This document shows, piece after piece, positions 1 through 64,000 of a stretch of DNA of 64,000 nt. The DNA is taken from contig JAGXNO010000008.1 of the NCBI GenBank assembly GCA_019894975.1, positions 8,294 through 72,293 on the forward strand, written 5' to 3'. How positions within the stretch are numbered: the first letter of the stretch is position 1; the number at the start of each line of letters is the position of its first letter. This DNA comes from Promethearchaeota archaeon. GTDB taxonomy: Archaea > Asgardarchaeota > Lokiarchaeia > Sigyniarchaeales > SOKP01. Below the pieces are notes generated by a model that made no database searches, was not told the origin of the DNA, and saw only the letters and a program-made list of their open reading frames with translations. The translations under genes were made by a program, and so were the position numbers.

Positions 1-32
1 GGTCCTGCCCCAGAGATTACTACATCATACAT
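1..32 (-). CDS. 5' end of a flavoprotein-like gene running off the left edge (FAD/NAD(P)-binding Rossmann N-terminus)
   Basis: The reverse complement of 1..32 reads ATG TAT GAT GTA GTA ATC TCT GGG GCA GGA CC = MYDVVISGAG.., the start of a GxGxxG dinucleotide-binding motif. Only 10 codons are visible. Confidence 0.3.
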   Translation of the reverse strand, partial: MYDVVISGAG

Positions 33-186
33 GATAAAAACCTTTAAATATGTAAACCTCCTTCATTTAAAAATTAATTCATTGAAACAATTCCATTACT
101 CACTCACAATTCCGTTGAAATTGGTTTGGAAAGGTAAAGATTTATTTATATCTTTAATGCTAAATAATTGTTTAGGGTTAAAATAA

Positions 187-2964
187 ATGATTAAAATGAA
201 AGGGAATAAGAATAATTATCTCATTAAGCTTGGTGAGGATGATTCAACTGATATTACTGCTGTAGGTGGTAAGGGTGCAAGTCTGGGTAAGTTAGTCAAA
301 GCGGGTTTTCCTGTTCCTTCAGGATTTGTGGTTACAACACATGCATACATGGAATTTCTTCATGCAAATAACCTTAAGGAAATAATAGAAAAGATTTTGA
401 GTGGACTTGATTATGGTAACCTTGATGAGCTGGAGAAAAAGACAGCAAAGATCAGGGATCTGATCTCCACTTCTATCCTTCCAGATGGTCTTACCCAGGA
501 GATCATTCAAACTTATAAGGAGCTTGGAGGGAATAAGGTATATGTAGCGGTTCGTTCTTCAGCAACAGCAGAAGATTTAGAGGGATCATCCTTTGCGGGG
601 CAATATGATACATATCTGGATGTGAAGGGAGAAAACGCACTATTAGAAGCAGTACAACGATGTTGGGCATCAATGTGGACAGCACGTGTCGCCGCTTATC
701 GTCATAACAAGAGTTTCGATCACAATGCTATTGGTATTGCGGTTGTAGTCCAAGATATGATTGAGCCTAATGTTGCTGGAGTGATGTTTGTCGGGAATCC
801 TATAAATGCCGGAGCCGATGAAATCGTAATCAACGCGAGTTGGGGACTCGGTGAGGCTGTAGTAGCAGGTATCATTACACCAGATGAATTTATTGTTGCT
901 CGAGATTCCCTTAAAATCAAACGTTGCAATATGGGTTCGAGGAAGCTTCGGGTTGTTAGGAACCAATTGGCAGGGATTGGTACGATTGAGGAGCCCGTAC
1001 CCAATGATCTTCAGAATTCTTACACCCTTTCAGACGATCAGATAAAGGAACTTTCAGAGTTGGGTCGAAAAGTCACAAACTATTATGATGGGTTACCCCA
1101 GGACATCGAATGGGCACAGAGGGGTAATTCTTTTTTCCTACTCCAGTCCCGACCTGTTACCGGTGTAGAATTTAAATGGGAGGAAGATCTTGACCTGTGG
1201 CCGTCACTCCCAGAAGACGACGATATCATTTGGACCAGAGCATGGGCAGACGAGGTGTGGACCGGCGCAGTCACGCCTTTGATGTGGTCGGTCCGCGGTC
1301 GTTGGATGCGTGATGGCGGCTCTGCTAACTATCGGTACTTTGAAATGGGAGATCTCGCTGAGCTTCGAGCGTATAAGTATCATCATGGCACCGTTTATTA
1401 CAACACAAGAGCAGATGAATTAATTGCCGAATACAGTCTTCCACCAAATCTTAGGAAACACTTTCTCAGTCGGCTTCACCCATCGCAGCTAGAAAAAGCT
1501 ATAAATGCCCCCTTCGATCTTTGGCGGACTCTGAAGAGGTTCATTAGGATAGAGGAAACGCAACCTGGAATGGGTATAGGTAATTTTTCTATAGGGAATA
1601 AAGTGTTAACACAGAAGCCTAAGAGTGTGAAAAAATACAACGTAAGGCGCTCGATAGTAAAAGCAGCATTTCCTGATCTTAACCAAATTAAACAAGAGAT
1701 CCGAGCCCTGAAAGACGAGGATTTGAGACCACGAGTAATGAGATATAACCAAGTCTTCGCGACTGGTGTTGCGAGGGGTTCTTGGGGTATCATTCATATC
1801 TACGCACCCGTTATTCGTGCCCTTCTTGATGGTGTATTGCAGTACTGGTATAATGGTGACAATCCAAATGCATTTATAGAAGTGCTTAGTGGACTTCCTG
1901 AATAAACTCAACAGTATAATGACGATTACGCTTTTTGGGAACTTGCGGAAATTATCAGGCATTCCAAGAAGCTTCGTACGCTATTTGAGGAATTCAATGG
2001 AGCTGCGTTCTTTGAGGAACTCAAGAATCATGAGGAAGGATGTTCTTTCCTTGCCAAATACGAGGAATTCTTAGAGGTGGCTTTTTACCGGGGTCATGCT
2101 GATCGAGATATTTACTTTGACCGACGTATTGAAGATCCATCCCTTGATTATGAAGCTTTACGAGTGCTTTTAAAATCGGAGGAAATCGTCTCACCGGAAG
2201 AAAGGGAAGAAAAATTGAACCAAAGACGAGAATTCGCAACTATTGAAGTGATCGAGAATCTCTCCAAGCAACCACTGGGTGATATAAAGGTATTTATCTT
2301 CAGGTTTCTATTGAATTATAGTTTGAGATTCTTCACAGGACGTGATGACTCACGACCGATGTCCGATATTGTAACCTACCAAAAGAAGATAGTGCTCCTC
2401 GAATACGGTCACAGAACGGTGTCTCGAGGTCTTCTAGAGGGAGATCGTGATTTTTATTTCCTTTCGATAGATGAACTTGACAGACTGCTAAAGGGCACCG
2501 AGACGAAGGCACTATCTAAGGCTAAGATCTCCGCCCGTAGGAGAGCTTTTGATCGTTTTGTTACACATGAGGAGGATCCCCCTCTATTTCTCAAGGGAAA
2601 TATGCCTATGGAAGATGCTGAACCTAGGAGTGCTGATAGAAAAGATGTTCTGAAAGGTCACGGAACTAGTCGCGGAGTAACAACCGGAAGAGCCCGAATT
2701 ATTCCCACACTTAAAGATATAGGCCGTCTGGAAAAAGGGGATATCCTAGTTTGCCATGGTACGGACCCTGGTTGGACATCAGCTTTCAGTATTGTCAGTG
2801 GGGTGGTCGCACAGACGGGTGGTATGCTTGCTCACTTTTCGTGCCTCTCGCGGGAGTATGGTTTACCCGCGGTATCACTTCCAAATGCCATAAAACTTAT
2901 CAGAGATGGATCCATCATTACGGTGAATGGCGACAGTGGTGAAATCCGGGTGGTTTCGGAGTAA
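187..2964 (+). pseudogene. PEP-utilising enzyme (PpsA / rifampicin-phosphotransferase-like: N-terminal PPDK_N ATP-grasp, C-terminal swivelling phosphohistidine domain), one reading frame interrupted by an in-frame TAA at 1903..1905
   Basis: N-terminal motif GGKGASLGKLVKAGFPVPSGFVVT. C-terminal motif GHGTSRGVTTGRARII..ILVCHGTDPGWTSAF..VVAQTGGMLAHFSCLSREYGLPAV. ORFs 187..1905 and 2077..2964 share a frame, and the 171 nt between them (1906..2076) contain no other stop (TQQYNDDYAFWELAEIIRHSKKLRTLFEEF...). Confidence 0.7.
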
Positions 2965-3033
2965 GTCAGATTTTTTGGATTTTATAAAAAAAAATTAGAT
3001 AAAAAAAGTTTTTTAAATTGCCCATTTAAGAGG

Positions 3034-3867
3034 TTATTCCACAATCGCATAAGCATTGCTTATTACAATGCTTTTTTCTGTATGTGCTTGAATAATATAC
3101 CGTCCATTTTCTTTCCAACCTTCTGTAGTAATTGTTTCACCTGGATAAACGGGTAGAGAAAATCTTGCGCTATATTCCTTAAACCGATTCACATCACCGT
3201 CACAAGCACCATACAATATTGCTCGAGCAGTAAAACCATACGTACATAATCCATGAAGAATAGGTTCATTAAATCTACCACTCAATTTAGCATAGCTAGG
3301 ATCTAGGTGTAAAGGATTGAGATCACCGTTAAGTCTATATATAGCTGCTTGATTCTCAGTGGTTTTATATGATATGCTAAAATCAGGCTTAACTCCTTCT
3401 GGAGGTTTCAAAGATTTGGCTTTTGGCCCAGATTCTCCACCAAATCCTCCCGCATCTAATAAAACATGTACCCATTTTGCATCAAATATATGTTCTCCTT
3501 TCTCATTAAATCCTTGCCTTATTGAATGAATAATTGCATTTTTCCCCTTATCGTAAATATTAGTTATTGTTCCCTTCCTTGTTATTTTTCCTTGCGACGG
3601 AAAGGGACGATAAAGCTTTATATATTGCTCTCCATGAATAAGTTTCGCCCAATTAACGTTTCCAAGTTTTTCAAAGGGAGCAGCACCATCTCCAGCAATA
3701 ACCGCATAGCTAGGGAATACCTTTACTCCTCCTTGTGTTCTTTCATAAAGGAAAGGTAATTCATTGGTTTGAGCTCCAATTCCTAAAGCATAAAGAATTA
3801 CATCCTTCCAATCATATTCAAAAACGCTTTCTCTTGTTTGACCTATTGCGTTTAAATCTATTGACAT
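3034..3867 (-). CDS. MaoC-like double hot-dog (R)-specific enoyl-CoA hydratase/dehydratase
   Basis: 277 aa with LNGDLNPLHLDPSYAKLSGRFNEPILHGLCTYGF, the hydratase-2 / MaoC motif. The N-terminal half looks like a degenerate hot-dog fold. Confidence 0.75.
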   Translation of the reverse strand: MSIDLNAIGQTRESVFEYDWKDVILYALGIGAQTNELPFLYERTQGGVKVFPSYAVIAGDGAAPFEKLGNVNWAKLIHGEQYIKLYRPFPSQGKITRKGTITNIYDKGKNAIIHSIRQGFNEKGEHIFDAKWVHVLLDAGGFGGESGPKAKSLKPPEGVKPDFSISYKTTENQAAIYRLNGDLNPLHLDPSYAKLSGRFNEPILHGLCTYGFTARAILYGACDGDVNRFKEYSARFSLPVYPGETITTEGWKENGRYIIQAHTEKSIVISNAYAIVE

Positions 3868-4057
3868 ACTTAATCTTCCTTATATAATGATGTATTAAAA
3901 CATGAAATATATTTAAAAAATCTTTTTTAATTGGAAAGTTACCACAAGGGTCGAGTCTTTTTAAATCTCATTGGGATAGATAGGTAAACTTTCATGGAAA
4001 AAAAAATTGTAAAACAATATAAAAATATTGAGGTAACCATTATCTATATGTGTTGAA

Positions 4058-5491
4058 ATGGAATTAACTCCTGATTATATTGAAGAGCATTTATCTGAAA
4101 TTGGGAAAAATGAGGCTCAAAATTTATTAAGAGAGATCATAAGCAGTTCGAATGATTCGGGTATACGCGTGAAGGCATTGAAAACGTTTGGAAGTATAGA
4201 TGAGGGTACTAATTTTTCATTTTTTGAACAGTTATTCCTTTCTGATGAGAATCTTGCTATGAGATTGTTTGCAGGAGAGATTCTAAAAGAAATTTATTCC
4301 AAGCATAAAAAAATCGTCCGACTACTTGATTATACTCTAAAGAAAGTAGATAATATAGAACAGAAAATCTTTTCAGTCAAGACTTTAAACTCAATAGAGA
4401 ATATGAAAGCAGGTAAGATCCTTACAGAATATCTCAAAGATTTTTTCAAGAAAAAAGCAACTGAGAAGTCTTCTGATCTACAATTGAGCGCTGACTTAAC
4501 TCACCCTATCCCTGAGATGATTATTAATAAATGGATTAACTTGATTTTAGGTGATTATTACAAAAATAAATGTGGATATCTTATTACACTAAAAAAGGGA
4601 AAGATTGTTGCATTAAATTGTGAAGGTTCTGATTTGAGAAATGTTTCAGACATTTATGGATTTAACTTACTAACGGATTTAGAATATCTCTCAATCCAGA
4701 GAAATTTCCTGCAAAAAATATCCAATCTTCAACATTTAACCCAATTAAAAGCATTGAATTTCTCGCACAATAAGTTAAAGAAAATTGAAAATTTAGAGAG
4801 TTTAAATAATTTAGAAGAATTAAATCTGTCGAATAATAAAATTGGGAAGATAGAAAGCTTAGAATCTCTAATAAATTTAAAAAAGTTAACCCTTAGTGAT
4901 AATTCGATTACATCGATACAAAATTTACATTCGTTATCACATTTAGAAGCTTTAGATTTAAGTCATAATAATATAATAGATATAAAAAATATGGATAAAT
5001 TGGAGAATTTAAACCGATTAAACCTTTCCTCTAATAAAATTGAAAGGATGGAAGGATTTACGCAATTGACAAATTTGATGTGGTTATATTTAAATGACAA
5101 TAAGATCGTACAAATTGAAGGCTTATTGACCCTACATAAATTGAAAGGATTATATCTTTCAAATAATCAAATCACCAGGATTAGTTGTCTAGATAATCTA
5201 TTAAGCCTAAAAAAGTTGGAGTTGTCGAATAATAAAATTACCAAACTTGATGGTTTACAAAACCTAGTAGAGCTTCAAGAATTATACCTAGATAATAATT
5301 TTATTACAATTTTTGAAGGTTTGGAAGGTTTAAATAATTTAATAATGTTACATATTGGAAGAAATAAAATAGTTGAATTCAGGAGGGAATATGTTATTCA
5401 TCTGAGAAACTTGAATTTTTTATTTCTTAATGAAAACCCATTAAATCAGAAGAGCTTTATGGAATACCAGAAAAGGATTAAATTTCCTTAA
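4058..5491 (+). CDS. Leucine-rich repeat protein (about 11 SDS22-type 22-aa LRRs) with an N-terminal helical (HEAT-like) region
   Basis: Regular 22-aa (66-nt) periodicity LxxLxxLxLxxNxIxxIxxLxx from about aa 205 to 440, e.g. LNNLEELNLSNNKIGKIESLES and LSHLEALDLSHNNIIDIKNMDK. Confidence 0.8.
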   Translation: MELTPDYIEEHLSEIGKNEAQNLLREIISSSNDSGIRVKALKTFGSIDEGTNFSFFEQLFLSDENLAMRLFAGEILKEIYSKHKKIVRLLDYTLKKVDNIEQKIFSVKTLNSIENMKAGKILTEYLKDFFKKKATEKSSDLQLSADLTHPIPEMIINKWINLILGDYYKNKCGYLITLKKGKIVALNCEGSDLRNVSDIYGFNLLTDLEYLSIQRNFLQKISNLQHLTQLKALNFSHNKLKKIENLESLNNLEELNLSNNKIGKIESLESLINLKKLTLSDNSITSIQNLHSLSHLEALDLSHNNIIDIKNMDKLENLNRLNLSSNKIERMEGFTQLTNLMWLYLNDNKIVQIEGLLTLHKLKGLYLSNNQITRISCLDNLLSLKKLELSNNKITKLDGLQNLVELQELYLDNNFITIFEGLEGLNNLIMLHIGRNKIVEFRREYVIHLRNLNFLFLNENPLNQKSFMEYQKRIKFP

Positions 5492-5501
5492 GAGTATTAG
5501 G

Positions 5502-6071
5502 TTATTTATTGTGATTTAAATAATCTTCAATCCAGATCTCCATTAGAACCTCGTCATAATATGTAGCATCCATATAGAATTGTTTTTTTCTTACTCCAAC
5601 CTCTCTAAATCCCATGGTTTTATAGAGAGATAGTGCTCTTTCATTTGTAGCAAAACAACTTAATACTATTTTTTCTTTATTGTTCAATTTTTTAGATTCT
5701 CGCAGGGCGGTGTCAATTAACGCAGCACCGATCCCTAAATCTCGGTATTTTATATTCACAATAATTCCTAAAACCCCCACATGTAGCCCCGCATCCCAGT
5801 CAGAATTAGAGATTTCACATTGCCCAATGATGTTGTAGGGAGATTTTAACTTTCGAGCTTCAGCTACGATACAAATTTCCTTTTCATTTTTAACCTTATG
5901 ATACCAAGAATCTTTTTCTAACCGAGATCTAACGGGAAAAATTACAGGTAAATACATACCTTCTTCTACTACTTCGTTGAAGTTATTCCAAACACCCTCA
6001 ACATCCACCTTACTCAAATGTCTTATGAGTATTTTTTCCCCGGTACTTAATTCCAAAGTTTGATTCATCAC
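5502..6071 (-). CDS. GNAT family N-acetyltransferase
   Basis: 189 aa with the acetyl-CoA-binding segment YRDLGIGAALIDTALRESKK and a C-terminal NERALSLYKTMGFREVG motif. Confidence 0.7.
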   Translation of the reverse strand: MMNQTLELSTGEKILIRHLSKVDVEGVWNNFNEVVEEGMYLPVIFPVRSRLEKDSWYHKVKNEKEICIVAEARKLKSPYNIIGQCEISNSDWDAGLHVGVLGIIVNIKYRDLGIGAALIDTALRESKKLNNKEKIVLSCFATNERALSLYKTMGFREVGVRKKQFYMDATYYDEVLMEIWIEDYLNHNK

Positions 6072-6112
6072 TTAAATATAACTTTTTATAATTAAATTCC
6101 TTTGGTAATAGT

Positions 6113-6529
6113 ATGGATAATAAAGATGAACAAGAAGAAAAACAAAGCTCTGATATTAAAAAAAAGCTTGTTGCTAAGGATCTTGTTACTTTAAAACATG
6201 TAGAAGTAAAAAAACAGGAAATTAGTCCCGAGACAAGAGACTTGGCACAAACTCTAAAAGAGAGTTATATCGAACACGATCAATTTGAAAGACTTACTAA
6301 TGATGAACTCACAATATTAGAAACTTTCATGGGGAAACGCTTATTTTTAGAACGAATTGCGATTATTGTTAATCAATCAAGAATCCCTTTAGGAATTCCA
6401 GGTTTTAAAAAAGCAGAATTGGAAAAAATTATAGAAGACCTTATCACAAAAGGATATATGGAGTTTAATTTAGTAGGAGAGAAGAAAGTATTCTATCTTT
6501 CAGAAAGAGGTAAATACCGGGTTCAATAG
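6113..6529 (+). CDS. Hypothetical protein, possible C-terminal winged-helix domain
   Basis: 138-aa ORF with an acidic/basic N-terminus. The C-terminal LEKIIEDLITKGYMEFNLVGEKKVFYLSERG resembles a wHTH wing. No firm family match by eye. Confidence 0.3.
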   Translation: MDNKDEQEEKQSSDIKKKLVAKDLVTLKHVEVKKQEISPETRDLAQTLKESYIEHDQFERLTNDELTILETFMGKRLFLERIAIIVNQSRIPLGIPGFKKAELEKIIEDLITKGYMEFNLVGEKKVFYLSERGKYRVQ

Positions 6530-6600
6530 GAGAACTTGTCATTATATTGAATAATTATAAGAGAACAATAGAAAAAAAACCGATATCTTAAATTGGTAGA

Positions 6601-6903
6601 TTAATCCTTTTTTAAGATCAACTTATTTATTGGAATATCTTGATATTCTCCATGGGGATACTCACGTCTAATGGTTAACGGTAAGATTCTCGCTTTTAGT
6701 TCTAGCTTGGCAATCTTAATTGGGTCAATAACCTCCTTAGGTTTCTCGATAAGCATAGGTGCACCATAAGACAATTGTAATGCTCGTGCCCCAACAATCC
6801 GCGCTTTCTCGTACCTAGTTAAAAAGATTGGGCCAATTTTGACATATTCTCTGACTTCTTTATATTGTTTGCGTAATTCTCGAGATTCTAGAAAACTAGA
6901 CAT
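6601..6903 (-). CDS. rpoK: DNA-directed RNA polymerase subunit K (Rpo6)
   Basis: LTRYEKARIVGARALQLSYGAPMLI is the conserved Rpo6/RpoK core. Start placed at the ATG (6903) rather than the upstream TTG (6918). Confidence 0.8.
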   Translation of the reverse strand: MSSFLESRELRKQYKEVREYVKIGPIFLTRYEKARIVGARALQLSYGAPMLIEKPKEVIDPIKIAKLELKARILPLTIRREYPHGEYQDIPINKLILKKD

Positions 6904-6990
6904 GGTTAAGCTAACCAAAAAATAAGTAATTAGATTTTTAAATGTAGGATATGATATAACTTTTTCGATAATGAAGGTAAAAATAAGGAA

Positions 6991-7125
6991 TGCGCGAGGA
7001 GGGAAATGTTCAAACCGAAACAGTTTTTCGGAATTTTGAACCCCCGACCTTCGTGATTTATATTTTACATTAATATAAATTTACACGGTGTGAGCGTGTC
7101 GTTATAGCCACTAAACCACTCGCGC
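6991..7125 (-). tRNA. tRNA-Val(CAC) with two putative non-canonical introns (32 nt after position 44, window 7050..7081; 30 nt in the T-loop after position 58, window 7006..7035)
   Basis: Minus strand: acceptor GCGCGAG/CTCGCGC+A, anticodon arm ACACG-CTCACAC-CGTGT, T-arm GGGGG..CCCTC. The gene is 135 nt and 73 nt once both inserts are removed. Each insert is flanked by bulge-helix-bulge pairing (see findings). Confidence 0.7.
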
Positions 7126-7314
7126 ATGGTTGTACTTAAGAATAATGAGCTATTTGAAATAAATCTTTTTCTGCTCACTAATTACAAAGTGTTTATTAAA
7201 ATATTAGTAATTCGATTTAAGAACATAAATACATTTTATTGATCTTGTTAAGTCTTATGGTTTATATATTCCATATCAATTCTTTACACAATATGATATT
7301 GAGATTTTATTCTG

Positions 7315-9627
7315 GTGATTACGTTCTCAACAAATGAAGATTTTATTTCTCATCCCCTTATTAAGAAAGATTTTGTTTCACGAAGAGAATACCAAGAAAT
7401 CATTTTTATAAATTGTTTAAATCAGAATTGTTTAGTGGTGATTCCTACTGGTTTGGGTAAGACAATTATTGCGTTAATGCTTTCGGTATATAGATTGTCA
7501 GAACTACCAAAATCAAAAGTAATTTTTTTAGCACCTACAAAACCCTTAATAGAACAGCATCATAAATCTTTCTTGGATCTTACGTTACTTCCCCCAGAAT
7601 CATTACAATCTCTTACAGGAACGATTCTCCCTAAAAAGAGAAAAGAAATCTGGACTCAAATACAAGTTGCTTTTATGACCCCTCAGGTCCTACAAAATGA
7701 CCTAATTTCTGGCTTATATTCGCTTGAAGATGTCTCTCTTATTATATTTGATGAATGCCATCGAGCAGTTGGAGATTATGCCTATGTTTTTATCGCGAAA
7801 AAATATACAAGTGCCTCTAAAGGGCATCAAATTTTAGGCCTTACGGCGAGCCCAGGGTCCACTCAAGAGAAAATAAATGAAATTAAAGAAAATTTGTTTA
7901 TCAATCATATAGAGATTAGAACTGATAAAGATAGTGATGTAAAAAAGTATGTTCAGAAAGTCGATACTGAATGGATTAAAATTTCTTTGCCTGATGAATT
8001 CTTGGAGATTAAAAGGATATTAGAAGAAAAATTAAAAGAAATCTACAAATGGCTAAAAGAAAAAGATTTGCTTAACTCATTTGACATCAATAAAATTACC
8101 CGTAAAGATTTACTGAAATTAAACAATACAATTAATGGGAGAATCTCAGCATCGCGAAACGATGATGAAAAATACGATATGTTTTATGCGAAAAAATGTC
8201 AAGCTAATGCGATTAGGATATCTCACATGTCAGAGCTCCTTGAAACACAGGGAATTAATGCGTTAAAAGATTACCTGGAAAAAAATGAAGAGAAAATTAA
8301 GAATAACACAGCTAATAAATCCCTTAAGGAATTGTTTGTTGACAAGAATTTTAGAAAGGTAAAACAATTAACATATGAGATTCAAGCTCAAGGAGTTGTT
8401 CACCCAAAACTTGAGAAATTGAGAGAGATATTGACAACTCAATTACAAGCAAATTCCGAATCAAGAATTTTAGTTTTTGCTCATTTTCGTGACTCTGTAA
8501 ATAATATTGTAAGATATCTCAAGGAAGACAGTATTATTAAACCACACAAGTTCATTGGACAAGCACATAAAGGATCTGATAAAGGATTAACACAAAAAGA
8601 ACAGATTAGACTACTTGAAGATTTCAAAGAAGGAACTTATAACACACTTGTAGGCACAAGTGTTGCAGAAGAAGGTTTAGATATTGCTGAATGTGATTTG
8701 GTTGTGTTTTACGACGTTGTTCCAAGCGCTATTCGCTCTATTCAGAGACGGGGTCGAACAGGTCGTAAAAAAGAAGGGAATGTTTTTGTATTAATGGCTG
8801 AAGGTACAAGAGATGAGGGGTATTATTGGGCTGAGAAAGCTAAAGAAAAGAATATGAGGGACAGCTTGAAAAAAATAAAATCATCTCAGAATGGTCCTAA
8901 AAAAGAACAAGCAAACCTTCTGAACTTTATTGAAAAAGCTAAAAACAATAGTGTTTCAGAGCAAAAATTAGCTGGTGCGGAACTAATTGAAATAGCGTGT
9001 GATAATAGGGAAACCGCCTCTTCAGTGGTCAGAAACCTTTCATTAATGGGAGTTAATCTAAGATTGGAACAATTATCAGTAGGGGATTATATAATTTCAA
9101 AACGAGTTGGTATTGAAAGAAAAAGCTCACAAGATTTTACAGATTCGATAAAGGACGGTAGGCTCTTTAAAGAATTAAAGAATTTAACAGATAATTATGA
9201 AAGGGCTATATTAATACTTGAAGAAGATCCCTTTGAAAATTCGAGTCTTGACGAAAATGCTATCTATGGTGCAATATCTTCAATAATTCTAAATTTAGGT
9301 GTTTCAATTTATAAAACTAAAGATGCTAAAGAAACAGCAATGTTTTTATATCAATTGGCTAAAAAAGAACAGTCAGAAAGTAAATCTTCCCTAAAACTCA
9401 GATTTGGTAAAGCTCCAATTGAAACTTCTCGTCTTTTAGAATATGTTATAGCCGGAATTCCTGGAGTAAATACACTTCGAGCAAAGAATTTATTAAAAGA
9501 GTTTCAAACTTTGCAAAATATTTTCTTGGCAGATATACCAGACTTAACAAAAATTGAAAATATTGGCAAAAAAATTGCCCAAGAAATTTATAAAATTAGC
9601 AGATACAAATATAAGAACGATCACTAG
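7315..9627 (+). CDS. hef: Hef: helicase-associated endonuclease for fork-structured DNA (SF2 DEAH helicase plus ERCC4/XPF nuclease plus HhH2)
   Basis: Walker A PTGLGKT, DECHRAVGDYAY, helicase motif VI QRRGRTGR. C-terminal ERCC4 motif GDYIIS..VGIERKSSQDFTDSIKDGRLFKEL. Terminal HhH region GIPGVNTLRAKNLL...IGKKIAQEI. GTG start. Confidence 0.85.
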   Translation: MITFSTNEDFISHPLIKKDFVSRREYQEIIFINCLNQNCLVVIPTGLGKTIIALMLSVYRLSELPKSKVIFLAPTKPLIEQHHKSFLDLTLLPPESLQSLTGTILPKKRKEIWTQIQVAFMTPQVLQNDLISGLYSLEDVSLIIFDECHRAVGDYAYVFIAKKYTSASKGHQILGLTASPGSTQEKINEIKENLFINHIEIRTDKDSDVKKYVQKVDTEWIKISLPDEFLEIKRILEEKLKEIYKWLKEKDLLNSFDINKITRKDLLKLNNTINGRISASRNDDEKYDMFYAKKCQANAIRISHMSELLETQGINALKDYLEKNEEKIKNNTANKSLKELFVDKNFRKVKQLTYEIQAQGVVHPKLEKLREILTTQLQANSESRILVFAHFRDSVNNIVRYLKEDSIIKPHKFIGQAHKGSDKGLTQKEQIRLLEDFKEGTYNTLVGTSVAEEGLDIAECDLVVFYDVVPSAIRSIQRRGRTGRKKEGNVFVLMAEGTRDEGYYWAEKAKEKNMRDSLKKIKSSQNGPKKEQANLLNFIEKAKNNSVSEQKLAGAELIEIACDNRETASSVVRNLSLMGVNLRLEQLSVGDYIISKRVGIERKSSQDFTDSIKDGRLFKELKNLTDNYERAILILEEDPFENSSLDENAIYGAISSIILNLGVSIYKTKDAKETAMFLYQLAKKEQSESKSSLKLRFGKAPIETSRLLEYVIAGIPGVNTLRAKNLLKEFQTLQNIFLADIPDLTKIENIGKKIAQEIYKISRYKYKNDH

Positions 9628-9753
9628 ATTAATATTGATATATTATCTCTAATTGAATAATACGATAAAAAAGATTTTTAACGTTTTTAATTATTATTAA
9701 TTATATTATAGATTTTAATATATGAAACAAATATCACTTGAGCATTAGAACAT

Positions 9754-10338
9754 ATGATAAAATTTAAGGTCGTTGTCGCGGGGGCTAAAAATGTTGGTAA
9801 AACTTCGCTCCTTCGGCGTTTTGCGACAGGAAAATTTGAAGTATCCACCTTATCTACAATTGGGGTCGATTTTGAAACAAAAAAAATCATTATTGATGAC
9901 ACTGAAATTTTATTAAATATTTGGGACTTCGCAGGAGAGAAGAAGTTTAGACTCCTTTTCCCCTCATATGTATCTGGAGCTTCTGGAGCTTTATTGCTCT
10001 ATGACGTTTCGAATAGGGATTCTTTAAACGATCTTTATGATTGGATAAATGTAATCTCTTCTGTTCCTAATTCACCTAAAACCCGGATTTTAATTGAAGC
10101 AAAAATTGATTTGAAAAGGAAAATAAAAGAAGAAGAAGCACAAGAAATATTCGAAAAATATAATTTTCAGGGAGAAATAATAAGTACCTCATCAAAAACG
10201 GGGGAAAATGTCGAAAAAGCGTTTCAGATGTTAGGACGTGAGATATTGAAAAATTCTTTGCAGAAATGTACGAATTGTGGAAAAATGTATCCAATTGAAC
10301 TAAAATTCTGTCAATACTGTGGTTCAAAAACAGCTTAA
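9754..10338 (+). CDS. Rab/Ras-like small GTPase with a C-terminal CxxC..CxxC zinc ribbon
   Basis: G1 GAKNVGKT, switch I TIGVDF, G3 WDFAGEKKF, degenerate G4 EAKID, G5 TSSKTG. The tail is CTNCGKMYPIELKFCQYCGSK in place of a prenylation motif. Confidence 0.8.
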   Translation: MIKFKVVVAGAKNVGKTSLLRRFATGKFEVSTLSTIGVDFETKKIIIDDTEILLNIWDFAGEKKFRLLFPSYVSGASGALLLYDVSNRDSLNDLYDWINVISSVPNSPKTRILIEAKIDLKRKIKEEEAQEIFEKYNFQGEIISTSSKTGENVEKAFQMLGREILKNSLQKCTNCGKMYPIELKFCQYCGSKTA

Positions 10339-10570
10339 ATATTTTGTTTAGTTAAGAATTTACTCTCTTTCTTTTCTTATGATTGGAATTATCTGAAATT
10401 AAGAAAAAGAGGAGTAAAAAGTTTACTCCCGAAAATTGTTATCGATCTCTAAAATGAGGGAAAGAAAAAGTAAGTGAAAATAGTGATCACCTGTTTTTTT
10501 TGCTTGAAGTATTTAAATCTCGCTATTTTGATTCAGCTTGTGGGTTATTTTGAATATTTCTAGAGAATGT

Positions 10571-10813
10571 TTATTTTATTTGTTTGTCTAGAAATCTCTC
10601 TACTTTTAGAATTAAATCCTCCCGAAGCTTAGGATCGGCCCAATCTTCATCTTCAAAAAGTCTTTCTTCTTTTGCTCTGCGCTGTAATCCGATCTTGGCG
10701 ATAATATAATGTGCTTTCAGGTAAAGATCAGCAGAGGGGGGAACGTTTCGAAGCTCCTGTACCAAACAATTGATAGATTCTTTTCTTTTTAATTCCATTT
10801 CCTGACTTGTCAT
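10571..10813 (-). CDS. Hypothetical small helical protein
   Basis: 80-aa ORF with no recognisable motif. Coding status is supported only by length and a charged helical composition. Confidence 0.3.
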   Translation of the reverse strand: MTSQEMELKRKESINCLVQELRNVPPSADLYLKAHYIIAKIGLQRRAKEERLFEDEDWADPKLREDLILKVERFLDKQIK

Positions 10814-11003
10814 CAGTAAATAACACTAGGGGTGGTCTTATATATTGTTCAAGAGACTGACTAAATTCTATTAATACCTCAATTCATAGATTTATAACTC
10901 CTAATTCTCATATTATCACAACTAAAATTTTTATGTGGATAGAAAAATGAAAAGAAGCATAATAGTAAAGATAGCGTTAATTTTTAGCCTTATATTCATG
11001 GGT

Positions 11004-11609
11004 TCATTTGGTATGAAAAATTCTTAATTCATAATTACAATTATAACAATGTAACGGTTTTGAATTGAATTCAGTCCCACATTGGGGGCATTTTGTCCTT
11101 ATTGATTCAACGATATGCTGAAGTTCATCAAGTTGATTTTTATGTGTTGGTTTTTTAAAGGCATTTAATAGTAGAACAAGCCCAACCGAAAAGAATATAA
11201 TGACAATCCCAAGAATTATTGTCTTAATAATTAAAATCAGGAATTTTGCATTAAAATATGGTTGGTAATATTTATATAAAAAAGCATAGAAAAAGAAATT
11301 AGAGAAAAAGAATGTTAATAAGTTCATTGCATAGACTTTTTTATAGTTATCATAAATCAGAACAGGAATTAAAGAAATAAAAAGCCAAATAGAATAAATA
11401 AGAATCGCATCCTTCAATGTATTATACATTACATACCTAACCAACCATTCAATTACAATAATTTGTTCTTCAGTAGTTTTTAAAGGTTTTGGATAATATT
11501 GAAGATTTAATTCATAGCTATACCTGAAGCTAGATATTAATGCAATTAGAAATGATATCTGCAATACAAAAACAATAGTCCTACTTTCTATAACTTTTTT
11601 TAGATTCAC
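11004..11609 (-). CDS. Membrane protein (about 5 TM) with a C-terminal zinc ribbon
   Basis: Several hydrophobic segments followed by CPQCGTEFNSKPLHCYNCNYEL. Confidence 0.5.
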   Translation of the reverse strand: MNLKKVIESRTIVFVLQISFLIALISSFRYSYELNLQYYPKPLKTTEEQIIVIEWLVRYVMYNTLKDAILIYSIWLFISLIPVLIYDNYKKVYAMNLLTFFFSNFFFYAFLYKYYQPYFNAKFLILIIKTIILGIVIIFFSVGLVLLLNAFKKPTHKNQLDELQHIVESIRTKCPQCGTEFNSKPLHCYNCNYELRIFHTK

Positions 11610-11944
11610 ATTAACAATTATAATTTTTAATTAGATTTCATGTTGTGTTAAGAAACCCTATAATATAAATACATATTTGTCTATTTTTCCATCTGGAGTT
11701 GGTGTGCTTGATTATATTAAAAACTATTTCAATAAACTCCCAATCACTGGTTTTATATATGAATTCTTGAGTTTCAATAAATATGACGAAGTCGTTCTAG
11801 GTAATTCTCTTTCTATATGGTCAGTTAAGAACCAATAAATAACTTAAGAGTCTTCGTTGAGGGATCGTATCTCATAATTTCAATAACTAAATCTTCGATA
11901 CCGTGTCCTTCTTAATAAAAATTAAGATTAATCATTTACCAATT

Positions 11945-12322
11945 CTAAGTTCTTCGGGTATGATGGTGCTTATCATACCTTTCCGGGTATTGCTCGGTTC
12001 GCTTCACTACGGTAGTGGTACCTTTATCATCACTTGTTCTTGGGCTTTTAGGTGCAGATTTTCTCCCCCATGTTTTTACTTCTCTATGTTTAGTATATAC
12101 TACTCCATACAAAATCCAACTTATTGAAGCAATAAAAATAATAGACCAGAAAAAAATGGCTATATACAAGGAAGTCCAATTTGAAATGGAACTATGATGA
12201 TAAGAGGCATGAAGATAGGTTATTCTTAAACAGATTATACCAACTATAATAAAAATTGAAGTTATAACTATACTTATTATATCAAAAATTAAATGTATTC
12301 TTTCATCCTTAGCTTTATCCAT
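11945..12322 (-). CDS. Small membrane protein (2-3 TM) with a basic C-terminal tail
   Basis: 125-aa ORF. Hydrophobic helices IHLIFDIISIVITSIFIIVGII and LYIAIFFWSIIFIASISWILYGVV, then a Lys/Arg/Thr-rich tail. Confidence 0.35.
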   Translation of the reverse strand: MDKAKDERIHLIFDIISIVITSIFIIVGIICLRITYLHASYHHSSISNWTSLYIAIFFWSIIFIASISWILYGVVYTKHREVKTWGRKSAPKSPRTSDDKGTTTVVKRTEQYPERYDKHHHTRRT

Positions 12323-12606
12323 TTCGCTAATTCTCTTAATTTTGTTCTACTATAATATTATATATCATTTGAGCTTAAATTTTTATTGGAGTAATAAATT
12401 AACTTTTTATAATAATATAACATTTTTGTAAAATTTAAATAAAAATCTTCCTGAAAGGTAAAATCAGAGTCTGATTTCAATGAAAATTTATATTATTAAC
12501 TTATTCTCCTCCCATAATATAACTCTCAATTTTTATCAAGATTCTCATAATCATAAAAAAACCTGAAATGTTTTTGTTTAAGGTACTCTAGCAAATTTTC
12601 AAACGA

Positions 12607-14424
12607 TTATCTTCTGATATAGGGACTCCACGAATGGTCAGAACGTATTATAGACCTTGCTTCTTTTTTAATTTTAAGATTAGTTTTAAATGGTGGAAGA
12701 ACTGGGAATATTTTATAAAAGAGAAAAATTACGATTCGGAGACCTATAATTGATAGAGAAATAAGGAAAATTGTGAGATAGATGAATTGTTGATTAGCAA
12801 AAAATGTAATCCAGAATGACATTATCCAGAACGAAAGAATATAAAGGATACTAGTGATCAAACCCCATTTAAAAATTCTATTTTCTGAGTGAATTTCATC
12901 AATCACATAATGATCTCTATACTTACTAAAGAAGAAAACTCGTAATTCAAAGGTTAAAATTACAAATATCCATGCAATGGGCAAAAAAGTTAACAGTGCA
13001 AAGAATGAAATGAAAAATTTATCTGTGGCAACATATAATAGAACAGGTGCGAGTACTGCGATTGTTTGAAGAGGTAGCAATAAAATTAATTTTGCGTTTG
13101 CGCGTTCCCGCGGATTGATAGGTAGCGATGCTAAAACGGATTTCCCACTACTTTCTGTACTAAGTAATCCATAAACTAGCATACCAGAGATTATTGGATT
13201 AAAAATCAACATTCCAACCCAATTATAAAAAAGATCTTCTTCTAATAGAGCTGTACTTCCAATATTACCAATATTAAAAGAGAAGGAAAAAATACAGGAA
13301 AGGATTATTGGCATTATCATCGACAGAAGTGTTTTAAGATCGTGAGTGGCTGCTGATAAATCTTTATGTAAGTAGGCCTTAATTGGAGAACGAGTCTTGA
13401 TCCTTACGTGAATTTTATGTACGGCTAAATCTGAAGGATATTTTTTTTGAATATTTGTAATTTTCCCATCTGTAATTTTTCTAACTGTTTTTGATGCTTT
13501 TAGATGAGTCCACCATGTGAGCATGATAAATAACCCTAAACCAATAAAAATGTTAACCCAGGATTCCATTGAGTCTTGACTTAAAGCAATACTATTTGAG
13601 AGTAAATAACTTGGATTAAATGGATATGGGATAACGCTAAGAATAAAGTTTACCATAGAAGGATTTTCAAGCCCCAGCATTATTCGAAAAATTTCATCAA
13701 TCGAATTTAATGCCCATTGCGTTGTGTAGACGCTTCCAAGAATTACGACTAAATAACTAAGAATATGAAACAGCCTAATAATTGAAGCTCTTTTCGAGCT
13801 ACCTTCGTTAGAATTTAATACTCGATTAAGTCTCCCTCCTATAATAATGAGTAAATTAAAAGAAAAGATAATATTTAGGATTGAAATGCCTAAAGATACA
13901 AAAAAAACAAAGATATTTTGAGTACCTATAAACATTGTAATTGGAAATCCTAGTATAATCACTATTATTGGAATATCAAAACTTCGAAATATTGTTAAGT
14001 AAGTTAACTTATGTAATTTGTCTCGGGAAATTGGTAAGGTTTCAAACCAACGAAAGATCACGCCAGACATTATTATCCCAGATTCTAATAACCCCATTAG
14101 AAAAAAATTAAAAAATTGTAGAGTAAAATACATAGTAAAGAAGATACTTCCTATTAAGATTATACTTTCGGTCGCGACAGGATTTACGCTAAGATTTTCG
14201 ACTATCTGAAAATATGTGAGTAAGGGCATTATTGGTAGAATACCAAATATGAAGGCATAAATTATTTTAGAAACGATTGCTTTAATTTTGAGTGTTCGTT
14301 CCTTACCTTGGTAGCTCTCTAAAATCCCAGATAGATATATCCCTTTTGATTGAAGTGAAGCTTCAAGTAAAAGTTCCTTGTTAGTATATTTCGCAAGAGA
14401 GAATATATTTAATTTTTTCCGCAT
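12607..14424 (-). CDS. Large polytopic membrane protein (at least 12 TM), function unknown (permease-like)
   Basis: 605-aa uninterrupted ORF made almost entirely of hydrophobic helices. No ATPase partner lies next to it. Confidence 0.6.
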   Translation of the reverse strand: MRKKLNIFSLAKYTNKELLLEASLQSKGIYLSGILESYQGKERTLKIKAIVSKIIYAFIFGILPIMPLLTYFQIVENLSVNPVATESIILIGSIFFTMYFTLQFFNFFLMGLLESGIIMSGVIFRWFETLPISRDKLHKLTYLTIFRSFDIPIIVIILGFPITMFIGTQNIFVFFVSLGISILNIIFSFNLLIIIGGRLNRVLNSNEGSSKRASIIRLFHILSYLVVILGSVYTTQWALNSIDEIFRIMLGLENPSMVNFILSVIPYPFNPSYLLSNSIALSQDSMESWVNIFIGLGLFIMLTWWTHLKASKTVRKITDGKITNIQKKYPSDLAVHKIHVRIKTRSPIKAYLHKDLSAATHDLKTLLSMIMPIILSCIFSFSFNIGNIGSTALLEEDLFYNWVGMLIFNPIISGMLVYGLLSTESSGKSVLASLPINPRERANAKLILLLPLQTIAVLAPVLLYVATDKFFISFFALLTFLPIAWIFVILTFELRVFFFSKYRDHYVIDEIHSENRIFKWGLITSILYILSFWIMSFWITFFANQQFIYLTIFLISLSIIGLRIVIFLFYKIFPVLPPFKTNLKIKKEARSIIRSDHSWSPYIRR

Positions 14425-14658
14425 ACAACATGTTCCTTTTAATTTTGGATTTTATTTTTTCTTAATCACCGTAATTACAGCTTCAAATAGCTTGAAGTAT
14501 ATCCACACATTTACCACATAAAGCGCAAAAGTTCATACTAAAATCATCGAATTGAATATATTGGATCAGATGCTTAATCTTATCAAAAATAATATTTAAA
14601 CCTAAGCATTTTACTTCTTCATTTCTCATAAGCTAATTAGAATTGTTGCAGAAAAAAG

Positions 14659-14829
14659 GTGTTATCTAAATTAAACCTAGGAAAAGGAGAAGTAGAAGCC
14701 ATTAATCTATGCTTTGAAATTAAAGCCCCATTATTACTTATTGATGAAAAAAAAGGCAGGAATATTGCTCAATCTTATAAATTATCAGCTTGGATTTATC
14801 AAAAAATAATGGTAAAACTGAGTTTCTAG
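14659..14829 (+). pseudogene. Remnant of a PIN-like (DUF3368-type) nucleic-acid-binding protein gene
   Basis: The frame reads ..LSKLNLGKGEVEAINLCFEIKAPLLLIDEKKGRNIAQSYKL.., matching the L-x-GE-x-EAI..LLLID-x-x-GR core of that family. The N-terminal half is missing (stop at 14638..14640, no ATG), and the tail diverges and overlaps the next ORF. Confidence 0.35.
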
Positions 14830-15182
14830 GATATAAAGTCAATTTTCCTAATCCAAATCAGCTTAAAATTTATAATGGAAAAATGAGATTTGATGGTTTT
14901 GCAAGAATAAAAATAAATGGAAAAACAATCCAAATTGCATTTGAGTATAATGGCAAGCAACACTATGAATTTCCAAATTATTGGTTTGAAAATTCTGATC
15001 GGGGATATAAGGCATGGTTAGAGTATATTGAAAGAGATCAGATTAAGAAAGAAATTTGCAAATTGAATAAAATATACTTGATAGAAATACCCTTCTATAT
15101 AGATCTTGCGTTAGAACACCCAAAAAAAATCCAATCTTATATCATAAATCAATTTGAATTAATTTCTGGTATAAAATTATAA
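14790..15182 (+). CDS. Putative PD-(D/E)XK-type endonuclease-like protein
   Basis: 130 aa with RFDGFARI..(8)..IAFEYNGKQHYEF....ERDQIKKEICKLNKIYLIEIPF. This matches the D...E-Y-x-G-x-QH...RD..K...C pattern of restriction-endonuclease-fold stand-alone nucleases. TTG start. Confidence 0.4.
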   Translation: MDLSKNNGKTEFLGYKVNFPNPNQLKIYNGKMRFDGFARIKINGKTIQIAFEYNGKQHYEFPNYWFENSDRGYKAWLEYIERDQIKKEICKLNKIYLIEIPFYIDLALEHPKKIQSYIINQFELISGIKL

Positions 15183-15320
15183 CAAATCTATACCTCAATT
15201 AATAGGAAATTGAAATTATGATTAAATATCCTTTTTCCTGTGTTTAAATTATTTCACAAATTTAATTAAATCATGAAAATTTAATAAAAACATTACAACT
15301 CTTAATAAGAGGAGAATCTT

Positions 15321-15849
15321 ATGGTTTATGACATTAAAAGTGATATTACTGAAATAATAAATCGCATTGAAAAAGAAAATATCTCATTAAAAGATAAGAC
15401 AGTTTTAGTAACGGGGGGCGCTGGCTTCTTAGGTTCATGGGTCTGTGATGTCCTAGTTGAACAAGGGGCTTATTGTATATGTTTAGATAATTTGACGTCT
15501 GGTCAACCAAAAAATGTTCAACATTTAATGGAGAAAGATAATTTTAGGTTTATTAATCACGATATCTCGTACCCTATATATTTTGGAATGAGTTACCATC
15601 CATTAGGTATTTGCATTGGTGATATTAAAAAAATTGATATTGTTATGCATATGGCAAGTAGAGCCTCACCATTTGAATTTCAGAAAGATCCTATAGCGAT
15701 TCTTAGGAGCAATACGTTAGGAACATTAAATTCGCTAGGAATAGCAAAATTCCATAATTCGATATTTTTCTATACGAGCACTTCTGAGGTTTATGGAAAC
15801 CCACCGAATGAAGAGATACCATCTCCAGAGACTTACTTTGGGCACGTAA
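15321..15849 (+). CDS. UDP-glucuronate decarboxylase / UDP-xylose synthase-like extended SDR, exon 1
   Basis: VLVTGGAGFLGSWVCDVL (Rossmann GxxGxxG), MHMASRASP, TSTSEVYGNP...ETYFGHV. As an ORF it then runs into ILV-stop at 15858..15860. Confidence 0.8.
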
Positions 15850-15880
15850 TTCTTGTATAAGGATTCCTACAAGAGCGTAT
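15850..15880 (+). other. Putative 31-nt bulge-helix-bulge (BHB) intron inside a protein-coding gene
   Basis: Inner helix 15851-57/15868-74 (7 bp). Bulge 15848-50. Central helix 15844-47/15875-78 (4 bp). Bulge 15879-81. Outer helix 15838-42/15882-86. Removing these 31 nt joins GTA A|AC CCA to give GHVNPVGPRSCYDE. Confidence 0.65.
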
Positions 15881-16413
15881 ACCCAGTAGGTCCAAGGAGC
15901 TGTTATGATGAGTCTAAGAGGGCGGGGGAAGCTTTCATTAAGGCATATGAACTACAACATCAAATGAGAACAAAGATTGTAAGAATTTTTAACACTTCTG
16001 GGCCAAGAATACGTCATGGACCTGAGTTTGGCAGAGTTGTTCCAAATTTTATACATCAAGCGGTAAACGATGAAGATATTACTATTTTTGGGGATGGATC
16101 ACAAACAAGGTCTTTTATTTATGTGGTAGATGAGATCGAAGGAATCCTAAAAATGGTGTTTAATGATGAAGCAAATGGAGAGGTTATTAATTTAGGCAAT
16201 GATAAAGAATATACCATATTAGAGTTAGCGAATATCATAAAAGATTTAGCAGGTTCTAATTCAAAAATAGTTTATAAACCACTACCTATTGATGACCCCG
16301 TACGTCGATGCCCCGATATCACGAAAGCAAAAAAAATCTTAAATTGGGAACCTACAACTTCCTTGGAAGAAGGACTTAAAAAAACCATTGCATGGTTCAA
16401 AGATAATGAATAA
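15881..16413 (+). CDS. UDP-glucuronate decarboxylase / UDP-xylose synthase-like extended SDR, exon 2
   Basis: (N)PVGPRSCYDESKRAGEAF contains the catalytic YxxxK. It continues with RIFNTSGPR and PDITKAKKILNWEPTTSLEEGLKKTI, a typical UXS/ArnA-type C-terminus. It sits in the +1 frame relative to exon 1. Confidence 0.8.
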
Positions 16414-16924
16414 TACAACCGATAAGGATCAACATAGGAATTTTAAATCCAGTTTAAAAGAATTTGATACATTACTCAAGATCTGTTTAGTTATTGGAAT
16501 TGTAGTTATTTCGGGTTTTGTTATCTACCATGCTTTAAAACCAGAACCAGGTTTTGTTACGTTTGGAATTTTAAACGAGAACCAAGAAGCGGAAAATTAT
16601 CCTACCGAGGCTGCTATGAGTGAGAATATTTCCTTTTATCTTACTGTTGAAAATTATTTAGAAAGAGATTTTGCATTTAATGTGAAAATCAAGAAAGGGG
16701 ATAATAATACCGTTCTAAGTTCTACAGGCTCAAATGGAACATTTGCATTTATGATTAATGGTTCCTTAAACCATAAGGAACTTTGGAAGTCTAGTAAATT
16801 AAATATTTCATTTTCTCAAATTGGTGCGAATCAAATAATTATCGCAGAATTATGGCAAGGTTTCGAAAGTAAACCTGAAGAATTCTATAACATACTGTGG
16901 TTGCGTTTAAATATTACTTCTTAA
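16406..16924 (+). CDS. Membrane-anchored protein (DUF1616-like), often found near archaeal glycosylation genes
   Basis: The ATG overlaps the stop of the SDR gene (ATGAATAA). One N-terminal TM (LKICLVIGIVVISGFVIYHAL) is followed by a beta-rich ectodomain. The family assignment is tentative. Confidence 0.4.
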   Translation: MNNTTDKDQHRNFKSSLKEFDTLLKICLVIGIVVISGFVIYHALKPEPGFVTFGILNENQEAENYPTEAAMSENISFYLTVENYLERDFAFNVKIKKGDNNTVLSSTGSNGTFAFMINGSLNHKELWKSSKLNISFSQIGANQIIIAELWQGFESKPEEFYNILWLRLNITS

Positions 16925-18297
16925 TTCAGGCCCCCTATTATTTGGACATTCTCTACTCTAACATAGGGTGCGTGAAGTGAACCATAGATTTTAAATTCTT
17001 TTGAAATGGAACTTATATTCTTATATAAATCTAAAAGATTAATCCCTATCATCGTTTCATTTAAAGGCTCTTTAATTTCCCCATTAAGTATTAAATTTCC
17101 ATGTAATATCAAGCCCGAGAAATCACCCGTTGAAATATTAGGATTATCTCCAGTGTAATCAAATAAAATTCCTTCTTTTACATCCTTTATCATTTCTGTT
17201 AAAGGTGTATCACCATTTCGCATAATTAGGTTTGTAGATCCTATGGAAGGTATAGAACTATAGGAACTTCTCGCAGCATTACCTGTGCTCTCTATACCTT
17301 CTTTACCCGCTGTATAGCTATTATGCAATAATCCTGTCTTTAGGAATTTTCCTTTTTCAATAATTTTCTTATTTTTGCAAGGCACACCTTCCCCATCAAA
17401 TATTGCAGATCCAACAGCACCATCAATTAACCCATTATCTTCAATATTTAATAACTTTGAGCCAATTTGTTCATCCCTTTTATCTACAAGGAAATTTCGT
17501 TTATATTGGAAAGATTCCCCATTTATAGCCGAAGCAAGGGGTCTTAATATTAATTGTATGGCTCCTTTTGGTGATAAAATGAGAGGAACTTTCATATTAC
17601 TTATTTTTTTTCTATGCAAATTTCTTTTAGCTTCTAATAGGGCAGTATTAACTACGTTTAATGCATTTAGAGCTTTTATAGAACGTTCAGATTGCCATTC
17701 GTAACCGAATGAGGTTTCCTTATTTGTTTTATCCTCTACAATGATGTGTGAAGAAAGCGAACAACTCGTCTCTTTTCCTGATACTTCTAACCCATTAGTA
17801 TTAAAAATATTTGTTTTGGAATAATTTGAAATAAAACTTCCCGATTGAGAGATTGCAAGCTCATCATTATCACATACTTCGATTAAAGTGTTGATATAAT
17901 CCAGGGAATCTTCTAATTGGAGAGCTTTCAATTCTTTATCGTATAAACCATTTACTAGTGGATAATTTTGAAAAGAACTGGGTAGATCATGAAAATCAGG
18001 GTCAGGAGTGCCAACATTCATCATTTTTAAAGCTGTTTTACAAAGATTATCCATAGTTTTTTTTTCTAATTTATTCGAAAATGCAAAACCGAGAGCACCT
18101 TGATTGTTAATAACTCGGATAGATACTCCATTATCCTCTCCAGTTTCACTATTTTTTACAGAATTTTCCTCAATTTCTATGCTGATATAAGTATTTTTTT
18201 CAAAAAAAAACTCAGCACATTTTAAATCATGAGAATTTTGCTCGATCAATTTCAAACCATAGTTTGCTAAAGAATATATATCTGAGTTGATTTCCAT
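16921..18297 (-). CDS. pmbA: PmbA/TldE-family metalloprotease modulator
   Basis: 458 aa immediately downstream of the TldD gene (its start abuts the TldD stop) and paralogous to it. It lacks the HExxxH motif, as is typical for PmbA. Confidence 0.8.
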   Translation of the reverse strand: MEINSDIYSLANYGLKLIEQNSHDLKCAEFFFEKNTYISIEIEENSVKNSETGEDNGVSIRVINNQGALGFAFSNKLEKKTMDNLCKTALKMMNVGTPDPDFHDLPSSFQNYPLVNGLYDKELKALQLEDSLDYINTLIEVCDNDELAISQSGSFISNYSKTNIFNTNGLEVSGKETSCSLSSHIIVEDKTNKETSFGYEWQSERSIKALNALNVVNTALLEAKRNLHRKKISNMKVPLILSPKGAIQLILRPLASAINGESFQYKRNFLVDKRDEQIGSKLLNIEDNGLIDGAVGSAIFDGEGVPCKNKKIIEKGKFLKTGLLHNSYTAGKEGIESTGNAARSSYSSIPSIGSTNLIMRNGDTPLTEMIKDVKEGILFDYTGDNPNISTGDFSGLILHGNLILNGEIKEPLNETMIGINLLDLYKNISSISKEFKIYGSLHAPYVRVENVQIIGGLN

Positions 18298-19743
18298 TTA
18301 ATTTAAACCCCCTACAGTAATATCATCGATACGAATATAAGGTCCACCATCACAAACTCTAATACTTTGACCTCCTTTCCCACACATCCCATCAGAGTAA
18401 TTTATCTCTTTACCAATAGCAGAAATTTTGTTTAATACTTCGAGAATCATACCGCTTAAGGATACATCTCTCATTAACTCTCTTTTTTCTCCATTTTCAA
18501 TTTTATATGAAAATTTACACTTAAACTGAAAATTCCCTGTAGAGGGATCAGTATATCCATACTGGAAATCCTCACATAGAATTCCCTTTTTAGTATCCTT
18601 AATTATTTCCTCTGTACTCCAGTCACCCGGTTCTAAAAAGGTGAAACCCATACGTACTTGAGGTCTAGCAGAAAAAGATGAGGATCGTCCATGTCCGTTT
18701 GGAACCGTATCCAACCTTGAGGACGTTTCTAAGTTATGTAAGTAATTTTTTAAGATTCCATTCTTAATTATTGTGGTTTTTTGTGAAGGGATTCCCTCAT
18801 CATCTACAAAATAACAACCAAATAGTTCATAAGGTACGCCAAACTTTTTACCTTGATTCATAGTTGGATTATCTATGATATTAACTGCTTCAGAAGCAAC
18901 TTTTTCATTAATTTTATCTTTCAATATGCTATCATTGTTAAGTACTAGATCTGCTTCACATGCATGACCAAAAGCTTCATGTATCATGGTACCTGTTAGC
19001 TTGGGATCAACAATGATTGTAAACTTGCCACCAATGGGAGATTTTGCTTTTAGTAGATCCACTGCCTCTTTTGCAGATTTTTCACTTAAATTTTCAGCCT
19101 TTTCTGTATTGATAATTTCATATCCTCCAATACCTCCTACAGAATTAATAGCTCTCTGAAGTACTCCTTCTTCTTGAGTATATACTAAGCTGAATAATCG
19201 TAAAAATGATAAATCCTGAGTGATGTTATTATGAAAGGAGTTTATTAATATACTGTTAGCATGGCCATCAATATAGAGAGTATGAGTGTTCTTCACTTTT
19301 GAAGAGTAATCGGAAGCAACCTTTTCATGGTGTTTAACAAGTAGTATTTTTTCTTCGATGTCAATATCCTCTAACTTTTGTTGGATTTGGGCATTGAAGC
19401 TTTTTATGAGTGGATCCCTTTCATCAATTTTAAATTTATGTTTACATAAAGACTCTGATAACCTAGCCAACGTGATCGCTTTCTGAAATCCGGTTAGTAT
19501 TGCTTTTCGATTGAGATCTTTTAAAACACAGAAACCCCAACCGCCGTTAATGAAAGCTCTGATTCCACATTCAGTAATATAATGAGAAGAAATTTCTTTA
19601 CTTTTTAAATCTGTAAAGTCTATTGTTGCCCCATGACTTACTCCAGATCTAACATCCCAATATTCTACTTTATCTCTTGCGATATTGTGTAACTCTTTTA
19701 TTAATTTATCATCTATTTCCTTTAAATCATCGTCGAATTCCAT
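18298..19743 (-). CDS. tldD: TldD-family zinc metalloprotease
   Basis: 481 aa with HEAFGHACEAD (HExxxH) and the glycine-rich C-terminal GMCGKGGQ motif. Confidence 0.85.
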   Translation of the reverse strand: MEFDDDLKEIDDKLIKELHNIARDKVEYWDVRSGVSHGATIDFTDLKSKEISSHYITECGIRAFINGGWGFCVLKDLNRKAILTGFQKAITLARLSESLCKHKFKIDERDPLIKSFNAQIQQKLEDIDIEEKILLVKHHEKVASDYSSKVKNTHTLYIDGHANSILINSFHNNITQDLSFLRLFSLVYTQEEGVLQRAINSVGGIGGYEIINTEKAENLSEKSAKEAVDLLKAKSPIGGKFTIIVDPKLTGTMIHEAFGHACEADLVLNNDSILKDKINEKVASEAVNIIDNPTMNQGKKFGVPYELFGCYFVDDEGIPSQKTTIIKNGILKNYLHNLETSSRLDTVPNGHGRSSSFSARPQVRMGFTFLEPGDWSTEEIIKDTKKGILCEDFQYGYTDPSTGNFQFKCKFSYKIENGEKRELMRDVSLSGMILEVLNKISAIGKEINYSDGMCGKGGQSIRVCDGGPYIRIDDITVGGLN

Positions 19744-19892
19744 ATCTATTACTCAGCTTGAATTTAGTTTCAATATATTAATTAGGGGTATTGGTTAAAG
19801 ATGTTTTATAAAAGAATTGTAGAAAACTATCTTAAATACCTTTGTTTTTTAATATATCTACTTGATTTTGACCACACATTTAAAAAGAAGCT

Positions 19893-20090
19893 TCAAGGAT
19901 TAGTCTTCAGTTCTTTAATAATAAATATTGCTCCCTTTGTTGTACACTTTTTAGAAAACTTGGTAGAATTTTTAAAGGTAAACGAATGATTACATTTCCA
20001 ACATTTTTTAGTTTTAATAACTCGGTTTGTATAATACCACTCCCCACATCGATAACATCTATAAAAAAAGTATTTTTGTGTGTTGGACAT
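19893..20090 (-). CDS. Small zinc-ribbon protein (DUF1922-like)
   Basis: 65 aa with CYRCGEWYYTNRVIKTKKCWKCNHSF (CxxC-x16-CxxC). Confidence 0.45.
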   Translation of the reverse strand: MSNTQKYFFYRCYRCGEWYYTNRVIKTKKCWKCNHSFTFKNSTKFSKKCTTKGAIFIIKELKTNP

Positions 20091-20303
20091 ATAACAAGGA
20101 TTAAATCAATAAAAAAATATAAGTTAATTTAGCGAGAAGATTTACTAATTTTTAAACATTAGAGTAATAATAAGACCTAATTCTACTTATTATAAAATGA
20201 ATTTACTCTTAACCTATTCAAATTATTTTATCTTAAATAAAATAAGATATAAGTTTTGATGAATCATTATTTTAATTATAAGCAATAAAAAATAGTAGAA
20301 ATT

Positions 20304-21662
20304 ATGGGTCATAAATTTATTCATCCAATTGAAACAAGATATAGAACGGAGATTGCAGATTTATTTACAGAAGAAAAAAAGTTGGAAAATTGGTTAAAGG
20401 TAGAAGCTGTATTAGCAGAAGTACACGCAGAATTAGGTAATATTCCTAAAGAGGCAGCAAAAGAAATACAAAAAAAGGCTAACTTAAATTACGTTAAATT
20501 GGAAAGGGTGAAGGAAATTGATAAAGAAATTCATCATGATTTAATGGCAATGGTTAAAGGCTTAGCAGAGCAATGTGATGAGGGTGCGGGTAAATACATA
20601 CATCTTGGTGCCACTAGCTATGATATTGAAGACTCTGCTACAGCCTTACAATTAAAAGAAGCTTTAAATTATATTAGAAGTGCTTTATTAGAACTACTGA
20701 TGACTCTGATTAAATTAACAGAGGAAAAAAAAGATCTGGTATGTATTGGGAGAACACATGGACAACATGCAATTCCTACAACATTTGGGATGAGATTTGG
20801 GGTATGGGCTTATGAAATAGATAGGCATCTCGATCGGATATCCGAAGTTCTAGAACGCATATCTTTTGGGAAAATGTCTGGTGCTGTCGGTACGATGGCA
20901 GGTTTTGAAGATAAGGGGATGGAGATACAAAAACGTGTAATGGAGAAGCTCAATTTAAGTCCAGTTCTAATCGCCAACCAAGTAGTACAGAGAGATCGTC
21001 ATGCTGAAGTTATCTTTTTGACTTCATTAATAGGTCAGACCTTAGCAAAAATCGCAAGAGAAAATCGAGTTCTTCAACGAACTGAAATAGCTGAGATGTT
21101 TGAACCATTCAAAAAATCACAGGTGGGAAGTAGTACTATGCCGCATAAAAGAAATCCCCACAAGTCTGAAAGAATTTGCAGCTTAGCAAGAATACTTAAA
21201 TCAAATGTTATACCTGCTTTAGATAATATCGTTTTAGAAGATGAAAGAGACATGACTAACTCTGCCTCTGAAAGAATAATTTTTGGAGAAAATTTTGTTA
21301 TATTGGATTATATGATCAAAGGATTATTGAAAAATCTTCAAGGAATTAAATTTGACACAGTAAAAATTGAAGAAAATTTAAACCTTACAAAAGGTGCATG
21401 TTTAACTGAAAAAGTAATGGTTCAGCTTGTTAATAAAGGAATTGGGAGACAAGAGGGACATGAATTATTAAGACAATCAGCTATATTAGCCCGTAAAGAG
21501 AACCGTTATATGAAAGATATTCTGTTTGAAAATAATAAAATTACTAATCTATTCTCAAAAGAAGAGGTAACTGAATTATTTGATCCACATAAATATATAG
21601 GAAAAGCAGTTGATCAAGTAGAGAATTTAGTTAAATTTCTTAAAAATAAATATAACTGCTAG
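20304..21662 (+). CDS. purB: Adenylosuccinate lyase
   Basis: Fumarate-lyase signature GSSTMPHKRNP, plus GRTHGQHAIPTTFG. Confidence 0.9.
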   Translation: MGHKFIHPIETRYRTEIADLFTEEKKLENWLKVEAVLAEVHAELGNIPKEAAKEIQKKANLNYVKLERVKEIDKEIHHDLMAMVKGLAEQCDEGAGKYIHLGATSYDIEDSATALQLKEALNYIRSALLELLMTLIKLTEEKKDLVCIGRTHGQHAIPTTFGMRFGVWAYEIDRHLDRISEVLERISFGKMSGAVGTMAGFEDKGMEIQKRVMEKLNLSPVLIANQVVQRDRHAEVIFLTSLIGQTLAKIARENRVLQRTEIAEMFEPFKKSQVGSSTMPHKRNPHKSERICSLARILKSNVIPALDNIVLEDERDMTNSASERIIFGENFVILDYMIKGLLKNLQGIKFDTVKIEENLNLTKGACLTEKVMVQLVNKGIGRQEGHELLRQSAILARKENRYMKDILFENNKITNLFSKEEVTELFDPHKYIGKAVDQVENLVKFLKNKYNC

Positions 21663-21671
21663 CTAACAAAA

Positions 21672-22853
21672 ATGGCTGATAATAAAAATATTTATTCCAA
21701 ATTAGGTGTTTCTTCTAAAAAAGAAGATGTTCATAAAGCGATTGAAAAATTGGATAAAGGTCTCTTCCCTGGTTCATTTTGTAAAATTGTAAAAGATGTA
21801 AACAATCGTAAGGATTATTGCTCTGTTTTCCATGCTGATGGCGCAGGAACGAAATCAAGTTTAGCTTATATGTACTATAAGGAGATTGGGGATATCGATG
21901 TTTTTAGAGGTGTTGTAAGAGATGCTATTATCATGAATGTCGATGATATTTTATGCGTTGGTGCGACTGATAACATGTTTCTATCTAATAACATCGGAAG
22001 AAATAGTAATAATATCTCAGGAGATATCCTCGCTACAATTATAGATGAATATTATTCATATAGTAACAAGTTAACGGAACTTGGTTTGAATGTAATTATG
22101 TGTGGAGGAGAAACCGCTGATGTTGGGGATGTAGTAAAAACAGTCCTCCTAGATGCATCTGTATTCACCAGCATGAAGAGAGCGGAAGTCATAAACGCGG
22201 AAGACATTCAGAATGATGATGTAATTATAGGACTTGCTAGTTCTGGTAAAGCAATATATGAGGAAGAATATAATAGTGGAATCGGTAGTAATGGATTAAC
22301 ACTAGCAAGGCATGGTATCCTCTCTCATGATTATTATAACAAATATCCTGAATGTTATGATCACAGTATAGATGAGGAACTACTATTTTTTGGTAAATAT
22401 CATCTTACAGATCCTTTAAAAGGTCTTAATTTAACAGTTGGGAAGGCTTTATTATCACCTACAAGAACATATAGCCCCATTTTAATAGAAGTTTTAAATA
22501 AGTACAGGTCAAAGATACATGGAATAATCCATAATACAGGAGGAGGTCAAACCAAGAATCTAAATTATGGTAGAAGTATTAAATATATCAAAAATAATCT
22601 ATTCTCTTTACCACAAATATTTGAACTTATTCAAAATTCATCAGAAATTCAATGGAAAGAAATGTTTAGTGTTTTTAATATGGGGCATAGAATGGAATTG
22701 TATTGTGAAGAAGGAGTTGCAAAAGAGATAATCAAGATTGCTACAAAGTATAACGTCGAATCTAAAATTATTGGACATTGTGAGAAATCACCCGATAAGA
22801 ATAAAAATGTTGTCGAGATTAATTCTGAATTTGGTTCTTTCAATTATAGATAA
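21672..22853 (+). CDS. purM: PurM-like AIR synthase family protein (phosphoribosylformylglycinamidine cyclo-ligase, long form)
   Basis: FHADGAGTKSSLAY, MNVDDILCVGA, GGETADVGD and IHNTGGGQTKN are typical PurM N- and C-domain motifs. The gene sits directly after purB. Confidence 0.65.
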   Translation: MADNKNIYSKLGVSSKKEDVHKAIEKLDKGLFPGSFCKIVKDVNNRKDYCSVFHADGAGTKSSLAYMYYKEIGDIDVFRGVVRDAIIMNVDDILCVGATDNMFLSNNIGRNSNNISGDILATIIDEYYSYSNKLTELGLNVIMCGGETADVGDVVKTVLLDASVFTSMKRAEVINAEDIQNDDVIIGLASSGKAIYEEEYNSGIGSNGLTLARHGILSHDYYNKYPECYDHSIDEELLFFGKYHLTDPLKGLNLTVGKALLSPTRTYSPILIEVLNKYRSKIHGIIHNTGGGQTKNLNYGRSIKYIKNNLFSLPQIFELIQNSSEIQWKEMFSVFNMGHRMELYCEEGVAKEIIKIATKYNVESKIIGHCEKSPDKNKNVVEINSEFGSFNYR

Positions 22854-22867
22854 AACGAATAGAGTTG

Positions 22868-23815
22868 ATGAAAATTTTTGATGTTATTTGTATTGGAGCC
22901 GCTCTTGTTGATATGGTTGCTCGAGTTGAGAGGTATCCTGAACAGGACGACGAAGTTTTTGTTTCCAATTTAACCTTATTTTCTGGAGGAGCTGCTGCTA
23001 ATACGGTTTATGCATGTGCAAAATTAGGACTTAAAACTGCATTCATTGGGAAATTGGGGAGAAATGATGTATTTGGATCAAAAATCTTAAATGATTTTAA
23101 TGAAGTAAACGTTGAAACTAAATTTCTAAAATATTCAGATGAGTTTAACACCGGTTCTGCCTACGTTGCATTAAGTAAAGAAGGAGAAAGGAAAATTTAC
23201 GCATATAGTGGGGCTGCGAATTATCTTTCGAAGGCAGATATAATCGAAGAGGAGGTATCTCAGACCAATCTTCTTTATTTAAGCAGTTTAAAAAATATGG
23301 AACCTTTTATCCAAGCTGCTGTAATTGGGAGAAAACGTAAGATCCCTATTATTTTAAATCCAGGAATGTTGATTGTTGAGCAAGGATTAGCTAAAATTGA
23401 GAGTCTTTTGAGAAAAATAGACGTTTTAATAATATCCCAAAGAGAATTTACTGTGCTTAACGGTTTCGAACAAGAAAAAATAGATCTTGAAAGGTTTAAA
23501 AAAGAATCATATAAAATTTTTTCTTTTGGAGTAAGGGTTCTTATTATAACGATGGGTAAGAAAGGAGCTTTAATACTAACACAGAATAATGCCCAAGTTG
23601 TTCCACCCATAGAAACGGATAATGTTGTCGACACTACAGGGGCAGGAGACGCCTTTTCTGCGGGTTTCATATATGGATTTATTCAAAATTCAAGCTTTAA
23701 ATTTGAAGATCTTACAAATAATGTTAGGATTGGGAATTTTATAGCGGGTAAATGCATTGAGAAGTTAGGCGCAAGAAATGGAATACCGGAAAAGGGAGAC
23801 ATTGAATTAGAATAA
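22868..23815 (+). CDS. PfkB-family carbohydrate/nucleoside kinase (ribokinase-like)
   Basis: GGAAANTVYA near the N-terminus and DTTGAGDAFSAGFIYG (PfkB signature 2). Confidence 0.8.
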   Translation: MKIFDVICIGAALVDMVARVERYPEQDDEVFVSNLTLFSGGAAANTVYACAKLGLKTAFIGKLGRNDVFGSKILNDFNEVNVETKFLKYSDEFNTGSAYVALSKEGERKIYAYSGAANYLSKADIIEEEVSQTNLLYLSSLKNMEPFIQAAVIGRKRKIPIILNPGMLIVEQGLAKIESLLRKIDVLIISQREFTVLNGFEQEKIDLERFKKESYKIFSFGVRVLIITMGKKGALILTQNNAQVVPPIETDNVVDTTGAGDAFSAGFIYGFIQNSSFKFEDLTNNVRIGNFIAGKCIEKLGARNGIPEKGDIELE

Positions 23816-23887
23816 TTAATGGGAGTAATCAAAAAGTTTTTAATTTTTCAAATCAATAATTTTTTATCTTAAAGTGAGTGAATAGCT

Positions 23888-24961
23888 ATGTTTTATCCAA
23901 AAGCAAAGAAAAATACTGCAAAAAGGAGGTTTTCTTTTTTTCTTTATGATGTTGCATTAGTATTTGTTTTCTTATTCGTCCTTCTTATAATACCTTTATT
24001 TATTATACCGTTAGTTGTTGAGGAAGTATCTGCTTTATACGGAGTTATTTTCTACGCTGTGAGGGCAGTTATGGTTTTAGTGGGTATTCCCGCTATATTA
24101 TATTTAACTAATCTAATATTCGAGTTTCAGAAAAAAAAAGTTATCATTCATGAGGATATATCTCCCGCAACAAGTCATCTAAAGTTATTTACAATCAGTA
24201 AAAAAAATTATAAATATCAGATTCTATACGGATTCTTAATTTTCTTTTTAGTTTTCCTCCCCATAGATTTCTTTACCTTCTTACTTCTTCCTGATACAGT
24301 CGTTTACCAAGCATTGGTTCTTGGAGTGAGATCTACTAATATCTATTTATCTCCTCTAACAGATAGTTACTTAGTCTTTTTAATTTCTGCAATTGCAATT
24401 CAAATATCTGTTGCCGTGACCGAAGAAACAATTGCGAGAGGGTTTTTAGCGAAACGAGGAAGCGAATATTTCCCTAAAATGTCAGCAGTTATGATATCAT
24501 CACTTTATTTTGGATTAGGTCATTTAGCATACATTCTTGATCTTTATTCATGGTATCCTGTTCTCTGGTTTGTTCAAGCATTTATAATTGGTATTATCCT
24601 ATCGTTATTTGTGTTAAGAAAAATGTGGATTCTTCCTGTAATATTGGCCCACACACTAAATAATATTGTCTCTGCGCATACAATTTGGAGTTTTTGGCAC
24701 GGAATCAGTTTTAAAATATTGGTATTTGTGATCTATATTCCTTTGTTCATTGTTGGTATTTTGTTTATTGTCGTTTGTGTATTATTAGTGTGGCCATTAT
24801 CAAATGTAAAACGGGGATTTTCAAATGGTTTTGAACTCTTTAGGTCCTATTTTAAGAAAGAGAAAGAAGAAAAATCTGTAGGAGATAGCTTATTCCGTGT
24901 GTTTTTTGATATTTTAATTGGCTGTCTAATTTTCCTTATGGGGATGTTAATTGCCATTTAA
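23888..24961 (+). CDS. CPBP-family intramembrane metalloprotease (CAAX protease-like)
   Basis: Polytopic protein with EETIARGF (EExxxR), FGLGH and HTLNN motifs in successive TM helices. Confidence 0.7.
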   Translation: MFYPKAKKNTAKRRFSFFLYDVALVFVFLFVLLIIPLFIIPLVVEEVSALYGVIFYAVRAVMVLVGIPAILYLTNLIFEFQKKKVIIHEDISPATSHLKLFTISKKNYKYQILYGFLIFFLVFLPIDFFTFLLLPDTVVYQALVLGVRSTNIYLSPLTDSYLVFLISAIAIQISVAVTEETIARGFLAKRGSEYFPKMSAVMISSLYFGLGHLAYILDLYSWYPVLWFVQAFIIGIILSLFVLRKMWILPVILAHTLNNIVSAHTIWSFWHGISFKILVFVIYIPLFIVGILFIVVCVLLVWPLSNVKRGFSNGFELFRSYFKKEKEEKSVGDSLFRVFFDILIGCLIFLMGMLIAI

Positions 24962-24976
24962 AGGAGTGTCGTTTTA

Positions 24977-25495
24977 ATGAAGTTAGGAATAATTTCTGAC
25001 ACTCATATAACCTCTATTACCAAGAAGGATCAAGTTGATTCTCTTATCAATCAAATAAAGAATGTATTCAAAGATGTCGATAAAATTATCCATGCTGGAG
25101 ATGTCAGTGAACTTTTTTTTTTAAGAGAGCTTGAAAGTATTGCTCCTGTGACTGCTGTAAAAGGAGATGTTGAAGATATCGAAACCTTGCCACAATATGC
25201 AAATATTTCCGTTGGTCAGTATAATATTGGAATAATCCATATATTACCAGAAAATCTTGAAGAATTCATGAAAAATAATAATCTACAGATTCTTATTAAT
25301 GGACACACTCATATCCCTCTTATAAAAGGTACCGAGTTTAATACTCTCCTATTAAATCCGGGTTCCCCTACAAAACCAAACGTACCCCCTCAAAAGCCAG
25401 GATTCCTCAAGCCTGTAGCAAGACCTACGGTTATAACATTAAATGTTGATGAGAATGATATTTTATCTACCTTTATTATAACCCTAAAGCTTTAA
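24977..25495 (+). CDS. MJ0936/YfcE-type metallophosphoesterase
   Basis: ISDTH, HAGD and NGHTH metallophosphatase motifs in a 172-aa protein. Confidence 0.75.
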   Translation: MKLGIISDTHITSITKKDQVDSLINQIKNVFKDVDKIIHAGDVSELFFLRELESIAPVTAVKGDVEDIETLPQYANISVGQYNIGIIHILPENLEEFMKNNNLQILINGHTHIPLIKGTEFNTLLLNPGSPTKPNVPPQKPGFLKPVARPTVITLNVDENDILSTFIITLKL

Positions 25496-25710
25496 GGAAT
25501 ATTGTCATTAGTAAGTTTCATCAAATTATTTAATACATTTGTAGAAATAAGATAGGAAAGTAAATGTAATTTGAATTAACAGAATTATGATAATTCAAAT
25601 AATTTTAAATATTATTTAATTCATATTAATTATACATAGAAAGTTTATGCGTAAGTGTTAGATTTAGATAATTATTACTCTATTATTACTAAAAAATTAA
25701 GTATTTAGGG

Positions 25711-26121
25711 GTGTTCGTTAAATTGGTAAGTAAACTCGGTTTAGTACTAAAAGAACTTAATGAAAATGGAAATTTTCGTGCTTCACTTTTTGCTACATCA
25801 GCAGGTCTAGTACTTGCCTCCCAAAAAGAAGAAAAAATAGATGAACGCGTAGTTGCCGCTATGGGGTCTTTATTAAGTGATGCTGCATATAAGGCTGCAG
25901 AGGAAATGGACTTAACTGAAGTAACAAGTATGAAAATTAAATACAAAGATGACTATATAATAATGAGAAACATCATTATGGGTGAAGATAAAACTCAATT
26001 TCTTTTAGCGATTCTAACGAAACTCCCTGAAAGCGAAGAAATTGAAAAATATATTGATCAATTACTAGATTGGGCAGAAGAAAATAGTAAAGGAGACCTG
26101 GAAAAACTCTCTTCGCTTTAA
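25711..26121 (+). CDS. Roadblock/LC7 (MglB-like) domain protein
   Basis: Pattern of beta-hairpin ASLFATSAGLVLAS, long helix DERVVAAMGSLLSDAAYKAAEEMDL, then strands TSMKIKYKDDYIIMRNI and FLLAILT. GTG start. Confidence 0.6.
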   Translation: MFVKLVSKLGLVLKELNENGNFRASLFATSAGLVLASQKEEKIDERVVAAMGSLLSDAAYKAAEEMDLTEVTSMKIKYKDDYIIMRNIIMGEDKTQFLLAILTKLPESEEIEKYIDQLLDWAEENSKGDLEKLSSL

Positions 26122-26142
26122 TATTATCCCTATCTTTATTAT

Positions 26143-26769
26143 TTAGAAGTTACCTAAAAATTTCAATACTTCCGTAGCAACTTGCTCTTCATAACCCCCG
26201 TAAAAATGGTCTGTATCAAGGATAAGACTTGTTTTTGGATCCGAATAAGATTCATAATTCTCTAGAAATTGGTCAAATTGAGCTACTTGATCCCTGTTTC
26301 CTTGAATAAATAATTTAGGCTTAGAAGTTTGAGAATTTTGCTTATAGTTCTCCATAAATCCCCACGGAAAGGCTATAGAGATGAATCCAATTATTTTATC
26401 TGAATAGTTCACTGTTGAACATCCTATCGCTGCCCCATATGAATATCCACATACTACTATTCTCTCAAAACCTTCTTTTATTAAAAAATCAATGCAAGCA
26501 TGAACGTCACTCACTTCTCCTGTCCCATTTGAATGAGAACCTGTAGAACTTCCAACACCTCTAAAATTGAACCTTAAACAGGAACAATCATGTTCTATTA
26601 ACTTTTTAAATACTCCGGAGACAACATTATTATACATGTTACCCCCATATTGAGGATGGGGATGACATATTAATGTAATAGGTTTAATTTTACCTAAACT
26701 CGATTGGAAAGATTCTGCTTCTAGTTTATTTTCATCATTAGGTATGAAAAATTTATCAACAGCTACCAT
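26143..26769 (-). CDS. Alpha/beta hydrolase
   Basis: 208 aa with the nucleophile elbow GYSYG and a C-terminal DHF (His). Overall a short esterase-like fold. Confidence 0.7.
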   Translation of the reverse strand: MVAVDKFFIPNDENKLEAESFQSSLGKIKPITLICHPHPQYGGNMYNNVVSGVFKKLIEHDCSCLRFNFRGVGSSTGSHSNGTGEVSDVHACIDFLIKEGFERIVVCGYSYGAAIGCSTVNYSDKIIGFISIAFPWGFMENYKQNSQTSKPKLFIQGNRDQVAQFDQFLENYESYSDPKTSLILDTDHFYGGYEEQVATEVLKFLGNF

Positions 26770-26831
26770 ATAGTTTATTTAATTTAAAAATTAAATAAAC
26801 TTGATCAATGAATGTGCGAGATTTGTGAGAT

Positions 26832-27686
26832 ATGAGTCATTATAATCGGTTAATTATTCAAAAAAAACTTAAAGAATTTATTGAGGAGGATTGTAATTTT
26901 GCAGATGTCTCCTCAAGTGTCATACCTGAAAATGCTGAAACAACAGCAAAAATTATTACCAAAAGTGCAGGGTACATTTCAGGATTAAAAGAAATAGAAA
27001 TATTATTTGACATATTAAATGTCTCTACAGTTTTTAAAAAAAAAGAGGGAGAAGAATTTAAGGAGGGGGATTTGATAACTGAATTACATGGAAAAACTAG
27101 AGATATTTTACTAGGAGAAAGAGTCGGACTTAATCTTTTAACTCATATGAGTGCAATAACCTCAACAACTAAAAAGTTCGTGGAAATTATAAAAAATGCC
27201 GGGAAAAATGTAAAAATTGCGTGTACACGGAAAACTACACCAGGATTACGAATTTTTGAAAAAAAAGCGGTTGAAATTGGGGGAGGAGATCCACATAGGT
27301 TTTCCTTGGATGAGGTTCTACTAAAAGATACTCACTTAAGGTTTTATAAAGGAGATATTGAAAAATTACTAGGAGATATTAAGAAAAAGGTAAGCTTCAC
27401 TAAAAAAATTGAACTCGAGATTGAAGAAATAGGAGATGTCTTAATCGCTGCAAAAAATGGAGCAGATATTATTATGCTTGATAATTTTACTCCTGATCAA
27501 GTAGAGGATGCTATCAATTTATTAAAGCAAAATAACCTTCGTGAAAAGATTATTATTGAAGTTTCTGGGGGAATAACTCCAGAAAATCTTGTAGATTATT
27601 TACTTTCAGATCCTGATGTTATTAGTTCAGGCCAAATAACTCAATTTCCATCCGAACAGGTAGATTTTTCACTCCGATTTGATTGA
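26832..27686 (+). CDS. nadC: Nicotinate-nucleotide pyrophosphorylase (carboxylating), i.e. quinolinate phosphoribosyltransferase
   Basis: ERVGLNLLTHMSAITSTT, TRKTTPGLRIFEKKAVEIGGG, IMLDNF and EVSGGIT motifs. Confidence 0.85.
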   Translation: MSHYNRLIIQKKLKEFIEEDCNFADVSSSVIPENAETTAKIITKSAGYISGLKEIEILFDILNVSTVFKKKEGEEFKEGDLITELHGKTRDILLGERVGLNLLTHMSAITSTTKKFVEIIKNAGKNVKIACTRKTTPGLRIFEKKAVEIGGGDPHRFSLDEVLLKDTHLRFYKGDIEKLLGDIKKKVSFTKKIELEIEEIGDVLIAAKNGADIIMLDNFTPDQVEDAINLLKQNNLREKIIIEVSGGITPENLVDYLLSDPDVISSGQITQFPSEQVDFSLRFD

Positions 27687-27693
27687 AGGGGTA

Positions 27694-28086
27694 TTAATCG
27701 ATAATTATTTCACGAATAGAACAGATTACATCTTTAATTTTTGCTAATTCTCTATATAAGTCTTTAATTATCTCAACTTCGCCTACTAATAAAACTATTT
27801 CAATTTTTTTCTCCACTATCCGCCAATCTGTTATAGTTTTTATAATTTGGTGAAATCGTGAATATAAATCTGAAATTTGATTAATAGTAACCTCCTTGAA
27901 GGGATAAACAAGACTTATCGTCATTATTTTATATCCTTCTAAATTATCAAAATTTTCATTTTTTTCAATAAAATTAACAATTGAATCCCTCAAAGCTTCA
28001 CTTTTAGAATTAAAACCACTTTGATTTCTAACTTTTTCAAATCTCTCTAATAAATCATCACTAATTTGCAATGAAATGATTGGCAT
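27694..28086 (-). CDS. NikR-like ribbon-helix-helix transcriptional regulator
   Basis: N-terminal RHH (ISLQISDDLLERFEKV...SKSEALRDSI) plus a C-terminal ACT-like domain, 130 aa. Confidence 0.6.
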   Translation of the reverse strand: MPIISLQISDDLLERFEKVRNQSGFNSKSEALRDSIVNFIEKNENFDNLEGYKIMTISLVYPFKEVTINQISDLYSRFHQIIKTITDWRIVEKKIEIVLLVGEVEIIKDLYRELAKIKDVICSIREIIID

Positions 28087-28137
28087 GATAAGATCACTAA
28101 AATAATATTAAATATAATTTTTTTACTTATTTCTATT

Positions 28138-28968
28138 TTAGAGAAATTTGTTTATAAAATTAATACTCTGAGCTAGATCTTTTGCGGTAGATAATTCAAT
28201 AATAATTGGTCCTTGATAATTATGATTATTCATAACTTGAAAGATTTCATGAAAATTCACTTTTCCCGTTCCTAACGGTGGATGAGTGTCTGAATCTTTA
28301 CTGAAATTATCGACAATATGAACATTTTTAATTATTTTATCGAAATAATCCCATAATTTATTAATGTCCCCGTCACAGGTATAAAAGTGGCTTGTATCAT
28401 ACGTAATATAAAGATCTTTGCGATTAATTTTGGAAAGCGTATTTTTTATGTCATTTTCATCAAGCATTATATGGCAATTTTTGGGCATATTTTCCAAACA
28501 AATCCTCACATCTGAGGTATTCATTGAACTTAACAACTTTTGAATTGATTGGGCTAATTTATTTTTATTATACTCTCTAATTGAATTTATTAGAAAGTTC
28601 GCTAGTCCCGGATGAATAGTCAGTAGATTGACACCAATTTCCCTACAAATTTTTATGGTTTTTAAATAAGACTCAACTGATGCGTTAGAAATGATATCAT
28701 TATGTGTACACAGATTTACATCGATAAAAGGCCCATGAATCTGTTTTTTTAGTGAAAAGGAGTTAACAAGGTTTATGAACCGGGTTTTATGTTCTTCTTT
28801 AATAACTTCGGGGGGATCAAGAACTAACTCAACAGTTTCTATATTATTATTTTCAGCAAAAATAAGACAATCCTCAGAAGCCTTGAGTACTAAATCGGCT
28901 AGGTCTTCATACTTATTAGAAAGTCCGTATTCAATAATAAATCCTAAAGAACTTATTCCTAATTCCAT
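28138..28968 (-). CDS. Sugar-phosphate isomerase/epimerase (xylose isomerase-like TIM barrel)
   Basis: 276 aa with the LTIHPG, CLEN and YDTSH metal/active-site pattern typical of the AP endonuclease 2 / Hyi-like TIM barrel family. Confidence 0.7.
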   Translation of the reverse strand: MELGISSLGFIIEYGLSNKYEDLADLVLKASEDCLIFAENNNIETVELVLDPPEVIKEEHKTRFINLVNSFSLKKQIHGPFIDVNLCTHNDIISNASVESYLKTIKICREIGVNLLTIHPGLANFLINSIREYNKNKLAQSIQKLLSSMNTSDVRICLENMPKNCHIMLDENDIKNTLSKINRKDLYITYDTSHFYTCDGDINKLWDYFDKIIKNVHIVDNFSKDSDTHPPLGTGKVNFHEIFQVMNNHNYQGPIIIELSTAKDLAQSINFINKFL

Positions 28969-28985
28969 GATTCTACACCGTATTT

Positions 28986-29675
28986 TTATATATTATTCTT
29001 TTTTTCCCGCATGCTGCGAGGGTAATTCGCAAATAAGCTTTGATATAATTTTTCAAATCTACCAAGATGTTCATTTGAGATAATTTCTGGTTCTCCTATT
29101 TGTAAAGCACCCCAGTATATTTTAGCTAATTTTTCTACTAATTCTGCAAATTTAATGGCATGATCAATTGATTTACCACAGACTATAACACCATGGCTAG
29201 CCAATAAAGCAGCATTTTTCATACCGAGTGCATTGAGTGCTACTTGTCCGATTTCTTCTGTATGAGCTTCTCCAAAGGCTGATATGTCAATTGTTCCCCC
29301 TAAGAAAATATACATCTCTTCCATTATAATGGGTATATTTTTCCGAATTGTCGAGAACATAGATGCAAAAGTTGAATGGGTATGTATTACCGACTGGACT
29401 TTTGGTCGGGATTTATAAATCGCAATATGCATTTTTGCTTCTGTGGAGGGTAATTTTCCAGCGCTTAATGGGTTTCCTTCGAAGTCTAAATGTACGATTT
29501 CCTCCTTTTTGAGTGTAGAATATTGGTTAAATGAGGGTGTAATAAAAAATTCTTCTTTCTTACCATTTCGAATACTAACATTACCCTCACCTGTTTCTAC
29601 TAATCCTTTAGAGAAAATAGCTTTTGCTCCTTCGACTACGTCTACTCGAAGCTCATCTTCTTTTGTCAATGACAT
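28986..29675 (-). CDS. Class II aldolase/adducin-family protein (FucA / MtnB / OtnC-like)
   Basis: GEGNVSIR, SVIHTHSTFAS and LLASHGVIVCG motifs (zinc-binding His triad pattern). Confidence 0.8.
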   Translation of the reverse strand: MSLTKEDELRVDVVEGAKAIFSKGLVETGEGNVSIRNGKKEEFFITPSFNQYSTLKKEEIVHLDFEGNPLSAGKLPSTEAKMHIAIYKSRPKVQSVIHTHSTFASMFSTIRKNIPIIMEEMYIFLGGTIDISAFGEAHTEEIGQVALNALGMKNAALLASHGVIVCGKSIDHAIKFAELVEKLAKIYWGALQIGEPEIISNEHLGRFEKLYQSLFANYPRSMREKKNNI

Positions 29676-29848
29676 AATTTAAATAATTAAGAATGGATTA
29701 AAAACCTATTTCGAATTGAGAATAAATGCTAGAATCCAAAATAACGCTCTTCTATAAAAATTCAAAATACTCTATTCTTATATATAAAATCTAACGATAT
29801 CAAAGATGTTAAAGAAATATATTAATTACAGATAAAACCTCTTAAAAT

Positions 29849-30940
29849 ATGAACCGACTGATACTCCATTGTGATTTAGATTGCTTTTTTGCTGCTGTAG
29901 AGATAAGAGACAATCCCCAATATCAAAAAAAACCAGTGATTATAGGAGCGGATCCAAAAAATGGAAAAGGGAGAGGGGTCGTATCGACATGTTCTTATGA
30001 AGCAAGAGAATTTGGTCTTCATTCTGGAATGCCGATATCTCAAGCGTATCTCAGGTGTCCTCATGGTATCTATTTAAGACCAAATATCGAAAAGTATCAT
30101 AAAGCCTCGAAAGAAGTAATGGAAATATTAAATAGTTATTCAAATGATTTCCAACAAATAGGAAGTGATGAGGCATATTTGGAACTTACAGAGATATGTA
30201 GTGATTATAAGGAAGCCAAGGAAATTGCATTCCAAATTCAGAAAGAGGTTATGGAGTGTGTACGATTGACAATATCAATTGGGATAGCCCCAACAAAATC
30301 TCTTGCAAAAATTGCATCGGATTGCAATAAACCAAATGGTGTAAGTGTTTTTGAACCAAATAATTTTAAAGAATTACTAAAAGATATGGATATCACCCGT
30401 GTTCCCGGTATTGGTAAAAAAACAAAGGTCTATTTCTATAAGAAAGGGATTAGAACGATTGGTGATATCCTTAATCTTACGTTAGCGAAGATGGTTTCCT
30501 TATTTGGGGAACATGGTAAATGGATCTGGAATGTAGTAAATGGTTTTGATAATCGAAAAGTCAAGGAATTTCACGAAGGAAGGAAGTCTATCAGTGCAGA
30601 AAGAACTTTTTTTGAAGATACAGATGATTTCAATTCAATTTTATCAAAATTGGAGGATATTAATGAAAGGATTCATAAATCAATTATGAAAAATCATATA
30701 ACATACAAAACTGTTTCATTGAAAATAAGATTTGAAGGCTATCAAACATATACTCGTGCGAAAACCCTCCCTTTTCATATTCAAAACAAGCAAAGAGTAA
30801 TCGAAGTGATTTTAGATTTAATGAAAGAATTTACGAAAAATATGAAGAAAGTAAGGTTGGTTGGGATTAAATTATCCAATTTGGAGAGAAATGGTAAAAT
30901 TCGACAGACTGGAATTCTGAATTATGCATATATTACCTAA
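29849..30940 (+). CDS. dinB: Y-family DNA polymerase IV (Dpo4/DinB)
   Basis: ILHCDLDCFFAAVE, SDEAYLELT, SIGIAPTKSLAKIASD and VPGIGKKT motifs. Confidence 0.9.
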   Translation: MNRLILHCDLDCFFAAVEIRDNPQYQKKPVIIGADPKNGKGRGVVSTCSYEAREFGLHSGMPISQAYLRCPHGIYLRPNIEKYHKASKEVMEILNSYSNDFQQIGSDEAYLELTEICSDYKEAKEIAFQIQKEVMECVRLTISIGIAPTKSLAKIASDCNKPNGVSVFEPNNFKELLKDMDITRVPGIGKKTKVYFYKKGIRTIGDILNLTLAKMVSLFGEHGKWIWNVVNGFDNRKVKEFHEGRKSISAERTFFEDTDDFNSILSKLEDINERIHKSIMKNHITYKTVSLKIRFEGYQTYTRAKTLPFHIQNKQRVIEVILDLMKEFTKNMKKVRLVGIKLSNLERNGKIRQTGILNYAYIT

Positions 30941-31865
30941 ATAATTCAGGTAAGTACTCTTTAATTTGTCTTAAGATCTCCTTGTGAAGCAGCCCATTAG
31001 AAGAAATAATCCCTGGTTTAGTGAAAATGCTTTTACTTTCTTTATATCTTAAAGGTGTACCATCTATATCGGTTACCTTACCTCCTGCTTCTCTGACAAT
31101 TAAATCTCCAGGTAAAAAGTCCCATGTAAACGAACGTTCCAAGTTTATCGGTTTTATATAAAGATCTGCTGTTCCATCAGCGACCATTGCAAATTTAACC
31201 ATACTATCAACTTGAATAAAATTAATTATCCCTATATTTCTTGCGAATTTTATTATCCAAGGTTTATCATAATGTAATGAATGACAGAAACGGAAATCAT
31301 TTAATTTGTTAATTTGACTTACTTTAGTTGGTATGAAATTATTGGTATCATAGGAAACGTGAGTACCATATCCTTGCTCAGCTGAAAAGATAGCTAATGA
31401 TTTACCGTGGTAGTTGGGGGTCGCAATTGCACACGCCTTGGGGACGGAGTTCACCATTAATCCTACACCTACAGCATAGAATAATCCTTTTTGAAAACCG
31501 ATAGTTCCATCGATTGGATCTACAGTCCATTGTCGTTTCGATGATTTCCCACGATATTCAATGTAATCTTTTACGTTATTTATTCCCTCTATATTTAATT
31601 CATTGAAACATTGTTTAACAGAATTTTCTGCTTTTTTGCCAAAATAAGTCAAGTTTTCTTCTTCAGCGATTATCTGATCATCTGAAAAATGATTTTGTAA
31701 CTCAGACACAATAAATATTTGAGAAGCAAAGTCAGCTAAAGTTACTGGAGACTGGTCAGCTTTTAAAAATGATTTGAATCCTTTGCTTCGAAACCATTCG
31801 GTAATTTCAGTAGCTTTCTTTACTAGATTTACTGCTAAAGTTAATTCTTTGTTATACCTTGTCAT
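30933..31865 (-). CDS. Inositol monophosphatase-family phosphatase, probably 3'(2'),5'-bisphosphate nucleotidase (HAL2/CysQ-like)
   Basis: WTVDPIDGT and a C-terminal WDFLPGDLIVREAGG motif. Confidence 0.75.
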   Translation of the reverse strand: MTRYNKELTLAVNLVKKATEITEWFRSKGFKSFLKADQSPVTLADFASQIFIVSELQNHFSDDQIIAEEENLTYFGKKAENSVKQCFNELNIEGINNVKDYIEYRGKSSKRQWTVDPIDGTIGFQKGLFYAVGVGLMVNSVPKACAIATPNYHGKSLAIFSAEQGYGTHVSYDTNNFIPTKVSQINKLNDFRFCHSLHYDKPWIIKFARNIGIINFIQVDSMVKFAMVADGTADLYIKPINLERSFTWDFLPGDLIVREAGGKVTDIDGTPLRYKESKSIFTKPGIISSNGLLHKEILRQIKEYLPELFR

Positions 31866-31898
31866 AAAAAAATGGACGATTTAATTGATATGAATTTG

Positions 31899-31932
31899 AT
31901 CTTTACCTTAAAATTTATCTTTACCTTAAAAT
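31899..31932. repeat. Tandem duplication (period 18 nt) spanning the stop codon of the 31921..34017 gene
   Basis: atctttaccttaaaat occurs at 31899..31914 and again at 31917..31932. On the minus strand this reads ATT TTA AGG TAA AGA TAA / ATT TTA AGG TAA AGA TCA. Confidence 0.85.
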
Positions 31933-34017
31933 CGCTTTTATTTCAAATAGATAATTATCTAAAGAGGCTGAAGCCTTGTTTGAAAGATCAAGCTGATTCA
32001 CCTTCTTTTTTAATTCTGATTCGAAATTATATTGGTTTAGAAGCCATAATAATTTATGAATCTCGATTTTTTTCTTAAAGTCATTATCAATTTTAAAATG
32101 ATTTGAATATGTATTATAAAATGCATCATTAAAAGAAGGTATGTTTAAAGGTTTTAAAATTAAATAATCAATTTTTATAAAATCTTGAGCTCTACTTCCA
32201 ATATACCAATTATCGAAATCTACTAATCCGTTCAGATGAATTGCACCCTGATCCTCTTTTACAATAACATTTTGACTATGAAAATCATTGTGTAATACCA
32301 CAAATTCATTTTCTTCTTCAATCAATGCTTGATTATCGTTATAATAATCTCTTATTTCTTTCCCAAGATCAATTTTATACTTTTTAGCTTCCTGAATCTC
32401 ATTTTCTAATTGATTATTAAAATATTCTGAATAGCTTTTCTTATTTTTTTCCCCAATTTGACTAATGTTTTTATAAAAAGATTTAAATTTAATATTGTGC
32501 AGATTTCCTAAATGTTCACCTAGATTTTCAAAAATATTTATAAACTTTTTAGAATCCAAGTTCTTTCCTTCAGTGATATATTTATTTATGATTTGAAATA
32601 ATGGTTTTCCTCGAATATACTCTTGTACTGAGAAAATATAGGGAATAATTTCTTTACTCTCATCATAGTAGATTAAATTGCTTACAGGCATAATTGGGGG
32701 TTTTTCTTTCTCAAAAATATATGATCCTGTTTTGGAACTAATTATCTCTTTTACTTTTTCTCTTAAATCTGGCTCATCAGGTAGTAGAGTTTTGTCTAAA
32801 AGAGGAAAGAGTAGTTTTTCTTTGACCAAATTTTCATATTGAAAGAATTTACTAGTTCGAAATCTGAATACTAATTGACTTTTTTCAAATTTAACCCTAT
32901 ATATCGTGTTTACATCAGCAATATAAGGTCCCTTAATTTTCATAACTTTTCCTTGATGAACTAAAACATCAATTTTTGAAAAAATATCTATAATATCTTG
33001 AAATTGGTAAAGGTCCTTTGTTCCTATATAATACAGTTGATAAATTTGTTTATTGTTAAGCAATGAATTAACAGTGGCTTCTATTCGTTCTTTACTTATT
33101 GTTTCAATTTCATTTTGAAGCGTAGTAGTGAGATTATTAACTTCTTCATTCGTTGTTGATATTAAATCTCTATATAAATGCAGAAACGCATATTTTAATC
33201 CACGTTTTTCTTGGTCTACTTCAGCTTTAATATCATAAATGTTAGTTCTGATATCGTTAATTTGTTCTTGCAATTGTAGAAGTTCTAAGAGATTATCTTC
33301 TAACGCATAATAGTAGAGTTTTGAAAACATATTGACCAAGTTACTTATACTCGATACAATCCCACTATTTTTTCTTTGGTTCAAGGGGATAAGTTGAAAG
33401 AAATTTTGAGAGTTTTCTTCGAGTCCACAGAAAACTGAAAAATTCTCGTTTAGTAACTCAAGATAAGATTTACACATCTTGATATTATAGAAAGAATCAT
33501 TTAAACCTCTTAAAGATGTGAATTCAGTTAATTTTTTTAACGAAGCAGGGTCAATCTCATTTCTAGCACTTTGAGGAGGATTATTATATAAATAGATCTT
33601 ATTTTTAGGATTAATAGAGCCTAAAATGTTTTCAAAATATGAATTTATTTCATCTGCTGGAAGTTTTTCCAAAGCGGGAGGAGAAATCATGTAATTAAGA
33701 TCTTCATATTTACGACCTAAACTTTCAATTTGGTTAATTACATCATTAGCAGAATCACCATGGATTCCGATAAGGACTGGAATTCTATTTTCAGAAAAAT
33801 TCAATGTTAAATCGATAAGTTTAGACATTTCTTCAAGATTATTTAAAAAAAGTCTCCCGTCCCCCATTCTACCAAACAGCAAGATTGCGTTGGCATCATT
33901 TGTTAAGATATGACGTATAAGAAGTGAATTTAAATTTTCTAAAATTTCACCATTCCTATTGAAAAAAGTTAAAGCATCACAGATAACCCCGTTGATTGGA
34001 GACATTTTAAATTTCAC
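31921..34017 (-). CDS. Fusion protein: N-terminal DapA/NAL-like (TIM barrel) domain plus C-terminal APH/MtnK-type small-molecule kinase domain
   Basis: The N-terminal ~290 aa align by eye with DHDPS (GVICDALTFFNRNGEI...ILLFGRMGDG...RIPVLIGIHG...YLYNNP). The C-terminus has VLHNDFHSQNVIV (HxDxxxxN) and LVDFDNW (DFD). Confidence 0.55.
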   Translation of the reverse strand: MKFKMSPINGVICDALTFFNRNGEILENLNSLLIRHILTNDANAILLFGRMGDGRLFLNNLEEMSKLIDLTLNFSENRIPVLIGIHGDSANDVINQIESLGRKYEDLNYMISPPALEKLPADEINSYFENILGSINPKNKIYLYNNPPQSARNEIDPASLKKLTEFTSLRGLNDSFYNIKMCKSYLELLNENFSVFCGLEENSQNFFQLIPLNQRKNSGIVSSISNLVNMFSKLYYYALEDNLLELLQLQEQINDIRTNIYDIKAEVDQEKRGLKYAFLHLYRDLISTTNEEVNNLTTTLQNEIETISKERIEATVNSLLNNKQIYQLYYIGTKDLYQFQDIIDIFSKIDVLVHQGKVMKIKGPYIADVNTIYRVKFEKSQLVFRFRTSKFFQYENLVKEKLLFPLLDKTLLPDEPDLREKVKEIISSKTGSYIFEKEKPPIMPVSNLIYYDESKEIIPYIFSVQEYIRGKPLFQIINKYITEGKNLDSKKFINIFENLGEHLGNLHNIKFKSFYKNISQIGEKNKKSYSEYFNNQLENEIQEAKKYKIDLGKEIRDYYNDNQALIEEENEFVVLHNDFHSQNVIVKEDQGAIHLNGLVDFDNWYIGSRAQDFIKIDYLILKPLNIPSFNDAFYNTYSNHFKIDNDFKKKIEIHKLLWLLNQYNFESELKKKVNQLDLSNKASASLDNYLFEIKAILR

Positions 34018-34296
34018 TTCTTAAAGTATGGAAGTAATATGAATTTTTATAATGTTATAAGTATATCAACTTTAAAGAGTTAATATGGTTTTTATATAAA
34101 ATATTTTTAAAATTATAGCTCATATTTTATAACTCTCTTATTAATAATTACTTATTTAATTTAAATAGATTTGATAAACCTTTTAAAGAAAGGGTTAATG
34201 TTTTCTGTAAAATTGACGGTATTAGTTTATTGATCGTATCCATTGGCACTTTTAGTTATGTAGAAAACAAAAAGAATATTTTTTTTAATGATCCTT

Positions 34297-35982
34297 CTAG
34301 ATTTTCTTAGATTCTTTAAAAATTTCAAAAATGTCTTTTTCATAATCTATTGTGTCTTCTGGTAATAGGCTTGGATCTTTAACCAGTTTAGCCAAATAAT
34401 AGATTTTTGCCCCTCTTTCAAGGTATTGTAGAACTGTATAAGCGCCTTCTAAGTGGCTTCCGCAACATAAGTTACCGTGATTAGAGAGTAAAACTGCATT
34501 TCTTTCATCCAAGTCCTTTATGACGGTTTCTGCTAATTCTTCTGTGCCCGCTTCTTCATATTTTGCACATAATACTTCACCACCTATATAGGGAACTAAT
34601 TCTTCCATTAACGGAGGGAGGGAGAGATTTAAGGTGCTAAGAACAGTGGAATAAATACTATGAGCATGTATAATCGCATTTATATCTTCTCGCTCCTTAT
34701 ACACACTTAAATGCATTTGCTTCTCTACTGAAGGATTTCTGTCACCATCAATAACTTTACCTCCCATATCAATGATAAGAATGTCTTCTGGTTTCATCTC
34801 AATGTAATTAACATTACTTGGTGTGATTAGCACATATTCAGAATCATCGTCTTTTACTCTGACACTTACATTCCCTGCAGAACCGATCACATGCTTGTCT
34901 TTTAACAGAATTTTACAAAAATCGACTATTTTCTTTCTCAAATCATTAATATCTAGGTTGGAAATGACTTTTTTATCTGTTAAAACTTCGGGATTCATAA
35001 TGTTTCTTGGTATCTTATTGTTTAACCACAATTTGATATCCTCTAAGAGCATTTGAGATTGACGTTCAATTACTTCTTTTGTATCACCCCCAATATGGGG
35101 TGAAATGATGGTATTTGAGAATTTTAGAAATTTATTGTCCTCATCAATAGGTTCTAAGGGGAAGACATCTAAAGCTGCTCCTGCTATTTTTTTCTGTTCT
35201 AATGCTTTCTCTAACGCTTCATAATCAACTAAACTTCCCTTGGCAGTATTTATTAAATAAGCCGTCTTTTTCATTGATTCTAATCTTTTTTCATTGATAA
35301 GATTATCATTCTCATCTGTGGCAGTAGCATGAATAGTTATAAAATCAGAATTTCGTACAAGAAAATCTATATCGACTATATCCCCATATTCATTTGCAAC
35401 TGTTTTTGGTACGAAGGGATCGTAAATAAGGAATTTTACTCCAAAGGCTTTTAATCTTTTTGCTACTCTTATTCCAATTTGACCAAAACCAATAATCCCA
35501 ACCGTTTTTCCTCCTAATTCAGTACCTTTAAATTGCACAAAATAATCTACCCAGTTTTCAAAATCTATAACTTCGAACTTTTCAGAATGAAGAATTCTTT
35601 CTACTTCAGGGATTTTACGAGCAAGCATTAATATATAACAAACGGTTAAATCGGCGACAGCATCAACATTCCTAAAAGGTGTATTAAGGACAGGTAATCC
35701 TTTCTCTGTTGCAGCAATGAGGTTAACATTAAACGGATCTCCTCTGCATGAGATGAGTAATTTTATATTAGTTAACTCATAAAATTCCTTTTTTTTAACA
35801 TCATCAGTCTCCGTAATAAAAATATCTATACCTTCTAGTTTTTCTGCCAATTCTTTAGCATCAAAATATATTTCTCGAGTTTGAACCCATGGTTCATAAA
35901 CAACTTCCATTAATTTTCTTAATTCGTTTAGAACCTCGGGACTTAAACTTGCGGTTACCAAAGCCTTCATATTCATCATCAC
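34297..35982 (-). CDS. Fusion protein: D-isomer-specific 2-hydroxyacid dehydrogenase domain plus class II aldolase/adducin domain
   Basis: NAD-binding GKTVGIIGFGQIGIRVAKRL, then NTAKGSLVD, ALDVFPLEP and PHIGGDT. The C-terminal ~210 aa carry GSAGNVSVR, AIIHAHSIYST and LLSNHGNLCCG. Confidence 0.75.
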   Translation of the reverse strand: MMMNMKALVTASLSPEVLNELRKLMEVVYEPWVQTREIYFDAKELAEKLEGIDIFITETDDVKKKEFYELTNIKLLISCRGDPFNVNLIAATEKGLPVLNTPFRNVDAVADLTVCYILMLARKIPEVERILHSEKFEVIDFENWVDYFVQFKGTELGGKTVGIIGFGQIGIRVAKRLKAFGVKFLIYDPFVPKTVANEYGDIVDIDFLVRNSDFITIHATATDENDNLINEKRLESMKKTAYLINTAKGSLVDYEALEKALEQKKIAGAALDVFPLEPIDEDNKFLKFSNTIISPHIGGDTKEVIERQSQMLLEDIKLWLNNKIPRNIMNPEVLTDKKVISNLDINDLRKKIVDFCKILLKDKHVIGSAGNVSVRVKDDDSEYVLITPSNVNYIEMKPEDILIIDMGGKVIDGDRNPSVEKQMHLSVYKEREDINAIIHAHSIYSTVLSTLNLSLPPLMEELVPYIGGEVLCAKYEEAGTEELAETVIKDLDERNAVLLSNHGNLCCGSHLEGAYTVLQYLERGAKIYYLAKLVKDPSLLPEDTIDYEKDIFEIFKESKKI

Positions 35983-36014
35983 ACAAACATTATGAAAAAT
36001 TAATTAAAAAATAT

Positions 36015-36365
36015 TTAGAAAAGTAAGCTCTTTAATTTTAGTAAGTTCCTTATTTTCCCTTCAACTACTTTTATTTGACCAGAGCTATATGCTTTCACAG
36101 CTCCAATTTCTTTATTAAACAATCCAATTAGGGTCTTTTCAGTAGTAAATTCTATTTTGACAGGTATATCTTTATTTCCAGAATTATTTTCTATTTTAAT
36201 TCCTTTATCTCCATTTACCAAAATAATGAACGAATATCCACTATCCAAAAAGGTAACTTGGATTGGATCATTGTAATTTACTAATTTTCTTCTAACTTTT
36301 TCAGTATTATTATAACGATCTTCAATTTCTTTTAAACAACCTGCAATATCTTCGAATTTTGACAT
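36015..36365 (-). CDS. SCP2 (sterol carrier protein 2-like) domain protein
   Basis: 116 aa ending in ...GAVKAYSSGQIKVVEGKIRNLLKLKSLL, the characteristic SCP2 C-terminal G-x-hK-h-x-G-D/K...L..L pattern. Confidence 0.6.
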   Translation of the reverse strand: MSKFEDIAGCLKEIEDRYNNTEKVRRKLVNYNDPIQVTFLDSGYSFIILVNGDKGIKIENNSGNKDIPVKIEFTTEKTLIGLFNKEIGAVKAYSSGQIKVVEGKIRNLLKLKSLLF

Positions 36366-36478
36366 TACTTTAATATCCCCATTTTATTTTTTACTCTTTT
36401 CAATATTTCATATAAGTGTTGAATGAGTATTAAAGAATTCTTGGCAGTAATTTGATTATAAAATATAGAAAAAAATAA

Positions 36479-36582
36479 CGGGCTATGAGGGATGTGTTCA
36501 GAAAACGCTCAATGCGAGTCCCGTTGAACCCCCGACCTGCCGGTTAAGAGCCGGTTGCGCTACCTGCCTGCGCCAATAGCCC
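36479..36582 (-). tRNA. tRNA-Lys(CUU) with a 30-nt T-loop intron (after position 58; window 36494..36523)
   Basis: Minus strand: GGGCTAT / GCGC-AGGCAGGTA-GCGC / ACCGG-CTCTTAA-CCGGC / AGGTC / GGGGG-TTCAA[30 nt]AT-CCCTC / ATAGCCC-G. The intron 3' end GAAC pairs with exon GUUC to form a BHB. Confidence 0.75.
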
Positions 36583-36608
36583 ATTTTATATTAAAATCAA
36601 TCATCAAA

Positions 36609-36711
36609 ACGCAGATGGAGGGATTCGAACCCCCGAGCGCTTATGCGCACTGGCTCACTTGGTTGTATAATACACTCAAGGCCAGCGTCTTACCAACTAG
36701 GCTACATCTGC
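36609..36711 (-). tRNA. tRNA-Ser(UGA), class II, with a canonical 37/38 intron of 20 nt (window 36655..36674)
   Basis: Acceptor GCAGATG/CATCTGC+G. Anticodon arm CTGGC-CTTGAG[TGTATTATACAACCCAAGTG]A-GCCAG. Long variable arm TGCGCATAAGCGCTC. T-arm GGGGG-TTCGAAT-CCCTC. Confidence 0.8.
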
Positions 36712-36847
36712 TATTTTATTGACATCGATTGATCAAATTAGATTATGTTTACTCTAATAAAATTTTTTTTCTTTTTCATTGCTTTTTGCTTAATTCTCTC
36801 TTGAATTTAAAGAAAAATATAAATTTTATGCTACATAGGGTATTAAT

Positions 36848-37336
36848 ATGAGTGGGGCAAAAGATTTTCGTTATTTAATACCTGAAAGTTTGTTTAAGGA
36901 AATAACTCAAAAGGCGGCGGAAGAATATCCTCAAATTTGCCACGGCTGGTTATTTGCTGATAGAAAAGAAAATTTCGGAATCTGTACTCAATTCACCATG
37001 AATTCCGATTTACGCAGAACAAAAATACATGTAAAACCAAGAAGCTGGATGAGATATAAGAAATCTAAAATCTATAACATGCGGAAGTTTAAACAAGAGA
37101 TGGCGACGGATATTGTATGGCAGTGGCACTCCCATCCTTCCGGTAGTGATAAGCTACACGCTATAGATAAGCGGATCTTAAAATATTTATCAAATGGAGT
37201 TATGATAATCGTTGTACCAGAAGTACCAAATAGAGAACCAGAACAAAAAGCACATCTTGTCGGTTGGTATTATGACAAACGCTATACAAAGAAGCCTATC
37301 ATTGAAAAAATGGTTTTCGAAATAATCTCCGAATAA
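36848..37336 (+). CDS. JAB1/MPN/Mov34 (JAMM-like) domain protein
   Basis: WQWHSHPSGSDKLHAIDKR resembles the JAMM HxHx7Sx2D motif, but with His in place of Ser. 162 aa. Confidence 0.55.
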   Translation: MSGAKDFRYLIPESLFKEITQKAAEEYPQICHGWLFADRKENFGICTQFTMNSDLRRTKIHVKPRSWMRYKKSKIYNMRKFKQEMATDIVWQWHSHPSGSDKLHAIDKRILKYLSNGVMIIVVPEVPNREPEQKAHLVGWYYDKRYTKKPIIEKMVFEIISE

Positions 37337-37465
37337 TTTATTTCAGGTTTATTTCTTCTTTTTATTCTTCTAATCTTTTTTTCAAACAATTTTGTTATAT
37401 AATAAAATATTAAAATTTTGAATCGTTATATTGAAAGTATACCTTATCAAATCTTTAGCAATTAT

Positions 37466-37548
37466 GCAATCGTTGCCTAGCCTGGTACGGCGCTGGTCTG
37501 CTAAACCAGTATCCTACGGATGCGTGGGTTCGAATCCCACCGATTGCG
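37466..37548 (+). tRNA. tRNA-Ser(GCU), class II, no intron
   Basis: GCAATCG...CTGGT-CTGCTAA-ACCAG, variable arm TATCCTACGGATGC, GTGGG-TTCGAAT-CCCAC, CGATTGC-G. Confidence 0.85.
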
Positions 37549-37557
37549 CTTAATTAA

Positions 37558-37633
37558 GGGCCAGTGGTCTAGTGGTGATGACGCCTCGCTTACACCGAGG
37601 AAATCGGGAGTTCAAACCTCTCCTGGCCCACCA
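37558..37633 (+). tRNA. tRNA-Val(UAC), no intron, genomically encoded CCA
   Basis: GGGCCAG...CCTCG-CTTACAC-CGAGG-AAATC-GGGAG-TTCAAAC-CTCTC-CTGGCCC-A-CCA. Confidence 0.85.
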
Positions 37634-37639
37634 TTTCTT

Positions 37640-38434
37640 TTATTTAGACAATCTTCTCATTCTTTTTGGCAACAATACACCAAATTTACAATTTTCTAAG
37701 TCTTTTCCAATACGAGATATGATCCCCGGGGCATTAGAATCCTGTTTCAAAAGTATTAGATTTTCTAAAAAACCAAATCTCTTTACGGTAATTATATCCC
37801 TAAAATGACCCTTTCTCACAATTACTTTCTTAAATTGCCCCTTAGTCTCTCCGCTTAAGAAGATAGCCTCGAGATTCTCATCCATAATCTTTTTAAAGAT
37901 ATCTATTGTACTTTGGGCTATTTCTCCTTGGATTTCATGCTTTTCTTTATCTATTTTTAGAATTTTCACTTCAATTGGGAAATGATCGATAAAATCATAA
38001 GCTTCAATTATCTCTGGCAAAGATTTTTCACGTCCTTTACATAATTGATCTCTGAGAGAGTGTAAATTAATTAGTACATCAACCGGAGGGTTCATAATTG
38101 CACAATCTACAAATATACCGAACCCAACGCCCCCTACTTCGACAAGCGTTCCTTTATAAATTCCGCCTTCTTTAATCTCCTTAAATTCTTTAACAAAACC
38201 AATTTCGTTCTTTAATATATTAGATACAAAGACTTCTTCAGACCCACTAATCGTAATTTCAAATCGTTTATCAAAATCTCGTAGTTTTTTTATTTTCAGT
38301 GAAGTATCTGGAAAACCTTTTACCTTTTCTCCTAAGTATTTTAAATATCTCAAGAAGATATCTTCCTTTTGCTTCTTCTTAGAAACAAAATAGATTTTGT
38401 CAAATAAAACCAAATTTTTAACCATAGTGAACAC
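37640..38434 (-). CDS. Conserved archaeal hypothetical protein (DUF2110-like, possible S1/OB-like core)
   Basis: 264-aa ORF. The central GGIYKGTLVEVGGVGFGIFVD resembles an S1/OB strand pattern. The assignment is tentative. Confidence 0.35.
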   Translation of the reverse strand: MFTMVKNLVLFDKIYFVSKKKQKEDIFLRYLKYLGEKVKGFPDTSLKIKKLRDFDKRFEITISGSEEVFVSNILKNEIGFVKEFKEIKEGGIYKGTLVEVGGVGFGIFVDCAIMNPPVDVLINLHSLRDQLCKGREKSLPEIIEAYDFIDHFPIEVKILKIDKEKHEIQGEIAQSTIDIFKKIMDENLEAIFLSGETKGQFKKVIVRKGHFRDIITVKRFGFLENLILLKQDSNAPGIISRIGKDLENCKFGVLLPKRMRRLSK

Positions 38435-38600
38435 AATGTAGCTAGAGGTTAAGAGAAGTTATGTAGTTTAATATTTTAAAGGTAAAATACTTTTCCTATA
38501 TATTAAGGACCTATTTTTTTGGTTCTAAAAAGACTTAAATTTCTAAGTTATTATCTTTCATTTAACTAAATACAGATTTTAATTAGAAGTTGAAAAAATT

Positions 38601-38972
38601 ATGGAAGAGCAAAGATTTCAAGTATTAGTCAAGACTTTACAAGAACAAGAAGGCATAGAAGAAATTTTTCTGTTAAATAAAGGTGGGGAGGTCGTCTATA
38701 AATCAGCAGATTTTCAGCTATCAAACGAAGAAGCAGGTGCACTTCTTACTGCATGGAAAACAAAAGAACCTGCAATTATGTTTCAAAACTATAGATTTGC
38801 CGTTTTAAAAAATGAGGAAATCCAACTTGCTGCCAGAAACATTAGTGGTGGAAAAGGAAATATCGTTGGTTCAGTTACAAAGGAAGGAGATTATCTAGTA
38901 GCGCATACTAGGGATGAAGGGCTTATCATTTTAGAGTGGTCAATATTTATAAATAAAGTTGCGTGGTCGTAG
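38601..38972 (+). CDS. Profilin-like protein (Asgard-type profilin)
   Basis: 123 aa. By-eye alignment to eukaryotic profilin: LSNEEAGALLTAWKTKEPAIMFQNYRFAVLKNE vs [34 protein letters not shown], and GGKGNIVGSVTKEGDYLVAHTRDEG vs [25 protein letters not shown]. Confidence 0.55.
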   Translation: MEEQRFQVLVKTLQEQEGIEEIFLLNKGGEVVYKSADFQLSNEEAGALLTAWKTKEPAIMFQNYRFAVLKNEEIQLAARNISGGKGNIVGSVTKEGDYLVAHTRDEGLIILEWSIFINKVAWS

Positions 38973-39223
38973 CTCCTTTCAAAAAAAGATAAATAAAACC
39001 TTCTCTACATTCTTTTTTCACTCAAAATTTATCCTTTTTTTAAATTATTTAAACAAAATATTTATTTTAGAATTTATTACTACAATTTAACTAAGTAAAA
39101 CAAAAAAATAATATAAAAAATAGAATTAATTAAGATTTAAAATTTAAGAGTATTAACCTATTTGGTTAAACTCTTTAGGTTTTTAAAAAACATATTAAAT
39201 AGAACTAAGGAGGATATGCAAAA

Positions 39224-39949
39224 ATGTTTCAGCAAGCAGGACGTGGATATGATATGGCTATCACGCAGTTTTCACCTGAAGGACGACTTTTTCAAGTTGA
39301 GTATGCAATAGAAGCTGTTCGAAGAGGTACTACTGCTGTTGTATGTAGGAATAAAAATTCTGTAGTATTTGCGGTTGAGAAGAAAAGTTCTGAACTTCAA
39401 GAAATTAGTATGAGTTCAGAAAAAATATTTAAGATTGATAACCATATTGGAGTTGCAATAGCCGGTCTAACCGCAGATGCACGTGTGTTGATTGATAGGG
39501 CTCGTATTCAAGCTCAGGTAAATTTATTGAATTATGATGAAAAAATCTCTGTAAAGGATAGCACTTTAAATATTTGTGAATATAAGCAAGTATTCACCCA
39601 GAACGCAGGTGTGAGACCTTTCGGCGTCTCTTTTCTAGTTGCTGGAATTGATTCGAATGGCCCCTCCTTGTTTCTAACCGATCCTAGTGGTGCATTTTGG
39701 GCTTATAAAGCCTTCGCAATAGGATCTGGTGCCACTGAAGCAAGGGCTTACCTTGAAGAACATTATAAAGAAGATATGAGTGATGAGGAATTAAAATTAT
39801 TACCCTTACGAGCTCTCAAGGAGATAATGGGTGATAATCTAAATAAAGACACATGTGATATAGCTTTTATATTGAAAGAAGATAAAACGTTTAAACTTCT
39901 AAGTTTAGATGAAGAGGAAGAGTTGTTAAATAAATTAGCAACTTCCTAA
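39224..39949 (+). CDS. psmA: Proteasome subunit alpha
   Basis: YDMAITQFSPEGRLFQVEYAIEAV is the alpha-subunit N-terminal signature. It is preceded by AAGGAGGA. Confidence 0.92.
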   Translation: MFQQAGRGYDMAITQFSPEGRLFQVEYAIEAVRRGTTAVVCRNKNSVVFAVEKKSSELQEISMSSEKIFKIDNHIGVAIAGLTADARVLIDRARIQAQVNLLNYDEKISVKDSTLNICEYKQVFTQNAGVRPFGVSFLVAGIDSNGPSLFLTDPSGAFWAYKAFAIGSGATEARAYLEEHYKEDMSDEELKLLPLRALKEIMGDNLNKDTCDIAFILKEDKTFKLLSLDEEEELLNKLATS

Positions 39950-40066
39950 AACCATATATATGAAATCAAGGTTACGGCCCATTATATTTATCAATTAACG
40001 CAAAGACAAAAGTTAGGAAAAAAAGAAATTAAGGTAAATTAAGTTACGTTACTGTGAGACTATATT

Positions 40067-40870
40067 ATGATCGATCGACCAACTGACCGAGCAAGAATTG
40101 ATTTAGGGGGCTTTATAGTAGGACGAATTGAGAAATCTGGAAGACAATTCGAAATGCTTATGGATCCAGAAAAAGCTTGGGAAGCCAAGAAAACGATTAG
40201 AGAAGAAATTGATAACCGTCTCAAAGAAGGAGCAGAAAAATCGCGACTCACCGTAGACGATATTATTAATAGTAATAAAATAGATCTAGAGCTCATTTTT
40301 GAAACATTTACAGTTTTTGAAGATTTGAGAAGAGGCAAAAAGGCGACAGACGGTGATATGGAAGCGGTTTTTGATACGACAGAAGGTATGAGAATAGCTG
40401 GACACGTTCTACTTGAAGGAGAAATACACTGGACAAAAACGCAAAGAGAAGAGGAAAGAACAAAGAGATTAAAGCAAATAATAACTATTATCAGTAAAAA
40501 TGCGATTAATCCCCAGAATAAGAAACCACATCCTTCTCAGAGAATAGAGAAAGCAATTGAAGAAGCAAATGTTAAGATCGATTTAATGAGGAACGCTGAA
40601 GAACAGGTTGACGATGTAGTAAAAAGTATTCGAGTTATCATTCCAATTCGTATGGAACAAGTAGAAATGGCAATAAAAATACCTTCGGCTTTTACAGCTA
40701 AAGGGTACAATATCGTAGCTCAACTTGCCCAAATCAAGAATGAAGAATGGCAATCTGATGGTTCTTGGGTGTCTGTTGTTAGTTTACCTGCAGGTTTACA
40801 AATGGAAATGATTGATAAATTGAATAAATTAACTCATGGAAGAGTTCAAACCAAACTTTTAAAATCCTAA
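40067..40870 (+). CDS. SBDS-family ribosome maturation protein (Sdo1)
   Basis: IVGRIEKSGRQFEMLMDPEKAWEAKK is a FYSH-domain start. The gene sits between psmA and rrp4, as in the archaeal superoperon. Confidence 0.85.
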   Translation: MIDRPTDRARIDLGGFIVGRIEKSGRQFEMLMDPEKAWEAKKTIREEIDNRLKEGAEKSRLTVDDIINSNKIDLELIFETFTVFEDLRRGKKATDGDMEAVFDTTEGMRIAGHVLLEGEIHWTKTQREEERTKRLKQIITIISKNAINPQNKKPHPSQRIEKAIEEANVKIDLMRNAEEQVDDVVKSIRVIIPIRMEQVEMAIKIPSAFTAKGYNIVAQLAQIKNEEWQSDGSWVSVVSLPAGLQMEMIDKLNKLTHGRVQTKLLKS

Positions 40871-40960
40871 CCAGTATAATTTTAATTAATTCTGATTTAT
40901 GTTATTTTTTTGGCAATGGTTAGGTAATATAATAAAATTAATAAAAGAGTGTGAGTAATT

Positions 40961-41851
40961 TTGGAGAATGAAACAAATAATGAGAATTTCGACAATACCG
41001 AAGAGAGAGAAGAAAAAATTGATGGTGAGTTCGAAGATTTTGAAGATGTCGAAGATACAAGAGAAGTAGTTGTACCTGGAGAGGTATTGACTGAAGATAC
41101 GAAGAATTTTCTGCCAGGACGAGGTACGATTTATAATAAGAAGAGGACGCAGATAATTTCTTTAAATATAGGATTAAAACAGATAAAAAAGAATTATATA
41201 AATGTGATCCCTCTTAGAGGTTTTTATACTCCTCGACCTGGAGATAAAGTTATAGCTCTTGTTGTTGATAAGAATCCTGTGAAATATAGATGTGATATTA
41301 ATGCGAAAGATTTTGGTACATTGAAGCCAAAAAATACAATAAAAAGAGGAAGAATGGGATCATTCAGAGGCGGTGGTGATCGTGGTGGTAGTCGTGGTGG
41401 TGATCGTGGTGGTAGTCGTGGTGGTGATCGTGGTGGCAGTCGTGGTGGAGGTTATTCTCGAGATGATAGCAACGCGGAAGTATTCGATATTGGGGATATC
41501 TTGATTGTAAAGATTTTGTCAGCTGATCGTTTAAATAAACCTGAACTAACAACTGTAGGAAAATATTTGGGTAAAAGAAATAACGGTGTTGTAATTACAA
41601 TTGATCCCCCTAAAATTCCTCGCGTTATCGGTCGCGATGGCTCAATGATTAAAATGTTAAAAGACTTAACGAAGACTAATATTTTTGTAACTCAAAATGG
41701 ACGCATATGGATAAAAGGTGAAGATATCGCTCATGAACGGCTACTTATCGAATCAATACAAAAAATAGCGATGGAAGCACATACAGTAGGTTTAACTGAC
41801 CGAATGCAGGAATATGTAATTAAAGAAAAAAAAAAAAGAGGTATAGATTAA
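40961..41851 (+). CDS. rrp4: Exosome complex RNA-binding subunit Rrp4 (S1 plus KH), with an acidic N-terminal extension and an internal RGG-repeat insert
   Basis: VVPGEVL...PGDKVIALVVD (S1) and PRVIGRDGSMIKMLKDLTKTNIFVTQNGRIWIKG (KH). TTG is the only start available in the frame (stop at 40952..40954). Confidence 0.85.
   Translation: MENETNNENFDNTEEREEKIDGEFEDFEDVEDTREVVVPGEVLTEDTKNFLPGRGTIYNKKRTQIISLNIGLKQIKKNYINVIPLRGFYTPRPGDKVIALVVDKNPVKYRCDINAKDFGTLKPKNTIKRGRMGSFRGGGDRGGSRGGDRGGSRGGDRGGSRGGGYSRDDSNAEVFDIGDILIVKILSADRLNKPELTTVGKYLGKRNNGVVITIDPPKIPRVIGRDGSMIKMLKDLTKTNIFVTQNGRIWIKGEDIAHERLLIESIQKIAMEAHTVGLTDRMQEYVIKEKKKRGID
41375..41446 (+). repeat. 3 x 24-nt in-frame tandem repeat encoding (GDRGGSRG)3 inside rrp4
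   Basis: ggtgatcgtggtggtagtcgtggt is repeated three times head to tail. The third copy has one ggt-to-ggc change. Confidence 0.9.
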
Positions 41852-42607
41852 ATGCCATTGATTATTAAAGATGAGTATCCTGAAAAGTTATTCCGTGAAG
41901 ACGGTAAGCGTCTTGATGGAAGGGATGCAAATGAAGTAAGACCAATTAAAATGGAAGTTGGAGTTATTAAGAGTGCTGATGGTTCTGCTTATTTAGAATG
42001 GGGTAATAATAAAATCTTTGCTGCGGTCTATGGGCCAAGAGAAGTTCATCCACATCATTTAGCAAAACCAGATCGAGGGATTCTAAGAGTATTTTATAGA
42101 ATGGCTACTTATTCTGTTTTTGATAGAAAAAGACCAGCTCCCGGACGCAGAGAAAAAGAAATATCGATGATTGTATCAGATTGTTTAGAGCCAATCCTCT
42201 TTCTTGAACTGTATCCAGGTACGAGTTTTGAAGTTTTTATTGAGGTAATAGATGCAGATGGAGGTACTAGATGCGCTAGTACTACAGTAGCAGCTTTAGC
42301 CTTAGCAGATGCTGGAATTCCTATGAAAAGCTTAGTTTCTGCGATCGCAGTAGGTAAGATTGACGGTAAACTAGTGGTAGACCTTTCAGGGATTGAAGAT
42401 AAAGCTGGTGATGCGGATTTACCGATTGCAATCACATGGTATAATGAAGAATTATCATTACTTCAATTTGATGGAGATATGACTTTAGATGAAATGAATG
42501 AATTTTTAGATATGGCAAAAGAGTCATTAGGTAAAGTCTATCAAATGCAATTAGAAGCTTTAAAAAGGAAATATATTACTCCAACAAACGAGGAGGGTGA
42601 AAAATAA
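41852..42607 (+). CDS. rrp41: Exosome complex exonuclease Rrp41 (RNase PH-like, catalytic)
   Basis: RLDGRDANEVRPIKMEVGVIKSADGSAYLEWGNNKIFAAVYGPRE and IEVIDADGGTRCASTTVAALALADAGIPM. Confidence 0.9.
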   Translation: MPLIIKDEYPEKLFREDGKRLDGRDANEVRPIKMEVGVIKSADGSAYLEWGNNKIFAAVYGPREVHPHHLAKPDRGILRVFYRMATYSVFDRKRPAPGRREKEISMIVSDCLEPILFLELYPGTSFEVFIEVIDADGGTRCASTTVAALALADAGIPMKSLVSAIAVGKIDGKLVVDLSGIEDKAGDADLPIAITWYNEELSLLQFDGDMTLDEMNEFLDMAKESLGKVYQMQLEALKRKYITPTNEEGEK

Positions 42608-42609
42608 AG

Positions 42610-43437
42610 ATGATGGACGTAAAAAGAATAATTTCACGCATAGAAAAAAATTACATTTTATCAAACTTGAAAAAAGAAGAGCGTGTTGACGGTAGAGGTT
42701 TATGGGATTATCGAGATTTTAGTATAACAAGTGACGTTGTTGCATCAGCCGAAGGTTCTGCCGATGTATCATTAGGAGACACAAGGTTAATTACAGGATT
42801 AAAATATGATATCGGACCCCCTTTTGATGATTTACCCGATGAAGGAGTCTGCACTGTTATGGCAGAGCTACTTCCGTTAGCATCTCCTTTGTTTGAAAGA
42901 GGTCCTCCCGATGAACAATCTATCGAATTAGCGAGAGTCGTAGATCGTGGAATTAGACATGCAGATTGCATTCAAACCAAGAAACTATGTATTAAAGAAA
43001 AAGAAGCAGTCTATATTCTATTCGTTGATATGTATGTTATAAACCATGATGGTAATTTGATTGATGCCGGGGGAGTAAGTGCTTTAACCACTTTACTTTC
43101 AGCACATCTTCCTGAAGGGAGAATTGGAGATAATGGTCTTGAATGGACAGGAAAATATTTGACAGGAGACGATTTAATCAAAGAATTGCCGTTTGTTATA
43201 ACTTATGGAAAAATTGATGATATTATTTTCTTAGATCCTAATTTACCCGAAGAATTAATCTGTGAAGGTAAAATCTCAATCTCAGTGACAGAGAAAAATA
43301 TTACATCTATTCAAAAAAGTGGAGCGGCTACATTTTCGATTGACGATATTAAAATGTTAGGAAAGAAATCTTTAGAAATTGGTCAAAAACTAAGAAAAGA
43401 GTTAAATCTTTTGCAGTATAAAAGTTCAAATAAATAA
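42610..43437 (+). CDS. rrp42: Exosome complex subunit Rrp42 (RNase PH-like, non-catalytic)
   Basis: RVDGRGLWDYRDFSITSDVVASAEGSADVSLGDTRL. It lies immediately after rrp41. Confidence 0.85.
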   Translation: MMDVKRIISRIEKNYILSNLKKEERVDGRGLWDYRDFSITSDVVASAEGSADVSLGDTRLITGLKYDIGPPFDDLPDEGVCTVMAELLPLASPLFERGPPDEQSIELARVVDRGIRHADCIQTKKLCIKEKEAVYILFVDMYVINHDGNLIDAGGVSALTTLLSAHLPEGRIGDNGLEWTGKYLTGDDLIKELPFVITYGKIDDIIFLDPNLPEELICEGKISISVTEKNITSIQKSGAATFSIDDIKMLGKKSLEIGQKLRKELNLLQYKSSNK

Positions 43438-43624
43438 ATTTTTTTAAATCATTTTTTATTATTTTGTTTAGGTTTTCTTATTATAAACAGATAATTTCTT
43501 TTGTAATTTCACTCTAGTAAAAATGAAAAATCCAATGTAATTTTCTATCGCTATTTAGAAAAATTTATAGTTTATCCTAAGTTTTAATATATCATCAATT
43601 ATTAAAAACTATTTTTGAGATAAA

Positions 43625-43906
43625 ATGGGAAAGCGAACTGGAATTACCGGTAAATACGGTGCTCGTTATGGGAGCACATTACGTAAAAGAACTCGTTTAA
43701 TTTTGGAAAAAATGAAAGGAGACGCGAAATGCCCTAGGTGTGAAACTAGAGGATCTATACATAGGATATCAACGGGGATTTGGCATTGTAAAAAATGTGA
43801 TGCTCGTTTTACTGGAGGGGCGTATTTTCTTGAAACTCCTAGGGGAGCTGAATCCTTCCGGATTGCAAAACGTAAGCAAAGAGAAGTTGAAACAGTTGAA
43901 GAATAA
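43625..43906 (+). CDS. rpl37ae: Ribosomal protein eL43 (L37Ae)
   Basis: GKYGARYGSTLRKR and the zinc ribbon CPRCETRGSIHRISTGIWHCKKCDARFTGGAY. Confidence 0.9.
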   Translation: MGKRTGITGKYGARYGSTLRKRTRLILEKMKGDAKCPRCETRGSIHRISTGIWHCKKCDARFTGGAYFLETPRGAESFRIAKRKQREVETVEE

Positions 43907-44178
43907 TGAACCAAACAACTCTTTTTACTATTGAATCAACTATAGAATTACTTTTTGAGAATTCTCACCTGAGAGATATTTCGTATAACTCTTTTATCCC
44001 TGAAATTAAAAAGCTGCAAACAAATAGATCAAAGATTTTTGTTGAGAAAAAAAATCAACATCAACTAGTCTTTCAGATTGAAAGTAATGATATCACCGCT
44101 TTTCGAGCCTCTATGAATGAAATTGTTAGTTTTGGTAAAATAATTGAAAATACTGTACAACTACATAAAATTTCTTAA
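43906..44178 (+). CDS. KEOPS complex subunit Pcc1-like protein
   Basis: 90 aa whose start overlaps the eL43 stop. LVFQIESNDITAFRASMNEIVSFGKIIENT fits the Pcc1 h-x-h-x-A-x-D..A-h-RA..NS pattern, and the position in the superoperon is consistent with Pcc1. Confidence 0.5.
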   Translation: MNQTTLFTIESTIELLFENSHLRDISYNSFIPEIKKLQTNRSKIFVEKKNQHQLVFQIESNDITAFRASMNEIVSFGKIIENTVQLHKIS

Positions 44179-44242
44179 AATAATATAAAATTATAATAAT
44201 TCAATTAAAAAATAAATTATAGAAAAGGAAGAAGGTCGAAGA

Positions 44243-44605
44243 ATGTCAATTAATTTAAATAATCTTGATGAAGAACAAAGAAATAAAATTCAAAACCTTG
44301 CAAATTTACAGCAAACCTATGAAATAATAAATACTCAAAGAAATCAGATGGAGTCTCATTTAAGAGAAACAGAGTTTGCTATTGAAGAATTGGAAAAAAC
44401 TAGCGAAGAAAATGCCGTTTATAAATCAATAGGAGGAATCTTAGTAAAAAGTGAGCGAAATAAACTGCTTGATGAGAAAAAAAGTTTAAAAGTTACTCTC
44501 GAAATGAGATTGAAAACATTAGATCAGAAGAAATCAAGATTAGAAAATCAAATTACTACATTAAGTACTTCAATTCAAGAGGATCTCAAAAATCAAAATA
44601 TCTAG
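44243..44605 (+). CDS. pfdB: Prefoldin subunit beta
   Basis: 120-aa coiled-coil / beta-hairpin / coiled-coil layout (VYKSIGGILVKSER hairpin) at the conserved superoperon position. Confidence 0.75.
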   Translation: MSINLNNLDEEQRNKIQNLANLQQTYEIINTQRNQMESHLRETEFAIEELEKTSEENAVYKSIGGILVKSERNKLLDEKKSLKVTLEMRLKTLDQKKSRLENQITTLSTSIQEDLKNQNI

Positions 44606-44613
44606 ACGAATTC

Positions 44614-45618
44614 ATGTTATATTCTAAATATGAAGATTTTTTATCTTTTTTACAGTATAAAAAGATTCTTATCACCACTCATGATTTAGTCGATATTGAT
44701 GGATTTGCTTCATGTTTTGCTCTAAAATTCTTTTTATGTGAACGTTTTAACAAATCACCCTCAATCTTTTTTTCAGAACTCTCAAAAGCAACTAAAAATT
44801 TTATGAATAAGTTTTTAATTAAATTTCCAGAATTTAAATTCGATTATGAAACTGAGGTAAATCTTGCCAACTATGATGTATGCTTAATAATTGATACAAA
44901 TGATTTGAGTCAAATACATTTTAATAGTAGTAAAAGCTCTAAATTAGATATACCATATATCTTAATTGATCATCACCATTATGGCAAAACTGAGCTTGAA
45001 AACCGCAATATTTCTTCATTAAATTTAATAAATGACGATATTTCTTCATCAGCAGAAATAATTTTAGACTTAATTGAATCTCAAAACCAAGATTTGCCAA
45101 CTAGATACAGATATCTGATGGCTGCTGCTATTTTAGTAGATTCAGGATTCTTTAGATATGGAAATAATGGTACGATTAGAAAATTTAGTAGATTACTAGA
45201 TGAAAAGGTAAACTACCAACATCTTCTAAATATGTTGCAAAATGAAACGGACATCTCCGAGAAAATCGCCAAAATTAAAGGCTTACAGAGAGTAGAGTTA
45301 ATACGTAAAGGAGATTATTTAATTGGAGTCAGCAATGTAAGTAGTTTTGGTGCCAATGTTGCTTCGATGTTGATAAAAAATGGTTTTGATGTAGGGATTG
45401 TCTATTCTGTGGAAAAAAATAGGAAGAATATTAATAGTAGAGCAAAAAAAAGCGTCTGTTTAAATACAGGATTACATTTAGGTAAAATTTTAGAAGAATT
45501 ATCAAAATACGCTGACGGAAGTGGTGGAGGTCATGATGGAGCAGCTTCTATAGCATTTAATGCTGAGTTAAAACAGGTTCTTTCTAAGTTTATCGAGAAA
45601 ATAAAACATTTTTTATAA
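44614..45618 (+). CDS. DHH/DHHA1-family phosphoesterase (NrnA-like)
   Basis: HDLVDIDG, IIDTND, LIDHHHYG (DHH) and the C-terminal GGGHDGAAS (DHHA1 GGGH). Confidence 0.75.
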   Translation: MLYSKYEDFLSFLQYKKILITTHDLVDIDGFASCFALKFFLCERFNKSPSIFFSELSKATKNFMNKFLIKFPEFKFDYETEVNLANYDVCLIIDTNDLSQIHFNSSKSSKLDIPYILIDHHHYGKTELENRNISSLNLINDDISSSAEIILDLIESQNQDLPTRYRYLMAAAILVDSGFFRYGNNGTIRKFSRLLDEKVNYQHLLNMLQNETDISEKIAKIKGLQRVELIRKGDYLIGVSNVSSFGANVASMLIKNGFDVGIVYSVEKNRKNINSRAKKSVCLNTGLHLGKILEELSKYADGSGGGHDGAASIAFNAELKQVLSKFIEKIKHFL

Positions 45619-45681
45619 TCTAAATTTTAAATAATTAAACATTATTATACTTCAAAACTGAATGTAGGATTCAAAATAAGA

Positions 45682-46527
45682 ATGGATTTAGTAAGGTTTG
45701 AAGGTTTTTCTTTTCGTTATAAAGGAAATGAAGTTTATGCTTTAGATAACATTAATTTAAGGATAGAAGAAAATAAATTTATTTTATTGTGCGGAGAAAC
45801 AGGTTCAGGAAAAACTACGTTAATTAGATGTATGAATGGATTAATTCCTCAATTTTATTCGGGTTTTTATAAAGGTAAAGTTTATGTGCATGGAATGGAC
45901 ACGACAAATACATCAATAGCAAATTTATCTACTGAAGTTGGAATAGTTTTCCAAAATCCAGAGAATCAGTTAATTGCAATGAATGTAGAGCATGAGATTG
46001 CGTTTGGATTAGAAAATCTAGGAGTTCCACCAAAAGAAATATCAAAAAGAATACAAGAAAGTGCTTCACTAACCGAAATTGAACATATTTTAGATAAAGC
46101 ACCCTTTGAATTAAGTGGGGGGGAACAACAACGAGTTGCTATTGCTTCAATCTTAGTTTTAAAACCCAAATTTCTCATTTTGGATGAACCTACAGCATTA
46201 TTAGATCCTTATATGGCTAAGAAAATTATAACATTATTGAAGGAAATACAACTAGATAGAAATCTTTCGATTATGATAAGTGAACATCGATTAGATCTAG
46301 TCATCCCTTTTGCAGAAGAGATAGTCTTAATGAAAGATGGGAGAATTATAGAACATGATTCTCGTGATAACGTTCTCAACGGATTAAAATTTCAAAACTT
46401 AAAGTTAAACAAACCCGTATTATATACAATATTTAATGAACTTAGGAAAAGAAACTTGATTAAGGGAAATATACCTGCTTCGATTCCTGCTGCTTTAGAT
46501 TTGATTAAAAAATTCCAACACGAATAA
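45682..46527 (+). CDS. ecfA: ECF transporter ATPase component (EcfA/CbiO)
   Basis: Walker A GETGSGKTT, ABC signature LSGGEQQRV, Walker B FLILDEPT. Confidence 0.85.
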   Translation: MDLVRFEGFSFRYKGNEVYALDNINLRIEENKFILLCGETGSGKTTLIRCMNGLIPQFYSGFYKGKVYVHGMDTTNTSIANLSTEVGIVFQNPENQLIAMNVEHEIAFGLENLGVPPKEISKRIQESASLTEIEHILDKAPFELSGGEQQRVAIASILVLKPKFLILDEPTALLDPYMAKKIITLLKEIQLDRNLSIMISEHRLDLVIPFAEEIVLMKDGRIIEHDSRDNVLNGLKFQNLKLNKPVLYTIFNELRKRNLIKGNIPASIPAALDLIKKFQHE

Positions 46528-46537
46528 GGTTGCTTAT

Positions 46538-47401
46538 ATGATGAAAGAATTACCATTAATTATTATAGATGGTGTTGATTACATTTATCCAAATGGTACT
46601 GCTGCTTTAAAAAATATTAGTTTAACTATCCATAAGGGGGAGATGATAGCAATTATGGGTAAAAATGGAGCAGGTAAGACAACTCTAATCCGAACTTTGA
46701 ATGGTTTAATTAGACCGACAGCAGGTGATATTTTTATCAATTATGAAAATATTAATATGAAAAGTATAGCAGAATTATCGCAGAGGGTCGGTTTAATTTT
46801 TCAAAATCCCTCTCATCAATTATTTGCTAATTCTGTAGAAGAAGAAATTAAGTTTTCCTTAAAAAACTTATATCAAGACAATGAAGAACTTCAATTAAAG
46901 ACAGATTATGTCTTAAAGAGTTTTAATCTTGAAAAATATCGAGAGAGATCTCCCTTAAACTTATCGGGAGGGGAATCAAAAAAGTTAGCCATTGCTTCTA
47001 TTATGTGCAGAGATCCGGAGGTTCTAGTATTTGATGAGCCTACTCTAGGTCAGGACGCTAATGAGATTGAATCATTCATTAAATTAATTGATAAAGAAAA
47101 GAAAAAAGAAAAAACTGTAATAATAATAACCCATAATGTTGAATTTGCATTTGAATTTATCCCTAGAACAATTTTAATGGCAGAAGGACAAATTATTGCT
47201 GATGGTCCTACTCTAAATATTTTAAGTAGTAATTTTTTAACAGAAAGATCATCATTAGTCCTTCCCCAAACTCGGCAATTATCTTTAGCATTATCCAAGG
47301 CAGGATTCCAAGAACTCACCAATATAACTTCAAGACATGAAATCACAGAATATCTAATGAAAATTTTGGAGAATAAAATTACTTCAATCAAGGAGGAGTA
47401 A
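46538..47401 (+). CDS. ecfA: ECF transporter ATPase component (EcfA'/CbiO)
   Basis: Walker A GKNGAGKTT, signature LSGGESKKL, Walker B VLVFDEPT. Confidence 0.85.
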   Translation: MMKELPLIIIDGVDYIYPNGTAALKNISLTIHKGEMIAIMGKNGAGKTTLIRTLNGLIRPTAGDIFINYENINMKSIAELSQRVGLIFQNPSHQLFANSVEEEIKFSLKNLYQDNEELQLKTDYVLKSFNLEKYRERSPLNLSGGESKKLAIASIMCRDPEVLVFDEPTLGQDANEIESFIKLIDKEKKKEKTVIIITHNVEFAFEFIPRTILMAEGQIIADGPTLNILSSNFLTERSSLVLPQTRQLSLALSKAGFQELTNITSRHEITEYLMKILENKITSIKEE

Positions 47402-47407
47402 AATTAA

Positions 47408-48175
47408 ATGTCTTTAGAATTTCTCAATGCTTTTAAATTTATGAAAAAAGAATCTTTTCTACATAATCTAGATCCAAGAACCAAGTTAGTACTTGCATTG
47501 ATTTATACGATAGGTGCATTACTATACAATCAAATTATGCCATTACTCTTTATTTTCTTGAGTTTACTTCCAATAGTTGTATTTGGTAAAATTTTAAAAC
47601 AATGGGTAAAGAGCATTCGTGGTTTATCATTCTTAGTAATTTTTATCATAATATTAAACACTTTATTCATTTCATTATCATTTGCTATAGCAATGGTATT
47701 GAGAATTTGTATAATGGTTTCAGCTTTTTCAATCTTTTTTTTAACTGTAGATCCAAATGACTTAGCCCTTTCTTTGATCTCTATGAAGGTTCCTTATGAA
47801 TTTGCTTTTTCCTTCTCATTAGCATTTAGGTTCGTACCAACAATTGCTACTGAAGCCCAAAATATAATGGATGCTCAACAAAGTAGAGGTTACGAGATGC
47901 AAAAAAAAGGAATCATTAGTCAAATTAAAAACCTCTTTCCTTTATTAATCCCATTAATCATATGTTCAATAAAGAGAGCCTTTAATGTAGCAGAAGCTTT
48001 AGAATCAAGAGCCTTTGGAAGCAATAAAGAACGTTCATATTATTATACCATCAAATTCTCAAAAAAAGATTGGATTTTTACGATTTATCTAATTTTATTT
48101 CTTATAACACTAATCTTGATAAGAATTCAATTCAATTCAATGCCAGATTGGTTTTTATGGAGACTCCCAGTATGA
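47408..48175 (+). CDS. ecfT: ECF transporter transmembrane component (EcfT/CbiQ)
   Basis: Polytopic 255 aa with ALSLISMKVPYEFAFSFSLAFRFVP and the conserved A-x-x-x-R-G-like segment AQQSRGYE. It follows the two ATPase genes. Confidence 0.8.
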   Translation: MSLEFLNAFKFMKKESFLHNLDPRTKLVLALIYTIGALLYNQIMPLLFIFLSLLPIVVFGKILKQWVKSIRGLSFLVIFIIILNTLFISLSFAIAMVLRICIMVSAFSIFFLTVDPNDLALSLISMKVPYEFAFSFSLAFRFVPTIATEAQNIMDAQQSRGYEMQKKGIISQIKNLFPLLIPLIICSIKRAFNVAEALESRAFGSNKERSYYYTIKFSKKDWIFTIYLILFLITLILIRIQFNSMPDWFLWRLPV

Positions 48176-48861
48176 TTACAAGAGAATTCTATATTAAACA
48201 ATTGGAACTAAGATATTTTGTGGCTATAAATCAATTTAACCTTGATTTAAATCATCTATTAGAAAGAAATAAAATAACTAGTGAAGAAAAAGTTTTAGAT
48301 CATCTATTTAAAACATTACAAGAAATCCAAGATAACAATAAAGAATCAGTAATACAGATAATCTGTGATAAATTTATTCTAAACCAGGATCATATTTATA
48401 TTGCCTGTTATTATATGCAAAAAGCATTTTTTCGTAAAACAAATATATCTAATACGAAAAACATTGAACTAATGCTCTATTTATCAACTTATAGGCAAAT
48501 TAGCAAAGCTATTGAAACCGTTGGTATTAATTCCCATGATCTAAAAGCAGGAAATATAATAATCTGTATCATCTCTCCAATTGATAATACCCCCAAAATT
48601 AACGAGGAGATCTTACAGATTCTTAATGCCAATGAGACGGAGTTAACACTAAATAACATGACGAGTGAAAAAATTAAAAAAATCATTGAGAACTATAACA
48701 TTTTAGATTCTCAAATAAAACCGGTTTTAAACTCATATCTTAACAAAGAAAAGAGTAAAAATGATGTAGATAATGAAGTAGAAATCTTATCTTCTGCTGT
48801 GTTTGATTTAATTTGCGAAAAAATGGCACTTCTGAATTTAGAAAAAATAAAGTCGCGTTAA
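48172..48861 (+). CDS. Putative KEOPS subunit Cgi121
   Basis: The ATG at 48172 overlaps the ecfT stop (ATGA). IQIICDKFILNQDHIYIACYYMQKAFFRKTNISNTKNIELMLYLSTYRQISKAIETVGI matches the archaeal Cgi121 core pattern (..hh..A...A...F.....s+sh..EhLLY.SG.RQI..AI...G). By-eye match only. Confidence 0.5.
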   Translation: MITREFYIKQLELRYFVAINQFNLDLNHLLERNKITSEEKVLDHLFKTLQEIQDNNKESVIQIICDKFILNQDHIYIACYYMQKAFFRKTNISNTKNIELMLYLSTYRQISKAIETVGINSHDLKAGNIIICIISPIDNTPKINEEILQILNANETELTLNNMTSEKIKKIIENYNILDSQIKPVLNSYLNKEKSKNDVDNEVEILSSAVFDLICEKMALLNLEKIKSR

Positions 48862-48872
48862 TGTTCTTTTTT

Positions 48873-49325
48873 TTAATTTCCTAATCGAATAGTATCATTT
48901 GGAGCAAGAAAAGAAATACCGCAATAATTTCCTAATACCTCAATCCTAATAACTATATCAGGGTTTTCAAGATCGACTTTATAATCTAGGCCACTTGCGA
49001 TCCGATCAATTAAGTTATCTCTTTCTATGCCTTCATGCCTTCTTCTTTTTAGCACTATTTTAAAAGAATCTCCTTCATTCATAAATTTCTTATGATTTTC
49101 ATGTATTAGATTAGACATTACTTTAATTTTGGTTTCACAAATATAATCAATCGGGATAATTTTTAGGATAAACTGAAAAAAATTGGGATTTTTTTTCAAT
49201 ATTTGTTGAATCTTATGGATTATTTTTTTAGCCTCTATATTACTTAAAGCACCAATTAACCCAGAAAACGATAACTTGGAAATAATTGGATAGTTATCAC
49301 CACACATTAATAGAGTAAACCACAA
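48873..49325 (-). CDS. THUMP-domain protein
   Basis: SFKIVLKRRRHEGIERDNLIDRIASGLDYKVDLENPDIVIRIEVLGNYCGISFL is a typical THUMP C-terminal half. The start codon is uncertain. Confidence 0.6.
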   Translation of the reverse strand: MWFTLLMCGDNYPIISKLSFSGLIGALSNIEAKKIIHKIQQILKKNPNFFQFILKIIPIDYICETKIKVMSNLIHENHKKFMNEGDSFKIVLKRRRHEGIERDNLIDRIASGLDYKVDLENPDIVIRIEVLGNYCGISFLAPNDTIRLGN

Positions 49326-49398
49326 CTCTGTGGAAGCATTCGTTTCATTAAATCGAGAAGTCGAAATTAATAAATTTAAGTTTTTCGTGTGATCACCT

Positions 49399-50061
49399 TT
49401 ATTTAATAGATAAAAACTCTACAATCTGTTCTTCTGATATGCTGCCAATTCTTAAAAATTTTGGTTCTTGAGAAGTGCAGTCAACTATAGTCGTTGAAAG
49501 TCGTGATTTAGATTTGCCACTATCAAGAATTAAATCGATGGGACTTAAAATTTTCTTAGCGACTTCCTCTCCACTAATACAGGGAGGTTCACCGGAATAA
49601 TTTGCTGAAGTTCCAATTAAAATCCCAAGATGTCCCTCATTTTTTAATAGGTTCAAAATACTTAAGATAATTTCGTTCTCAGGAACCCGGACACCTATTG
49701 TATTTTTAAAAGCAGTTATTTCCGGTGGTATGACACTATGGTCCTTTTTTTTTAGTATTAGAGTTACTTGTCCCGGCCAATACCGGTTTGCTAATTTTAT
49801 CGCTAAGTCATTAAATTCTGCTATCTTGAGAACTTCTTCAAAATCCGAAGCGAGTAGTAGAAAACCTTTGTCTCTATCCCGGTATTTAATATCATATATT
49901 CTGTTAATCACATCTAAATTTAAGGGATTTCCTCCAATCCCATAAACCGAATTAGTTGGAAAAGCAATAATTTTTCCCTCGATTATAGTTTCCACTGCAA
50001 TTTTTAGATATAGTTCAATTTCTTCTAGTGTTTTCCCACCTAACTTTACTAAGAATCCCAT
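49399..50061 (-). CDS. tsaC: L-threonylcarbamoyladenylate synthase (Sua5/YrdC/TsaC family, short form)
   Basis: GKIIAFPTNSVYGIGGNP, RYWPGQVTLIL, VRVPENEI and GTSANYSGEP motifs. Confidence 0.85.
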   Translation of the reverse strand: MGFLVKLGGKTLEEIELYLKIAVETIIEGKIIAFPTNSVYGIGGNPLNLDVINRIYDIKYRDRDKGFLLLASDFEEVLKIAEFNDLAIKLANRYWPGQVTLILKKKDHSVIPPEITAFKNTIGVRVPENEIILSILNLLKNEGHLGILIGTSANYSGEPPCISGEEVAKKILSPIDLILDSGKSKSRLSTTIVDCTSQEPKFLRIGSISEEQIVEFLSIK

Positions 50062-50121
50062 TTGATATTGAATAAAAATTTAAGCGTATAATACAAAAAG
50101 AGTATTGAATAAATTTAAAGA

Positions 50122-51063
50122 TTATTTTGGGTATTGGTCTTGACAGCTTAATTCAACATTAATTCGTTCCCAATTATGATCTAATTGTTCTTGAAGCTCT
50201 ATTATTTCTTTTTCAGAGACTTGTGAGAATCGTTTTTGTTTGGAAAGATAATCAACTAATGGAGCTCTCTTTGAAGCATCTATTAAGGCTTTACTCTTTT
50301 TAGATAATGTCATAATACCGTTTTCAACCTCAAATAATATCCACGAACCTGATTTTACAGCTAAACGTGCCACTTCTATTGATTCTTCGCTTTGATATCC
50401 CCAACCAGGAGGGCAAGGAGCTAAAATATGGATATATTTACAACCTTTAATTGATTGAGCTTTTTTAAATTTATCATATAAATCAAGGGGTTCGCTTATA
50501 CTACAGGTTGCAACATAAGGTATATCATGTGCCGCTAAAATAGCTGGGAGGTTTTTCTTAAACCTTTCTTTTCCAAGAGTTGTGGTTGTAGTGAACGCCC
50601 CATGAGGTGTGCTTGAAGAACGTTGAATTCCGGTATTCATATATGCCTCGTTATCATAACAACAATATATGATATTTGTATTCCTTTCTGCAGCACCACT
50701 TAGACCTTGAATACCTATGTCTGCTGTACCTCCATCTCCTGCAAATACCAATGATGTTATTTCGTCCCATCCTCTATTTGGGAACTTATGAGCTTTTGCA
50801 TCGAACGCAGCTTTCATACCTGTTGCTGCTGCTGCTCCGGCCGCAAATGCCATATTAGTAAATGGAAAATTTGGTGCCGTTTTAGGCCATAACCCAATAA
50901 CAACATTTAAACATGAAGCAGGAGTTACAAGTGCTGTATTAGGGCCTAAAGCTTTCATTGCCCATCTAAGTGCAATTTCAAGACCACAACCAGCACAGCA
51001 AGAATTTCCCGGGAGGAAAAACTCTTCCTGACATGATTCTAACGCTTCTTTTAGTTTTACCAT
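50122..51063 (-). CDS. porB: Pyruvate (2-oxoacid):ferredoxin oxidoreductase beta subunit (TPP-binding)
   Basis: CAGCGLEIALR at the N-terminus and the TPP motif GDGGTADIGIQGLSGAAERNTNIIYCCYDNEAYMNTG. Confidence 0.9.
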   Translation of the reverse strand: MVKLKEALESCQEEFFLPGNSCCAGCGLEIALRWAMKALGPNTALVTPASCLNVVIGLWPKTAPNFPFTNMAFAAGAAAATGMKAAFDAKAHKFPNRGWDEITSLVFAGDGGTADIGIQGLSGAAERNTNIIYCCYDNEAYMNTGIQRSSSTPHGAFTTTTTLGKERFKKNLPAILAAHDIPYVATCSISEPLDLYDKFKKAQSIKGCKYIHILAPCPPGWGYQSEESIEVARLAVKSGSWILFEVENGIMTLSKKSKALIDASKRAPLVDYLSKQKRFSQVSEKEIIELQEQLDHNWERINVELSCQDQYPK

Positions 51064-51066
51064 CTC

Positions 51067-52323
51067 TTATTCAACCTCCAATAAACCATCCCAGAAAGTC
51101 CCATGTATAATATCCTTTGGTAACTCCCCGGTTTCTTCTAATTTTATCAAAAATTTTAATTGATTTTTTTGTTGTTCGAGAGAAACCTCTCTTCCTCCTA
51201 ATCCATTGATGATTGGTAAAATTTTAGTTTTCACTTCTGTACCATGCAAAGCTGACTTTACCTCACAACTGACAGGACCTCCAGTTTGAGAACCAAATGC
51301 TGTTGCTCTGTCAATAACTCCAATGACATTAACTTTTTTGACAGATTCTATTATATCTTCTACTGGAAACGGTCGAAAATGCCTCAACTTTACCATACCT
51401 ACCTTATATCCTTCTTCCCTCAAATCATCAATAGCTTGCTCCATTTGCAAGGCTAAATCTCCATAAATTACCACGCCAGCTTTAGCATCATTCATATGAT
51501 ATTCTTGAATTAACCCGTTTCCATAATTTCTCCCAAATTTCTTTTCAAACTCAACGGCAACTTCCTTAATTTTTTCCTTTGCTCTTATGAAGGCTTCCTG
51601 AATTTTCATCCTAAATTCATAATAAAATCCCGAGGGCATTATAAGATTTCCAAACATCATAGGTCTTTTAGGATCCATCCATATATGAGGCCATCCCTCT
51701 TCACCTGGCAAAGGGGGCAAAAATTCATCTACACGATCTTGGTCCTCGATTATAACTGGTTTTGAAGTGTGAGATAGAATAAAACCACCATATGCGACAA
51801 ATTTTGGAAGCAATATATCGTAATCTTCACACACTTTATAAGACATTAAAATTTCGTCATAAATTTCTTGATGAGAAGCACAAAATGAACTCATCCATCC
51901 TGTGTCCCTTTGACTTAGCACATCAGTAAAGTCTGCCCAAATATTCCAAGGAGGCGCTGGAGCTCTAGAAGCAATCGCAACGACAATTGGGAGTCTGGCG
52001 CCTGCGGCCCAATGAATCATTTCATGTGCATAAAATATACCTTGACCGGATGTTGCGGTAAAAGTTCTGGTACCCGCTTTACTAGCACCAATTACTGCAG
52101 CAAAAACACTATGCTCTGATTCCATTTTAATATATTGAGTTCCTGGCATTTCTCCTTTATCTGCAAATTCCGATAGCTTCTCCACGACTGTTGTTTGAGG
52201 GGTTATTGGATATGCGCTAATTACTTGCACCCGGGATGATTTTGCAGCATACGCAGCTGCGACATTCCCTTTAATAATAATAGTTTCGCGTTCCTGTATA
52301 AAGTCATTTTGAGCTTCAACCAT
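51067..52323 (-). CDS. porA: Pyruvate (2-oxoacid):ferredoxin oxidoreductase alpha subunit
   Basis: GNVAAAYAAKSSRVQVISAYPITPQT and TATSGQGIFYAHEMIHWAAGARLPIV. Confidence 0.9.
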   Translation of the reverse strand: MVEAQNDFIQERETIIIKGNVAAAYAAKSSRVQVISAYPITPQTTVVEKLSEFADKGEMPGTQYIKMESEHSVFAAVIGASKAGTRTFTATSGQGIFYAHEMIHWAAGARLPIVVAIASRAPAPPWNIWADFTDVLSQRDTGWMSSFCASHQEIYDEILMSYKVCEDYDILLPKFVAYGGFILSHTSKPVIIEDQDRVDEFLPPLPGEEGWPHIWMDPKRPMMFGNLIMPSGFYYEFRMKIQEAFIRAKEKIKEVAVEFEKKFGRNYGNGLIQEYHMNDAKAGVVIYGDLALQMEQAIDDLREEGYKVGMVKLRHFRPFPVEDIIESVKKVNVIGVIDRATAFGSQTGGPVSCEVKSALHGTEVKTKILPIINGLGGREVSLEQQKNQLKFLIKLEETGELPKDIIHGTFWDGLLEVE

Positions 52324-52660
52324 CTACATCACTCTCTCTTTTCATTTCAATATTATTTGAAGGGCATTCTTTGGCACAAATACCACAACCTTTACAATAA
52401 TCTAAATTTATCTCAAAAGAACCGTCTTCTTTCTTTTTAATTACTCCTTCAGGACAATACATCCAACAGATGCCACATTGATTACATCCTTCCAAGATTA
52501 TGGGTCTAAATGTTCTCCAGTCACCTGTTGTACCGATACTTCCATCAATTGGCAAAGATATAGGAATAGGGGGTAGTTCTTCCCAATTTTTATATTCTTG
52601 GAGTTTTGGACGTTCTTCAACAGACTTATTAATTTTCTCCCATTTTTTAGATTTTGTCAT
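52316..52660 (-). CDS. porD: Pyruvate:ferredoxin oxidoreductase delta subunit (2x[4Fe-4S] ferredoxin)
   Basis: CNQCGICWMYCP and CKGCGICAKECP cluster motifs. The gene overlaps the porA start. Confidence 0.85.
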   Translation of the reverse strand: MTKSKKWEKINKSVEERPKLQEYKNWEELPPIPISLPIDGSIGTTGDWRTFRPIILEGCNQCGICWMYCPEGVIKKKEDGSFEINLDYCKGCGICAKECPSNNIEMKRESDVDG

Positions 52661-52662
52661 TA

Positions 52663-53241
52663 TTATACCTCCTTTACCGTTTCAAATGCTTCCTTTGCCA
52701 CACTCATATTTTTTTCTAATCTCCCCTCTCCAAATTCCTTTTTTATGACTTTTTCCATAGTTTCAAGATTGTAATAACCTGTAATCTTTCCAAATGCTCC
52801 TAACATAGGAATATTTAGAATGGGCCCACTAGAATGCATAAAATCTTTTCGGATACAAATTCCTGTTGCATCAACAATGTAAATTTTAATATTTTGAGGA
52901 AGGTTTGAGTTATCGATAGGTTCTGCACTATTAGCAATTAAAGTCGTGCCTTCCTTTATAGAATCTTTTATTTTTGGTATATCCAATAATGAGGTATCAA
53001 ACATTAAAATATAATCCGGATTTACAACACTATCATATGTTTTAATAGTTTTACTTCTTGATATTTTCGAAAATGCTTGTATGGGGGCACCTCTTCTCTC
53101 GGCACCGATTATAGGGATTGCTATTGTATCCTGAAAACCTTCTTCAAATGCCATTTCAGAGAGTAATTGACTCGCGGTTATGCATGTTTGACCACCTCTA
53201 CAGTGCATCGAGATTTCTACAATTTTTTGTTCTTGAGACAA
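52663..53241 (-). CDS. porG: Pyruvate:ferredoxin oxidoreductase gamma subunit
   Basis: HCRGGQTCITASQLLSEMAFEEGF...AERRGAPI is typical of the gamma subunit. First gene of the porGDAB order. Confidence 0.85.
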   Translation of the reverse strand: MSQEQKIVEISMHCRGGQTCITASQLLSEMAFEEGFQDTIAIPIIGAERRGAPIQAFSKISRSKTIKTYDSVVNPDYILMFDTSLLDIPKIKDSIKEGTTLIANSAEPIDNSNLPQNIKIYIVDATGICIRKDFMHSSGPILNIPMLGAFGKITGYYNLETMEKVIKKEFGEGRLEKNMSVAKEAFETVKEV

Positions 53242-53483
53242 ATTTAACCAACTTATTAATTTTGATTTCTTCTATTACAAATGAACTAGAATTCTTATGA
53301 TTTTTCTCTAATAATTGCAATATTAAACAATAATATAGAGTTTTTAATTATAATTATTATATCTAAAAATAAGGTTCTAATAAATAGTTTATTTTCTAAA
53401 TTCCGTTAATTTGAATTAATGTAGAGAAACATTAAAATAGTATAAGATTAATTTTATGCTTAATTATTTTTTATATCATTCTT

Positions 53484-54053
53484 ATGACTGAAGAAAACAG
53501 GAATAGCGAAACTGTATATTCATTTAAATGCCCTTCATGTGAATTAGGTACGATTAATGTAGTAAAGAGTATATATGATCTATCTGATGGGGATCAAATG
53601 CTCATAATAAAATTCGAATGCGATCATTGCAGCTTTCACAAAAATGATGTGATTCCTTTGACAACTAATACAGAGCCAGGATTAAAAACCTTAAAAGTGA
53701 CTAATGAGGAAGATCTTAAATCAAAGATTTATCGTTCTCCTGTAGGAAAATTAGAAATTCCTGAGCTTGAAGTAATGGTTGAACCAGGACCTAGAGCAGA
53801 TTTTTATTATACTAATGTAGAAGGCATATTATATAGATTTGAAAGTGCAGTTTTAATATATAGAAATAGTCTCGAAGAAGGTGACCCAGAAATTCCTGGA
53901 ATTGAAGAAATACTAAATAATTTAAGCAAAGCATTAGTAGGCAAGTTTGAATTTACATTGAAAATAACTGATTTTGGTGGAGGGAGTTATATAATCCCTA
54001 AGGATAAATCAAAATATAAATTTGAAAAACTTGAGACTGAAGAATCAGAATAA
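53484..54053 (+). CDS. ZPR1-type zinc-finger protein (single ZPR1 module)
   Basis: CPSCELGTINVVKSIYDL...MLIIKFECDHCSFHKND is the ZPR1 CxxC-x(25-30)-CxxC motif. It is followed by the beta-rich A-domain. Confidence 0.7.
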   Translation: MTEENRNSETVYSFKCPSCELGTINVVKSIYDLSDGDQMLIIKFECDHCSFHKNDVIPLTTNTEPGLKTLKVTNEEDLKSKIYRSPVGKLEIPELEVMVEPGPRADFYYTNVEGILYRFESAVLIYRNSLEEGDPEIPGIEEILNNLSKALVGKFEFTLKITDFGGGSYIIPKDKSKYKFEKLETEESE

Positions 54054-54122
54054 AGATAAAATATAATTTTATCATAATAGTTTATTATTAAACAAAGTCA
54101 TATTCTAAAATTAGTGATAGGC

Positions 54123-55277
54123 ATGGGAAACCAAATTAAAAAAATTGGAATTTTAACTGGAGGGGGAGATTGCCCTGGATTAAATTCCGTGCTCTATGGA
54201 ATTATGTTAAAGGCTTATGATGCAGGGATTGAGTGTATTGGTATCCTTAAAGGATGGAAAGGATTTATAGACAATGAGTTCATTAAACTTGACATCGCAG
54301 ATCATGATGATTTGCATACTGTTGGGGGAACTATTTTATATACCAGTAGGACAAACCCTTTTGAAGGTGCAGATTCAAAAGAAGAGAGGGCTAAAGAACT
54401 TACAAAGAAATTTGAGGATTTGGGAATAGATGCTTTAATTGCTATAGGAGGTGACGATAGTCTTGGGGTAGCTAGTATGCTCTATCAATTTGCGGATGCA
54501 AAAGTAGTTGGGTGCCCAAAAACAATTGATAACGATCTGGCAGGAACCCATTATACATTTGGGTTCTGGAGTGCTGTTCAATTAGCTTCTAATGCAATGG
54601 ATAATCTAACAACAACAGCCCGTTCACATCAGAGAGTATTTGTAGTAGAGGTTATGGGAAGAGATGCCGGTTTTTTGGCTATGTATAGTGGCATTTCTGC
54701 GGGAGCAGATATTATTTTAATCCCCGAAACTCCGTTTGATTTAGAAAAGGATGTTATTGACGTTCTAAAAAAAAGAGTTAATGCGGGATATAGCTATCAT
54801 ATTATAGCTACATCTGAAGGCGCTTACCCAAATGCAGAGTCTTTAGATAGAGATTTTAAGACTATATCAAAAAAAAAAATAGATAAGTTGCCTAAAGACA
54901 CTTTCGGTAATCCTTTATTGGCAAAATTAAGTATGTCTAAAATAATTGTTGATGAATTGAATTTGAGAGATGACTTAAAACAAGAGTTTCAGAGGAACGG
55001 GGTGGTATTTGAATGTCGGAACGTAGTACTTGGCCATACTATGCGTGCGGGAACACCAAATTCATTTGACAGGATATTAGGCTTAAGATTTGGGTTAGCA
55101 GCTATGAAACTTGTGTTGGAGGGTAAATTTGGGAATATGGTATCACTCCAGGGAAACAAAATAGAAACAATTCCTCTTTCAGAAGGAGTAAAAAAGAAAC
55201 ATATTACCCCAGAAAACGATAAAATGGAATTACGTGATTTACTTGTAAAAATAAGATATCTTAGCAAACAAAAATAA
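54123..55277 (+). CDS. pfk: 6-phosphofructokinase (PfkA family; ATP- or PPi-dependent not resolvable by eye)
   Basis: IGILTGGGDCPGLNSV, IGGDDSLG, GCPKTIDNDL, MGRDAGF and LGHTMRAG motifs. Confidence 0.85.
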   Translation: MGNQIKKIGILTGGGDCPGLNSVLYGIMLKAYDAGIECIGILKGWKGFIDNEFIKLDIADHDDLHTVGGTILYTSRTNPFEGADSKEERAKELTKKFEDLGIDALIAIGGDDSLGVASMLYQFADAKVVGCPKTIDNDLAGTHYTFGFWSAVQLASNAMDNLTTTARSHQRVFVVEVMGRDAGFLAMYSGISAGADIILIPETPFDLEKDVIDVLKKRVNAGYSYHIIATSEGAYPNAESLDRDFKTISKKKIDKLPKDTFGNPLLAKLSMSKIIVDELNLRDDLKQEFQRNGVVFECRNVVLGHTMRAGTPNSFDRILGLRFGLAAMKLVLEGKFGNMVSLQGNKIETIPLSEGVKKKHITPENDKMELRDLLVKIRYLSKQK

Positions 55278-55298
55278 TTAACTAAAGTGATTTAGCTT

Positions 55299-55559
55299 AT
55301 GGGTGAAATAAAAGGGATTCTTTTTGCTATTACTGTAGGAAAAGGGTCAAGATCGGAAGGACCTAAATATTTTATTAAACCATTAGATGATTATAAAAAC
55401 AGATGGTCAGAAATCCTCGTTAGGAAAAAGACGCATATGTGGGAGAATGATCCTGAATTGCATAAGTATCTCGATAAAGAAGTGTTGATATCTGGGGATA
55501 TAATCGAGACCAAGAGCACAATTACAATTGACTATTCGAATGTGAAAGCATTAGAATAA
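55299..55559 (+). CDS. Hypothetical protein
   Basis: 86-aa ORF in tight co-orientation after pfk. No recognisable motif. Confidence 0.3.
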   Translation: MGEIKGILFAITVGKGSRSEGPKYFIKPLDDYKNRWSEILVRKKTHMWENDPELHKYLDKEVLISGDIIETKSTITIDYSNVKALE

Positions 55560-55601
55560 ATCATCATTAGAAAAAATCTAATAAAAGGTGGAAATACTCA
55601 A

Positions 55602-56591
55602 TTGCATAAGCAAATTCAGAATTTAGCTCACAAAATTTTAGAGTTAAATCCCGAACCTATTCCAAAATATTTAATATTACGAGATATCTTAGAAAAAGAT
55701 CCCAAGCAACTGACTGAGTTGAAAAAACAGGTTCTACAGTCTAAGTGGGTAATCGATATTTTAGACGAACAGCGAGAGAATGGCTCATGGGGACGATTTC
55801 ATAGCCAAAATACTAAGTTAAAGCAAAAATATGTTACTACCGAAGTTGCTCTCCACCGTTGCGCAGTGATGGGATTAGCTAAACAGGATCTCCCAATCCA
55901 AAAAGCTATAGACTACATGGAGAAAGTTTTACAAGGAAATATTGTATGGGAAGATGGGCGTGAAAAATCGGAAGCATGGGATGCGGGTGTAGCAGTAATA
56001 ACTGCAAGTACATTAGCAGAATGGTGTCCGAATCATTCTCTGGTGTTACCAATACGAATGATGTGGCAAGATATTGTAAAAGAATCATTTGAAAATTCTC
56101 AATACAATCCATCTCTTGAAGTAGCAGCACAGCAAAAATATCATCACATTTCATCAGATTTTTACTATATAGGATCCCTATATGCCGTTAGGCTTTTAAG
56201 TACGGGAAAAAATGAGAAAGAAAAGCAATTCTCCCGTGATTTTGAAAAAGTTTATCTCAAGTGGTTATGGACTCGAGAATCAGGAATGGGTTATGTATCG
56301 CAGAATCGTTTAGCAGATCTACCTGTGGAGGTAACCTATAAATCAATAAGATCAAAACTAAAAGCCTTAGAATTGTTAGCAGGTTTTTCCAGCACGTCAT
56401 CTATATGCCAAGATTTCATTCAGTGGTTATGGAACAACCGGGAAGAAGATGGTTTATGGGATTTCGGACCTAAAGGAGCTGAAAAGATTGAATTACCTCT
56501 CTCAGAAAACACTCGATATAAAATAAACAGAAAAATCGATTATTCAGTCAGAATTCTCTCAATCTTACATAAAGTTATAACTAATCAGTAG
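55602..56591 (+). CDS. Hypothetical protein with prenyltransferase/terpene-cyclase-like (alpha-alpha toroid, QW-like) repeats
   Basis: LDEQRENGSWGRF and NNREEDGLWDFG resemble QW / squalene-cyclase repeat motifs. TTG start. Weak assignment. Confidence 0.35.
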   Translation: MHKQIQNLAHKILELNPEPIPKYLILRDILEKDPKQLTELKKQVLQSKWVIDILDEQRENGSWGRFHSQNTKLKQKYVTTEVALHRCAVMGLAKQDLPIQKAIDYMEKVLQGNIVWEDGREKSEAWDAGVAVITASTLAEWCPNHSLVLPIRMMWQDIVKESFENSQYNPSLEVAAQQKYHHISSDFYYIGSLYAVRLLSTGKNEKEKQFSRDFEKVYLKWLWTRESGMGYVSQNRLADLPVEVTYKSIRSKLKALELLAGFSSTSSICQDFIQWLWNNREEDGLWDFGPKGAEKIELPLSENTRYKINRKIDYSVRILSILHKVITNQ

Positions 56592-56710
56592 TTTTTTATC
56601 AACGTAATTTTTAAAATTCTTTGAAGGATTAAAGATTATTAATTAAAGTTGTTTTTTTGGATTCCTGAAAGGACAAATAGATGTGCTTTGAGGAAATACT
56701 TGTGAAAAAG

Positions 56711-56734
56711 TTCGTGAAACGCATCTTTCACGAA
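56711..56734. repeat. Perfect 9-bp inverted repeat with a 6-nt spacer, followed by a T-tract
   Basis: ttcgtgaaa cgcatc tttcacgaa followed by gatttttgtg. It lies in the 300-nt intergenic region upstream of the MFS transporter gene. Confidence 0.8.
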
Positions 56735-56891
56735 GATTTTTGTGTAAAATAATTAGGAATCATTCACCACAAACTCCAAGTTCAATTGTAGTTCAACAAT
56801 CTAAACTATAAATATCATTAATTTTTTACTCTATTAGGATATATTTCTTGTAAATCTTTATAAATTCAAAATTTTAAAAGAAAATTTACTT

Positions 56892-58142
56892 ATGTTTACA
56901 AAAATCAAACGTGTATATAATGAATACCCTAGTGCATTTAAAGTGCTGACTCTAGCTACATTCATTGATATGCTAGGCTCCTTTTTGTTATATCCCTTTT
57001 ATGCTCTCTATATAACTGCCCATTTTGGTGTAGGGATGACCGAGGTAGGGATTCTATTTTCGATCTTCTCAGCAGGAAATATATTTGGGGGTATTATCGG
57101 AGGAGCCTTAGCAGATAAGTATGGTCGTCGTGTGATGGTTATAATTGGGTTGGTGGTAAGCGGAACAGGAAGTATATTCATGGGTTTAGTTGACGATTTA
57201 GTATTATTTTATGTAATTGCCGGATTTTTAGGATTAGTTGGCAATTTTGGAGGTCCTGCAAGGCAAGCGATGGTAGTAGATTTACTTCCAAAAGAAAAAC
57301 AAGCAGAAGGATTTGGAATTCTGAGAATAGCATTCAACGTTTCTGCATCGGTGGGTCCTATTCTCGGCGGTTTTTTAGCAACGAGGTCATTCATGCTTTT
57401 ATTCATAGCAGATGCTATAAGTAGTTTGGTTACTGCGGGGATAGTATATCTTGTCATTCCAGAAACTAAACCACAAAATTTAGAGGGAAAACAGGAAGAA
57501 AGTATAATAAAAACCCTAAAAGGATACAAAGTGGTTTTAAAGGACGGTTTATTTGTATTGTTTCTCTTAATCTCTGCTATAACGGTGTTAGTATACATGC
57601 AAATGAACAGTACTCTTTCGGTATTTTTACGGGACGAACATGGGTTTTCAGCGCAGAATTTTGGTTTCTTACTCAGTATGAATGCACTCATAGTTGTTTT
57701 CTTTCAATTTTGGATAACAAGGAAGGTATCAAAGTATGCTCCAATGAAGATGATGGCGTTCGGAACGTTATTCTATATGATTGGATTTGCTATGTATGGT
57801 TTTATTTCTGCAACATACATGTTTTTTATTGCAATGATCATCATTACAATTGGTGAAATGATTGTGAGCCCAGTATCGCAGGCAGCGGCGGCTTCCTTTG
57901 CTCCAGAAGATAAGCGAGGAAGATACATGGCCGTTTTTAGTTTTCAATGGGCTATCCCAAACCTTTTTGGAGTAATACTCGCCGGAATAGTGATGGAAAG
58001 CCTTGGACCAAACTGGGTTTGGTATTTTGCAGGGATCTTGAGTATGTTCGCAATACTTGGATTTTGGCTGCTTCATGGCATAGCTAAACATCGGTTTTTA
58101 AAAGAAGAGTTGCCTTTAGAAGAAGAAGTCATAATAGGATAA
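56892..58142 (+). CDS. Major facilitator superfamily transporter
   Basis: About 12 TM. The GALADKYGRRVMV loop 2-3 motif (G-x-x-x-D-+-x-G-R-+) is present, with a second copy PEDKRGRYMAV in the C-terminal half. Confidence 0.85.
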   Translation: MFTKIKRVYNEYPSAFKVLTLATFIDMLGSFLLYPFYALYITAHFGVGMTEVGILFSIFSAGNIFGGIIGGALADKYGRRVMVIIGLVVSGTGSIFMGLVDDLVLFYVIAGFLGLVGNFGGPARQAMVVDLLPKEKQAEGFGILRIAFNVSASVGPILGGFLATRSFMLLFIADAISSLVTAGIVYLVIPETKPQNLEGKQEESIIKTLKGYKVVLKDGLFVLFLLISAITVLVYMQMNSTLSVFLRDEHGFSAQNFGFLLSMNALIVVFFQFWITRKVSKYAPMKMMAFGTLFYMIGFAMYGFISATYMFFIAMIIITIGEMIVSPVSQAAAASFAPEDKRGRYMAVFSFQWAIPNLFGVILAGIVMESLGPNWVWYFAGILSMFAILGFWLLHGIAKHRFLKEELPLEEEVIIG

Positions 58143-58144
58143 GA

Positions 58145-59296
58145 TTAATTCTCAACCTCAAATATAATTTTGAGATATTCATATTTAGAATTAAGTAATT
58201 TTAGGATCTTTTCAACAAAGGATCTTAAATTAGAGACCTGAGTTGGTTTTTCATCAACTTGTTCAAGTAAAAATTCATGTAACATATTTCTAGTATTGTC
58301 TGGGCCATTTTCTTCTAAATAGTTCGTCCAATGAATTGAAGTTCTACAAATTCTTTTTAAAACTTCATCAGGATATTCAATTTTATCGAAAATTTTATCA
58401 TGATATTTCGCTAAAGCATTACTAAGTCTTTCTAAGTGATCAGCAATACCAAAGGAATATCTACATAAACTAATTATATTTGAAGTAATTCTAGTGCTTC
58501 TAGTATTAGTCGCGGCTTCGAATGAGACCCATACTTCATTCCATTCATTTTTATTTCTCCCAGCTGATCCATCATTAAAAAGAGCAACATTGATTATATC
58601 GCTAAGATCAACATCGTGTCCCCTCTTAAGTTTCTTATTAAATATCTCTTTGAGCCTGGTACCTTCTAAATAACTTCCGGCGCCAAAATCGAGCAATTGA
58701 TTGAGGTTATTAGCCGCGCAAAGAGCTTCATGTCTTGTTTCACCGGTATCAGGGTTAACCCATTCTACACGTTTTTCCCATTCTCCTGTCTCTTTGTTTT
58801 TTATCCAGCCCATTTCCCTTAATACATGATCTAATAAATGAACCTGAAAAGACCAAAAATCTATATCGTCCGTGAAACGTTTTCTTCTCCAATCTCTGGT
58901 TGTGTATTTTCCTAAATATAATTTCAGAGTTCCACGTACTAATTCGAACTTTCCATCTTTCAATGTCTCGTAAGCATTTTTGTAATACACATTTTCTGGC
59001 TCATTTGAAATTTTTACAATTCTGTTAATGACCTTTCGCGCTTCTCCTGCCACTACATCACATGGTATACTCCCATCAGAAGGATATGACCTAGATCCCC
59101 CATCTAAAAAGTTTTTAAATAAAACTAAATCATTAACTGGTATTTTATACCAAGGATTATTGAATAATAATTTACTGAATACATAATGTGTGAAATCTTG
59201 CTCATCCACTTTAGTTTTTCCAGGTAAAGGAGAGACATCTCTTAATTTATCTCCTTTTTGAACAGCATCGGCTTTAATATCCCAAATTGTGGTCAT
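58145..59296 (-). CDS. Hypothetical protein (possible nucleotidyltransferase-fold motif)
   Basis: 383-aa ORF somewhat richer in GC than its neighbours. LGKYTTRDWRRKRFTDDIDFW could be a G-x(n)-D-x-D NTase signature. No confident family match. Confidence 0.4.
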   Translation of the reverse strand: MTTIWDIKADAVQKGDKLRDVSPLPGKTKVDEQDFTHYVFSKLLFNNPWYKIPVNDLVLFKNFLDGGSRSYPSDGSIPCDVVAGEARKVINRIVKISNEPENVYYKNAYETLKDGKFELVRGTLKLYLGKYTTRDWRRKRFTDDIDFWSFQVHLLDHVLREMGWIKNKETGEWEKRVEWVNPDTGETRHEALCAANNLNQLLDFGAGSYLEGTRLKEIFNKKLKRGHDVDLSDIINVALFNDGSAGRNKNEWNEVWVSFEAATNTRSTRITSNIISLCRYSFGIADHLERLSNALAKYHDKIFDKIEYPDEVLKRICRTSIHWTNYLEENGPDNTRNMLHEFLLEQVDEKPTQVSNLRSFVEKILKLLNSKYEYLKIIFEVEN

Positions 59297-59410
59297 ACGA
59301 GATAGTATATTGAATGTAGTTTTTAAAAATTGTTAATTTAAAATATAAAATTAATTTTTAAACTTAGAATCTATTGATAATATAACTTAAAACACGAAAA
59401 ACTGAAAAAA

Positions 59411-60091
59411 ATGGATATCTTTAGTATTTTTACTTTAACCCCATGGGATTCACTTAATCTAAAAACCTTAACAGAAGTGAAATTATATTCCTTGAAAAAT
59501 ATTTTTAAAAGATTTCCTGTAGTTGAACCAGGATTCTTTGATGATATACTCTCGAATCTCTATAAATTCAAACATTATTCATGGGTTGAAAGCATTAAAA
59601 GAATTGTAGGGCCTGGCGGTGAAGATTATGACATAAAGCCATGGAATCTATTATGGGGAATGGATAATGAAAGAAGAATTTTTCAATTTCTGTTTCAAAA
59701 AGTAAAAAACGAATTTAAAGACTCACAAGCCACATTGGTAGCTATAGCACCCCCTGAATTAGGGCTATTATTTAAAGATCATAAATCAGATGCTATATTA
59801 AGAACATTATCTTTACTTGCAAATCCTAAAAAAATGAAATTCTTAATGGTTTTAGCACCTAAGGGAAAATCAGTTGCCGAAGAACAACAATTGCTCCAAG
59901 TAAATAGGAATAATTTGGAAAAATTAAAGTTTAATAATATACTCAAACAAATGCCGAATATTCAAGGACAGTGGTTCCCTGAATATTCTCCATGTTGTCC
60001 TAATTGTAATAAATTAGTCACACAGATAAAGGGTTTTAACGTGGGTCTTCTTAAATTTAAGTGTCCTTATTGTGGATATGAAAAAATATAG
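59411..60091 (+). CDS. Hypothetical protein with a C-terminal zinc ribbon
   Basis: 226 aa ending CCPNCNKLVTQIKGFNVGLLKFKCPYCGYEK. Divergently transcribed from 58145..59296. Confidence 0.4.
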   Translation: MDIFSIFTLTPWDSLNLKTLTEVKLYSLKNIFKRFPVVEPGFFDDILSNLYKFKHYSWVESIKRIVGPGGEDYDIKPWNLLWGMDNERRIFQFLFQKVKNEFKDSQATLVAIAPPELGLLFKDHKSDAILRTLSLLANPKKMKFLMVLAPKGKSVAEEQQLLQVNRNNLEKLKFNNILKQMPNIQGQWFPEYSPCCPNCNKLVTQIKGFNVGLLKFKCPYCGYEKI

Positions 60092-60192
60092 CAATAAAAC
60101 CTAATTTCTCAAGATCATTAATAACGATTTTATTAAATAATTCGATATATATCTTATTAATATAAATAAGAATAATCGAAGGTAATTCAATT

Positions 60193-61731
60193 TTGTTTGT
60201 AGCTGCATTAGATTTAGGTACAACAGGTTGTAGAACTTATATTTTTGATTTAGTAGGGACTATTATTGCTAGTGATTATCAGGAATGGCAAAGTTTTTAC
60301 CCTTCTCCCTCATTTGTAGAACAAGATGCTAATGTATGGTGGGATTCTCTTAAAAAAACCATAGAAGGAGCGATTAAGAAAAGTGGGATTGATAAAACTG
60401 ATATTGTAAGTCTTTCAGTCACTAATCAAAGAGAAACTATTGTACCCGTTGATAAAGAAGGAAACCCTCTTCATAATGCGTTAGTGTGGCAAGATAGAAG
60501 AACAATAGATCAAGTAAATTATATTGAGAAACAGGTGGGTACAGATACAGTGTATAATACTACGGGATTAACCATCGATCCTTATTTTTCTGCCACCAAA
60601 ATTCTTTGGTTTAAAGACAAAAAACCTGAAATTTATCAAAAAACCCATAAATTCCTACTTGTTGCAGATTTTATAATTCATAAATTAACAGGTAAATTTT
60701 GTACTGACTTCTCAAATGCCTCCCGTACGATGCTATTTGATATAATTAATATGAAATATTCAGAAAATATTGCTTCTGAATTAGAAATTGATTTAGATAA
60801 AATGCCAGAAACACTCAAAAGTGGTTTAGATATTGGAGAAATAGTAACCGATGAAACTTTATTCGACAAGAAAACATTAGTGGTAACAGGGGCAGGAGAT
60901 CAACAATCTGCTGCTTTGGGAGTTGGAGTTGTCAGACCTGGTGAAATTAAATGTACTACAGGAACGGGGAGTTTTATTCTAGCATTTCTAACAAAACCAA
61001 ATTTCGATCCCCAAAAACGAGTTTTATGCAGTTGCCATGCGGTTCCAAATACATGGGTTCAAGAGGCAAGTATTTTTACATCTGGGGCAACTTTAAGATG
61101 GCTTAGAGATCAGATTGGGTTAGCTGAAAGTGAGATTGCTGAAGAAAAAGGGCAAAATCCTTATGATGTTATGATAGCTCAAGCTGCAGAATCTCCAATA
61201 GGGGCAAATGGGTTGATTCTAATTCCACATTTAGTGGGTGCTGGCGCTCCACACTGGAATCCTCATGCTAGAGGAGTATTATTTGGATTAGCTTTAGGGC
61301 ATCAGCGTAAAGATTTATATAGGGCAGTACTAGAAGGAGTTGGTTTTGAACTTCGTAAAAATATTGAAGTTTTCAAAGAGCTTGGAATCGAACCAAAAGA
61401 ATTGAAATTAACTGGAGGTGGATCACGTTCAGATTTATGGAATCAAATATATAGTGACATTTTAGGAATAACTTGTGTAAGAAACATCATTGAAGAAGCG
61501 ACATCGCTAGGTGCGGCCATTCTTGCTGCCTCAGGGGCAGGGATATTTCCAGATATTTCAAAAGCCGCAGAAAATCTGTGTAAGACAGATAAAAAATGGA
61601 ATCCTAATGGAGATCGTCAACAATCCTATGAAGAGTTATATAGATACTCCTGTGAATTGTATACTATTTTAGAAAATAACAGTCTGTATAAGAAGTTAAA
61701 CGATATATCCACTAAACTAGAGATAAAATAA
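60193..61731 (+). CDS. FGGY-family carbohydrate kinase (glycerol kinase / xylulokinase-like)
   Basis: ALDLGTTGCRTYIF, VTNQRETIV, LVWQDRRT, GAGDQQSAALG and LTGGGSRSDLWNQIYSDILG motifs. TTG start. Confidence 0.85.
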   Translation: MFVAALDLGTTGCRTYIFDLVGTIIASDYQEWQSFYPSPSFVEQDANVWWDSLKKTIEGAIKKSGIDKTDIVSLSVTNQRETIVPVDKEGNPLHNALVWQDRRTIDQVNYIEKQVGTDTVYNTTGLTIDPYFSATKILWFKDKKPEIYQKTHKFLLVADFIIHKLTGKFCTDFSNASRTMLFDIINMKYSENIASELEIDLDKMPETLKSGLDIGEIVTDETLFDKKTLVVTGAGDQQSAALGVGVVRPGEIKCTTGTGSFILAFLTKPNFDPQKRVLCSCHAVPNTWVQEASIFTSGATLRWLRDQIGLAESEIAEEKGQNPYDVMIAQAAESPIGANGLILIPHLVGAGAPHWNPHARGVLFGLALGHQRKDLYRAVLEGVGFELRKNIEVFKELGIEPKELKLTGGGSRSDLWNQIYSDILGITCVRNIIEEATSLGAAILAASGAGIFPDISKAAENLCKTDKKWNPNGDRQQSYEELYRYSCELYTILENNSLYKKLNDISTKLEIK

Positions 61732-61868
61732 TTCTCTAAATTTAATTTATATCTAAATCAACATCTTAATCATCAATTTTATATAGCTTAATTGTTATTT
61801 TTTCTTTAATCATAAATACCTAGTGTTGTTTGGAAGCGATTTTCTTCTCTTACAAAAACTCTAACAAA

Positions 61869-62486
61869 ATGGATGTGAAATATATGGAAAGTGAATCTTC
61901 AACCCCGATTAAAGAGTATAATAAAACACAAAGGATTGTCTCAGGAATTTTTTATGCACTAATTGTAATAGCTAGTCTGGTTTCAATAGGAGGGGTGGTA
62001 TGGACTTTTGCGGATATATTCCTTGGAACAACAGGTAAATTTGAAATGTTCTTAGCTCTAAATTTAGGTTATAAAATAGCGATAATTGGAGGTCTTTTAG
62101 CCGGACTATTCTTCTTATTAGTTTTCTTCTATGGATTATTCAAAAAAACTTCAAAGTCATTGATGGTATTCATTTATAAAAAAAGAGAACTTGAGGAAAG
62201 ATATCAAAATCGAAGGGGTGTGAAAATTGTTGTGGGGGGGCTATTAATAAGTTTAATAGTGATTATTGTTGGATTTGTGTTAGGTCCTATTTGGGATCTA
62301 ATCACAGGAGCTTCAGAAGATTCAGAGTCAATTTTTACATTTCTAGGAAGTATGGGACCATGGGTGCTTTTAGTAGGGGTTGGTACTTTTCTAGTTATTG
62401 GTGCATCGCTCTTTATGATTTATTTTTGGAAAAATGGATATTATCTAATTTTAAGACTTTTAGGCGGTCTAGAAAAAGAAGAATAG
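61869..62486 (+). CDS. Membrane protein (4 TM), function unknown
   Basis: Four long hydrophobic helices. Start placed at the first ATG in the frame. Confidence 0.5.
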   Translation: MDVKYMESESSTPIKEYNKTQRIVSGIFYALIVIASLVSIGGVVWTFADIFLGTTGKFEMFLALNLGYKIAIIGGLLAGLFFLLVFFYGLFKKTSKSLMVFIYKKRELEERYQNRRGVKIVVGGLLISLIVIIVGFVLGPIWDLITGASEDSESIFTFLGSMGPWVLLVGVGTFLVIGASLFMIYFWKNGYYLILRLLGGLEKEE

Positions 62487-62604
62487 TTTCAAATCTTTTT
62501 TTTAAATCAGAAAATTCTTGCTCTTATATTTCTTTTATTTCCTTTTATTCTCTTATAAGATTAAATTAGTTTCTTTTATATTTACAACACTTCCTGTTTA
62601 GAAA

Positions 62605-64000
62605 ATGGTAACAAAAGCCGGAACAGTTTTTAATTATTTACAATTACCAGATGTGTCTCAGTTCCCTTTTGTAATAAGTAAAAGAGTAGATAATGTATTT
62701 ATCCGAAAGGGATTATTTGTATTTACCAAATCTAATGAAGGATTTTTAATTGGGATTATTGAGCGAATAATCTTACTAAATGAATACTTTACTGATGCTT
62801 TAACAATTAAAGCATATAATACCAATACTAATCCAAATATATTAAAAGGTCTTTTTCCAAGCGAAGATTTTGAATTTGCGATAGCGATTGTAAAAAGTCT
62901 GGGAATAATAAAATTTAAGGGTAAATCAAGCAATAAAATAGAAAAGATTCTAAGAATGACCTATCCCGCAAGTCCGGGAAGAGATGTGTATATTGTAGAG
63001 GAGGACATTCTCAACGAATTTATAGGATTTGAACAAAAAAATGGATTAGAGGTTGGAAGAGTTAAAGTCACTCACACAATGGCAAAAATTAACATGAGTA
63101 GATTGTTAAACAAGCATTTTGCAATTCTCTCAATTTCGGGGGGTGGAAAGAGCTATCTTACTTCTATACTTATTGAAGAATTATTAAAGAGAGATGCAGA
63201 ATATGGCACTCCCGCAATTATTTTATTTGACGTTCATGGGGAATATTCTTATTTAAAGGAGATCCCAGAATTAAAAGATAAGGTAAGTGTTCAAGATATC
63301 TCCTATTTTCAAATTTCTGTTCCTAAAATGCCCTTATACACCTTCAAGAAATACCAAGAAGATATTTCAAATGTTCAAATAAGAGAATTAGCAAAATTTA
63401 TTAAAAAACTCAAGAAAGATGAATCAAAGAAAAAGGGATATACTATAGGCGATATCATTGAAGCTCTCGAAAATGAATTGGAAGGGAATAAAAACTCTCG
63501 ACAAGCGTTAATAGGATGGTTGTCTAATTTAGAAAGGTTAACTATTTTCGGATCCCAAGAGAACCCGATTTTGGATAACATCATTGAAAAACAAAAATTG
63601 ATAATTTTTAATCTTCAAAAGGAAGTAAGCATTAGAAAGAAGCAAATTATGGTTGATTATATTTGTACTCGCTTATTTAATCTAAGAAGATTAAACAAAA
63701 TTCCTCCTTTTTTACTGATTATTGAGGAGGCACACCAGTTCTGTCCAGAAGCAGCTCATTCTAAGGCAATATCTAAACCCATAATTGAAACGATTGCAAG
63801 AGAAGGGAGAAAGTTTATGTCTTGTTTATGTTTAATCAGCCAGAGACCAAAAAGATTGAGTACAACTGCCCTTTCTCAATGCAATTCAAAAATGGTACTG
63901 AATATAAAAAATCCATATGATATAAAACATCTTATGGATAGTTCTGAATCAATTACAAAAGAATATGGGAATATGATCTCAAGTTTAGGTGTAGGTGAAA
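62605..64000 (+). CDS. herA: HerA-type (DUF87) hexameric ATPase/helicase, 3' end beyond the window
   Basis: My own translation from the ATG at 62605 stays open to the window edge. Walker A SISGGGKSYL, Walker B FLLIIEEAHQF, then REGRKFMSCLCLISQRP. Not in the ORF track because it has no stop. Confidence 0.8.
   Translation, partial: MVTKAGTVFNYLQLPDVSQFPFVISKRVDNVFIRKGLFVFTKSNEGFLIGIIERIILLNEYFTDALTIKAYNTNTNPNILKGLFPSEDFEFAIAIVKSLGIIKFKGKSSNKIEKILRMTYPASPGRDVYIVEEDILNEFIGFEQKNGLEVGRVKVTHTMAKINMSRLLNKHFAILSISGGGKSYLTSILIEELLKRDAEYGTPAIILFDVHGEYSYLKEIPELKDKVSVQDISYFQISVPKMPLYTFKKYQEDISNVQIRELAKFIKKLKKDESKKKGYTIGDIIEALENELEGNKNSRQALIGWLSNLERLTIFGSQENPILDNIIEKQKLIIFNLQKEVSIRKKQIMVDYICTRLFNLRRLNKIPPFLLIIEEAHQFCPEAAHSKAISKPIIETIAREGRKFMSCLCLISQRPKRLSTTALSQCNSKMVLNIKNPYDIKHLMDSSESITKEYGNMISSLGVGE

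Follow-up and report, generated by a model that had tools for sequence, protein, structure and literature searches.

Is a 135-nt segment that standard tRNA finders pass over a valine tRNA gene, and if so, how would its transcript be spliced? The segment lies on the minus strand (7125..6991) of the window, by which we mean the whole 64,000-nt stretch of DNA that was analysed. The source organism is a Lokiarchaeia-type Asgard archaeon (Promethearchaeota), and the window is located on contig C164 of a draft genome of 3.93 Mb in 175 contigs, with 95% completeness and 8.5% contamination. From our structural and comparative analyses, we conclude that the locus is a real valine tRNA gene, which is split by two tRNA-type introns in unusual places.

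Gene structure and predicted product

Removal of 32 nt (7081..7050) and 30 nt (7035..7006) leaves 73 nt, made up of exons of 44, 14 and 15 nt. The joined exons were identified by ARAGORN as tRNA-Val(cac) with a normal cloverleaf and the anticodon CAC at positions 34-36. Both the coordinates and this call agree with the original prediction of a 135-nt gene that gives a 73-nt tRNA-Val(CAC) once two inserts are taken out. All parts are encoded on the minus strand. Exon 1 (7082..7125) comprises positions 1-44, with the 5' strand of the acceptor stem, the D-arm, the anticodon arm and A44, and is followed by intron 1 (7050..7081). Exon 2 (7036..7049) comprises positions 45-58, with the rest of the variable loop, the 5' strand of the T-stem and U54-A58, and corresponds to the invariant alignment columns 77-90. 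Intron 2 (7006..7035) interrupts the T-loop, and exon 3 (6991..7005) completes the molecule with positions 59-73, consisting of U59 and U60, the 3' strands of the T-stem and acceptor stem, and the discriminator A73; CCA is not encoded. Since gene positions coincide with standard tRNA numbering from position 22 onward, the inserts are situated at 44/45 and 58/59.

The 73-nt product has the conserved bases U8, A14, G18G19, A21, U33, A37, G53, U54U55C56, A58 and C61, and scored 31.5 out of 32 in our own check of conserved features. Its acceptor stem (7 bp), anticodon stem (5 bp) and T stem (5 bp, including one G-U pair) are fully paired. The exons have a GC content of 59%, compared with 12% for intron 1, 33% for intron 2 and 31.6% for the genome. 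ARAGORN made no call on the unspliced gene in the window, with or without its search for anticodon-loop introns, nor on either of the two singly spliced forms. The locus was likewise not found by Rfam at the gathering threshold: the unspliced sequence obtained 23.8 bits with the tRNA model (RF00005), below the threshold of 29 bits, in a misaligned fit that wrongly takes the AT-rich helix of intron 1 as the T-arm.

Upstream of the gene, a purine-rich run followed by TTTATTT (7155..7171, minus strand) was read from the sequence as a putative BRE/TATA promoter, whose TATA centre precedes the mature 5' end by about 35 nt. Downstream, a T-rich trailer (6979..6990, minus strand) contains a run of five T residues (6983..6979) that is likely to act as a transcription stop, and T-rich trailers also occur 3' of the gene in orthologues. 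A DNA contig from a different study is an exact copy of 6993..7125, and this independent match shows that the gene is not an assembly artefact. No contigs from one metatranscriptome (X19) or from two runs that are probably DNA (X14 and X20) lie over 6914..7317. Given its sequence, the tRNA-Val(CAC) precursor would be expected to be spliced.

Orthologues and intron states

For comparison, exact matches to the 5' exon were collected from a species-level genome collection, which gave 24 contigs. Most of these are labelled Promethearchaeota or Promethearchaeia, and three carry Odin- or Hodarchaeota labels. The orthologous gene was found in four intron states among related genomes: intron-free with a length of 73 nt (L022, L026 and L030), with one canonical intron at 37/38 and a length of 95 nt (L008, L009, L019, L036 and duplicates), with one intron at 44/45 and a length of 104-105 nt (L006, L007 and L023), and with both introns and a length of 135 nt (12 distinct sequences). 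The two-intron form is present in at least 13 species-level genomes, and three of the four states occur within the window's own genus, as placed by the search tool. The intron-free genes are identical to the predicted product at 69/73 (L022), 70/73 (L030) and 68/73 (L026) positions, and obtained Rfam tRNA scores of 67.3, 67.2 and 63.8 bits, respectively.

Several loci with two introns or with a 37/38 intron share flanking promoter elements, namely AAAAG-ATTTA(A/T)TTCA upstream and TCGAAAAAGTTATAT downstream, which indicates that they are the same locus in different species. The position of the upstream element matches that of the window's putative promoter in many orthologous loci. The downstream, BRE/TATA-like TCGAAAAAGTTATAT element is located at 6942..6957 (minus strand) in the window, occupies the same place in many orthologous loci, and probably serves as promoter for the minus-strand ORF that follows (6918..6601, 105 aa).

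When the 12 genes with two introns are aligned, variation affects 3 of 73 exon columns, compared with 20 of 32 in intron 1 and 15 of 30 in intron 2. Mean pairwise identity is 97.8% for the exons, and 70% and 74% for the introns. Exon 1 is identical in all 12 orthologues except for a single D-loop column (C/T, gene position 19). When the structure with two motifs is imposed on the alignment, 92% of the cells are paired, versus 32-51% after the partners are shifted by one to three columns as a control. Changes on both sides of a pair (compensatory changes) were detected in five pairs, all in the inner helices of the introns, and four of them in intron 1. The constancy of the exons, the freedom of the introns and the existence of intron-free alleles are, at the sequence level, what would be expected of archaeal BHB introns. 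The positions 44/45 and 58/59 originally assigned to the introns are thus borne out by ARAGORN, by the intron-free orthologues and by the variation among columns, and the predicted mature variable loop AGGUC and T-loop UUCAAUU are confirmed as well.

BHB motifs and folding of the precursor

The motif was taken to consist of two 3-nt bulges separated by a helix of 4 bp, each bulge being cut behind its second base. This geometry places the cuts after gene positions 44 and 76 for intron 1, and after 90 and 120 for intron 2. In intron 1, the central helix is formed by CGUG (C39-G42) and intron CACG with all four pairs, the bulges are UA|A and AA|G, and the inner helix has 8-9 bp; the outer helix consists of only 2 bp (A37 C38 with G46 U47). 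In intron 2, G49-G52 form an outer helix of 4 bp with U60-C63, and G53-C56 (GUUC) form the central helix with intron GAAC, again with all four pairs. Its bulges are AA|A and AU|U, its inner helix is CCGAAA/UUUCGG, and its BHB score is 4/1/3. All helices and bulges named in the original prediction are therefore present in the sequence of both introns. The description of intron 1 as a textbook BHB goes too far, given its 2-bp outer helix and the need of its motif for the 3' strand of the anticodon stem.

Because the central helix of intron 1 uses C39-G42, which constitute that strand, the precursor must take an alternative fold. This fold is favoured in the computed ensemble (p 0.73-0.81, versus 0.07-0.08 for the anticodon stem), and the motif is present in the minimum-energy fold. 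A U-U mismatch is present in the central helix of intron 1 in six of the 12 orthologues. In the case of intron 2, A89-A91 are paired with U112-U114 in the free-RNA ensemble (p 0.89-0.99), which hides the 5' bulge and results in 7 bp instead of 4 between the bulges. With the 5' bulge AAA paired to UUU in this way, the minimum-energy fold of the window's gene departs from the canonical motif. For orthologues whose column 91 is T and whose columns 112-114 are AG(T), the canonical motif is the better fold, as read from the alignment. For the whole precursor, hand-built BHB structures came to -29.5 to -32.0 kcal/mol versus a minimum of -40.5 kcal/mol, a comparison between structures that differ outside intron 2 too. 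On the basis of the modelled folds, intron 2 would count as a relaxed motif, while still qualifying as an archaeal BHB intron. With both introns of the relaxed kind, a tolerant enzyme would be needed.

BHB-like sites occur in the genome at 0.0014-0.0035 per strand position after GC filtering, and the tRNA-Val(CAC) locus alone contains 35 relaxed candidates. As such geometry is common in the genome, the motif by itself proves little, and it is the comparative evidence that is decisive.

Position of the splice sites and status of the gene

The alignment columns at the end of intron 1 (75 and 76) and at the start of intron 2 (91) vary, and no variation is seen in columns 44, 77, 121 and 122, a pattern that pins the splice sites to 44/45 and 58/59. 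Cuts at these sites yield the same A44 and the same T-loop UUCAAUU in all 12 genes. We consider it very unlikely that the gene and its introns are real with one or both cuts displaced by one base, to 43/44 for intron 1 and 59/60 for intron 2. The junction A of intron 1 is repeated, so that a cut at 43/44 leaves the product unchanged in the window's genome, but across species position 44 would then be A, U or C, in contrast to the A44 of the intron-free genes. With a cut at 59/60, the T-loop would be UUCAAAU, as in the intron-free L030, and one-base shifts are also compatible with the absence of the 5' bulge at 89-91 from the minimum-energy fold. In this register, however, the 4-bp central helix is lost, with only one of four pairs formed, and the T-loop would differ among the orthologues instead of being shared by all 12.

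It is still harder to believe that the locus is a decaying or disrupted tRNA pseudogene that has kept its inserts, with GUG codons being read by tRNA-Val(UAC). A Val(UAC) gene is indeed present in the same window, the standard finders make no call, and expression data at the locus are absent from the RNA runs examined. A pseudogene would nevertheless decay evenly, whereas here the exons are near-invariant while the inserts diverge and their helices are held by compensatory changes. The maintenance of the promoter-like and T-rich elements, the spread of the two-intron form over the species-level genomes counted above, and the similar construction of many other tRNA genes of this genome likewise speak for a gene with two introns at 44/45 and 58/59.

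Other interrupted tRNA genes in the genome

Only 28-29 tRNA genes were seen by ARAGORN and Rfam in the genome. We carried out a census in which one or two BHB-like segments were removed before ARAGORN was applied. This approach gives many alternative solutions per locus, misses three-intron genes and creates artefacts, among them false 'introns' placed at positions 71-72 in tRNAs that have none; only clear cases are reported, and the counts are lower bounds. The census recovered tRNA-Val(CAC) with exactly the boundaries of the original prediction, and at least 12 other tRNA genes require the removal of non-canonical inserts of about 30 nt. Inserts in the T-loop at 58/59 or 59/60 are found in Thr(GGU), Gln(UUG) (twice), Lys(CUU), Phe(GAA), Leu(GAG) and Leu(CAA). 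Arg(CCU) (C97:24956-25060) has a variable-loop insert of 30 nt, and D-arm inserts occur in Leu(UAA), Arg(UCU), His(GUG) and Gln(CUG). A T-loop insert in Asn(GUU) was seen in some census runs and fell under the cut-off in the final one.

No second Val(CAC) gene was found in the genome by ARAGORN, Rfam, the census or a DNA search; as the genome is a draft, its status as the only copy is provisional. In a comparison by eye, the T-loop introns of the Val, Lys, Thr, Gln, Phe, Leu and Asn genes share just the 3' bases that pair with the exon. A common origin of these introns by copying between genes was considered and is unsupported, since in this informal comparison only the exon-pairing bases are shared.

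Two further tRNA genes on the minus strand of the window deserve mention. The tRNA-Lys(CUU) gene (36479..36582), which was missed by ARAGORN and Rfam and found by the census, has a 30-nt T-loop intron at 58/59 with a strong motif (central helix 4/4, inner 3, outer 3). The gene at 36610..36711 was labelled Thr(tgt) by ARAGORN; without a 19-nt canonical intron, it is an 83-nt class II tRNA-Ser(UGA). Elsewhere in the genome, Phe(GAA) is represented by two different genes (C32 and C71), and RtcB by a second, partial gene (C48); both observations may stem from the 8.5% contamination.

Splicing enzymes and proposed pathway

The EndA catalytic domain was matched twice in the genome, on different contigs. 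The first protein (alpha; 202 aa, L001 1165-1773) is closest to the catalytic chain of the (alpha-beta)2 enzyme of Aeropyrum pernix (3P1Z chain B, 1e-34) and keeps the Tyr/His/Lys triad. The alignment of its NKPR with EKPR of 3P1Z chain B is ungapped and puts K60 of the query at the position of K44. This K44 is depicted in the Crenarchaea-specific loop, in which a conserved lysine is said to confer a broad substrate range (PMC5829648). In the second protein (beta-like; 200 aa, L002 1210-1812), the catalytic Tyr and His are replaced by Phe and Thr, which points to a structural, beta-type subunit. Both proteins match PF01974, and only the 202-aa protein exceeds the cut-off of PF02778; the 200-aa protein obtained 18.1 bits, under the cut-off of 21 bits. 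A full-length RtcB ligase was also detected (562 bits).

Two paralogues, one predicted to be catalytic and one structural, together with the loop lysine, suggest an (alpha-beta)2 EndA with the Crenarchaea-specific loop (L1). Given the completeness and contamination of the draft genome, the pairing of the two EndA genes is provisional. The original prediction held that the two introns imply a broad-specificity endonuclease and proposed that its type be identified. To judge from the proteins, the predicted type is present, as an alpha subunit with the loop lysine and a beta-like paralogue that resemble an (alpha-beta)2 pair, along with RtcB.

We are highly confident in the overall reading that this is the sole detected tRNA-Val(CAC) gene, with a precursor that comprises about 135 nt in addition to a leader and a trailer, and that its two BHB introns would be spliced by an (alpha-beta)2 EndA and RtcB. 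From the observed gene structure, conservation pattern and enzyme genes, we infer transcription, cutting and joining as follows. Transcription would start from the BRE/TATA-like element about 35 nt upstream and stop at the T5 run. The 3' end of each intron would then pair with the four exon bases upstream of its 5' splice site (C39-G42 and G53-C56). The (alpha-beta)2 EndA, with an alpha loop that tolerates relaxed motifs, would cut after the second base of each 3-nt bulge, at four sites in all. The exons would stay together, the 14-nt middle exon through the T-stem and the outer exons through the acceptor stem, until RtcB ligates the three of them. RNase P and RNase Z would trim the ends, and CCA would be added, because none is encoded.

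An mRNA intron in the same window

A 31-nt insert on the plus strand of the window (15850..15880) interrupts a gene for an SDR-type sugar-nucleotide enzyme, which appears as the ORF pair 15321..15860 and 15853..16413. With the insert removed, ...ETYFGHV joins NPVGPRSCYDE... in frame, and the conserved GHVNPVGPRSCYDE motif is restored. The central helix of the insert is 4 bp long (ACGU/GCGU) and its inner helix 7 bp, with AA|U and AU|A as the bulges. The original prediction had regarded a broad-specificity endonuclease as the prerequisite for this mRNA intron, a link that we consider plausible.

A possible intron loss and an HNH endonuclease gene

In one relative (G017), the Val(CAC) gene has the 44/45 intron alone (L006, 1501..2607, identical to L041; contig C83). 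A 284-aa ORF lies 3' of this gene and has two matches to HNH endonuclease families in PHROGs (5e-19 and 2e-16); Pfam and NCBIfam returned nothing useful for it. Past the ORF follow an orphan 3' part of a tRNA, with a T-loop intron homologous to that of the window, and then the usual downstream promoter. This arrangement looks, from its sequence, like the loss of the T-loop intron through a mobile cassette, by which the old, intron-bearing 3' end would have been replaced. In L007 (G024), the ORF is gone and the orphan has decayed.

Homologues of the HNH protein are present in 27 of 54 genomes of the genus, with a patchy distribution, often in several copies and some with stop codons; the window's own genome has no match. 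A tRNA gene or T-arm was located within about 1.2 kb of an HNH homologue in 8 of 24 fetched loci. In three relatives (G050, G012 and G007; loci L042, L044 and L046), the homologues lie about 250-325 nt from an intron-free tRNA-Arg(CCU) gene, two with encoded CCA, and no orphan tRNA pieces were found beside these three HNH-adjacent tRNA genes. A broader scenario, in which the gene switches between four states within one genus and at least one T-loop intron was lost by means of a cassette of about 1 kb that carries a tandem-HNH gene and a fresh intron-free 3' part, is at present speculative and, in our judgement, improbable. How introns turn over in Asgard archaea is still described in the literature as an open question.

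Comparison with known systems

Asgard archaea and Thermoproteales are already known to have interrupted tRNA genes, and Val(CAC) is a clean further example. In Atabeyarchaeia and Freyarchaeia genomes, 92-95% of the tRNA genes are interrupted (PMC11291895). A 2026 preprint reports about 2.2 inserts per gene in some families, reconstructs many gains, and finds the strongest motifs in T-arm inserts and two EndA paralogues in most genomes (bioRxiv 10.64898/2026.10.13.758758). Kaneta 2018 predicted the tRNA genes of four Asgard genomes, including Lokiarchaeota CR_4, and mapped gene types against EndA type; Asgard archaea were assigned an (alpha-beta)2 EndA with the L1 loop, with which the two EndA paralogues detected here agree. 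The present case resembles the published Asgard cases in its multiple short BHB-type introns, many of them non-canonical, including in the T-arm, and missed by standard finders. It also resembles them in the two EndA paralogues that fit an (alpha-beta)2 enzyme and in an intron content that differs between close relatives. The published cases centre on other classes, whereas here the Val(CAC) gene of a Promethearchaeota genus occurs in four states among orthologues; neither Lokiarchaeia nor Promethearchaeia is named anywhere in the text of the 2026 preprint.

In Thermoproteales, multi-intron tRNA genes have introns at positions such as 45/46, 56/57 and 59/60 (Marck & Grosjean 2003; Sugahara 2008; Fujishima 2010; references given in PMC4090602). 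The original prediction described such genes as best known from Thermoproteales; they are known there, but are documented in Asgard archaea too (PMC5829648, PMC11291895, bioRxiv 10.64898/2026.10.13.758758). Position 44/45 was not found named in the tRNA-intron literature cited here, which is no evidence of newness. The likeness to Thermoproteales lies in the several BHB introns per gene, which depend there on an (alpha-beta)2 EndA with the Crenarchaea-specific loop. Unlike in Thermoproteales, the T-loop introns of different genes share only a few exon-pairing bases, and the host has a mesophilic-type, AT-rich (31.6% GC) Asgard genome.

The alpha protein aligns with the EndA of A. pernix (PDB 3P1Z, 3AJV) over residues 44-202 (E 1e-34), with a two-residue gap near the C-terminus. 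As in that enzyme, the triad and the loop lysine are kept and there is a second, catalytically dead paralogue, features that are read here from the protein sequences. Unlike in A. pernix, the beta-like paralogue is closest in sequence to the homotetrameric enzyme of M. jannaschii.

Significance

The Val(CAC) gene alone leaves the knowledge of archaeal tRNA splicing unchanged. It contributes a well-supported case, for which orthologues with no, one and two introns are available, to the strongly interrupted tRNA genes in the archaea closest to eukaryotes. When interrupted genes are not read as such, the genome seems to miss tRNA-Val(CAC), along with roughly one third of the tRNA set, as judged by ARAGORN and Rfam tRNA. 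The genome also appears, from its predicted proteins, to have the relaxed-specificity splicing enzymes that its mRNA introns would need. Should the replacement suggested for the relative described above hold generally, one driver of tRNA intron turnover in Lokiarchaeia would be homing-type endonuclease cassettes with tRNA genes as their targets.

What the first reader, a model, noticed from the sequence alone, without database searches (positions are those of the whole stretch)
15837..15886. tRNA-type bulge-helix-bulge intron inside a protein-coding gene (UDP-glucuronate decarboxylase-like SDR)
ORFs 15321..15860 and 15853..16413 are the two halves of one extended-SDR enzyme, but they sit in different frames. 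The first reads ...SEVYGNPPNEEIPSPETYFGHV and then ILV-stop. The second only makes sense from ..PVGPRSCYDESKRAGEA onward. Deleting exactly 15850..15880 (31 nt) gives GGG CAC GTA AAC CCA GTA GGT = GHVNPVGPRSCYDE, the motif conserved in UXS/ArnA-type enzymes (human UXS1 has GHVNPIGPRACYDEGKR). Shifting the deletion by one nt either way changes the Asn. The same 31 nt are bracketed by a bulge-helix-bulge structure. The inner helix is UCUUGUA (15851-57) paired with UACAAGA (15868-74), 7 perfect bp. Then comes the 3-nt bulge AA|U (15848-50), a 4-bp central helix ACGU (15844-47) with GCGU (15875-78) (A-U, C-G, G-C, U-G), the 3-nt bulge AU|A (15879-81), and an outer helix UUGGG (15838-42) with CCCAG (15882-86). 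C15843 is unpaired, so the motif is slightly relaxed. Cutting after the second bulge nucleotide on each strand is the rule that also fits the four tRNA introns in this window, and it lands exactly on the two junctions needed to restore the frame. As far as I know, BHB introns in archaeal mRNAs are established only for cbf5 in Crenarchaeota. One in a sugar-nucleotide gene of an Asgard-like genome would be new, and it would imply post-transcriptional control of this enzyme by the splicing endonuclease and RtcB ligase.
Basis: partly seen in the sequence, partly recalled or inferred. Interest (0 to 1): 0.9.

Follow-up and report, generated by a model that had tools for sequence, protein, structure and literature searches.

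The report
tRNA-type intron inside Asgard UXS gene
A 31-base insert splits a sugar-nucleotide enzyme gene of an Asgard archaeon, folds into the shape that the tRNA-splicing enzyme cuts, and is kept with that shape in about 20 related gene variants that are still under strong selection, so it is very probably a rare case of messenger-RNA splicing in archaea.

Summary
ORFs 15321..15860 and 15853..16413 are two halves of one UDP-glucuronate decarboxylase (UXS). Removing exactly 15850..15880 gives a 353-aa protein that aligns without a gap to human UXS1 across GHVNPVGPRSCYDE. [quoted passage not shown]

Comparative data lift this from a coincidence to a real feature.
- A 30/31-nt insert sits at the same site in 3 other Asgard genomes and 26 metagenome contigs (21 distinct junction sequences).
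- Every complete copy becomes a full ORF after excision in silico.
- dN/dS is 0.03-0.055 while synonymous sites are saturated.
- The helices are kept, with some compensatory changes.
- Intron-bearing alleles use different synonymous codons from 75 intron-less alleles, and only at the helix-forming exon bases.

Two near-identical allele pairs differ only by a short tract around the intron, which points to gain or loss by recombination.

The best explanation is a pre-mRNA intron removed by the splicing endonuclease EndA and the ligase RtcB, as in crenarchaeal cbf5. No transcript data were available. A regulatory role is unsupported. The "four tRNA introns" were not confirmed (one found). Verdict: new member of a known kind, apparently the first in Asgard archaea.

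The parts
15321..15849 (+). Exon 1 of the UXS (UDP-glucuronate decarboxylase) gene: codons 1-176 plus the first base of the Asn177 codon. Contains the GGAGFLGS NAD-binding motif.
   Evidence: ORF list; in-silico splice; alignment to human UXS1; NCBIfam hits to extended SDRs.
15850..15880 (+). 31-nt BHB intron UUCUUGUAUAAGGAUUCCUACAAGAGCGUAU.
   Evidence: This is the only deletion that restores GHVNPVG. A homologous 30/31-nt insert lies at the same site in L072, L082, L083 and 26 metagenome contigs. It is single-copy in the window.
15881..16413 (+). Exon 2: the last two bases of the Asn177 codon through the stop codon. Contains the catalytic YDESK (YxxxK) motif 8 residues after the junction.
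15830..15842 (+). 5' strand of the outer (exon-exon) helix h: 15830-37 and 15840-42, with UU 15838-39 bulged in the minimum-energy fold. C15843 is unpaired.
   Evidence: RNAfold. 91.8% of cells are paired across 21 variants. Intron-bearing alleles form 10.1 of 11 pairs, against 7.0 of 11 in 75 intron-less alleles.
15844..15847 (+). Exonic strand (ACGU) of the central helix H. It pairs with intronic GCGU 15875-78.
   Evidence: C-G and G-C are invariant, and U pairs with G or A in all variants. The A:N pair is formed in only 8 of 21 variants.
15848..15850 (+). 5' bulge AA|U. The predicted cut is after 15849.
   Evidence: The rule of cutting after the second bulge nucleotide is stated in PMC2738675 and fits the tRNA intron in this window.
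15851..15874 (+). Inner intron hairpin h': UCUUGUA / UACAAGA with an apical AGG/CCU mini-stem. It contains the exon-1-frame stop codon TAA at 15858-60.
   Evidence: (G-C to A-U double change in 5 variants). The stop codon is kept in 21 of 21 variants.
15875..15878 (+). Intronic strand (GCGU) of the central helix H.
15879..15881 (+). 3' bulge AU|A. The predicted cut is after 15880.
15882..15892 (+). 3' strand of the outer (exon-exon) helix h: CCC 15882-84 and AGUAGGUC 15885-92.

Best explanation
The gene at 15321..16413 is a functional UDP-glucuronate decarboxylase gene interrupted by a 31-nt archaeal bulge-helix-bulge intron.

Proposed mechanism:
1. In the pre-mRNA, the two exon flanks pair with each other (outer helix).
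2. Four exon-1 bases pair with the 3' end of the intron (central helix).
3. The rest of the intron forms a hairpin (inner helix). This leaves two 3-nt bulges on opposite strands, 4 bp apart.
4. The archaeal splicing endonuclease EndA cuts after the second nucleotide of each bulge, after 15849 and after 15880. In Asgard archaea EndA is the broad-specificity (alpha-beta)2 type.
5. The RNA ligase RtcB joins the exons and creates the Asn codon A|AC. The 31-nt intron is released, probably as a circle.
6. Unspliced mRNA ends at a stop codon three codons into the intron. It would give a 179-aa fragment that lacks the catalytic Tyr/Lys.

What is shown: the structure, the exact junction, conservation, selection on the spliced frame and on the helices, and presence/absence polymorphism with recombination tracts.

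What is inferred: cleavage by EndA, ligation by RtcB, and circularisation of the intron.

The intron appears to be old and mostly inherited vertically within a Lokiarchaeia-like clade. It is lost or regained now and then by short-tract homologous recombination with alleles of the other state.
For: Junction and structure:
- Exact junction and gapless alignment to UXS1.
- The BHB is the minimum-energy fold, z = -3.8.
- A BHB of this quality at one given pair of cut sites has a chance probability of about 1e-5.

Not an artefact:
- The same split gene is present in three independent ENA assemblies.
- It is also in L082, L083 and L072 among the 80 best GTDB species-representative loci, and in 26 metagenome contigs from several projects.

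Not a dead gene:
- After excision, every contig that spans the gene gives a 353-357-aa reading frame. The exceptions are L103 (truncated) and L105 (chimeric).
- dN/dS is 0.03-0.055 against 10 other intron-bearing alleles, with dS from 0.7 to above 2; for two further alleles dS was too saturated to compute.
- The L072 intron is 30 nt, so it keeps the frame, yet it carries a stop codon. Read-through is therefore not an option.

Structure is selected:
- 88.9% of cells are paired, against 35-46% when the partners are slid.
- Six pairs show changes on both sides, including G-C to A-U in the inner helix (5 sequences) and in the closing pair of the outer helix (L072, both changes at synonymous third positions).
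- The BHB is the minimum-energy fold in 15 of 21 variants.
- Intron-less alleles use xAT (87%), AAT (72%) and GAA (77%) where intron-bearing alleles use xAC, AAC and GAG.
- Synonymous third-position identity among divergent intron-bearing alleles is raised only in codons -7..+4 (0.67-0.73, against 0.48-0.54 among intron-less alleles). Identity between intron-bearing and intron-less alleles is lowered there (0.36-0.39).

Machinery and rule:
- The cut-site rule is stated in PMC2738675.
- The tRNA intron at 36610-36711(-) obeys the same rule; it then gives tRNA-Ser(UGA), which fits its long variable arm.
- Asgard archaea carry (alpha-beta)2 EndA with the L1 loop that confers relaxed-BHB specificity (PMC5829648).

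Gain and loss:
- L087/L094 versus L114: 9 differences in 1912 nt, 8 of them synonymous and within about 55 nt of the intron site (p = 3e-8).
- L110 versus L111: the flanks are 100% and 99.7% identical, while a 260-nt tract around the intron site is 84% identical.
Against: - There is no RNA evidence. No spliced junction read, cDNA or circular intron was available. None of the ten spliced protein sequences looked up has an exon-identical intact counterpart in the 15-billion-protein collection. The one exact hit, P0121/L114, is an intron-less DNA allele with different synonymous codons, not a cDNA.
- The fourth pair of the central helix (A15844:N15878) is A.C or A.A in 13 of 21 variants. Strictly, most family members have 3 bp plus a mismatch and a 2x4 internal loop. 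C15843 is unpaired in all of them. This needs a tolerant endonuclease.
- Covariation is modest: few independent events, related sequences, and an alignment partly selected by my own search pattern. That pattern fixed ACGTAA and parts of exon 2.
- EndA and RtcB genes were not looked for in this window.
- In archaea, translation coupled to transcription could compete with folding of a structure that includes 20 nt of translated exon 1.
Confidence: 0.85

Rival explanations
1. Pseudogene: a UXS gene killed by a small palindromic insertion, with the BHB resemblance arising by chance.
For: Loose BHB geometry is frequent by chance in this AT-rich DNA. Gene callers split the gene. Most orthologs (76 of the 80 best genomic loci) lack the insert.
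Against: dN/dS is 0.03-0.055 over both halves at saturated dS. No second lesion appears in any complete copy. The insert is retained in 21 distinct alleles spread over at least 5 clusters of the gene tree. Synonymous codon choice is adapted to the helices.
Confidence: 0.02
2. Split gene: the two halves are translated separately (179 aa plus about 186 aa from the TTG at 15853) and assemble into an active enzyme. The insert then serves as a stop/restart junction.
For: A TTG in the exon-2 frame lies inside the intron in 14 of 21 variants, and the exon-1 frame always ends at a stop within the intron.
Against: Seven of 21 variants, including L072, L087 and L096-L098, have no ATG/GTG/TTG between the last stop and exon 2. 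The break lies between Val and the invariant Asn of GHVNP, 8 residues before the catalytic Tyr, in a segment that aligns without a gap to UXS1. This model explains neither the conserved BHB nor the exon-exon helix.
Confidence: 0.03
3. Translational recoding: ribosomes bypass the 31 nt (as in phage T4 gene 60), or shift frame and read through.
For: There is a stop codon just after the putative take-off site and a stable hairpin, as in gene 60.
Against: A hop from GUA (15846-48) could only land on GUA 15877-79, which would give Val-Tyr-Pro instead of the invariant Asn (Asn is present in 75 of 75 intron-less alleles). The landing GUA is absent in 13 of 21 variants, which have GCA, GAA or similar. 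No such bypass is known in archaea (my own knowledge).
Confidence: 0.03
4. The insert is removed from the RNA, but by machinery other than EndA/RtcB. The BHB-like fold is then only part of the recognition, or incidental.
For: The central helix is imperfect in most variants and C15843 is always unpaired. Cleavage was not tested.
Against: The cut sites predicted by the BHB rule coincide exactly with the only productive junction. The geometry is conserved. EndA is the only enzyme known to excise such short introns in archaea, and the Asgard type tolerates relaxed motifs (PMC5829648, PMC2738675).
Confidence: 0.05
5. Assembly or sequencing artefact.
For: One related locus (L081) does carry an assembly artefact, a run of N with duplicated flanks.
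Against: The junction is identical in three independent assemblies of this organism. Homologous inserts with sequence variation occur in about 30 contigs from unrelated projects.
Confidence: 0.01

Closest known systems
cbf5 pre-mRNA intron of Crenarchaeota (Desulfurococcales, Sulfolobales)
   Same: A short intron inside a protein-coding sequence. A BHB-like, often relaxed motif forms between exon and intron. The predicted cuts fall between the second and third bulge residues. The hosts have hetero-tetrameric (alpha-beta)2 EndA. The distribution is patchy, with inferred gains and losses, and intron sequence is partly conserved beyond the pairing requirements (PMC2738675).
   Different: The host gene is a UXS sugar-nucleotide enzyme rather than an RNA pseudouridine synthase. 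The lineage is Asgard/Promethearchaeota rather than Crenarchaeota. Splicing is demonstrated for cbf5 and only inferred here. Recombination tracts that document presence/absence polymorphism are seen here.
Archaeal tRNA BHB introns (e.g. the 19-nt intron of the tRNA at window 36610-36711, minus strand)
   Same: The same hBHBh' architecture and the same cut rule. The size lies within the 11-175 nt range quoted for tRNA introns (PMC2738675). The enzymes are presumably the same.
   Different: The outer helix is made of translated coding sequence instead of the anticodon stem, so its bases are also constrained by codons. There is one extra unpaired C and a frequently mismatched fourth central pair.
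Haloferax volcanii HVO_1309 mRNA
   Same: An archaeal mRNA cut at a BHB by the splicing endonuclease, with spliced RNA as the major product according to PMC10485636.
   Different: A euryarchaeon with a homodimeric EndA. I did not read the primary report, so I did not compare the location of that intron with the mid-CDS position here, next to the active site.
HAC1/XBP1 unconventional mRNA splicing in eukaryotes (IRE1 plus tRNA ligase/RtcB)
   Same: Non-spliceosomal removal of a short intron from a coding mRNA by an endonuclease that cuts in paired stem-loops, followed by a tRNA-type ligase. Removal changes the reading frame (my own knowledge; RtcB/HAC1 is cited in the reference list of PMC5829648).
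   Different: The endonuclease (IRE1) and the recognition motif differ. That system is a proven stress-regulated switch, and no regulation is shown here.

Membership tests
Archaeal bulge-helix-bulge (BHB) intron / EndA substrate | Two 3-nt bulges on opposite strands separated by a 4-bp helix | tested here: met
   In the window: bulges 15848-50 and 15879-81; helix ACGU/GCGU (A-U, C-G, G-C, U.G). Across 21 variants the fourth pair is formed in only 8, so the family is partly 'relaxed'.
Archaeal bulge-helix-bulge (BHB) intron / EndA substrate | Flanking helices h (outer) and h' (inner) | tested here: met
   The inner helix is 6-7 bp. The outer helix is 3 + 8 bp with one unpaired C and a UU bulge. 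Cells are 88.9% and 91.8% paired respectively across variants.
Archaeal bulge-helix-bulge (BHB) intron / EndA substrate | Cutting after the second nucleotide of each bulge gives the functional mature RNA | tested here: met
   This is the only placement that gives GHVNPVG and a 353-aa ORF. The same holds in L072, whose intron is 30 nt. The rule comes from PMC2738675.
Archaeal bulge-helix-bulge (BHB) intron / EndA substrate | Structure maintained in evolution (compensatory or compatible changes) | tested here: met
   Six pairs have changes on both sides. 0 of 500 shuffles reach the observed values for cells paired, double-sided changes and covariation score (not for further pair types, 322/500), and the slid controls give 35-46% paired. 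Exon codon choice is coupled to intron presence. Caveat: few independent events, and the alignment was partly selected by my search pattern.
Archaeal bulge-helix-bulge (BHB) intron / EndA substrate | Cleavage by EndA and ligation by RtcB actually occur | not testable with these tools
   No RNA data were available. No exon-identical intact sequence was found.
Archaeal bulge-helix-bulge (BHB) intron / EndA substrate | The host encodes a splicing endonuclease able to accept relaxed motifs | not tested
   I did not search for it in the window. The literature reports that Asgard archaea have (alpha-beta)2 EndA with the L1 loop (PMC5829648). An intron-containing tRNA in the window implies that the machinery is present.
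cbf5 intron family of Crenarchaeota | Located in the cbf5 (pseudouridine synthase) gene and homologous in sequence | tested here: not met
   The host gene is UXS. It works like the cbf5 intron but is not a member of that family.
UDP-glucuronate decarboxylase (UXS) / extended SDR | Full-length similarity to UXS1, the GxxGxxG NAD-binding motif and the catalytic YxxxK | tested here: met
   282-285 bits to human UXS1 over residues 25-350. GGAGFLG and YDESK are present. Orthologs at 78-91% identity are named UDP-glucuronic acid decarboxylase by their sources. No NCBIfam equivalog cut-off is reached, so the exact substrate is inferred.
Programmed translational bypass (T4 gene 60 type) | Matched take-off and landing codons that give the conserved protein sequence | tested here: not met
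   Landing on GUA would give Tyr instead of Asn. The landing codon is absent in 13 of 21 variants.
MITE / small mobile DNA insertion | Multiple dispersed copies and a target-site duplication | tested here: not met
   There is one copy in the window even with 3 mismatches allowed. In the 113 fetched loci, exact matches to the intron-core pattern occur only at the UXS site. No target-site duplication is visible at the junctions. The sampling is limited to about 0.5 Mb.

The most novel reading that the evidence does not exclude
[quoted passage not shown] It would be an old element maintained by selection. Its exon-embedded recognition helix makes the intron and its flanking codons a co-adapted cassette, which is exchanged between lineages by short-tract recombination. 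Expression of UDP-xylose synthesis then depends on, and might be tuned by, EndA/RtcB activity. If the same scan logic (a split ORF plus a BHB at the exact junction) finds more cases, Asgard archaea may hold a hidden set of spliced protein-coding genes.
Probability: 0.45. Interest if true: 0.85.

Novelty: new member of a known kind. Interest (0 to 1): 0.72.

Why it matters
A 2023 review counts splicing of protein-coding transcripts by the tRNA-splicing machinery in just two archaeal genes, crenarchaeal cbf5 and Haloferax HVO_1309, and expects more (PMC10485636). I found no report of one in Asgard archaea in the searchable literature.

Why this case is useful:
- It lies in the archaeal lineage closest to eukaryotes.
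- It has about 20 natural sequence variants.
- It has natural intron-less alleles in nearly identical genetic backgrounds.
- It gives a concrete, testable substrate for Asgard EndA/RtcB, and a ready-made comparison for asking whether the intron affects expression.
- It resembles IRE1/RtcB-type unconventional splicing in eukaryotes.

There is also a practical consequence. Annotation pipelines call such genes as two fragments, as the gene calls in these assemblies show. Metabolic reconstructions of Asgard genomes may therefore wrongly lack UDP-xylose synthesis, and the same error may hide other spliced genes.

Tried and rejected
- **Window-wide BHB geometry scan.** Loose motifs are far too common (about 940 per 64 kb in shuffles) to be informative. 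With an ORF-merging filter they pile up at ordinary gene boundaries. Only 15850-15880 combined a perfect central helix with inner helix >=7 and outer helix >=5.
- **Five suspicious adjacent ORF pairs checked with Pfam.** All are unrelated, complete genes, including the overlapping ORFs 47408-48175 (CbiQ) and 48070-48861 (CGI-121). No second split gene was found.
- **L081.** Its 'insert' is a run of N with duplicated flanks, an assembly gap, and was discarded.
- **L109.** A false positive of my DNA pattern: an intact gene in which ACGTAA happens to lie upstream.
- **Search for a spliced cDNA by exact look-up of ten spliced proteins.** There was one hit, but its DNA (L114) differs at 8 synonymous sites around the junction. 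It is an intron-less allele, not a transcript.
- **Recent lateral spread as the sole reason for intron conservation.** Rejected as a general explanation. Among divergent intron-bearing alleles, synonymous similarity is raised only in the 12 helix-forming codons and not in the neighbouring bins. Recombination is nonetheless real in two closely related pairs.
- **Direction of the exchange, gain versus loss.** It could not be resolved for L110/L111. For L087 the tract resembles other intron-bearing alleles (94.7%) more than the rest of the gene does (about 82%). That hints at gain, but helix constraints confound it.
- **Literature.** Seven full-text searches and a check of one further paper (PMC12918454) found no description of an Asgard mRNA BHB intron. 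Subscription-only papers are not covered.
Full report
**1. The observation**

The window carries ORF 15321..15860 (179 aa, ending ...ETYFGHVILV*) and, in another frame, ORF 15853..16413 (186 aa from a TTG). Joining 15321..15849 to 15881..16413 gives a 353-aa protein. Moving the 31-nt deletion one base to the left gives Tyr, and one base to the right gives Ile, in place of Asn in GHVNPVG.

The joined protein matches human UDP-glucuronate decarboxylase UXS1 (2b69, 4gll) at 282-285 bits over residues 25-350. There is no gap at the junction (...GHVNPvGPRsCYDE...), and the catalytic YxxxK lies 8 residues downstream. NCBIfam gives only sub-threshold hits to related extended-SDR sugar-nucleotide enzymes. 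Orthologs are named UDP-glucuronic acid decarboxylase by their sources.

RNAfold's minimum-energy structure of 15830-15895 is that BHB: -22.4 kcal/mol, z = -3.8, and none of 200 shuffles is as stable.

**2. Is it more than chance?**

BHB-like geometry alone is not special here. Shuffled versions of this 32% GC window give about 940 loose motifs per 64 kb, and about 148 with inner helix >=6 and outer helix >=3. Per specified pair of cut sites that is about 1e-5. The cut sites predicted by the BHB rule are exactly the only two positions that rebuild the conserved Asn codon. The rule itself, cleavage between the second and third bulge residues, is stated for archaeal pre-mRNA introns in PMC2738675. 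It also fits the one intron-containing tRNA in this window (36610-36711, minus strand). Applied there, it gives anticodon UGA (Ser), which agrees with that tRNA's 15-nt variable arm. I found three tRNAs and one tRNA intron, not four introns.

**3. Source and artefact check**

The closest proteins are from Promethearchaeota (Asgard) MAGs. The same split gene, with an identical junction, occurs on contigs of 40, 94 and 96 kb from three separate ENA assemblies.

**4. Relatives**

- Among the 80 best loci from GTDB species-representative genomes, 76 have an uninterrupted gene. L081 has an N-gap artefact.
- L082 (isolate WORC5) and L083 (CSMAG_1226) carry a 31-nt insert at the same site.
- L072, whose protein is only about 75% identical, carries a 30-nt insert there. 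That insert keeps the frame but contains a stop codon.
- A degenerate DNA pattern anchored on the exon flanks, leaving the insert free, found 26 further metagenome contigs with a 30/31-nt insert, plus one false positive, L109.
- Together these give 21 distinct junction sequences (alignment A1).

**5. The interrupted genes are alive**

After excision in silico, every contig that spans the gene gives a stop-to-stop frame of 355-373 codons that holds a 353-357-aa gene. The exceptions are L103 (truncated) and L105 (fused to an unrelated ORF), which are probably chimeric contigs. Between the window and 10 other intron-bearing alleles, dN/dS is 0.03-0.055 while dS runs from 0.7 to above 2, which is saturated; for two further alleles (L093, L087) dS was too saturated to compute. 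The intron stays 71-97% identical over the same comparisons. A dead gene cannot show this.

**6. The structure is conserved and selected**

*Pairing.* On A1, 88.9% of pair cells are standard pairs, against 35-46% when the partners are slid by 1-3 columns. Six pairs show changes on both sides, and 0 of 500 shuffles reach the observed values for cells paired, double-sided changes and covariation score (not for further pair types, 322 of 500). Examples are G-C to A-U in the inner helix (5 sequences) and G15842-C15882 to A-U in L072, where both changes are synonymous third positions. The BHB is the minimum-energy fold in 15 of 21 variants, and the others are close alternatives.

*A weakness.* The outermost central pair, A15844:N15878, is formed in only 8 of 21 variants; otherwise it is A.C or A.A. 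C15843 is always unpaired. The family is therefore a relaxed BHB.

*Exon evidence, which is stronger.*
- The exon-exon helix forms on average 10.1 of 11 pairs in intron-bearing alleles and 7.0 of 11 in 75 intron-less alleles.
- At the helix positions, intron-less alleles prefer xAT (87%), AAT (72%) and GAA (77%), while intron-bearing alleles have xAC, AAC and GAG.
- Among divergent pairs, synonymous third-position identity is raised for intron-intron pairs only in codons -7..+4 (0.67-0.73, against 0.48-0.54 for intron-less pairs). It is lowered for intron versus intron-less pairs (0.36-0.39). The neighbouring bins do not differ.
- Two of those 12 third positions were fixed by my search pattern, which accounts for only part of the excess.

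**7. Distribution and turnover**

In a neighbour-joining tree of the proteins, intron-bearing alleles fall into at least five clusters interspersed with intron-less ones. Two pairs are telling.

- The spliced protein of L087/L094 exists exactly in the protein collection (P0121). Its contig, L114, lacks the intron and differs from L087 at 9 of 1912 nt. Eight of these are synonymous and lie within about 55 nt of the intron site (Fisher p = 3e-8).
- L110 (intron) and L111 (no intron) are 100% and 99.7% identical outside a 260-nt tract around the site, and 84% identical inside it.

These are recombination tracts, not cDNA-mediated loss, and L114 is not a transcript. Together, the picture is long-term vertical maintenance under structural selection, with occasional replacement of the intron plus its co-adapted flanks by short-tract homologous recombination. 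Assembly chimeras are an alternative for the mosaics. I consider them unlikely, because L087 and L094 are independent, identical contigs, but I could not exclude them.

**8. Rival explanations**

- *Separate translation of two halves.* Seven of 21 variants offer no start codon for the second half, whereas all 21 keep an early exon-1-frame stop inside the intron.
- *Ribosomal bypass.* It would replace the invariant Asn by Tyr, and most variants lack a landing codon.
- *Mobile DNA.* The insert is single-copy in the window and in all fetched loci.
- *Pseudogene and artefact.* Excluded above.

**9. Comparison with what is known**

The closest known thing is the cbf5 pre-mRNA intron of Crenarchaeota. 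It shares the same kind of motif (often relaxed), the same cut rule, the same (alpha-beta)2 endonuclease type, and a patchy distribution with gain and loss (PMC2738675). Asgard archaea are reported to have that endonuclease type, with the L1 loop that broadens specificity (PMC5829648). A 2023 review counts two archaeal genes spliced this way, cbf5 and HVO_1309, and expects more (PMC10485636). Seven full-text searches and a check of one further paper (PMC12918454) found no report for Asgard archaea or for a UXS gene. The feature works like the cbf5 intron but is not a member of that family, because the host gene differs.

**10. Verdict**

[quoted passage not shown] Splicing is inferred with about 0.85 confidence and is not demonstrated. 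A regulatory role is speculation. It is a new member of a known kind, of clear interest to archaeal RNA biology and Asgard genomics, and it gives a practical warning for gene annotation.

Noticed in passing
window 36610-36711 (minus strand): A tRNA with a 19-nt canonical BHB intron. ARAGORN places the intron so that the anticodon reads TGT (Thr). Cutting after the second bulge nucleotide gives UGA (Ser), which fits the 15-nt variable arm.
   Followed up: partly
L087/L094 vs L114; L110 vs L111: Nearly identical alleles with and without the intron differ only in a short tract (about 70 nt and about 260 nt) centred on the intron site. This is the signature of short-tract recombination that swaps the intron together with its flanking exon codons.
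   Followed up: yes
window 15858-15860 and the same column in all 21 variants (alignment A1, columns 29-31; L089 stops earlier, at columns 24-26): An exon-1-frame stop codon (TAA or TAG) is kept 1-3 codons into the intron in every variant. It overlaps the apical mini-stem, so it is unclear whether the stop itself or the structure is what is conserved.
   Followed up: partly
L081 2157-2258: A run of N flanked by a duplicated stretch of the UXS gene. This is a scaffolding artefact in a public MAG that mimics an insertion.
   Followed up: yes
L103 and L105 (metagenome contigs): Two intron-bearing copies are abnormal downstream. L103 ends early after ...SQTRSFIY, and L105 runs into an unrelated methyltransferase-like sequence. 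They are probably chimeric or rearranged contigs.
   Followed up: no
window 47408-48175 and 48070-48861 (+): Two ORFs overlap by about 105 nt in different frames, but they belong to unrelated families (CbiQ and CGI-121). The TTG start of the second ORF is probably called too far upstream. This is not a split gene.
   Followed up: yes
L111 162-752, L113 1289-1873: In intron-less relatives an Arf/Ras/Roc-type small GTPase gene lies directly upstream of UXS. In the window that position holds a 130-aa ORF of unknown family (14790-15182) and a DUF3368 fragment. The downstream neighbours (DUF1616, PmbA/TldD) are conserved.
   Followed up: no
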